From contig PMZT01000065.1 of assembly GCA_003170085.1 (NCBI GenBank), forward strand, positions 3,272 through 26,470: 23,199 nucleotides of DNA, in the 5' to 3' direction. Below, piece by piece: positions 1-23,199 of the stretch. The stretch comes from Planctomycetia bacterium. GTDB taxonomy: Bacteria; Planctomycetota; Phycisphaerae; FEN-1346. The notes under the pieces were generated by a model that saw only the letters and a program-made list of their open reading frames with translations, ran no database searches and had not been told where the DNA came from. A program made the position numbers and the translations under genes. How positions within the stretch are numbered: position 1 is the first letter of the stretch; each line of letters begins with the position of its first letter.

Positions 1-123
1 ATCGGGGCGCCTTGGGCCGATGCATCCGGTTGCCCATCGTTCGACAAGACGCCCCTGACGGGGCTTGCCCCCTCCAAGGGCCACGCTTACCCAGGGCTCG
101 ACTTCGTCTTCGCCCTGGGCTAA
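1..123 (+). CDS. Possible 3' end (about 40 codons) of an upstream + strand gene entering the window; product not recognisable
   Basis: Frame 1 is open from base 1 to a TAA at 121-123 (..GHAYPGLDFVFALG*). No start is visible and the peptide has no recognisable motif. Confidence 0.2.
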   Translation: MGAPWADASGCPSFDKTPLTGLAPSKGHAYPGLDFVFALG

Positions 124-147
124 AAAAGGCGCCCCTACGGGGCTGGC
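122..147 (-). terminator. Putative intrinsic terminator for the minus-strand flotillin operon (GC hairpin gcccc-tac-ggggc, then a T-run when read on the minus strand)
   Basis: Plus strand reads taaaaaaGGCGCCCCTACGGGGCtggcc. On the minus strand this is a GC-rich hairpin followed by TTTTTT, about 75 nt downstream of the stop of the 223..783 CDS. Confidence 0.4.
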
Positions 148-222
148 CGGCTGCAATTCATGGCGTTGTAGTGTTAGCCCCTCCGTCCCTGCGCTGTAAC
201 GCCGTTAAGATATGTTGTAATA

Positions 223-783
223 TCACGCCTGTTTCGTCATCTGCTGGCATCGTTTCCAGCGATCGATCTGAAGAATGACCTCCGCGTGAATCTCCGCCGG
301 CTTCGCAATGTGTTCCCACGCCATCGACGACGCCGACCGGAGCGAGCGGAAAAAAAGCGTCCCGATCCCCAGCATGTGCTGCGCCGCCGCCTGGGCCACG
401 AACGTGCTCTCGATCTCCTCGAGGCCCATGAACCGCACGTCAACGTCCACCACGCCCTCTTGCACCAGGATACGCCGGTCGGTCAGGACGTACGTGCGGC
501 TGAACCACTGCAGAATCGCCCACGCAAAACGGAAGCCCACGATCGACACGCCCAGGATCACCCCGGCCTGGCGCACGCTCAGCGGCAGGTCGGTGATCAC
601 GAACGCCAGGAACACCAGCGACAGCCCCGCGGCGATGAACGGAAGGCCGGCAAAGAGGACGTACCAGTGCGACGGCTTGACGGCCAGGACAACGACCTCG
701 CCGGGCCCCAGGAGCGACGATGCCGCCAGGCGGGCGCGGACGGGCAGACCGTCCTCGTAGCCGCCGGGCATTCCGCCCGACAT
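223..783 (-). CDS. Bacterial PH-domain (bPH_2 / YdbS-YdbT-like, DUF304) membrane protein; last gene of the flotillin operon
   Basis: ORF 223..996(-). Two TM helices (LFAGLPFIAAGLSLVFLAFVI and GVILGVSIVGFRFAWAILQWF) are followed by the SRTYVLTDRRILVQEGVV...DVRF segment typical of bPH_2. Preferred start is the ATG at 783 (MSGGMPGGYED...). Upstream in-frame ATGs at 873 and 996 would overlap the flotillin gene. Confidence 0.65.
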   Translation of the reverse strand: MSGGMPGGYEDGLPVRARLAASSLLGPGEVVVLAVKPSHWYVLFAGLPFIAAGLSLVFLAFVITDLPLSVRQAGVILGVSIVGFRFAWAILQWFSRTYVLTDRRILVQEGVVDVDVRFMGLEEIESTFVAQAAAQHMLGIGTLFFRSLRSASSMAWEHIAKPAEIHAEVILQIDRWKRCQQMTKQA

Positions 784-892
784 GCGGTCCTGGGCGGCCG
801 CCAGCGGCGCAACGTCGGCCTCGGACGGCCGCGGATGCGCTGCACGTTCTCTCGGCGTCGGATCACTGACCATGCGACTTGGCCCCCAGACG

Positions 893-2422
893 TTACGCCT
901 TCGGCTTCTCACCGGCGGGCTTGGGCTTGTCGGCCGCAGGATCGGCGCCCGCGCCGGCGCGGGGGCGAATCTGGCCCAGGAAGTCCGGCAGGTCAAGGCC
1001 CGCCATGCGCGCGATCTCGTGCATCGGCGGAAGGACGCCGATGAGGCGCTTCCCCAAGTCGCTCAGTCCGCCGCCCTGGCCGCCGCCGTCCCACACGATG
1101 ACCTTTTCGAGCGGCAGGTTCTGGATGGCCTCGGCCTGGATCCTCGCGACGTCGGCCAGGCGCTCGATCACCAGGAGCGTCGTGGCCGCCGCGGGGTCCT
1201 GCGCGGCCGCCTGGATCAGGTTGCCATAGCCGGCGGCCTTGGCATCGAGCACGGCCTTGGTGCCCTCGGCCTCGGCCTTCATCTTGACCAGGATGGCGTT
1301 GGCCTCGCCCTCGGCGATGAGGGTCTTGAGCTGCTTCTCGGCCTCGGACTGAATGACGACCTGCGACCGGGCGGCCTCGGCCGGAACGATGACCTCGGCC
1401 TTCAGGCGTGCGGCCTCGCGGAGTGCCCGGGCCTCTTCGGCCAGCTTCTGGGCCACCTGCTCGGCCACGCGGATCTGGCCGTCGGCGGAGCGTGCGGCCG
1501 ACTCGGCCTTCGAGCGGGCGTCGGCCTCGGCCACTTTCTGGGACGCGATGAACGCGGCCTTGCGGGCATTGGCCTCGGTCTCGGTCTGGACGGCCTGGGC
1601 CTCGAGGTTGGCCACCTGCTGGCGGCGGTCGCGCTCGGCCGACTGCTCGCCGACCACGGCGTCGGCGTTAGCGGCGGCGACGGCCTTACGCCGGTCGCGC
1701 TCGCGCTCGGCCACGCCGATCTGGCCTTTCCGCTCCTGCTCCGACACGTCGACGTTGGCCTGGTTGATGGCCTCGGCGGCCGCCTTGCGGCCCAGGGCTT
1801 GCAGGTAGCCGGACTCGTCCTCGATATCCTTGATATTGATATTGATGACCATCAGGCCGATCTTCTCGAGCTCGACGGTCACGGCCTCGCTCACCTTGGC
1901 CATGAAGGCCTGGCGGTCGCGGTTGATCTCGTCGATCTTCATCGTGGCGATGACGGCGCGCATCTGCCCCAGAATGATGTTCTGGGCCTGGTCCTGGATC
2001 TGCTGGCGCGTGAGGCCCAGCAGGCGGATGGCCGCGTTCTCCATGACGCCCGGCACGATCGAGATGGCAGCCGTCACGGTCGTGGGCACCTTGACGCGGA
2101 TGTTCTCCTGCGACAGGGCGCTCGTCAGGTCCACGGGCACGACGAACGGGTCGAGCTCGAGGAAGCTCGACGCCTGGAACACCGGCCACACGAACGCCGC
2201 GCCGCCGTGGACGCACTTGGCCGCCCCGCGCCCGGTCTTGCCGTAGATCACGAGGATCTTGTTGGACGGGCACCGCTTGAACATGCGGATGAGGCTCACG
2301 AGGAGGATCAAGGCAACGAAGCCCGCCAGGAGCCCCAGCACGACGGTGGCGTACGAGCCCTCCGACGGGGTCTGATTCTCCGGAAAGTGCCGTATCTCGG
2401 CGAGGATGTTCATCCAGGTCAT
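893..2422 (-). CDS. floT: Flotillin-like protein (SPFH/band-7 family, FloT/YuaG-like)
   Basis: 509 aa. N-terminal TM helix, then an SPFH domain (VPVDLTSALSQENIRVKVPTTVTAAI..), then a long Ala/Glu/Arg-rich coiled-coil (EA-repeat region) typical of flotillins. AGGAG sits 8 nt upstream of the ATG. The gene lies immediately downstream of nfeD on the same strand. Confidence 0.9.
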   Translation of the reverse strand: MTWMNILAEIRHFPENQTPSEGSYATVVLGLLAGFVALILLVSLIRMFKRCPSNKILVIYGKTGRGAAKCVHGGAAFVWPVFQASSFLELDPFVVPVDLTSALSQENIRVKVPTTVTAAISIVPGVMENAAIRLLGLTRQQIQDQAQNIILGQMRAVIATMKIDEINRDRQAFMAKVSEAVTVELEKIGLMVININIKDIEDESGYLQALGRKAAAEAINQANVDVSEQERKGQIGVAERERDRRKAVAAANADAVVGEQSAERDRRQQVANLEAQAVQTETEANARKAAFIASQKVAEADARSKAESAARSADGQIRVAEQVAQKLAEEARALREAARLKAEVIVPAEAARSQVVIQSEAEKQLKTLIAEGEANAILVKMKAEAEGTKAVLDAKAAGYGNLIQAAAQDPAAATTLLVIERLADVARIQAEAIQNLPLEKVIVWDGGGQGGGLSDLGKRLIGVLPPMHEIARMAGLDLPDFLGQIRPRAGAGADPAADKPKPAGEKPKA

Positions 2423-2440
2423 CGTTGTTTCTCCTTTACC

Positions 2441-3049
2441 TCAACCTTCAACCTTCTCAACCTCAACCGTGTTGGCATCGAGGAGCCGCTTCACCACGAC
2501 GGGCGTGCCGGCCGCAAGGGCCTCGTCCGACACCGACCGGGCGTTCACGAACGAGATCACGCCGCTGACCATCGTGCGAACCTGGCCTGTGCCGCCTTTC
2601 GGAATATCCATGTACACCGTGGCTCGCTGACCCACGCAGGTCTCGAGCCGCCGGGTGCCCGTCTCGGCCATGCGCATGAGGAAGTAAAAGAGGGCCGAAA
2701 CGATCGCCATGCCCACGCAGCCCCAAAGGACGCTGTAGATGAGCGTCCGGTCGACCGAGGTGCCGGCCCGCGTATACAGGATGCCGGCCCATCCGAACAA
2801 CAGGCCGAAGGCGGTAACCGATCGCACCGAAAGAAGCTTGAAGCTGGCCATCGAATCGGCGCCGTGGACCGTCGATTCCTGGACATCGTGGCCGCCCGCG
2901 GGGCCGACATCGTGAACGTCGGTGCCGCCGGTATCGACGTGCTCCGCGCCGCCGAAGCCGCCGAGGAGCGTCGACAGGAGCTGCCACCCGAACAGGACGC
3001 TGAAGAAGACCGCCGCAATCCAGTACGCATCGACAAGGATACCTTCCAC
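2441..3049 (-). CDS. NfeD-like membrane protein (YuaF/YqiJ-type, flotillin-associated)
   Basis: 202 aa. N-terminal TM helices, then a C-terminal OB-fold-like segment (GQRATVYMDIPKGGTGQVRTMVSGVISFVNARS...GTPVVVKRLLDANTVEV). It ends 18 nt before the flotillin start. The gene order matches the classical nfeD-floT operon. Confidence 0.75.
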   Translation of the reverse strand: MEGILVDAYWIAAVFFSVLFGWQLLSTLLGGFGGAEHVDTGGTDVHDVGPAGGHDVQESTVHGADSMASFKLLSVRSVTAFGLLFGWAGILYTRAGTSVDRTLIYSVLWGCVGMAIVSALFYFLMRMAETGTRRLETCVGQRATVYMDIPKGGTGQVRTMVSGVISFVNARSVSDEALAAGTPVVVKRLLDANTVEVEKVEG

Positions 3050-3184
3050 GGCTCACCTCCTTTCGCGTCCAGAGACCGCGCCGCCAGCAGCAAGTATGCT
3101 AATCGGTACGGCCGCCGATGCAAGGCATTTCCGCGGGCGCACGGGGCGATTCCAAAGAACGCGCGAAATTGGAGGCCGGGGAAA

Positions 3185-3413
3185 GACGACAACAGATTCA
3201 CCGCAGAGACCGCTGAGAACGCAGAGAACAAAAGAAACGACTAACTGATTGAGGGGAAAAAGAAGAGGCCACGGCCTCCTCCCCTGCTCACCTGTTCAAT
3301 CTGTTCTGTCTGTTTTTCCGTTTCTCACCAATTTTCCCGTCGTTGTTGTCTTTCTCTGCGTTCTCTGCATCTCTGCGGTGAATCCGTTTCCGTTTTTCTC
3401 CGCGGTGAAATCT
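3185..3413. repeat. Composite repeat element, copy A. A ~57-bp arm (gacgacaacagATTCACCGCAGAGaccgctGAGAACGCAGAGAAcaaaagaaacgac) lies about 100 bp from its inverted copy (gtcgttgttgtcTTTCTCTGCGTTCTCtgcatCTCTGCGGTGAATc), then an inverted gatttcaccgcggag module. The shared core is cctgttcaatctgttc.
   Basis: Read directly. 3196-3229 is the reverse complement of 3352-3385 with few mismatches. The same sequence family recurs at 4956-5303. Confidence 0.7.
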
Positions 3414-3441
3414 TGAACGCGCCCGACGAAACGGCTAGCAT
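3413..3441 (+). promoter_or_regulatory. Candidate sigma70-like promoter for the fucosidase gene (TTGAAC, 17-nt spacer, TAGCAT)
   Basis: -35-like TTGAAC at 3413-3418 and -10-like TAGCAT at 3436-3441, about 45 nt upstream of the ATG at 3484. An AAGGGA Shine-Dalgarno lies at 3474-3479. Confidence 0.3.
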
Positions 3442-3483
3442 CGGGGCTACGCCAAACGCGCGTGAGATTACGAAAGGGAACCC

Positions 3484-4935
3484 ATGCGATCACCTCCGCT
3501 AACGACGGTTCTGGCCGTTCTACTTCTTCTCGGACTTGCGGCGCTTGCCACGGCCGCCGCACCCGCCACGGAGCCGCCCATGCCCGCCCAGCCGCCCGTT
3601 CCCACGCCGCAGCAGGTCGCGTGGCAGGAGATGGAGTTCATCGCGTTCACGCACTTCGGCGTCAACACCTTTACGAACCGCGAGTGGGGTGAAGGCAAGG
3701 AGAACCCCAAAATCTTCAACCCCACGGCCTTCGACGCCCGCCAGTGGGCCCGCGCGTGCAAGGACGCCGGCATCCGCATGATCATCCTCACGTGCAAGCA
3801 TCACGATGGCTTTTGCCTGTGGCCGAGCCGGTACACCGAGCACTCGGTCAAGAACTCGCCGTGGAAGGACGGCCGGGGCGACGTCGTCAAGGAAGTCTCC
3901 GACGCCTGCCGCGAGGCCGGCCTGAAGTTCGGCGTGTACCTCTCGCCCTGGGACCGCCACGAGCCCACTTACGGCGACTCGCCGAAGTACAACGAGCATT
4001 TCGTCAACCAACTGACCGAACTCCTGACGAACTACGGCGAGATCACCGAGGTCTGGTTCGACGGGGCCTGCGGCGAGGGCCCGAACGGCAAGAAGCAGCA
4101 ATACGACTGGCCGGCGTTCCACGCGACGGTCCGCAAGTTGCAGCCGAAGGCCGTGATCTTCTCCGACGCCGGCCCCGACGTGCGGTGGATCGGCAACGAG
4201 AACGGCTACGCGGGCGAGACCTGCTGGTCGATGATGGACCGCTCGCGCGTGGCGATCGGCAAGGCCGATGGGAAGTACCTGAACCGCGGCGACCCCGCCG
4301 GCCCCGACTGGGTGCCGGGCGAGTGCGACGTCTCGATCCGCCCCGGCTGGTTCTACCACGCCGACCAGGACGCGAAGGTGAAGCCGCTGGCCGACCTCGT
4401 GAACATCTACTTTGCGTCGGTCGGGCGAAACGGACTCCTGCTGCTGAACCTGCCGCCCGACCAGCGCGGCCTGATCCATGAGAACGATGCGGCGCGGTTG
4501 CGCGAGCTGCGGAAGTTCCTCGACGAGACGTTCCGCACGAACCTCGCGCAAGGCAAGCCCGCCAAGGCCGCCGCCGAGGCGCCCGGCCATGCGGCTGCAA
4601 TGGCAGTCGATGGCGACGGCGCCACGTGGTGGGCGGCGCCAGCCGGAACCACCAGCGCCACGATCGAACTGGACCTGGGCGGGCCCGCGCGGTTCAACGT
4701 GGTCATGGTCGAGGAGATGATCTCGCTCGGGCAGCGGATCGAGGAGTTCGCCGTCGAACGCTGGGACGACGGCAAGTGGCTGCCCGTGTGCCAGGGGACG
4801 ACCATCGGCCACAAGCGGCTCCTGCGATTCCCCGAGGTCACGGCCGGGAAGGTGCGCCTCGTGATCACGAAGTCGCGTGGCACGCCCACGGTGCGCGAGT
4901 TCGGGCTGTTCCTTGCGCCGGCGGTGGCGAAGTAG
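3484..4935 (+). CDS. Secreted alpha-L-fucosidase (GH29) with a C-terminal F5/8 type C (discoidin-like) carbohydrate-binding domain
   Basis: 483 aa. Signal peptide (MRSPPLTTVLAVLLLLGLAALATAAAP). GH29-type core (FIAFTHFGVNTF..REWG, ..ILTCKHHDGFCLWPS.., ..FGVYLSPWDR.., EVWFDGA). The C-terminal ~130 aa (AMAVDGDGATWW...FNVVMVEE...VRLVITKS) look like a discoidin/F5-8C domain. Confidence 0.85.
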   Translation: MRSPPLTTVLAVLLLLGLAALATAAAPATEPPMPAQPPVPTPQQVAWQEMEFIAFTHFGVNTFTNREWGEGKENPKIFNPTAFDARQWARACKDAGIRMIILTCKHHDGFCLWPSRYTEHSVKNSPWKDGRGDVVKEVSDACREAGLKFGVYLSPWDRHEPTYGDSPKYNEHFVNQLTELLTNYGEITEVWFDGACGEGPNGKKQQYDWPAFHATVRKLQPKAVIFSDAGPDVRWIGNENGYAGETCWSMMDRSRVAIGKADGKYLNRGDPAGPDWVPGECDVSIRPGWFYHADQDAKVKPLADLVNIYFASVGRNGLLLLNLPPDQRGLIHENDAARLRELRKFLDETFRTNLAQGKPAKAAAEAPGHAAAMAVDGDGATWWAAPAGTTSATIELDLGGPARFNVVMVEEMISLGQRIEEFAVERWDDGKWLPVCQGTTIGHKRLLRFPEVTAGKVRLVITKSRGTPTVREFGLFLAPAVAK

Positions 4936-4955
4936 TTGGGGGCTTTGCGCCGTTC

Positions 4956-5303
4956 GATTTCACCGCGAACGCAAAGAAAAACGGCAACGGATTCACCGCA
5001 GAGATGCAGAGAACGCAGAGAAAAACAGAAACGGCCTACGGATTGAGTTAAAAACAGAAAAAAGGATTTCACCGCGGAGAACGCAAAGAAAAACGGCAAC
5101 AGATTCACCGCAGAGGCCGCTGAGAACGCAGAGAAAAACAGAAACGGCCTACGGATTGAGTTAAGAACAAAAGAGGCAAACGGCAGGCGAATAACGGCGG
5201 CACCTGCTCGCCTGTTCAATCTGTTCAGTCCTTTTTTCTGTTTTTCCCCAGCCTGTAAGTCGTTGCCGTTTTTCTCTGCGTTCTCCGCGTCTCTGCGGTG
5301 AAT
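4956..5303. repeat. Composite repeat element, copy B. Two tandem ~110-bp direct units (4956-5055 and 5066-5170: gatttcaccgcgRAacgcaaagaaaaacggcaacRgATTCACCGCAGAG..GAGAACGCAGAGAAaaacagaaacggcctacggattgagttaa). Then a small hairpin, the cctgttcaatctgttc core, and an inverted partial unit (5258-5303).
   Basis: Read directly. The units are about 90% identical to each other and to the arms of copy A (3185-3413). Orientation and order of the sub-modules match copy A. Copies A and B bracket the GH29 gene. Confidence 0.75.
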
Positions 5304-5310
5304 GTTTTTG

Positions 5311-6642
5311 TTATGGTTTAGCGGCGCTCAACTGCGTTGAAACCGCGAACTCGCCGGCGCGGCCAACCTCAAACGTCGCGCGGGCGCCGGACGATTCCAC
5401 GGCGTACGCGCCAAGGAACCCGTGAAACTTCACCTGCCCGCGCTCATCGGTCTTGAGCGCGAGCGGCCCCGTCCACCACTCCGTCTTGACCATCTTCAGG
5501 AGGGCGTCGTACACGGGCTTCGGCGACATGTCCTTGCGCACGAGGCCCGAGGGGGCGCCCAGCCACGCCCCGGCGTCGGAGAAGTCCCACCACGTGATCG
5601 CCTGCACCGCGGGATGAGAGAAAAGGATGCGGTAGAACTCGGCCACCTGCGCGGCCTGCCGCTTCTCGCCCTCGGGGGTCGTGACCCAATCGGTGTAGTG
5701 GCCATTGTTCCAGTCCATGTGCTGCTTCTCCTCGCCCGAGACGAACGTGGTCTCGGTGAAGTGAAGGGGCTTGCCGAACTTGGCGAACCGCTCGCACGCC
5801 TCCCACGTCCACCTCGCGCCCCGATACCCGTTGTGCTGGTGCGACTGGATACCGATGACGTCGATCGTGACGCCGGCGGCGAGGCATTCCCTGATGAGCG
5901 CCTCGTACTTCGGCGACGTGTCGTAGTCGTTCAGGACGAGCGTGGCGCGGGGGTTGGCGGTCCGCGCCGCCGCGAAGGTTTCCTTGATGAGTTCGGGGGC
6001 ACCGATCTTCTTACATAGCTGCGCGATCGGGTTCTTGTCGAGTTGGTACGTCGGCATGACCACGGCCTCGTTGACGACGTCCCACGTATCGATGAGGCCG
6101 GCGAACCCTTTCACCTCGCGCGTGATCCGCCCGATCTGCAGCGCCTGGACCTCCTCGGGCGTCTTGCCGGCGAGCCATGACGGCGGCACCTGGTGCCAGC
6201 AGAGCGGGTGGCCCTTGGTGCGGATGCCGCTAGCGGCGCACCACTCGGCCATCGCGCGCCGGCCGTCGGCGGCAGGTTGCCCCTCCTGCCTCTCGTACGC
6301 GCCCCAGTAGAACGGCAGCGTGGCGAAGTTCAGGAGCGCCTTGAACCGGTCCCGGTAAGCCGTCTGGGCCGGACCTTCTCGACTCGCGCTCAGGCCGAAC
6401 GCGTTGCACCCGAAAAGGAACTGGTGACGGGTCTGCTGCACGGTGACCGCTGCGCCGGCGAGCGGCCGGCCGCCCGCGTCGGTGACGGTCAGGGTGACCT
6501 CGGCCGTCCGATACTTCTGGATGCGGGCGTTCATTTCCTCAAGGCCGACGGGCGCCGCGGGGCTTTCGGCCGGGGCCTGTGCGGCCGCGGCCATGAGGAC
6601 TACGCTGACGATCGCGAGGGTGATTCCATGCCTTCCGGTCAT
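5311..6642 (-). CDS. Secreted GH10-family glycoside hydrolase (endo-1,4-beta-xylanase-like)
   Basis: 443 aa. Signal peptide (MTGRHGITLAIVSVVLMAAAAQA). GH10 hallmarks: HQFLFGCNAF near the N-terminus, the catalytic acid/base region WDVVNEA, and the nucleophile region HFTETTF (ITELD-equivalent). AAGGAG-like Shine-Dalgarno upstream of the ATG at 6642. Confidence 0.8.
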   Translation of the reverse strand: MTGRHGITLAIVSVVLMAAAAQAPAESPAAPVGLEEMNARIQKYRTAEVTLTVTDAGGRPLAGAAVTVQQTRHQFLFGCNAFGLSASREGPAQTAYRDRFKALLNFATLPFYWGAYERQEGQPAADGRRAMAEWCAASGIRTKGHPLCWHQVPPSWLAGKTPEEVQALQIGRITREVKGFAGLIDTWDVVNEAVVMPTYQLDKNPIAQLCKKIGAPELIKETFAAARTANPRATLVLNDYDTSPKYEALIRECLAAGVTIDVIGIQSHQHNGYRGARWTWEACERFAKFGKPLHFTETTFVSGEEKQHMDWNNGHYTDWVTTPEGEKRQAAQVAEFYRILFSHPAVQAITWWDFSDAGAWLGAPSGLVRKDMSPKPVYDALLKMVKTEWWTGPLALKTDERGQVKFHGFLGAYAVESSGARATFEVGRAGEFAVSTQLSAAKP

Positions 6643-6663
6643 GGTAGGCTCCTTGCAATGTGA

Positions 6664-6712
6664 CTAACACTACAACGCCACTTTGCGCGGCGGGTCTCCG
6701 CACCCGCCGCGC
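6664..6712 (+). repeat. REP-like element, copy 1 (flank ctaacactacaacgccacttt plus GC hairpin GCGCGGCGGGTctccgcACCCGCCGCGC)
   Basis: Perfect 11-bp stem with a 6-nt loop. The same hairpin-plus-flank family recurs at 6748-6803 (inverted), 15803-15830 and 21184-21233 (inverted), with a partial flank at 159-178. Confidence 0.7.
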
Positions 6713-6747
6713 CGTGGCCCTTGGAGTGGTCAAGAATGCCATTTCAT

Positions 6748-6803
6748 GCGCGGTGGGTACAGAGACCCACCGCGCAAAAGCCCAAGTGGTGTTGTAGTAC
6801 TAA
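6748..6803 (-). repeat. REP-like element, copy 2, inverted relative to copy 1 (GCGCGGTGGGTacagagACCCACCGCGC plus flank aaaagcccaagtggtgttgtagtactaa). It forms a convergent REP pair with copy 1.
   Basis: The reverse complement aligns with copy 1, apart from a small insertion in the flank. It sits in the 190-bp gap between two minus-strand genes. Confidence 0.65.
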
Positions 6804-6830
6804 TACTGCAATGCAACTTGGGACTTTGGA

Positions 6831-7916
6831 CTACCCTTTGACCGGCCTTCGCCGAAACAGGCTCAGCAGGATCAGCACGACCGTGGGGACGACAAGCCAC
6901 CAGTACGCGATCGTGGGGGGCGCGGCGGCGGCCGCTGCCGTGGGCGGCGCCGTCAGGCCGGCGGGCTTCCCGGCGCGAACCCACGCGGTATAGAAAAGCT
7001 GGGCCACGTGGTCGGCGGCATCGCGCAGGGCCGCCGCCTCGGGCTGGCCGCGCGACTCCAGTTCGCTCTTGAAGGCCGCGTAGTACGGCTTGGCCCGCGC
7101 CGAGTTAACGTCGTCGAGTTCCTTATCGGCCTCCTCCACCTTCTCGGGCGGCGTGTAGCCGGTCTTCAGGCGGGCGGCCGTGTCGGCCTCAAGGATGGGG
7201 GCCGCGCGGCTGTTGGCCACGATGAGCCAGTCGAAGAGCCGCCCCTCCGCGTCCTCCACATACGGCACGGGCGCGCGGCCCTTGCGGATCTCGGCGGCGT
7301 AGAAATCCTTGTGGCGGACGAGGAGGCCGATCTCGAGCATCTTGTGGATGCCCGTGTTGCCCGTGAGCTTGCCATTGTAGTTCTTCGTGCAGTGGAACGG
7401 CATGTGCAGGTCGGCGCCGAAGTGCGAGACCTCGCCGGCCCACTTGAAGATCTCCTCGGTGGCGCCGCGGCGCAGGGCATCGACGAGCGCTGCCTCGGCG
7501 TCCTCGATCACCCAGGGCGCGGTCCCGTGCTCCTCGAACGGCTTCTTGCCGAACTCCTTCTCGGCGGCCCTGCGGTCGCGCGGGAAGTGCGCGAACGGGA
7601 ACGGCTCGGAGGTAATGCCATCAATATCAAAATAATGTTTGACGCGTTCCCTGGCGAGCTCGGGCGACTTGGCCTTCCTGAGTTCCTCCACCCGCCGGTC
7701 GGGCTCGAGCGACGCGGCCTTCAGCCGCCTGAGAGCCCCCTCATCGGCCAGCAGGCCGTGCAGCGGCTCGGGCAGGCGCTGGACGGCCTCGTCGGCGACC
7801 TCGAGGTGGCCCCAGTCGCCCCACGCCAGGGCCGGACGGTCGGAAACCGCGGCGAGAAGCAGCAGCACGGGCAGCACGAGCGCGGCGGCGCGAATGAACT
7901 TGAGTCCAAGGTCCAA
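6831..7916 (-). CDS. S1/P1-nuclease-like zinc-dependent hydrolase (phospholipase C / P1 nuclease superfamily), secreted, with a C-terminal hydrophobic anchor; start codon uncertain
   Basis: ORF 6831..8222(-). Mature N-terminus ALA|WGDWGHLEVADEAV matches the Trp1/His6 zinc-ligand start of P1 nuclease. HYFDID and SHFGADLHMPFH match the P1 H-x-x-G-D-x-H-Q-P-x-H zinc motif. The C-terminus is PPTIAYWWLVVPTVVLILLSLFRRRPVKG (TM helix plus basic tail). There is no ATG before the signal-peptide-like KFIRAAALVLPVLLLLAAVS. Candidate starts are TTG at 7916 or ATG at 7994, and both lie inside the heptamer-repeat palindrome. Confidence 0.5.
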   Translation of the reverse strand: MDLGLKFIRAAALVLPVLLLLAAVSDRPALAWGDWGHLEVADEAVQRLPEPLHGLLADEGALRRLKAASLEPDRRVEELRKAKSPELARERVKHYFDIDGITSEPFPFAHFPRDRRAAEKEFGKKPFEEHGTAPWVIEDAEAALVDALRRGATEEIFKWAGEVSHFGADLHMPFHCTKNYNGKLTGNTGIHKMLEIGLLVRHKDFYAAEIRKGRAPVPYVEDAEGRLFDWLIVANSRAAPILEADTAARLKTGYTPPEKVEEADKELDDVNSARAKPYYAAFKSELESRGQPEAAALRDAADHVAQLFYTAWVRAGKPAGLTAPPTAAAAAAPPTIAYWWLVVPTVVLILLSLFRRRPVKG

Positions 7917-8009
7917 AGTCCAAGGTCCAAAGTCAGCGGACCAAGGACCGCGGTGAAGGTCTTTAACGATCTGTCGACTTTGGACTTTGGACATTGGACC
8001 TTGGACTAT
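7903..8009. repeat. Large palindrome built from 7-bp repeats. Forward GTCCAAG/GTCCAAA x4 (7903-7930) then GTCAGCG GACCAAG GACCGCG, a ~25-bp spacer, then inverted TTTGGAC TTTGGAC ATTGGAC CTTGGAC (7978-8006).
   Basis: Read directly: ttgaGTCCAAGGTCCAAAGTCCAAGGTCCAAAGTCagcggaccaaggaccgcggtgaaggtctttaacgatctgtcGACTTTGGACTTTGGACATTGGACCTTGGACtatttcg. The stop codon (TAG, complement of cta at 8006-8008) of the TPR gene lies inside the right arm. Confidence 0.85.
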
Positions 8010-8692
8010 TTCGTCTGCGGCTTCGGCGCGGGCAACTGCGCCCCCGACGGCGAGATCTCCGACAGCGTGGCCGAGAGGTCCGGCTGGACGGGGGCCAGCT
8101 CCAGGCTCTTGCGGAGTTCCTGGACGGCCTTCTCGCGGTCGCCGGTCTTCAGGAGCAGCATGGCGTACTCGCGATGGGCCCTGGGGTTCTCGGGGTCGGC
8201 CGCCACGCCCTTGGCCAGCCACAGCTTGGCCCCGGCCACGTCGTCGCGCTTAAGGCAGAACATAGCCGCATTGATGAATGCCTCGGCGGTGTACGGGTTG
8301 GACGTGGTGCCGGCCACGAGGACTTCGTAGGCCTTCTCGGGGTCCTTCTTCTCGACATAGCACTGGGCCTTGTTCTGGAAGGCCGCCACGAGGCCGGCGT
8401 TCAGGTGTGTCGCCATATCGTAGTTGAAGATCGCCTGGTCGAAGTGGCCGAGGGCCTGCTCGCACATGCCGCGGTTGTAGTAGAACTCGCCCACGTCGGG
8501 ATTGGTCGCGATGGCCTCCTCAAAGCCGGCCCGCGCGCGGGTGTAATCGCCGGCGCGGTAGGCCTCAAGGCCGGCCTGGTTGTACTTGATCGACGGGTCC
8601 TCGCAGCCGGGGGCCGCCAGCAGAACCGACGCCAGGATCAAGGCCGCCGACAGCAGCCGGGATGCAAACCGAGAAGTTGTGTGCGACACCAT
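8006..8692 (-). CDS. TPR-repeat lipoprotein
   Basis: ORF 8006..8722(-). Preferred start ATG at 8692 gives [30 protein letters not shown] (signal peptide with a lipobox-like Cys). The body has about 5 TPR-like helical repeats (AY..G.Y..A...F..A). An upstream in-frame ATG at 8722 is also possible. Confidence 0.65.
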
Positions 8693-8821
8693 GAGAACCT
8701 CCTGTCGGTGTGAGTCAGACAAACGCCGCTCCGCCTCTGGTCCGTTGGATTATCCTTCTTCCGTACCACGGGTTTCAAGCAAAAAGCCCCGGATGCCGCA
8801 ATGCCGAGTCGCGTGTTTCCC

Positions 8822-8851
8822 TTGCGAACGTGCCCCGAGCGGGCGTATAAT
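8822..8851 (+). promoter_or_regulatory. Candidate sigma70-like promoter for hisF (TTGCGA, 18-nt spacer, TATAAT)
   Basis: cTTGCGAacgtgccccgagcgggcgTATAATcc. Perfect -10 hexamer, about 38 nt upstream of the GTG start at 8889. Confidence 0.4.
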
Positions 8852-8888
8852 CCCCGTTTTACGAGTTCGGCGGGGAAAGCGGTGTCCT

Positions 8889-9689
8889 GTGCTGGCAAAG
8901 CGTGTCATTCCGTGCCTCGACGTCGAAGGCGGCCGCGTGGTCAAGGGGACGAAGTTCCTTGACCTCAGGGACGCCGGCGACCCTGTCGAGGTGGCGGCGC
9001 GGTACGACGCCGAGGGCGCCGACGAGCTGGTGTTCCTTGACATCACGGCCAGCCACGAGGCCCGCGACATCCTCCTCGACATCGTCCGCCACACGGCCGA
9101 GCAGATCTTCATGCCGCTGACGGTGGGCGGGGGCATCCGCACGATCGAGGACATCCGCCGGCTCCTCCAGGCCGGCTGCGACAAGGTCTCGATCAACTCG
9201 GCGGCGGTGCGCGACCCCGATTTCGTCCGCCGCGCGTCCGACCGTTTCGGCAGCCAGTGCATCGTTGTGGCGATCGACCCCAAGCGGGTCATCGAGAACG
9301 GCCGCGAGGTGTGGCGCGTCCACATCAACGGCGGCCGCGTGCCGACCGACAAGGAGGCCGTGTCGTGGGCCCGGCAGGTCGAGGCCCTCGGGGCCGGCGA
9401 ACTCCTCCTGACGAGCATGGATGCCGACGGCACGCAGGACGGCTATGACATCCCGATGACCCGGGCCGTGGCCGAGACGGTCACGATCCCCGTCATCGCC
9501 AGCGGCGGGTGCGGGTCGCCCGAGCACATGGTCCGCGTGCTGACCGAGGGCAAGGCCGACGCGGCCCTGGCGGCCAGCATCTTCCATTATCGCAAGTTCT
9601 CGGTGGCCGAGGCGAAAGAGGTCATGGCGCGGGCGGGGGTGCCGGTGAGGATGAGTCCAAAGTCTGAAGTCCAAGGTCCAAAGTCATGA
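8889..9689 (+). CDS. hisF: Imidazole glycerol phosphate synthase, cyclase subunit HisF
   Basis: GTG start giving (M)[22 protein letters not shown]..; canonical HisF (beta/alpha)8 motifs ([26 protein letters not shown]). The ORF track extends upstream to 8580 with no support. The last ~12 codons ([12 protein letters not shown]) are encoded by the heptamer-repeat tract. The stop TGA at 9687-9689 overlaps the next gene's ATG (ATGA). Confidence 0.9.
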
Positions 9690-9690
9690 G
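9653..9690. repeat. Heptamer tract (GAGTCCA AAGTCTG AAGTCCA AGGTCCA AAGTCAT GAGTCGA), same GTCCAAR family as 7903-8009, spanning the hisF stop and pilT start
   Basis: Read directly. Strict 7-bp periodicity with AAGTCCA/AGGTCCA units identical to those at 7903-7930. Confidence 0.75.
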
Positions 9691-10783
9691 TCGAAACCTG
9701 ACAGCGGCGGACCTTTTTCGGCTGGCGCTCGAGCGCCAGGCCTCGGACGTCCACCTGAAGTCCGGGCAGCCGCCGCTCCTGCGCACGAGCGGCACGATCG
9801 CCCCAACCGACTTGCCGGTCCTGGGCCACGCCGAGATTCTCGCCCTCGCGCAGGCGATCATGAGCGAGCCCGTGCGCCGGAGATTCGACGAGACCGGCAG
9901 CGTGGACTTCGCCTACGAGCTGGAATCGGGCGACCGATTCCGCGTCAACGCCTTCCGCCAGCGCGGGCACGCCAGCCTGGTGGCCCGGCGGGTCAACCGC
10001 ACCATCCCCTCGTTTGCCGAGCTGCATCTGCCGGCGACAACACTGGAGCGGGTCTGCCAGGCCACGCAGGGGCTGGTGATCTTCGCGGGCGTGCGCGGCA
10101 CGGGCAAGTCGACCAGCCTGGCGGCGTGCCTGGAACACATCAACCGCCATCGGCGCTGCCACATCGTGACGGTGGAGGACCCGATCGAGTTCTCCTTCGA
10201 CGACAAGCAGGCGTTCATCAACCAGCGCGAGGTTGGGACCGACGTGCCAACCTTCGACGAGGCGCTGCGGTGCCTGGCGCGCGAGGATCCCGACGTGGTT
10301 CTCGTGGGCGAGGTGCGCGATCGGAACACCTGCGAGAGCGTTCTCCGGGCCGCCGAGGCCACGCGCCTCGTATTCACCACGGTCCATGCGAAGAGCGCCC
10401 CGGCGGTCATCGCCCGGATCCTCGAGATGACCCAGGGCGAGGACCGGCGGCTCTTCCGCGAGATGCTCGCCTCGAGTCTCGTGACCATCATCTGCCAGGT
10501 CCTGGTGCCCGCGTCGGACCCGAACGTGGCGCGCGTCCCGGCCACCGAGGTCCTCATGGCCACGCCGTCGGTCCGCAAGATGATCGCCGACGGCGAGGAC
10601 GCCCGGCTCGAGGCCGTCATTGCCGCCCACAACGACCAGGGCATGCACAACTTCACGCAGGACCTGGCGCGCCTGGTGAAAGAAGAATGGGTGGACCTGA
10701 AGGTCGCCCTCGAAATGGCTCCAAACCCGGAGGCCCTGAAAATGGCCGTCCGCGGTGTTTCGCTTCAACAGGGAACCCTTTGA
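9686..10783 (+). CDS. pilT: PilT-like twitching-motility / type IV pilus retraction ATPase (PilT/PilU family)
   Basis: 365 aa, colinear with PilT. Walker [10 protein letters not shown] (fits GxxxxGKS), Asp box VTVEDPIEF, Walker [13 protein letters not shown], His box TTVHAKS, all at PilT-like spacing. The start is translationally coupled to hisF (ATGA overlap). Confidence 0.8.
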
Positions 10784-10810
10784 TGAATCCGATAGCGCTT
10801 TGCATTAGGG

Positions 10811-10838
10811 TGGCATGCCCACGCTTTTTGCGTGGGCC
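10811..10838. other. Hairpin (gcatGCCCACGCtttttGCGTGGGCctg) in the 60-nt gap between pilT and the next gene
   Basis: 8-bp GC-rich stem with a TTTTT loop. No downstream U-run, so it is not a classical terminator. Confidence 0.3.
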
Positions 10839-10842
10839 TGTG

Positions 10843-12729
10843 ATGCCCCGTTCACACAGCATGCCCACGCAACGGCGGCCCGCCGCGGCGGGCAGGCTGT
10901 GGGCATGCCACCCGGCCCTTAGAAATGGGCTGGCCCTTCTCGCCACGGCGGCGCTGGTCCTGGCCCTTGCCACGGCGGCGCACGCCGGCCCCGCGCCCGA
11001 GAAGGACGCCAAGGCCCCGGCGGAAAAGGCCAAGGCCGCCGCGCCAGCCCCCGCGCCGCCTCCGCAGTTCGTGTCGGAGCCCGAGGGTTTCGCACGGCCG
11101 CATATCTCTTCGTCAACAGAGCTCAACGTGAGCATCATCAAGGTCGTCCTGTGCGTCCTGTTCGCCGGGGTCGTCTTCCACGTGACCCACTGGACGTTCC
11201 TCGACGTGCGGGCGGTGAACACGAAGGAAGTCCTCTGGGAGAGCGTGGTCCTGGGCAGCGGGGTGGCCGGCCTTGCCGCCGCGATCCTGGTGCCGATGTT
11301 CTACGTCGGCCTGCCGCTGGGCATCCTCCTGTTCGGCGGCGGCGCCGTGGCTTACGCCATGCACCGCAACGGCCTCGTCGACCCGCCTTTCCACGTGCTG
11401 ACGGCCGAGCATTTCGGACGGATCAAGCGCCGCCTGTTCCGGCAGAGGGAAGACGTGGAATCGGAAGGCCCGGTCCTCGGCACCGGCCACGACGTCATCT
11501 TCATGGGTCTCGACGACATCCCGATTCGCCTTGAAGGCACCGCCAAGCACGAGCGCGAGGCCAACCGCGAGATCGAGCGGTTTTTCTACCAGGCGATCAC
11601 CCGCGGCGCCACGATGATCGGGTATCTGGCGCGGCCGCAGAAGGGCGAGGTCCGGTTCAGAGTCGCCGGTGAGATCGCTCCCGGCGGCGATATCGACCCG
11701 CCCGCCTCGGAGTTCGTTGCCGCCTCCCTCAAGCGCCTGGCCGGCCTTGACCCCAGCGAGGTCCGCAAGCCGCAGGAAGGACGCTGCCGGGCCGTCGTCG
11801 AGGCCAAGACCTACGAGCTGCGCGTCAAGGCGGCCGGCACGGTCAAGGGCGAGCAGGTGGCGATCCGCATCATCGACCTGGCGGCCAGCCAGATGCGCCT
11901 CGACCAACTCGGCCTGGGCGAGACCCAGATCGTGGGGCTCCAGGAAGGGCTGGCGGCGAAGCCCGGCCTGGTCATCCTCTCGGGCCCGAAGGACTCGGGC
12001 TTGACCACGACGCTTCACGCATGCCTGAGGAACTATGACCGTTACTCGAACAACATCATCGCCTTCGAACCGCACATCGACGTTGAAGTCGAGAACGTGA
12101 ACCACGTGGTCGTGAGCCAGGAGGACGGGCCGATTGCGGCGGCCGAAGTGCAAAAGCACACGCGGCTGGAGCCCGACGTCGTGTCGTTCGACGCCCTCTC
12201 GCTGAGCGAGATCGCCCAGGTCCTGGCCGAAGCCGCCCAGGAGCACACGGTGCTGGTGGGCCTCCGCGCCGCCGACACGATGCAGGCGATCGTCCGCATG
12301 AGCGAGCTTCTGGGCTCGACCGAGCCGCTGGCGGCGCGGCTCCAGGTCGTTCTCAACCAGCGGCTGGTCCGGCTGCTCTGCCCCCAGTGCAAGGAGGCGT
12401 ACCGGCCGAATCCGGAGTTCCTCCGCAAGTCGAACCTCACGAGCCACCAGGTCGACGTGCTGTATCGTCCGCCGACCAAGACCGACGAGGGCGCCGCCCC
12501 GTGTCCGCAGTGCCACGACGACCGGTTCATCGGCCGGACGGCCATCTTCGAACTGATGCCGATCGACCAGACCGCCCGCGACATGATCGGCAGCGGCGAC
12601 AACCTTAACGAACTGAGAACCTATGGCCGCAAGGCGGGAATGCTGAACCTCCAGGAAGAGGGGCTGCGGCTGGTCCTCGCCGGGCGCACCAGCATCGACG
12701 AAGTGCTGCGGGCGATCAAGGCAACGTAG
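10843..12729 (+). CDS. Membrane-anchored GspE/PilB-family (type II secretion / type IV pilus assembly ATPase fold) protein with degenerate ATPase motifs: a predicted pseudo-ATPase
   Basis: Preferred start ATG at 10843 (alternative 10861). The long ORF-track start at 10126 overlaps pilT and is unsupported. N-terminus: signal-like segment (LALLATAALVLALATAAHA), a Pro/Ala/Lys-rich linker, then about 3 TM helices. The cytoplasmic part aligns with GspE/PilB N2 and ATPase domains (EVRFRVAGEI.., AIRIIDL). The C-terminal tetracysteine is conserved (CPQC..x..CPQC). Walker A reads GPKDSGLT instead of GPTGSGKT (Lys lost). The Walker B region reads EPDVVSFDALS (no DxxxxGEIRD Glu). The His box reads GLRA instead of TLHT. 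Confidence 0.7.
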   Translation: MPRSHSMPTQRRPAAAGRLWACHPALRNGLALLATAALVLALATAAHAGPAPEKDAKAPAEKAKAAAPAPAPPPQFVSEPEGFARPHISSSTELNVSIIKVVLCVLFAGVVFHVTHWTFLDVRAVNTKEVLWESVVLGSGVAGLAAAILVPMFYVGLPLGILLFGGGAVAYAMHRNGLVDPPFHVLTAEHFGRIKRRLFRQREDVESEGPVLGTGHDVIFMGLDDIPIRLEGTAKHEREANREIERFFYQAITRGATMIGYLARPQKGEVRFRVAGEIAPGGDIDPPASEFVAASLKRLAGLDPSEVRKPQEGRCRAVVEAKTYELRVKAAGTVKGEQVAIRIIDLAASQMRLDQLGLGETQIVGLQEGLAAKPGLVILSGPKDSGLTTTLHACLRNYDRYSNNIIAFEPHIDVEVENVNHVVVSQEDGPIAAAEVQKHTRLEPDVVSFDALSLSEIAQVLAEAAQEHTVLVGLRAADTMQAIVRMSELLGSTEPLAARLQVVLNQRLVRLLCPQCKEAYRPNPEFLRKSNLTSHQVDVLYRPPTKTDEGAAPCPQCHDDRFIGRTAIFELMPIDQTARDMIGSGDNLNELRTYGRKAGMLNLQEEGLRLVLAGRTSIDEVLRAIKAT

Positions 12730-12772
12730 TCCGGAGTCCCAGGTTTCAAGTTCAAAGTGAAGCGTGCGGGGC
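12730..12772. repeat. Degenerate heptamer tract (GTCCGGA GTCCCAG GTTTCAA GTTCAAA GTGAAGC GTGCGGG) between the PilB-like and CvpA-like genes
   Basis: 7-bp periodicity with GT-initial units, a diverged relative of the GTCCAAR tracts. Confidence 0.45.
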
Positions 12773-12796
12773 GTCTTTGCGTAAGAAAGGTTAACC

Positions 12797-14272
12797 GTGA
12801 TTCTGAGCATTTTCGCTCTTCTCGGCATGCTGGGCGTTGCTTACATGTGCATGGTCCAGGGCATCTACCGCGCCGCCATGACGCTGGTGGCGTGCGTGCT
12901 GGCCGGCGCCATCGCCTTCGGTGTCTTTGGGCCGCTGACGGCCGCCATTTTCCCGCGCCCGCCGAGCAGTATCGGCGTAGCCACCACCTGGTACTTTGCC
13001 GGCGACGCGATCGTCCTGTGGGCGGTGTTCTGCGTGGCGTTCTTGCTCCTGCGCACGATCGGCGAGAAGCTCTTTCCGAACGAGCCGCACTTTCCGGCCC
13101 TCGCCAACCGCATCGGCGGGTTCGTCCTCGGCCTGCCAACGGGCTACCTTTCGGTCGGCATCTGCATGATCCTGCTCCAGATGCTTCCGACCGCCCCCGA
13201 ACTGCTCGGATACCAGGCGTTCAGGTACGTGCCGGCGTCCAAGAGCGGCCCCGAGCGGATCGAGGCCGGCGAGCCGCTCTGGCTCGAGTGGGATCGCCGG
13301 ACGCTGGCGTTCTTCGATTACCTCTCGGCCCACCCGCTCGGGTCGAAGGAGTCGACCCTGTATGAGCGCTACGGCGACCTCTATCCGCCCAAGGAGAAGC
13401 GCGGCGAGGGCTACGAGCCCACGGTCGACGCCGACGACGTGCTCTACTTCCACTGGTATCGCCGCTGGGAATTCATCCAGTGGCAGATGAAGACGAACCC
13501 CGGCGGGCCGCTGCCGCAGATGGGCGACGCCGTCGCCGTGCCCCTCGTGGCCGGCCGCACCGGCGGCCTGCCCGACCTTCAGTTGCAGGTCAGCGAGAAG
13601 CCCGCGCGGATGGACCTCCTGCCGGACTTCGAGGGCGCCCAGCCTCCCGCCGGCCAGGACTTCGTCGTCGTGAAGGTCCTCTTCAAGCTCGTCGGACGCG
13701 GGCAGCGCCGCATCGAAACCAGCCAGTTCTTCCTGAAGGACACGCGGGGGGTGCGGTACAAGTTCCCGTTGATCTACGGCCTGGCCGTGGCCAGTGCCAA
13801 GACCGGCATCATCGTTCCGAATCCGGGCGCCGTGCCGCCCGAGGTGCGGCCGCAGAGCCTGCGGTATGGGTTCGCGCCCGAACAGGCCGGCGGCCATTAC
13901 CTCATGGATAGCGCCTCCTTCGACTTCAAGGAGGCCAAGCAGGTGGAGGTCCGGTCGCTGGTCTTCCTTGTGCCCAAGACCGTGGCAATGGACAAGCTGC
14001 AACTGTTCATCTCGGCCATCCCGCTAATGGGTATGCCGGTGCGGCCGACGGAGGTCAAGCCCGCGGCCAAGCCCCCCGAGATCAAGCCGCCGGCCGCGAA
14101 GGCGCCGACCCCCGGCACCGCCGGCACGGGGCCGGCCGCTCCGGCAAGCCCGGCAGCGCCAGGGACGGGCTCGGCAGCGCCCGCCGCCAAGCCGGCCGTC
14201 GCGCCGACGACCGCGCCTGCGGCGACCGCGCCCGCGGCGCCCGCGGCCCCCGCACCGGCACCGGCGAAGTAA
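12797..14272 (+). CDS. CvpA-family membrane protein (N-terminal 4-TM colicin V production-like domain) with a large C-terminal domain and a Pro/Ala-rich tail
   Basis: GTG start preceded by GAAAGG (12784-12789). Four TM helices in the first ~150 aa, arranged as in CvpA/DedE. Then a ~250-aa soluble domain with no recognisable motif. Then a 60-aa tail rich in P, A, K and T (KPAAKPPEIKPPAAKAPTPGTAGTGPAAP...APAPAPAK). Confidence 0.55.
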   Translation: MILSIFALLGMLGVAYMCMVQGIYRAAMTLVACVLAGAIAFGVFGPLTAAIFPRPPSSIGVATTWYFAGDAIVLWAVFCVAFLLLRTIGEKLFPNEPHFPALANRIGGFVLGLPTGYLSVGICMILLQMLPTAPELLGYQAFRYVPASKSGPERIEAGEPLWLEWDRRTLAFFDYLSAHPLGSKESTLYERYGDLYPPKEKRGEGYEPTVDADDVLYFHWYRRWEFIQWQMKTNPGGPLPQMGDAVAVPLVAGRTGGLPDLQLQVSEKPARMDLLPDFEGAQPPAGQDFVVVKVLFKLVGRGQRRIETSQFFLKDTRGVRYKFPLIYGLAVASAKTGIIVPNPGAVPPEVRPQSLRYGFAPEQAGGHYLMDSASFDFKEAKQVEVRSLVFLVPKTVAMDKLQLFISAIPLMGMPVRPTEVKPAAKPPEIKPPAAKAPTPGTAGTGPAAPASPAAPGTGSAAPAAKPAVAPTTAPAATAPAAPAAPAPAPAK

Positions 14273-14310
14273 TCGCCTGCGGCCGTTGTCGCAGATTTTG
14301 CTTCACCCTT

Positions 14311-14338
14311 GTTAATCGCGGTGCGCCGCGTATTATGT
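14311..14338 (+). promoter_or_regulatory. Candidate sigma70-like promoter for tldD (TTGTTA, 16-nt spacer, TATTAT)
   Basis: ccTTGTTAatcgcggtgcgccgcgTATTATgtg. It would place the transcription start downstream of the ATG at 14335, which favours the ATG at 14380 as the tldD start. Confidence 0.3.
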
Positions 14339-14379
14339 GCGAAACGTCGCATGCAACAGATCATGGACTCCGACGCGCC

Positions 14380-15783
14380 ATGGAAGACCTGGCTCGATAC
14401 ATCTGCGACCTTGCCAAGCGACGCGGCGCCGCATTCGCCGACGTCCGCATCCTCCACCGCCAGAGCGAGAGCATCCTCGTTCAGGACGGCAAGGCCGACA
14501 AGCTCTCGACGTACACCGACCGCGGCATCGGCGTCCGGGTGCTCATCGGCCGGTGCTGGGGCTTCGCCTCGGCCGACAGCCTCCTCAGGCGCCGGGGCGA
14601 GCGGTGCCTCTCCGATGCACTGGCCCTGGCGAAGGCCTCGGAGCCGTTCGTCAGCGACCCCGCCATGATGGCGGCCGTAACGCCGGTCCAGGCCGAGGAC
14701 ATCCGCCAGCCCGAGATTCCGCCCAACGCCATGCCGGTCAAGGAGAAGACCGCGCGGCTGCTGGAGTACGAGCGGACGGGCCGCAAGGCCGGCGGCGACG
14801 CCATCGTCAATTCCGTCGTCAGCTACTCCGACGGCCAGCGCGAGGAGGTCCTCGCGAACACCGCCGGCACGCTGGTCCGCACCGCCGTCAGCCGCGCCGT
14901 CGCCACCTGCCTCCTGGTGGCCAGTAACGGCCATATCCTCCAGCGCGGCACCGAGTACCGGGGGATCGCCGGCGGGGCCGAGCTGCTGCGGCGGACGACC
15001 CCCGAGGAGTTCTCGATCCGCGCCGCCGAGAAGGCCCTCGCGCTCCTCAAGGCCCGCGCTGCCCCGGCCGGGCGGTTCACGGTCATCTTCCACCCGTCGA
15101 TCACGGGCCTGCTGGTGCACGAGGCGCTCGGGCACAACGCCGAGGCCGACGCCGTGTGGGCCGGCCAGAGCATTCTCGAGGGCCGCCTGGGCGAGGAACT
15201 CGCCGCCAAAAGCGTTTCGATCTATGACGATTCGACGATCCCCGGCGCCTTCGGCTCGTACGCCTACGATTCCGAGGGCACGCCGAGCGCCCGGCGCACG
15301 ATCATCGAGAACGGCAAGCTGGTCTCGTTCCTCCACAGCCTGGAGACCGCCGCCAAGTTCAAGGCCGCCCCCACCGGCAGCGCCCGGGCCGACAGCTACG
15401 ACTCGCGGCCCATCGTGCGGATGTCGAACACGTTCATGGGCCGCGGCACGGTGCCCCTGGCCGACATGATGCGCGGCGTGGAGCGCGGCATTTACCTCCA
15501 GGACGGGCACTGGGGCTACGTCTTCGTGCAGAAAGGCCAGTTCATCTGCCACGCGGGCCAGGCCCGCATGATCGAGAAGGGCGAACTGGGCGAGCCCCTG
15601 CGCGACGTTTCGATCTCGAGCATGACGCTCGATACCCTGAAGCACATCGACGCCGTGGGCGATGATTTCGAAATGAAGATGCCCGGGATGTGCGGCAAAG
15701 AGGGGCAGTCGGCCCCGACGGACTGCGGCGGCCCGCACGTCCGCGTCGGCGACATCGTCGTCGGCGGCCACCACGGCGCGTGA
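14380..15783 (+). CDS. tldD: Metalloprotease TldD (TldD/PmbA family, HExxxH-containing subunit)
   Basis: HEALGHNAE zinc motif and C-terminal GxC..C motifs (MPGMCGKEGQSAPTDCGGPHV). It is colinear with TldD. The in-frame ATG at 14335 is an alternative start. Confidence 0.85.
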   Translation: MEDLARYICDLAKRRGAAFADVRILHRQSESILVQDGKADKLSTYTDRGIGVRVLIGRCWGFASADSLLRRRGERCLSDALALAKASEPFVSDPAMMAAVTPVQAEDIRQPEIPPNAMPVKEKTARLLEYERTGRKAGGDAIVNSVVSYSDGQREEVLANTAGTLVRTAVSRAVATCLLVASNGHILQRGTEYRGIAGGAELLRRTTPEEFSIRAAEKALALLKARAAPAGRFTVIFHPSITGLLVHEALGHNAEADAVWAGQSILEGRLGEELAAKSVSIYDDSTIPGAFGSYAYDSEGTPSARRTIIENGKLVSFLHSLETAAKFKAAPTGSARADSYDSRPIVRMSNTFMGRGTVPLADMMRGVERGIYLQDGHWGYVFVQKGQFICHAGQARMIEKGELGEPLRDVSISSMTLDTLKHIDAVGDDFEMKMPGMCGKEGQSAPTDCGGPHVRVGDIVVGGHHGA

Positions 15784-15802
15784 GGCGCCGAAGAGCGGAT
15801 TG

Positions 15803-15830
15803 GCGCGGCGGGTCTCCGTACCCGCCGCGC
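15803..15830 (+). repeat. REP-like GC hairpin, copy 3 (GCGCGGCGGGTctccgtACCCGCCGCGC), 20 nt after the tldD stop
   Basis: Identical stem to copy 1 at 6684-6711, with a loop differing by one base. Confidence 0.7.
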
Positions 15831-15881
15831 AACGTAGCACGGGAGCCGTAGCCGCAACCCGAACGGAAGCGCGAGAAGAGC

Positions 15882-17216
15882 ATGGCCGAAGCCACAAACC
15901 GGTATCTCGATATCTGTCAGCACTGCGTTACCAAGGCCGTGCGCCTCGGGGCCGAGTGGTGCGACGTCTCGGCCGGGGCGGCGCGCGACATCTCGGTCAC
16001 CATCGAAAAGACCGGCATCAAGACCGCCGACGCCGGCCAGGGCGAGGACGTGGCCATCCGCGCCTTCGTCCGCGGCGGCATGGGCTTTGCCGTCGTCAGC
16101 GGCAGCAACCGCCGCGATATCAATAACGCCGTCGAACGGGCCGTGGCGCTGGCCAAGGAGGCCACGCCCGATCCGGACTTCAAGGCCCTGCCCAAGCCGC
16201 AGCCGGCCGCGGAGGTCAAGGGCCTTTTCGACGAGCGCATCGCCGGCATGAGCGTTGACCAGGTCGTGCGCATCGCCGTGGCCAACCTCGAACTGGCCAA
16301 GTCGATGGAGCCGCTCGTCAACCTCTCGGGCCACGTGGGCCTGACCGTAGGCGAGGGCGCCCTGGCCTCCTCCGCAGGCGTCGCCCTGGTGGCGCGCGGC
16401 ACGGAGATCGACGCCGACATCGAGGCCCTGCTGAAGCGCGGCAGCGACTCCGGCTACTTCTACGATTTCGACTTCGGCCGCAACCTCGACGACGTCCAAC
16501 TCGAAACCGTGGCCGCAAGCGCCGTGACCGGCGCGAATCGGTTCCTGGGCGCGCGGCGGATCAAGTCGCGGCGGATGTCGCTCATCCTCGGGCCGCTGGC
16601 CTCGTACGGTTTCCTGGGGAGCATCGTCGGGGCCGCGAGCGCCGAGGCGATCCAGCGCGGCCGCAGTTGGCTGTGCGGCAAGGTGGACGAGCGCATCGCC
16701 AGCCGCCACCTGACGATCGTCGATAACGGCCTCATCCCGCGCGGCGCACGCAGCGGCGCCCACGATGGCGAGGGCACGCGGCGGCGGCCGCTCACGGTCA
16801 TCGAAAACGGCCGACTCGTCAACCTCCTTCACAACTCCTACACCGCGGGCAAGGCGTGTACCAAGAGCACCGGCCACGGCACGCACTCCGGCAGCATCAG
16901 CCCGACGAACCTGAGGCCGACCCTCGGCAAAAAGACCGCCGCGGCGATCCTGAAAGAGGTCAAGGAAGGCATTTACCTGGAGAGCGGCGAGATCCGGCCC
17001 GACTCGGCCAGCGGCGACATCTCGGCCAGCATCGACTTCGGGTTCTACGTGAAGCGCGGCCAGATCGTCCACCCGGTGGAGAGCGCGATGCTGGGCGGCA
17101 ACATCTTCGACCTCCTGAAACGCCTCGACGCCGTCTCGTGCGACGCCCGCGAAGAGCCCGGCATCCTCATGCCCACGATTCGCATCCAGGACGTGCAGAT
17201 TGCGGGAACGGAATAG
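15882..17216 (+). CDS. pmbA: TldD/PmbA-family protein, PmbA/TldE-type partner subunit (no HExxH)
   Basis: 444 aa. Family-typical Gly-rich segments (GEGALASSAGVA, HNSYTAGKA..GHG, GGNIFDLL). Lacks the zinc motif, as expected for the TldE partner. Immediately downstream of tldD. Confidence 0.8.
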   Translation: MAEATNRYLDICQHCVTKAVRLGAEWCDVSAGAARDISVTIEKTGIKTADAGQGEDVAIRAFVRGGMGFAVVSGSNRRDINNAVERAVALAKEATPDPDFKALPKPQPAAEVKGLFDERIAGMSVDQVVRIAVANLELAKSMEPLVNLSGHVGLTVGEGALASSAGVALVARGTEIDADIEALLKRGSDSGYFYDFDFGRNLDDVQLETVAASAVTGANRFLGARRIKSRRMSLILGPLASYGFLGSIVGAASAEAIQRGRSWLCGKVDERIASRHLTIVDNGLIPRGARSGAHDGEGTRRRPLTVIENGRLVNLLHNSYTAGKACTKSTGHGTHSGSISPTNLRPTLGKKTAAAILKEVKEGIYLESGEIRPDSASGDISASIDFGFYVKRGQIVHPVESAMLGGNIFDLLKRLDAVSCDAREEPGILMPTIRIQDVQIAGTE

Positions 17217-17263
17217 GGCGATTCGGACGCGGGTGAAGACTCGCCGTGCGATGCAAACCGTTC

Positions 17264-17872
17264 TTAGACGGTATTCGCGTACTCTTCACTTTCGAACAGG
17301 CTGGCATGCTCGCCCACACCCACCTCCTTGTCATGCAGGTGTCGAACATCGACAACCGCCCCGAAGCGTATGAATGTCTTCTCGAAGCGTTCGTAGTCCG
17401 CACCCCAGTAGATCATGGCGCATGACATTGGCGCCCCCTTGCCGCCATCCTTGCCATCCACAAGAAAACGAAGGCGTGTATCATATAGAAATGCTACGGC
17501 CGTGGCAGCACCAAACACGAATTGCTTCCAGTGTCGCGTGTTCGTCGCGACAGGGACGAGAGCAAGAACCTCGGCGCCATGCTTGGCGTGCGCCTCGGCA
17601 CACCTTCGCAGCCAGTCGCGAATCGTGGTGCCCCGTTCTCGATCGCTGCCGTAAGGCGGATTCACGTAGATTGTCGCGTAGTTCCATGATGCAGCCAAGC
17701 CGTCGGTTTCGGGAAGGCGATACTCGACTTCCGCCTTCACGATCGAATGGCGGTTGGAACAGGGATCGAGTGCGATTGATCCCGAGAAACACCTTCGAAC
17801 CGCATGCACATACTTTGGCGGGGTGCACCAGTTCTGACTCAGCGATTCCGCGTTGCTGCGCCCTGCTGTCAT
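17264..17872 (-). CDS. Phage-type DNA N6-adenine methyltransferase (Dam_N6_MT family, PF05869-like)
   Basis: Family hallmark WCTPPKYVHAVRRCF..ALDPCSN.., then the catalytic IYVNPPYG (NPPY). Start ATG at 17872 has a perfect TAGGAGGT Shine-Dalgarno 9 nt upstream. The in-frame upstream extension to 17971 lacks it. Local GC is about 53-55%, against about 68% for the window. Confidence 0.8.
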   Translation of the reverse strand: MTAGRSNAESLSQNWCTPPKYVHAVRRCFSGSIALDPCSNRHSIVKAEVEYRLPETDGLAASWNYATIYVNPPYGSDRERGTTIRDWLRRCAEAHAKHGAEVLALVPVATNTRHWKQFVFGAATAVAFLYDTRLRFLVDGKDGGKGAPMSCAMIYWGADYERFEKTFIRFGAVVDVRHLHDKEVGVGEHASLFESEEYANTV

Positions 17873-17886
17873 GAGTTCCGTACCTC

Positions 17887-19008
17887 CTACCAGTCCTTTG
17901 CGGCGAGCTTGCGCAAATCTGCTTGTAGATTCGTGAGGTTGCCCTGGCGAGGGGAGATCACGTTGAACCACGTCTCGACCTCGGCTTCATGGGTGCTGAA
18001 GTAGCTCCGAAGGGCCTCGTCGGCGTCGACGCTGACGCGCACCTTGGTAAACCTATTGGCGCCAGAAGTACCGGAGTAGCTCGCCAAGAACGCCTCCCGG
18101 GCGGGCGCCAACTCTGGTGAAGGGTTCAGCAACAATTTGTCAATGAATTGAGACAGTCCTGCATCCGTCAGGAAGAGGAGCCAGTCGTATGACTGAGCGA
18201 GCACGCGCATTTCCTTGTTTTGGTTCCCAGATGTGAACCAGTTGCCGTGGTTGCTGACCACGCCCACTGTGAGAATGAAGCCGCGCAGATCGGCGACCGG
18301 CGAGCAATCGATTACCTCTCGCAGCAGGTCTCCGTAAGAGCCCGTACGAAACGTGCCGTCGCGCCTTTCCATGACGCCTTGAAACTCCCCATTGCGCAAC
18401 CGAACCTTCTGGAGAGAAGAGACCGATCGCGCCACATAGGCTCCCTGCTTTGCCTTCTCAATTGTCTGTGGCCCCTTTCGCATACCTTCTTCAATACCCA
18501 CTCGCTTGCACTCGAATATGGCGAACGGATCTGTCAAGAGCTCGCATACGGCTAGCCGGCAACGAGAGTTGTCGAGTGCGTCAACGTTGGCCACCACCAG
18601 ACGATCCGCACTCTCGGCAATCACGCACGCATTACGCTTAACGCCGTGCTTGCTCAAAACCTGTGTTGACTTTACCGCCGCTTCGCGTAAGAAAGGCAAG
18701 TTTCGCTTGAGCTTCGCCACTGTGAGCGGGAGTGACAACGGGGCAATGTCAACCACATGCCGGGCGCGGATCGGGTGAAGCGAAAACTCAACGTTGTGAG
18801 CAATCGCACTGTTGGCGAACTCGGGAACTGATCGCTCGATCACGATGTGATCCCGCAGATCCCAGGCTCGCAGCGTATAAAAAGTGATGATCTCGACGAG
18901 CGTACCCAGAGCTCGGCCAGCAGCCTTCTTGCGATCTGCGGCATACTGGAAGACGGTGTCGGCCAGCGTCTTCTGGAGTGCGTCAACGGATTCAAAGGTC
19001 AATTGCAT
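17887..19008 (-). CDS. Uncharacterised 373-aa protein translationally coupled to the Dam-type methyltransferase; putative type II restriction endonuclease (possible PD-(D/E)xK: ..VANVD..x22..FECK)
   Basis: Its TAG stop lies inside the methyltransferase Shine-Dalgarno (..gacTGGTAGGAGGTacggaactcATG). Same strand and same low-GC island. A D...ExK candidate sits at VANVD / FECKRVG. No other recognisable motif. The nuclease assignment is inference. Confidence 0.4.
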   Translation of the reverse strand: MQLTFESVDALQKTLADTVFQYAADRKKAAGRALGTLVEIITFYTLRAWDLRDHIVIERSVPEFANSAIAHNVEFSLHPIRARHVVDIAPLSLPLTVAKLKRNLPFLREAAVKSTQVLSKHGVKRNACVIAESADRLVVANVDALDNSRCRLAVCELLTDPFAIFECKRVGIEEGMRKGPQTIEKAKQGAYVARSVSSLQKVRLRNGEFQGVMERRDGTFRTGSYGDLLREVIDCSPVADLRGFILTVGVVSNHGNWFTSGNQNKEMRVLAQSYDWLLFLTDAGLSQFIDKLLLNPSPELAPAREAFLASYSGTSGANRFTKVRVSVDADEALRSYFSTHEAEVETWFNVISPRQGNLTNLQADLRKLAAKDW

Positions 19009-19229
19009 GCTCCTGCGTTGTGCCGTTCATGCCGTCCAACAATGATTAGAAGAACCCGCATAAGATGCGAAACCTTTGTTTCCTGCCCGAAAAGCTCGCC
19101 GTTGATCCATCCGCCAAGGCTGCGATAACCCCTTAGCCTCATTACCCACAGTCTACGTTATGTTTATCATGGCGTCTTGCGCGAGTCAACATAGAAACCT
19201 CTGGCCGCCGACAACCGCCCGACAAACGC

Positions 19230-19257
19230 TTGACAGGGCCGCTTCACGGCTTAAGAT
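19230..19257 (+). promoter_or_regulatory. Candidate sigma70-like promoter (TTGACA, 16-nt spacer, TAAGAT) upstream of the secreted hypothetical gene
   Basis: cTTGACAgggccgcttcacggctTAAGATatc. Consensus -35. About 140 nt upstream of the ATG at 19396. Confidence 0.4.
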
Positions 19258-19395
19258 ATCGGGTTGATTCTTTTGGGGCGGGGGTAGTGTCGCGCCAAAG
19301 GCCGGACGGCGGCGGCCCGCTACGTCGAAGATCGGCGAGCGCGGGCAGGCGGCGGGGCGGCCCGGTTGACGAGTCTCTCGTTACGGAGTCAGACG

Positions 19396-20115
19396 ATGAC
19401 ACAGAAGCGCGTGTGGCTGCTGGCGGTCGCGGTGATCTTCCTGGCGCTGGCGGCGCCTGCGGCGCGCGGTCAGGACCTGATGACGAAGGCGGCCGACCTG
19501 GCCATCGACAAGGCCGACCCCGACGTCGTCGACCCGAACCTCATCAAGGGCGAGAAGTGGACGCTCGACTTCAAGTACGAGCGCCTCGAGCCCATCATCG
19601 TGACCGCGCCCGAGACCAACCAGCGCGAGATCTACTGGTACCTCGTCTACACGATCACCAACAACACGGGCGCCGAGCGGACGGTCGTCCCGACGTTCAC
19701 CCTGTTCGGCAAGAAGGGCAACCTCCGCCGCGCGGGCATTTACCCGAGCGTCTATGAGGCCATCAAGAGCTCGCGCAAGATTCCGTTCCTCGAGAACGCC
19801 ATACAGATGGTCGGCAAGATTCTGACGGGCCCCGACAGCGCCCGCACCGGCGTCGCGATCTTCGCGCCGCTCGACAAGGACATGGACAAGTTCACGATCT
19901 TCGTCGAGGGCCTGTCGGGCGAGTACATCGAGCGCGCCACCCCCGCGGGGCCGCCCGAAAAGCCGGTGGCCGGCGTCGTCACGCCCCTCGCCCAGACCGA
20001 CAAGTTCATTCGCCTCCGCAAGACGATGGCCATTACCTACAACCTGCCCGGCGACAAGTGGTGGCTCGAACTCACGCGCCCCCTCTTCGTTTCCCAGAAG
20101 TGGACGTGGCGGTAG
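19396..20115 (+). CDS. Secreted hypothetical protein (signal peptide; no recognisable domain)
   Basis: ORF 19366..20115. Preferred start at 19396 gives MTQKRVWLLAVAVIFLALAAPAARGQD. The mature ~215 aa has normal host-like GC and no motif I can name. Confidence 0.55.
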   Translation: MTQKRVWLLAVAVIFLALAAPAARGQDLMTKAADLAIDKADPDVVDPNLIKGEKWTLDFKYERLEPIIVTAPETNQREIYWYLVYTITNNTGAERTVVPTFTLFGKKGNLRRAGIYPSVYEAIKSSRKIPFLENAIQMVGKILTGPDSARTGVAIFAPLDKDMDKFTIFVEGLSGEYIERATPAGPPEKPVAGVVTPLAQTDKFIRLRKTMAITYNLPGDKWWLELTRPLFVSQKWTWR

Positions 20116-20202
20116 CCGGCGCCGCCGGTCAAACGGCCTGGACAGGTGTGCGGATTCACGCGCGGCGGCCGCCCCATGTCGGTTGCGCGTATGTCGTCTA
20201 GC

Positions 20203-20230
20203 GCCTTGCATTCCCCCAAGGCCCGTGTAC
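20203..20230 (+). promoter_or_regulatory. Candidate sigma70-like promoter for rpmE (TTGCAT, 16-nt spacer, TACAAT)
   Basis: cTTGCATtcccccaaggcccgtgTACAATatgg. An AAGGAAGG Shine-Dalgarno lies 6 nt before the ATG at 20280. Confidence 0.45.
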
Positions 20231-20279
20231 AATATGGCTCTTTCGGACTTGGTGCGGCAGCGATAAGGAAGGTAACGCC

Positions 20280-20978
20280 ATGAAGAAGGACATTCACCCG
20301 AAATACGTTGAGTGCAAGGTCACGTGCGGCTGCGGCAACACGTTTTCGACCCGGTGCACGGTGCCGACGCTGGCGGTCGAGGTCTGCTCGAACTGCCACC
20401 CGTTCTTCACGGGCACGCAGAAGTTCATCGACACGGCCGGCCGCGTCGAGCGCTTCCAGAAGAAGTACGGCTGGGACGCCAAGCAGGTCGTCACCCTCGC
20501 CGATGCCGCGGAGAAGGAAGCCGCCGCGAAGCCCAAGCGCAAGGTGGCCTCTCTCAAGAAGATCGAGTTCCTGAAGCCCAAGGTCGCTCAGGTGATGACG
20601 CCCGAGGCGGCGGGCGCCGAAGCAGGCGGTCGCGGCGCAGGCGGTCCCGGCGGCGCGGGCGGTGCGGGTGGTGGCGGTGGTCGGCCCGGCGGCGCGGGTG
20701 GTGGCGGCGGACGGCCCGGCGGCGCGGGCGGTGGCGGCGGGCGGCCCGGCGGCGGACGTGGCGGCCGCGGCAAGCGCGCAGCCCCGGTTTCGACCGAACG
20801 CCTCCGTACGCCCAAGCCCAAGGCCGAAGAGCCCGCCGCGGATGCAGCCAAGGCGGAAGAGCCCAAAGCCGAGGCCCCCAAGGCCGCTGAGCCGCAGGCC
20901 GAGGCCCCCAAGGCCGAGGCTCCCAAGGCCGAGGCTCCCAAGGCCGAAGCCCCCAAGGCCGAGGAAAAGAAGAGCTAG
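20280..20978 (+). CDS. rpmE: Ribosomal protein L31 (zinc-ribbon type) with a ~160-aa low-complexity C-terminal extension
   Basis: The first ~70 aa, [22 protein letters not shown]...[29 protein letters not shown], are canonical L31 with a CxxC..CxxC zinc ribbon. Three tandem 33-nt units then encode [11 protein letters not shown]. Then come KAE-rich and AEAPK x5 (15-nt) repeats, ending EEKKS. Confidence 0.85.
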
Positions 20979-21007
20979 GTTAGTCGGAAGCTCCGGGAAG
21001 AACTCAA

Positions 21008-21041
21008 CCGGCCGCCTCGCGAAGAGGTGGCCGGTTTTTTT
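21008..21041 (+). terminator. Rho-independent terminator after rpmE
   Basis: CCGGCCGCCTC-gcgaa-GAGGTGGCCGG followed by TTTTTTT. Stem of 11 bp with one mismatch, 30 nt after the stop. Confidence 0.8.
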
Positions 21042-21183
21042 GCGCCGCCGTCATGTAGGCAGGACTACCGGTGTCCGCCGCCGTGGCGCCTCATCGGAGG
21101 GAGCACGGCCACGCAAAGACGCGAGGCCGTGCCACCCAAGGAAAGTTCCCGCACCTCTAATACTACACGCCACATAGGCCTTT

Positions 21184-21233
21184 GCGCGGTGGGTCTCCCG
21201 ACCCGCCGCGCAAAGTGGCGTTGTAGCACTAAC
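21184..21233 (-). repeat. REP-like element, copy 4, inverted (GCGCGGTGGGTctcccgACCCGCCGCGC plus flank aaagtggcgttgtagcactaac)
   Basis: The reverse complement (gttagtgctacaacgccactttGCGCGGCGGGTcgggagACCCACCGCGC) matches copy 1 at 6664-6712 almost base for base. Confidence 0.7.
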
Positions 21234-21334
21234 TGAGCGGCGGGACCGCCTTCGGGATTGAAAACCCGGCTGCGCCTGCGTAAACTCCTTGACAGGCCAA
21301 GGTGCCGTACCAGGCCGTGCCACGGAGTTGCTGA

Positions 21335-22507
21335 GTGCCGAACCTTGCGATTCTCGGGTCCACCGGGTCCATCGGGCGCATGACGCTCGAGGTCGTCGCA
21401 TCGCTCGGCCCGGAGTTCCGCGTGATCGCCCTGGCGGCCGGCCGCAAGGTCGAGGTGCTGGCGGCCCAGATTGCGGCCACCGGCGCGCGGACTGTCGCGG
21501 TCTCCGATGAACGCACGGCCCAGGCGCTGCGCCAGGCCCTTCCGGGCGGCATCGCGGCGCCGGAAATCCTGATCGGCCCAGCCGGCCTCGAGTCCCTCGC
21601 CACCCATCCCGACGCCGACATCGTTCTCTCGGCCGTCGTCGGCGGCGCGGGGCTGCCCGCGGCCATGGCCGCCGTGCGGGCCGGCAAACGCCTGGCGCTG
21701 GCCAATAAAGAGAGCCTTGTGATGGCCGGGGATCTCATCATGGCCGAGGCCGCGCGGTCCGGCGCCGAGGTCATTCCCGTTGACAGCGAGCACTCCGCCA
21801 TCTTCCAGTCGATGGCCAGCGGCCGCCCCGGCGAGGTCAGCAAGGTCGTGCTCACGGCCAGCGGCGGGCCGTTCTATCGCAGCCCGGCCGAAGACCTGAG
21901 CGCCGTCACCGCCCGGCAAGCCCTCGATCACCCGACATGGGCGATGGGGCCGAAGATCACGATCGACTCGGCCACGCTCATGAACAAGTCCCTCGAGGTC
22001 ATCGAGGCCCATCACCTCTTTGCCCTCGACGCCGACCGGATCCAGATCGTGATTCACCGCGAGTCCACGGTGCACTCGCTCGTCGAGTTCGTCGACGGCT
22101 CGGTCATCGCCCAGCTCGGCGTGCCGGACATGCGCGTGCCCATCCAGTACGCACTCACGTACCCCGAGCGGCGCCCGGCACCGTGGCCAAGACTGGACCT
22201 GACCCTGCTCGGTCGGTTACACTTTGAGGTACCGGACGTGAAGCGGTTCCCGGCGCTCGAGCTGGGGTTCGAGGTGATCCGGCGCGGCGGGACATGGGGT
22301 GCGGTCCTTTCGGGGGCCGATGAGATTGCCGTGGAGGCGTTCCTGAACGGGCGCATCCGGTTCACCGACATTGTGCCTCTCGTGCGGCGCGTGCTCGACA
22401 ACCATCGCTGGGCAGGCAGCCCAACGCTGGAAGAGATCGTCGACGCCGATACGTGGGCCAGGGAGGAAGCGACGAAGTGCCTAACATCCTACATATCATC
22501 GAAATAG
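21335..22507 (+). CDS. dxr: 1-deoxy-D-xylulose 5-phosphate reductoisomerase
   Basis: GTG start giving (M)PNLAILGSTGSIGRMTLEVV. NADPH-binding GSTGSIG, then LANKESLV, DSEHSAIFQ and the C-terminal Dxr domain. Full-length, 390 aa. Confidence 0.9.
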   Translation: MPNLAILGSTGSIGRMTLEVVASLGPEFRVIALAAGRKVEVLAAQIAATGARTVAVSDERTAQALRQALPGGIAAPEILIGPAGLESLATHPDADIVLSAVVGGAGLPAAMAAVRAGKRLALANKESLVMAGDLIMAEAARSGAEVIPVDSEHSAIFQSMASGRPGEVSKVVLTASGGPFYRSPAEDLSAVTARQALDHPTWAMGPKITIDSATLMNKSLEVIEAHHLFALDADRIQIVIHRESTVHSLVEFVDGSVIAQLGVPDMRVPIQYALTYPERRPAPWPRLDLTLLGRLHFEVPDVKRFPALELGFEVIRRGGTWGAVLSGADEIAVEAFLNGRIRFTDIVPLVRRVLDNHRWAGSPTLEEIVDADTWAREEATKCLTSYISSK

Positions 22508-23199
22508 CCGTTGCGCTCGGGCTGATCATTTTCGTGCACGAGCTCGGCCATTTCCTGGCCGCCAAGTACTTCGGCGTCTGGGTCCGACGGTTCGCCATCG
22601 GATTCGGTCCCGCGATCCCGGGGTGCACGTGGCGGCACGGCGGGCCGCTGCCGGCCGACGGCATGCCGCCGGCCGACGATCCGGACCGTTACGCGACCGA
22701 GTATACGCTGCGCTGGATTCCCCTGGGCGGGTTCGTCGAGCCCATGGGCGATCATCCGGACAGCGAGGGCGGCAGCGACCCGCGCGCCCTGTGGCGCCGG
22801 CCCGCGTGGCAGCGGATCGTCGTCTTCTCGGCCGGCGTGGGCATGAACGCGGTCCTGGCGGTCGTCTTCTTCACGGCCGCCTTCATGATCGGCGTCAACG
22901 CGCCGTCGCCCATGGTGGGCGCCGTCTCGCCGCTGATGGCCGCCGAGGAGGCCGGCATCCAGGCCGGCGACCGCATCGTCGCCATCAACGACCGGCCCAT
23001 AGAATCCTTCGAAGACATCATGACGCTCGTGTCGTCGTACGATGCCGGCACGTCGTTTGACATCACGGTCGAGCGGCCCGCGGCGGGTGACAAGCCGCCC
23101 GAGCGGTTGACGTTCAAGAACCTCGTGAGCCGGCGCGAACCCGGCGACATGGCCCCGCGGCTGGGCATCGAGCCCGCGGCCGAGCCGGTCATCCACGAG
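22477..23199 (+). CDS. rseP: RIP site-2 metalloprotease RseP (M50 family, with PDZ domain); 5' portion, continues beyond the window
   Basis: Absent from the ORF track, probably because there is no stop inside the window. GTG at 22477 is preceded by GGGAGGA. Translation: (M)PNILHIIEIAVALGLIIFVHELGHFLAAKYFGVWVRRFAIGFGP... with the HELGH zinc motif, then a PDZ-like segment (GIQAGDRIVAINDRPIESFEDI). It overlaps the dxr 3' end by 31 nt. The dxr-rseP gene order is widely conserved. Confidence 0.85.
   Translation, partial: MPNILHIIEIAVALGLIIFVHELGHFLAAKYFGVWVRRFAIGFGPAIPGCTWRHGGPLPADGMPPADDPDRYATEYTLRWIPLGGFVEPMGDHPDSEGGSDPRALWRRPAWQRIVVFSAGVGMNAVLAVVFFTAAFMIGVNAPSPMVGAVSPLMAAEEAGIQAGDRIVAINDRPIESFEDIMTLVSSYDAGTSFDITVERPAAGDKPPERLTFKNLVSRREPGDMAPRLGIEPAAEPVIHE

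Follow-up and report, generated by a model that had tools for sequence, protein, structure and literature searches.

Two repeat elements that bracket a fucosidase gene in a planctomycete contig are independent, gene-less palindromic copies of a "long composite" subtype, with no gene in the loop. In the window, by which we mean the whole 23,199-nucleotide stretch analyzed here, element A (approximately 3153-3412) lies on the upstream side of the gene and element B (4956-5308) on its downstream side. Both carry arms characteristic of cassettes built around GxxExxY genes, and A and B are probably REPIN- or MITE-like, non-autonomous relatives of a REPtron-like nuclease cassette. The presence of repeats on both sides of the gene, noted in a first-pass annotation, is confirmed and exceeds chance. 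The sequence TTCACCGCAGAG, with up to two mismatches, occurs eight times in the window against 2.5 +/- 1.5 expected, and all seven matches at zero or one mismatch fall inside A or B; GAGAACGCAGAGAA occurs eight times against 0.19 expected, always inside A or B. That earlier description did not recognize that the arms are built of tandem heptamers, that they are linked to GxxExxY genes, or that they occur across phyla.

Each side of an element consists of a short arm and a long arm. In element A, the left short arm (3153..3194) is a degenerate remnant (…AGAACGCGCGAAA…GGGGAAAGACGACAACA) that can be aligned to the 3' portion of B's short arms, and 3175-3190 pairs with 3385-3402 in the minimum-free-energy fold. 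The left long arm (3195..3268) runs from GATTCACC through modules GCAGAG, CGCTGAG, and CGCAGAG into a purine-rich extension; inside it, Tandem Repeats Finder reports 3.1 copies of a 9-nt repeat, CGCAGAGAA, at 3202-3229. The centre (3269..3309), which by reading of the sequence is common to B, contains a small GC hairpin (GAGGCCacgGCCTC) and a conserved CTGCTCaCCTGTTCAATCTGTTC. It is followed by a right long arm (3310..3384), the reverse complement of the left long arm, which terminates in CTCTGCGGTGAATC, and by a right short arm (3385..3412, CGTTTCCGTTTTTCTCCGCGGTGAAATC), the reverse complement of the short arms of B. A shared core, CTGTTCAAT, had been proposed previously; the sequence is present in or near the centre of A, but it is itself a 9-nt repeat in 2.6 copies (3292-3314). 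The same program finds further 9-nt repeats in the arms at 3352-3377, 4997-5022, 5109-5135, and 5272-5290.

Element B carries a tandem duplication of the left arm pair. A first short arm (4956..4989, GATTTCACCGCGAACGCAAAGAAAAACGGCAACG) and first left long arm (4990..5064), whose partner in the minimum-free-energy fold is 5229-5303, are followed by a second short arm (5065..5100) and second left long arm (5101..5177), the second of two 113-nt tandem units. Two tandem units of about 110 bp had been described here, and Tandem Repeats Finder agrees, with a 113-nt unit in 1.9 copies and 91% matches at 4956-5169. The centre (5178..5228) again has a small hairpin (CAGGCGA…TCGCCTG) and a conserved CTGCTCgCCTGTTCAATCTGTTC. 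The right long arm (5229..5308) terminates in CTCTGCGGTGAAT, then GTTTTT, with its end 7 nt before the stop codon (5311-5313) of a GH10 gene.

Arms are 81-88% identical between A and B. Direct repeats relate 3283-3383 to 5203-5303 (101 nt, 81%) and 3181-3253 to 5088-5160 (73 nt, 88%), and an inverted repeat relates 3341-3404 to 4970-5033 (64 nt, 91%). Within the elements, inverted repeats connect 4991-5062 with 5232-5303 in B (72 nt, 78%) and 3177-3209 with 3370-3402 in A (33 nt, 85%). The arms are inverted, in register, and able to pair. Folded as RNA, A reaches -103.3 kcal/mol (z = -7.1) and B -154.4 kcal/mol (z = -8.0); the long hairpins proposed earlier are borne out, but with arms of about 75 nt rather than about 45. 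No credible ORF overlaps either element, in agreement with the first-pass annotation. ORFs called across A and B are spurious read-throughs, and the short peptides they yield are the same repeat DNA. A GxxExxY gene is not found among the ORFs of the window, nor is a remnant of one found in six-frame translations of A and B, loops included. Rfam gave no matches at gathering thresholds, and a permissive search of 3100-5400 returned only sub-threshold matches (17-19 bits, against thresholds of 45-64). A protein-database search for further copies, with a spurious peptide from B as query, found no matches; neither did a search for the conserved centre, CCTGTTCAATCTGTTC N40-52 TCTCTGCG, in a metagenome collection that excludes the source contig itself. 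The composite subtype was seen again in locus L028 and at two places in locus L073, there with about 65-70% identity over some 230-270 nt.

The gene between the elements encodes a GH29 alpha-L-fucosidase with an F5/8 type C domain (3484..4935, plus strand; Pfam PF01120, 3.9e-45, and PF00754). In an exact protein look-up, the 483-residue form of this fucosidase had no record, while a 451-residue call was found. It is a resident host gene, not part of A or B. Two direct-orientation copies around a single gene had suggested that the repeats might mark its insertion, or might mediate its duplication or excision as the ends of a composite element, and the perfect 38-nt inverted match between the right arm of A and the first left arm of B, the longest in that orientation, could in principle support an inversion such as the one between arms that took place in Algoriphagus lacus. 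A comparison of relatives, suggested at the outset, bears directly on this. Orthologues with 71-73% amino acid identity occur in two related Planctomycetota contigs, L122, which keeps the order Band_7, hypothetical, fucosidase ... HisF, PilT, and L123, which keeps fucosidase and GH10. Neither has the A or B elements, and no arms were found in the 34.6 kb of these syntenic loci. Because both contigs carry the gene in the same place without the elements, A and B, judged from gene order, did not bring it in, and the locus offers no evidence of its mobility. In addition, A and B share no exact direct match longer than 19 nt; the window has no transposase or recombinase, and likewise no RAYT gene and no integrase; and members of the family are scattered singly after unrelated genes. 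We consider it very improbable that A and B delivered the fucosidase gene or drive its rearrangement.

Still less credible is a local duplication or assembly artefact of no wider meaning, for which the tandem duplication in B is the one favorable sign. A separate JGI metagenome contig (L121), identical to the window over the stretches sampled, shows both elements with the same sequence. Arms of this kind are also present in isolate genomes, megabase-scale contigs, and phage contigs, so that an artefact is refuted.

Matches to the arms in other genomes place A and B in a very large family, as anticipated by the earlier suggestion of a MITE-like or structured-RNA element family. An arm begins with TT(C/A/T)ACC, typically TTCACC, and continues with three to four heptamers C(G/A)C-N-(A/G)AG (CGCAGAG-like), most often about 9 nt apart. 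The family, as defined in this analysis, requires TT(C/A/T)ACC and at least three such heptamers at 8-12 nt spacing, and the arms in the window fit it as GATTCACC-GCAGAG-..-CGCTGAG-..-CGCAGAG. Across the family, 86.4% of cells are paired, and module spacing is equal in 110 of 136 arm pairs. A search pattern of 24 specified bases, taken from a window arm, matched at least 120 stretches among species-representative genomes. By record title, the matches listed span about 15 bacterial phyla and three archaeal lineages, mostly as labels on metagenome-assembled genomes; they also include the isolates Algoriphagus sp. A40 and Zavarzinella formosa and the named-strain record Ca. Viridilinea mediisalina. 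The pattern also matches 14 IMG/VR viral contigs, and genuine phage genes adjoin it in three. The 24-nt arms are nearly the same in Bacteroidota, Planctomycetota, Chloroflexota, Acidobacteriota, Pseudomonadota, and methanogen-related archaea, which implies either that they have spread horizontally on a large scale or that an unusually strong constraint is shared. A CRISPR assignment was rejected, since the modules are 7 nt and the spacers 2 nt.

GxxExxY proteins (PF13366/TIGR04256) are small, uncharacterized, and PD-(D/E)XK-like, and form a very large family, with at least 8000 candidates, of which all those scored had E < 1e-5. No relative in PDB was found by sequence; confidence in an AlphaFold model is low (pLDDT 59.6), and with Foldseek no PDB structure matched at E <= 0.001. 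A full cassette consists of an arm, a promoter-less gene for a predicted nuclease of about 125 residues, and an inverted arm, wedged directly 3' of the stop codon of a co-oriented host gene. The arms are strongly and specifically associated with GxxExxY genes. Among 80 loci picked by protein alone, 56 have flanking inverted arms, scored by comparing 250 nt upstream with 250 nt downstream at a threshold of 30 (shuffled controls score 16-34, mostly 19-29); inspected by eye, nearly all repeats in those 56 loci are tandem-heptamer arms. Arm density is 4.28 per kb within 150 nt of the GxxExxY gene against 0.26 per kb elsewhere in the same loci, and shuffling full loci leaves no arms. The order arm, gene, inverted arm was found in 17 loci and the reverse in one; the median distance from the end of the left arm to the start codon is about 11 nt, and that from the stop codon to the right arm about 5 nt. 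The upstream neighbor is co-oriented in 51 of 59 loci, a context statistic that rests on crude longest-ORF gene calls. Annotated isolates provide examples: the cassette lies between radA and the next gene in Bacteroides finegoldii, and between fabD and fabG in Sphingomonas parapaucimobilis. Identity between the enclosed proteins is 60.4% where the flanking modules are of one type and 55.8% where the types differ (permutation p < 0.0005). Few plasmids carry GxxExxY genes (7 of 72,556 records), and none were found in 50,697 phage records. The contigs that bear these genes are often very short, as might be expected if the repeats broke assemblies.

Gene-less hairpins vastly outnumber gene-bearing ones; in loci ascertained through their arms, the loop is shorter than 200 nt in about 67 of 74 left-right arm pairs. 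At least one gene-less hairpin is demonstrably an internal-deletion derivative of a neighboring cassette: in locus L016, two hairpins match the cassette next to them as three colinear segments, and the junction shows microhomology. Locus L053 has, beside an arm, a GxxExxY pseudogene with an internal deletion, and one metagenome-assembled genome bears near-identical gene-less copies on three of its contigs. Among 133 elements, no consistent target-site duplication was seen; 108 lack any flanking direct repeat, and in the others flanking matches of 2-4 nt exceed those in shuffled sequence by only a small margin. Nor did any site turn up in both an empty and a filled state, and for these two reasons transposition is not demonstrated. 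In three species of Algoriphagus, the cassette occupies one and the same locus, with 86% identity in the flanking radical SAM protein and 74% in the GxxExxY protein; given this fixed locus, a cassette can be a stable, vertically inherited feature and need not be visibly mobile.

Such stable inheritance would also suit a quite different explanation, in which A and B are selected cis-acting RNA hairpins (terminators, 3'-end stabilizers, or RNase III stems) and the GxxExxY link reflects that gene's own regulation. Gene-less hairpins lie close 3' of stop codons, mostly at 2-35 nt, and, on the gene calls used above, 12 of 37 intergenic ones fall between convergent genes, compared to 18% of all adjacent gene pairs. 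Element B itself occupies the whole convergent gap between the fucosidase and GH10 genes and is followed by GTTTTTG, and the folds of both elements are far more stable than those of shuffled sequences. There is partner-specific covariation in the modules, which agree between partner arms at 92.7% of positions against 86.1% with shuffled partners. On the other hand, A sits between divergent genes and cannot terminate either, 21 of the 37 hairpins lie between tandem genes and would have polar effects as terminators, and terminator-like sites in the window are not in excess over shuffles (5 against 3.8 +/- 2.1). The arm flanks are moderately A/T-rich across the family but have no consistent U-tract. 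Partner arms agree at just 47.5% of spacer positions, leaving about half of these unpaired, and the sense strand shows no excess of G-U over A-C mismatches (25 against 32), which would be a sign of sense-RNA pairing. No Rfam family matches. A stem, moreover, needs no tandem heptamer repetition within an arm. Of the pairs of modules inside an arm, 45% are identical, where 12% would be expected. We judge this host-RNA explanation unlikely.

Heptamers that recur at a constant interval of about 9 nt, with unconstrained spacers between them, resemble an array for protein recognition, and the protein need not be GxxExxY. Arms could be binding-site arrays for another DNA- or RNA-binding factor of the host, a nucleoid or regulatory protein, repeatedly recruited to intergenic sites; solo arms at 27-41 nt upstream of ordinary genes, as in locus L034, fit such a role. 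No candidate factor is known, however, and beside solo arms we found ordinary genes only, with no recurrent cargo other than GxxExxY. GxxExxY is the sole recurrent neighbor, with about 16-fold local enrichment, and the arms co-diverge with the protein they enclose. Near-identical sites in Archaea and Bacteroidota are not expected of a host regulon. A host factor of this kind seems quite improbable.

We return, then, to A and B as gene-less relatives of the GxxExxY cassette. The hairpins would act like REPINs or MITEs, as non-autonomous partners of the cassette, and a putative GxxExxY nuclease encoded elsewhere in the genome may keep or propagate them in trans, presumably by recognizing the repeated heptamers. 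The motif-array character of the arms, with well-matched modules and loosely matched spacers, speaks for this reading as well. Where they now stand, A and B may be mostly passengers. B is probably also a transcript-end hairpin, since it fills the convergent gap, and arms may serve as substrates for inversion. More tentatively, and with rather less confidence than we attach to the origin of A and B, GxxExxY nucleases and tandem-heptamer arms could constitute a previously undescribed, prokaryote-wide REPtron-like system, present in many bacterial phyla, some archaea, and some phages, in which an operon-riding promoter-less gene encodes a protein that recognizes the heptamers and generates or maintains large populations of gene-less hairpins, A and B among them. 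In the literature that could be searched, we found no description of the repeat family or of its link to GxxExxY. Tying the orphan family PF13366/TIGR04256 to a defined DNA or RNA motif array yields a testable substrate hypothesis. For annotation, the hairpins matter because they are common in environmental phyla (about 0.26 arms per kb where a genome carries the cassette) and seed spurious ORFs such as those for FTAEMQRTQRKT peptides.

Among known systems, the closest are the REP/REPIN-RAYT REPtrons and the TIR/TIRYT "TIRtrons" (Di Nocera et al. 2013, PMC3733652). Shared features include a small nuclease-type gene within inverted repeats, far more numerous gene-less intergenic palindromes, mostly just downstream of genes, arms that are single, paired, or clustered, a gene that can be vertically inherited at a fixed locus, and no target-site duplication. 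A REP unit, however, is an imperfect palindrome of 20-40 bp with a GTAG or CGTC tag at one end (PMC3733652), whereas the arms described here have no such tag and are not palindromes, but tandem heptamers after TTCACC. The gene here is PD-(D/E)XK-like (PF13366), not an HUH/Y1 transposase, and its link to the repeat is a genomic association. Near-identical arms span many phyla and Archaea, while the repeats of REPtrons and TIRtrons are species- or genus-specific.

The resemblance to MITEs lies in short, gene-less elements with terminal inverted repeats, in multiple copies per genome, at least one copy derived from a gene-bearing relative by internal deletion. Unlike MITEs, these elements have no consistent target-site duplication of fixed length. 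Their gene-bearing parent encodes an uncharacterized PD-(D/E)XK-like protein, no known transposase, and is a promoter-less cassette embedded in host operons in the sense orientation. The intervening sequences of 23S rRNA that carry an S23p ORF, as in Coxiella, likewise place a small ORF inside a hairpin of terminal inverted repeats; they lie within a host transcript and are regarded as selfish (PMC4990558). The elements here are outside rRNA and the ORF family differs, and excision by RNase III is a feature of the S23p sequences. To our knowledge, the inverted repeats of those sequences are not tandem-heptamer arrays.

Integron cassettes are compact promoter-less ORFs, each with an imperfect palindrome (attC) that is conserved in structure and variable in sequence. 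GxxExxY cassettes share the compact promoter-less ORF and the imperfect palindrome, but here the palindrome encloses the gene, RYYYAAC/GTTRRRY core sites, cassette arrays, and an integrase are absent, and the cassettes occur singly inside ordinary operons. An attC identity for A and B was rejected, given arm ends of the form TTCACC…GGTGAA, an ORF within the palindrome, and no integrase in the window. The STRR sequences of cyanobacteria are contiguous 7-nt repeats in intergenic arrays, confined to one lineage. They are similar in forming intergenic heptamer arrays, although of different sequence; the heptamers here stand about 9 nt apart, number only three to four, follow TTCACC, and occur as inverted pairs.

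Two repeat blocks, element A (about 3153-3412) and element B (4956-5308), lie on either side of the GH29 fucosidase gene (3484-4935, plus strand). Element A separates this gene from a divergent hypothetical gene (2441-3049, minus strand), and element B occupies the gap between the stop codons of the fucosidase gene and a convergent GH10 gene (5311-6642, minus strand), 7 nt short of the GH10 stop. The remaining window is ordinary chromosome (Band_7, HisF, PilT/PilB-type ATPases, CvpA, two TldD/PmbA genes, L31, and Dxr); searches of it turned up no gene for a transposase, a RAYT, or a GxxExxY protein. A repeat finder applied to 2800-5800 returned direct repeats pairing 3283-3383 with 5203-5303 (101 nt, 81%) and 3181-3253 with 5088-5160 (73 nt, 88%), and inverted repeats pairing 3341-3404 with 4970-5033 (64 nt, 91%), 4991-5062 with 5232-5303 (72 nt, 78%), and 3177-3209 with 3370-3402 (33 nt, 85%). 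With up to two mismatches allowed, TTCACCGCAGAG has 8 copies in the window versus 2.5 +/- 1.5 in shuffles, all 7 good copies being confined to the two elements, and GAGAACGCAGAGAA likewise has 8 copies, where 0.19 would be expected. The repeat blocks reported by the first-pass annotation are therefore real, as are its tandem units of about 110 bp in the second copy, which Tandem Repeats Finder resolves into a 113-nt unit present 1.9 times (91% matches) at 4956-5169. The same program finds the 9-nt repeats CGCAGAGAA / TTCTCTGCG in each arm of both elements.

Five long arms and the short arms of the two elements can be aligned with one another. A long arm runs from GATTCACC through three heptamer modules (GCAGAG / CGCTGAG or TGCAGAG / CGCAGAG) into a purine-rich extension of about 40 nt, and a short arm reads GATTTCACCGCGGAG(AACGCAAAG)AAAAACGGCAAC. 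Element A is ordered as degenerate short arm, long arm, centre, inverted long arm, and inverted short arm; element B as short plus long arm twice, centre, and inverted long arm. The two centres are unlike save for CTGCTC(A/G)CCTGTTCAATCTGTTC, itself a 9-nt repeat. Both elements fold stably as RNA (A, -103.3 kcal/mol, z = -7.1; B, -154.4 kcal/mol, z = -8.0), as the first-pass annotation had expected, but given this anatomy the hairpin arms measure about 75 nt rather than about 45.

The same annotation had raised the possibility that the pair mobilizes the fucosidase gene. Orthologues with 71-73% amino acid identity, in conserved gene order, are found in two related Planctomycetota contigs, L122 (from a metagenome-assembled genome, its PilT 67% identical) and L123. 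Elements A and B are absent from the orthologous sites: the intergenic regions of both contigs lack the TTCACCGCAGAG element and contain other hairpin repeats instead, and a generic arm regular expression (at least three heptamers, 8-12 nt spacing) finds 0 arms in their combined 34.6 kb. The fucosidase gene is thus resident and the elements are lineage-specific additions, a synteny that contradicts mobilization and makes a gene-mobilizing pair very improbable. The right arm of A and the first left arm of B share a 38-nt perfect inverted match, and the best direct match between the elements is 19 nt; inversion of the gene is conceivable, and its deletion or amplification through the pair is unlikely. 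An artefact is barely credible, since the separate JGI contig Ga0334812_003050, identical to the window in the stretches sampled, has the same two elements in the intergenic regions inspected, and isolates contain the family as well.

The gaps flanking the fucosidase gene are repeat-prone in every lineage compared. Unrelated hairpin repeats occupy the orthologous gaps (11480-11655 and 9790-9935 in L122, 10150-10330 in L123), among them a long palindrome, CATTCTGAGG…CCTCAGAATG, and TTTATTTAGCCCCSGGTGAATACACCSGGGGC, which L122 has in three copies and L123 in part. Immediately 3' of element A, about 45 nt upstream of the fucosidase start, lies a candidate sigma-70-like promoter, TTGAAC-17 nt-TAGCAT (3413-3441), which scores 8/12 matches, under the scan threshold. 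The 5'-proximal GCGCG…GAAAGG…ATG segment is kept in both related contigs. Farther along the window, 17100-19200 has a GC content of 0.53-0.59 versus about 0.68 elsewhere; it encodes a Dam-like N6-adenine methyltransferase (17264-17971, minus strand, PF05869) and an overlapping 373-residue ORF with no Pfam match (17887-19008, minus strand), and may be a restriction-modification or mobile islet.

An arm pattern with 24 specified bases, TTCACCGCAGAG-N3-6-GAGAACGCAGAG, matched at least 120 genome stretches in a one-genome-per-species collection. By record titles, mostly metagenome-assembled-genome labels, the matches listed include Acidobacteriota, Chloroflexota, Planctomycetota, Verrucomicrobiota, Bacteroidota, Gamma- and Betaproteobacteria, several 'delta' lineages, Armatimonadota, Gemmatimonadota, Actinomycetes, Latescibacterota, Aminicenantes, Cloacimonadota, Nitrospinota, Hydrogenedentota, and three archaeal lineages (Methanophagales, Thermoplasmata, and Methanobacteriota). 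Isolates (Algoriphagus sp. A40 and Zavarzinella formosa DSM 19928) are also among them, as are Ca. Viridilinea mediisalina, a named-strain record, and some contigs 0.8-3 Mb long. Conservation around the matches is limited to the arm, and the commonest form is arm, variable loop, inverted arm. The pattern matched 14 IMG/VR contigs, in 3 of which (L124, L129, and L132) the arms have genuine phage genes on either side (Mu Gam-like, portal, head maturation protease, neck); no GxxExxY gene occurs in 50,697 cultured-phage records, and the GxxExxY cassette is rare on plasmids. One Chloroflexi metagenome-assembled genome (L105, 626-912) has six consecutive heptamer arms in about 290 nt, crossed by a long spurious ORF. 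At another locus (L034, 2338-2412) the order is opposite, an inverted arm, a 17-nt spacer, and an arm, each arm lying 27-41 nt 5' of one of two divergent ordinary ORFs; arms therefore also exist as 5'-proximal solo units. On the minus strand of L017, possibly by coincidence, an ORF that by eye resembles a YraN/UPF0102-type small PD-(D/E)XK protein begins 21 nt after a solo arm.

Several arms in these arm-ascertained loci adjoin an ORF of about 125 residues that matches TIGR04256 (GxxExxY protein) and PF13366 (PDDEXK_3) at 1e-38 to 4e-44. One locus, L002, reads arm, 107 nt, GxxExxY gene, inverted arm, and other GxxExxY genes in these loci have arms alike in build with heptamers CACGGAT, CGCGGAT, or CACAGAG. 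Ascertainment by DNA was avoided by picking 80 metagenome loci on the protein alone. Between the 250 nt upstream and the 250 nt downstream of the gene, 56 of the 80 have an inverted repeat scoring at least 30, compared with 16-34, mostly 19-29, in shuffled controls; by eye nearly all are tandem-heptamer arms (e.g. TTTCACCGCAGAGCACGCAGAGAGCGCAGAG, ACCACAGAGGTCACAGAGATCACAGAG, and TTCACCGCAAAGTCGCAAAGTGCGCAAAG). Arms found by the regular expression number 4.28/kb within 150 nt of the gene and 0.26/kb elsewhere in the same loci, and 0 in shuffled full loci. Arms and gene are thus associated, and the arms of A and B belong to this family. By context statistics based on crude longest-ORF gene calls and the regular expression, a purine-rich arm precedes and a pyrimidine-rich arm follows the gene in 17 cases (reverse order, 1), a median of about 11 nt separates the upstream arm from the start codon and about 5 nt the stop codon from the downstream arm, and the upstream neighbour, co-oriented at 51 of 59 loci versus a baseline of about 63% for adjacent genes, ends about 50-60 nt ahead of the start. 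Two RefSeq-annotated isolates show the same tight wedging: Bacteroides finegoldii, with the radA stop, GTTCACC… GxxExxY …GGTGAA, and the AAAAT-ATG of the next gene, and Sphingomonas parapaucimobilis (NZ_CP155749.1; L222, 1449-1914), whose cassette, with CGCGAAG-type arms, sits in the fab operon between fabD and the fabG ribosome-binding site. The cassette is thus compact, has practically no space for a promoter of its own, and lies inside host transcription units. The NZ_CP155749.1 record, an 880-kb 'plasmid', also has rpsF and fab genes and so looks like a chromid. Many GxxExxY proteins (P0121-P0240 of the match table) are on contigs of just 500-1500 nt, which would be consistent with flanking repeats breaking short-read assemblies.

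Three Algoriphagus genomes (sp. A40, A. lacus, and A. sanaruensis; L218, L219, and L220, about 4800-5480 in each) share one cassette locus between DUF1456 and a radical SAM gene. Between A40 and A. sanaruensis, identity is 86% for the radical SAM protein and 74% for the GxxExxY protein; A. lacus has the stretch enclosed by the arms in the opposite orientation with respect to the flanks, and A. sanaruensis has tandem arms, three per side. Cassettes can therefore be vertically stable, and their arms mediate inversion and amplify in tandem, of which the 113-nt duplication in element B is a further case.

Most arm pairs in the arm-ascertained loci enclose no gene. Left-right pairs number 74, and pairs in the three remaining orders 21, 21, and 8. 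Loops are shorter than 200 nt in about 67 of the 74, and a GxxExxY gene is present in just a few, which measure about 425-490 nt. At least some gene-less copies arose by deletion. In L016, three segments of two tandem hairpins align colinearly with the cassette next to them: the flank with TTCAC, 23 nt from inside the gene, and the region upstream of the gene together with the arm. GCCC(T/C)GAC microhomology marks the junction, and the hairpins are an internal-deletion derivative of that cassette; in L053, N- and C-terminal gene fragments are fused beside an arm. Gene-less copies are also multiple within one genome, near-identical ones, loop included, lying on three contigs of a single metagenome-assembled genome. 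The short-plus-long-arm composite of the window is seen again in L028 and at two places in L073, where the first copy is about 65-70% identical over about 230-270 nt and nested in the same way. The gene-less composite is therefore passed on in that form, by inheritance or by propagation. Neither A nor B retains a detectable trace of a GxxExxY gene.

The commonest spacing of the heptamers is 9 nt. At module positions, agreement between partner arms is 92.7%, versus 86.1% for shuffled partners (maximum 87.6%); at spacer positions it is just 47.5%, versus 39.8%. Among 42 hairpins, 86.4% of cells are paired in the named structure (83.7% in shuffles, 0/500 reaching the observed value), 18 pairs are changed on both sides (11.9 in shuffles), and the covariation score is 0.166 (0.115 in shuffles, 0/500), with four spacer columns unpaired in 17-25 of the 42. 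Of the module pairs inside an arm, 45% are identical (12% expected), and cassette arms show no excess of G-U pairs over A-C mismatches (25 versus 32). Taken together, selection seems to act on an in-register repeated heptamer in both arms, not on a continuous helix. A host-selected RNA hairpin would suit the location 3' of stop codons and the convergent-gene bias, but it leaves the divergent setting of A, the missing U-tracts, the unpaired spacers, and the tandem heptamers unexplained, and we regard it as unlikely. More doubtful still is an array that binds a different host factor.

Both elements, in the reading that we favour as somewhat probable, arrived or were assembled in two neighbouring intergenic regions as non-autonomous, REPIN/MITE-like relatives of GxxExxY cassettes. 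Neither a target-site duplication nor an empty site was found. The heptamers would form a recognition array on which the PD-(D/E)XK-like protein is predicted to act; most sequences in the alignment of GxxExxY proteins (A1) retain the D…E-x-K residues. Proteins whose flanking arms share a heptamer type are 60.4% identical, versus 55.8% for differing types (permutation p < 0.0005), a difference to which host relatedness or GC content may contribute. Element B probably serves in addition as a transcript-end hairpin. The one survey found to include PDDEXK_3 (PMC3424549) assigns it no known function and reports that it has been transferred multiple times between Bacteria and Archaea.

No description of the repeat family was found in Rfam or the searched literature; subscription journals or database comments might still contain one. 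MITEs, attC sites, and rRNA intervening sequences each resemble it only in part. Its closest analogues are the REP/REPIN-RAYT 'REPtron' and the TIR/TIRYT 'TIRtron' (PMC3733652). Unlike REP and REPIN sequences, GxxExxY arms have no GTAG or CGTC tag and are not palindromes when single, and they enclose a PF13366 gene, not one for an HUH transposase. All three systems have a single small gene enclosed by inverted repeats, numerous gene-less palindromic copies 3' of genes, and no target-site duplication.

Follow-up and report, generated by a model that had tools for sequence, protein, structure and literature searches.

A horizontally acquired gene pair in a planctomycete-like genome probably encodes a type II restriction–modification system with a previously unannotated nuclease family

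The window, i.e., the whole analysed stretch of 23,199 nucleotides from contig PMZT01000065.1 of a Planctomycetia bacterium, carries a low-GC block between pmbA and a host gene for a 249-aa protein. The block contains two genes (Table 1). The first encodes a 373-aa protein, a putative restriction endonuclease; gene callers start this ORF at an alternative TTG two codons in, yielding a 371-aa product (P0001). The second encodes a 202-aa N6-adenine DNA methyltransferase. Both genes lie on the minus strand, which the first-pass annotation of this DNA, made from the sequence alone, had left unstated.

That annotation had described a nuclease-then-methylase order, in which the TAG stop of the 373-aa ORF falls within the Shine–Dalgarno sequence of the methyltransferase gene, and both points are borne out. 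The junction reads GACTGG-TAG-GAGGT-ACGGAACTC-ATG, where TAG forms the first three bases of TAGGAGGT, and the gap between stop and ATG is 14 nt. The ribosome-binding site of the methylase overlaps the nuclease stop, so translation of both genes is likely linked. In other genomes, the gap is 14 nt in 11 cases and 3–13 nt in 10, and the genes overlap by 4 nt in 8. A search for a conserved operator ahead of the nuclease gene found none: the similarity shared by carriers is confined to approximately 50 nt preceding the start codon. The island contains no small controller-protein ORF.

Table 1. Features of the low-GC island (positions in the window).
Feature	Position	Strand	Comment
Low-GC inserted island	17217..19229		Between pmbA stop and promoter-like site of the next host gene
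N6-adenine DNA methyltransferase, 202 aa (stop included)	17264..17872	-	ATG 17872, stop 17266–17264; Pfam Dam PF05869
Catalytic motif IV of the methyltransferase, codons N71-P72-P73-Y74	17651..17662	-	
Restriction–modification junction	17873..17889	-	Nuclease TAG inside ribosome-binding site TAGGAGGT, 9 nt before methylase ATG; read from sequence
Putative type II restriction endonuclease, 373 aa (stop included)	17887..19008	-	ATG 19008, TAG stop 17889–17887
(D/E)xK half of the predicted nuclease motif, codons E166-C167-K168	18505..18513	-	Strand 163–169 of the model
Nuclease-gene leader and presumed promoter region	19009..19229	-	Part of the low-GC block; hairpin 19071–19055 from terminator scan

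The GC dip noted earlier is real, although the estimate of 53–55% was slightly low: positions 17217–19230 have 56.8% GC versus 67.1% in the remainder of the window, where other 2014-nt segments average 67.0% (sd 2.0, minimum 62.4%). Third-codon-position GC is 0.68 and 0.64 in the two island genes versus 0.91 and 0.94 in the flanking pmbA and 249-aa gene. The island is bordered by pmbA on one side and, on the other, by the 249-aa host gene with its own promoter-like site (19230–19257); the neighbouring genes in the window are housekeeping genes. Neither direct or inverted repeats at the island ends nor an integrase were found, and an Rfam scan of the window returned no RNA family.

The first-pass annotation had proposed comparing syntenic loci from pmbA to the downstream gene, and this comparison revealed the insert to be absent from three relatives with conserved synteny, whose PmbA proteins are 80–82% identical. 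There, just 150–260 nt lie between pmbA and the gene homologous to the 249-aa one, searches for both island genes gave no match to either, and the 2-kb GC dip is missing together with the genes. These empty sites were located via PmbA homologues; searching JGI metagenomes with the 249-aa neighbour led to short contigs only. Because the GC content of the module is below that of its flanks in nearly all carrier hosts, and because of the three empty sites, the island is a foreign, horizontally acquired insert in a planctomycete-like genome.

The 202-aa protein scores 52 bits against the Pfam family PF05869 (Dam; gathering score 28.1) over residues 11–161, which confirms the earlier assignment to Dam-family N6-adenine methyltransferases based on the motifs WCTPP (residues 15–19), DPC (36–38) and NPPY (71–74). 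The label "phage-type" given there stands at the Pfam level. It does not extend further: the protein reaches only 29.1 bits against TIGR01712 (phage N-6-adenine methyltransferase equivalog), below the NCBIfam cut-off of 97.05, and the accompanying nuclease family is nearly absent from phages. PHROG 111 "DNA methyltransferase" is matched at 2.6e-26, and the best PADLOC label is oMTase (orphan methyltransferase, 4.6e-11). Methylase orthologues show no variation (20 of 20 and 33 of 33) in NPPYG, W15, T17, P18 and L35-D36-P37-C38; by these residues, the enzyme keeps its catalytic and cofactor-binding motifs intact. Nothing found in the analysis implies GATC specificity. A literature text search on PF05869 returned no characterised restriction–modification pair. 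The non-specific adenine methylases Hia5, Hin1523 and Nma1821 were considered as PF05869 kin; they possess a DPPY motif at approximately residue 194 and an N-terminal FxGxG, i.e., a different architecture (PMC3299994), and the lead was therefore dropped.

The 373-aa partner matches no Pfam or NCBIfam family at E-values up to 1, and the same scans of six distant members of its family gave nothing. Sequence and profile searches of the PDB with the window protein and two family alignments were equally empty, as was a Foldseek search against the PDB. The first-pass remark that the partner is unlike the MboI, DpnII and Sau3AI nucleases agrees with the absence of any Pfam, NCBIfam or PADLOC match to those families. 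The structure search suggested there was based on two independent AlphaFold models, of the window protein (pLDDT 85.7) and of a 30%-identical relative, P0191 (pLDDT 86.7), both with pTM 0.89. The best structural matches for both models are restriction enzymes; with P0191, this applies to each of the top 14. The protein is thus predicted to adopt a restriction-enzyme fold of the PD-(D/E)xK superfamily, and no evidence pointed to a structural or regulatory protein. Beyond the catalytic core, the model contains an inserted subdomain (approximately residues 89–136) and a C-terminal helical domain (approximately 282–373).

A possible active site VANVD...FECK had been noted previously (residues 139–143 and 165–168), and its second half is supported by the family alignment. 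Of 32 diverse members (27–100% identity), 31 retain both E166 and K168, and C167 and R169 are invariant; in the model, ExK lies on the third core strand (163–169), followed by a helix (181–196) with conserved E184, K185, K187 and Q188. The first half did not hold up: D143 and residues 146–150 vary across the 32 members, and D143 is therefore unlikely to be the catalytic residue. Where the strand preceding ExK begins, the position of the canonical "PD" aspartate, the family shows no conserved aspartate; the conserved E39, E58, E63, H71 and E74 could be candidate substitutes for it.

The nuclease family is large: clustering at 50% identity yields 328 clusters from more than 3,500 sequences. Its hosts belong to Planctomycetota, Latescibacterota, Dehalococcoidia, Bacteroidota, Firmicutes and proteobacteria, and it also occurs on apparently archaeal contigs. 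Every source labels the family "hypothetical", there is no Pfam or NCBIfam model, and the source names of ten cluster representatives hold nothing informative. Searches of 50,697 phage and 72,556 plasmid records gave no member, and just 4 of 2.9 million IMG/VR contigs carry one. A methylase gene lies directly downstream of the nuclease gene in 32 of 32 GTDB genomes from more than 10 phyla, in all four viral contigs and in other metagenome loci, and a nuclease without a methylase was not found at any locus. Clustering of neighbours at the 32 loci revealed no third gene common to all. The sequence identities of the two proteins co-vary (r = 0.94), and both genes are under purifying selection, with a median dN/dS of 0.14 (nuclease) and 0.078 (methylase).

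In a nuclease clade with approximately 30% identity to the window protein, all five members adjoin proteins of 725–920 aa of the N6_Mtase/Eco57I type. The fullest match to the type IIG profile PDLC03630, by the neighbour at locus L041, begins at position 168 of 1100, and none of the clade neighbours has an alignment that covers the initial ~167 positions; these neighbours therefore appear to be devoid of the N-terminal nuclease region. The nuclease family is paired with two unrelated adenine methylase types, i.e., it swaps partners. The PADLOC type II restriction endonuclease profile PDLC03437, whose 381 positions resemble the 371–384 aa of the nuclease family, recognizes the distant family members P0191 (E = 7.5e-9), P0284 (3.5e-9) and P0178 (2.7e-6). 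The window protein matches it weakly (E = 0.0011, 16 bits), and it gives no match to the main-clade proteins P0122, P0290 and P0297; the clade of the window protein therefore lies outside what this profile recognizes.

Because the predicted fold, the 32/32 adjacency, the partner swapping and the three empty sites all support it, we consider it probable that the island is a two-gene type II restriction–modification system that reached its place between pmbA and the adjacent host gene by horizontal transfer, as the first-pass annotation had supposed. The conserved ExK, the PDLC03437 matches of the distant members, the co-variation of the two proteins, the purifying selection and the one-sided decay in genome L021, where the nuclease gene is truncated beside an intact methylase, speak for it as well. 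Against it stand the variable "PD" aspartate, the weak PDLC03437 match of the window protein and the PADLOC orphan label of the methylase. Most likely it is an ordinary restriction–modification system, whose cutting enzyme comes from a widespread family lacking a name in standard databases. We propose that the two genes form a single transcription unit with the nuclease first. The Dam-family enzyme would transfer a methyl group from S-adenosylmethionine to the N6 of adenine within a short target sequence of the host's DNA, and the 373-aa protein would act as a Mg2+-dependent PD-(D/E)xK endonuclease cutting the same sequence when unmethylated, for example in incoming phage DNA. We infer that the nuclease is active, sequence-specific on its own and blocked by methylation, and by analogy with its closest structural neighbours it may leave 5′ overhangs.

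Given its pairing with adenine methylases, the nuclease would have to recognize a site that includes an A. Palindrome avoidance was analysed in 343 kb of flanking DNA from carriers, with no non-carrier control: many 6-mers are depleted, with GTCGAC showing the lowest observed/expected ratio (0.35), and CTAG and GATC are mildly depleted. This depletion is generic and yields no unique recognition-site candidate.

A different division of labour, in which the 373-aa protein serves as a cleaving subunit, itself barely or not at all sequence-specific, and works only in complex with the methylase that recognizes the target, seems unlikely to us. Such an arrangement would resemble a split type IIG or a type III Res–Mod enzyme rather than a classical type II pair of independent enzymes. 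It would account for one nuclease family occurring beside two unrelated adenine methylase types, and for a distant-clade partner that looks like a type IIG enzyme minus its N-terminal nuclease region. It would also suit the conservation of the nuclease family, which is unusually high for a restriction enzyme and counts against two independent enzymes: long motifs remain invariant down to 27% identity, more than expected with diverging DNA-recognition surfaces. In Haloferax volcanii, HVO_A0006 and HVO_A0237 have been suggested, though not demonstrated, to form a split type IIG enzyme (PMC4389544). HVO_A0006 itself, part of a type IIG N-terminus and carrying PD-x14-EAK, was rejected as a member of the family described here (PMC4389544). 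On the other hand, the 202-aa methylase is a very small protein without a separate domain for recognition that could direct a partner. The 373-aa protein, with its modelled inserted subdomain and C-terminal helical domain, would be large enough for DNA recognition of its own, and the structures nearest to it belong to type IIP, IIE and IIF enzymes, which are self-sufficient. The family-wide version of the idea is in our view similarly doubtful: the nuclease would be a portable cleavage module deriving its specificity from the paired adenine methylase, either Dam-family or nuclease-less type IIG-like with a recognition domain. If true, it would make the window pair a two-subunit complex and a natural split, re-targetable restriction enzyme.

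Still less probable is that the methylase is a functional orphan with an epigenetic or anti-restriction role, and the partner a NucC-like abortive-infection effector or a repair or methyl-directed nuclease. PF05869 methylases are common as solitary phage genes, with which the PHROG 111 match is consistent, and the best PADLOC label points the same way. However, the sole invariant neighbour of the nuclease is a DNA adenine methylase of either of the two types, and the nuclease family is near-absent from phages. A cutter of methylated DNA would need a target different from that of the active methylase next to it for the two to coexist. The cA3-activated NucC of CBASS and type III CRISPR systems is a protein of approximately 240 aa encoded beside a cyclic-oligonucleotide synthase, whereas a synthase gene occurs in none of the 32 loci, which share no other signalling gene either; the conserved neighbour is a DNA methylase.

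That the window nuclease gene is an inactive relic beside a functional methylase is least credible of all: restriction genes do often decay while methylases persist, and in genome L021 the 5′ 144 codons of the nuclease gene are lost with the methylase intact, but the frameshifts seen in L024 and L030, each a single event in a long-read assembly, may be errors of sequencing, the window ORF is of full length and lacks none of the residues invariant in the family, an identical protein is found on at least eight contigs, and the nuclease dN/dS is low family-wide.

The probable type II system has consequences for annotation. In the window's clade, PADLOC gives the nuclease just 16 bits and labels the methylase an orphan; genome surveys based on such profiles would therefore miss the restriction gene and probably count the methylases as orphans. 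One characterised member would provide an annotation for thousands of genes and might prove to be a restriction enzyme that recognizes a new site containing adenine.

Among the closest known systems are the PD-(D/E)xK enzymes (alpha class) of the Cfr10I/NgoMIV/Bse634I/AgeI/SgrAI/BsaWI and EcoRII/PspGI/PfoI/Ecl18kI groups, to which the window nuclease shows 6–15% sequence identity and no match detectable by sequence or profile searches. Enzymes of these groups, which have cytosine methylases as partners, recognize CCGG-type or CC(N/W)GG sites, whereas the window nuclease is paired with an adenine methylase. It is also 80–100 residues longer and possesses a canonical E-x-K, in place of the S/T-x-K of the Cfr10I group. 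The MboI, DpnII and Sau3AI systems are two-gene type II systems like the window pair, and MboI and DpnII use adenine methylation. With phage Dam proteins of the TIGR01712/T1 kind, the window methylase shares the PF05869 match and the WxTP, DPC and NPPY motifs; unlike theirs, its gene type is chromosomal and always follows a nuclease gene, and the pair is essentially absent from phage collections.

The low-GC block between pmbA and the gene of a 249-aa host protein is a foreign insert with two genes, encoding a putative nuclease of 373 aa and a methylase of 202 aa; both lie on the minus strand, which the first-pass annotation did not mention. GC content is 56.8%, against 67.1% in the remainder of the window, so the drop reported there is confirmed, while its estimate was slightly low. 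Other windows of 2014 nt average 67.0% (sd 2.0, minimum 62.4%). Third-codon-position GC reaches 0.68 and 0.64 in the island genes versus 0.91 in pmbA and 0.94 in the 249-aa gene, and in almost every other host, too, the pair has a lower GC content than the flanking sequence.

By its PmbA homologues, the host belongs among Planctomycetota and Phycisphaerae-like bacteria. Three relatives with PmbA 80–82% identical to that of the window all have the upstream genes in the same order (two T2SSE genes, cvpA, tldD, pmbA); in these, only 150–260 nt separate pmbA from the homologue of the 249-aa gene, and neither island gene has a match. Their intergenic spacer contains a promoter-like block, to which the TTGACA-16-TAAGAT site in the window appears to correspond, placing the right-hand boundary of the island at about 19229. 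Repeats and a recombinase were sought at the island ends, and neither was found.

Coordinates of the island, of its relatives in other genomes and of further repeats
Feature	Sequence	Position	Strand	Remark
Low-GC island	window	17217-19230		
373-aa ORF (nuclease)	window	ATG 19008 to TAG stop 17889-17887	minus	
202-aa ORF (methylase)	window	ATG 17872 to stop 17266-17264	minus	
TTGACA-16-TAAGAT promoter-like site	window	19230-19257		apparent counterpart of the relatives' spacer block
Leader hairpin	window	19055-19071	minus	47-63 nt 5' of nuclease start codon
Intergenic tandem repeat	window	4956-5169		113-nt unit, 1.9 copies, 91% match
Inverted partial copy of 113-nt repeat	window	about 5255-5300		
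Heptamer arrays	window	7903-8007		
Single heptamer arm	window	9654-9685		just 5' of ATG 9686
Ribosomal protein L31 gene	window	20280-20978		232 aa
Tandem repeats encoding L31 tail	window	20625-20771, 20817-20965		
Truncated nuclease gene	L021	6001-7295		first 144 codons lost
Frameshifted nuclease gene	L024	6001-7114		single frameshift
Frameshifted nuclease gene	L030	6001-7112		single frameshift
Distant-clade nuclease beside type IIG-like adenine methylase	L041	4001-7949		
Same arrangement	L043	222-3757		
Same arrangement	L045	497-4046		
Same arrangement	L052	1368-5131		
Same arrangement	L057	710-4161		

The two genes are separated by 14 nt (TGG-TAG-GAGGT-ACGGAACTC-ATG), a junction in which the nuclease stop codon belongs to the methylase ribosome-binding site, as the first-pass annotation had read it; the protein motifs it quoted are likewise all present in the two ORFs. 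The nuclease gene is preceded by a small leader hairpin (TTCGCAT-CTT-ATGCGGG, then a T-rich run), which is not conserved in other carriers.

The methylase matches the Dam family (Pfam PF05869, 52 bits; gathering score 28.1), PHROG 111 and the PADLOC 'orphan methyltransferase' profile. Its earlier description as phage-type names its family and is no evidence for an origin in phages; the score against the phage equivalog TIGR01712 (29 bits) lies below the cut-off of 97. The motifs NPPYG, LDPC and WxTP do not vary among 33 orthologues, and with a median dN/dS of 0.078 the protein is thus a functional-looking N6-adenine methylase. Hia5/Hin1523 was checked as a lead for this protein and rejected.

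The 373-aa protein received no assignment from Pfam, NCBIfam or PHROG and no match in a PDB sequence search; PADLOC returned a single weak match, covering residues 138–197, to PDLC03437, a profile of type II restriction enzymes (E = 0.0011). Across 32 family members (27–100% identity), E166 and K168 of the FECK motif are kept in 31, while C167 and R169 are invariant. This motif occupies a strand (163–169), and the helix after it carries the conserved residues E184, K185, K187 and Q188. The FECK half of the proposed catalytic arrangement VANVD...FECK thus stands; D143 of VANVD varies freely across the family and is therefore not catalytic. Conserved candidates for completing the metal site are E39, E58, E63, H71 and E74. 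Median dN/dS of the nuclease is 0.14.

In fold and predicted action, the modelled protein resembles alpha-class type II restriction enzymes, the closest structures being the Cfr10I/NgoMIV/AgeI and EcoRII/PspGI groups, with which it shares only 6–15% sequence identity. The adenine-methylase partner implies a target of a different kind from theirs. By Pfam, NCBIfam and PADLOC matches, the protein is unrelated to GATC nucleases, and a NucC-type effector was rejected because the island pair lacks its defining genomic context.

The nuclease family has over 3,500 matches in a set of 5.8 billion proteins, all annotated as 'hypothetical' and grouping into 328 clusters at 50% identity. Scanning a single genome from each species yielded 32 loci, in Latescibacterota, Dehalococcoidia, Anaerolineae, Pirellulales, Gemmatimonadetes, Binatia, Entotheonella, Spirochaetia, Chlorobiota, alpha- and deltaproteobacteria, Prevotella and other Bacteroidales, and Oscillospiraceae. 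A Dam-family methylase lies directly 3' of the nuclease gene in all 32, the genes overlapping by 4 nt at one extreme (8 loci) and standing 14 nt apart at the other (11 loci); no locus had a nuclease without an adjoining methylase. These two genes are the only ones common to all loci, and their identities to the window pair co-vary (r = 0.94). The pair is absent from phage and plasmid collections, and among 2.9 million IMG/VR contigs only 4 carry it.

Further shared neighbours are limited to Latescibacterota, where the pair occupies one conserved chromosomal site with common flanking genes (L001–L006, L009–L011, L016, L019, L021); this suggests long vertical retention there, as opposed to patchy spread elsewhere. 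L021 has lost the start of its nuclease gene and keeps an intact methylase, the sequence 5' of the break being unrelated to that of its relatives. The frameshifts in L024 and L030 may represent real decay or long-read errors.

The most distant nuclease clade (P0178, P0191, P0204, P0284 and P0289; about 30% identical) lacks the Dam-family neighbour in all five members. Each instead adjoins, convergently or co-directionally, a 725–920-aa protein with N6_Mtase and Eco57I domains. The fullest match among these neighbours, at L041, begins at position 168 of 1100 in the PADLOC type IIG profile PDLC03630, and none aligns to its first ~167 positions, presumably the nuclease domain region, as in type IIG enzymes. 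Three clade members match PDLC03437 (E = 3.5e-9 to 2.7e-6). This arrangement may represent a naturally split type IIG-style system. Some of these contigs are archaeal-looking; L043 carries TBP and TrmB genes.

A nuclease-fold family constant in having an adenine methylase neighbour and varying in the type of methylase shows the pattern expected of a restriction enzyme. Invariant linkage, fold and partner swap support the type II reading of the first-pass annotation, and we consider a classical type II restriction-modification pair probable. The methylase would mark an adenine within a short target sequence, and the nuclease would cut the same target when unmarked; judging from the junction, the genes would be co-transcribed, nuclease first, with linked translation. 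Statistics on palindrome avoidance in the carrier flanks gave no information on the target. A nuclease relying on the methylase for target recognition, like a split type IIG enzyme, is unlikely: the partner swap and the unusually strong conservation of the nuclease family speak for it, but the nuclease has extra domains and its Dam-family partner is tiny, which speaks against it. Still less probable is an orphan methylase beside a nuclease-fold protein with some other role, since the linkage is invariant and the loci lack a signalling gene. That the window's nuclease gene is an inactive relic is very improbable in view of its intact invariant residues and purifying selection.

The island is most likely an ordinary restriction-modification system, its nuclease belonging to a family unrecognised by current protein-family and defence-system libraries; the genes of the pair may already be listed as putative in REBASE. 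The finding is useful for annotating a large unnamed family and may provide a new enzyme specificity, but no new principle is involved.

Elsewhere in the window, an (A/G)GTCCAA heptamer array of about 4.6 copies and an inverted counterpart 40 nt away together form a long imperfect hairpin of 7-nt units, and a third, single arm lies farther along. The inverted partial copy of the 113-nt repeat lies slightly downstream of it. The L31 protein has a normal domain and, after it, a low-complexity tail of roughly 150 residues built of repeated motifs, the first present three times.
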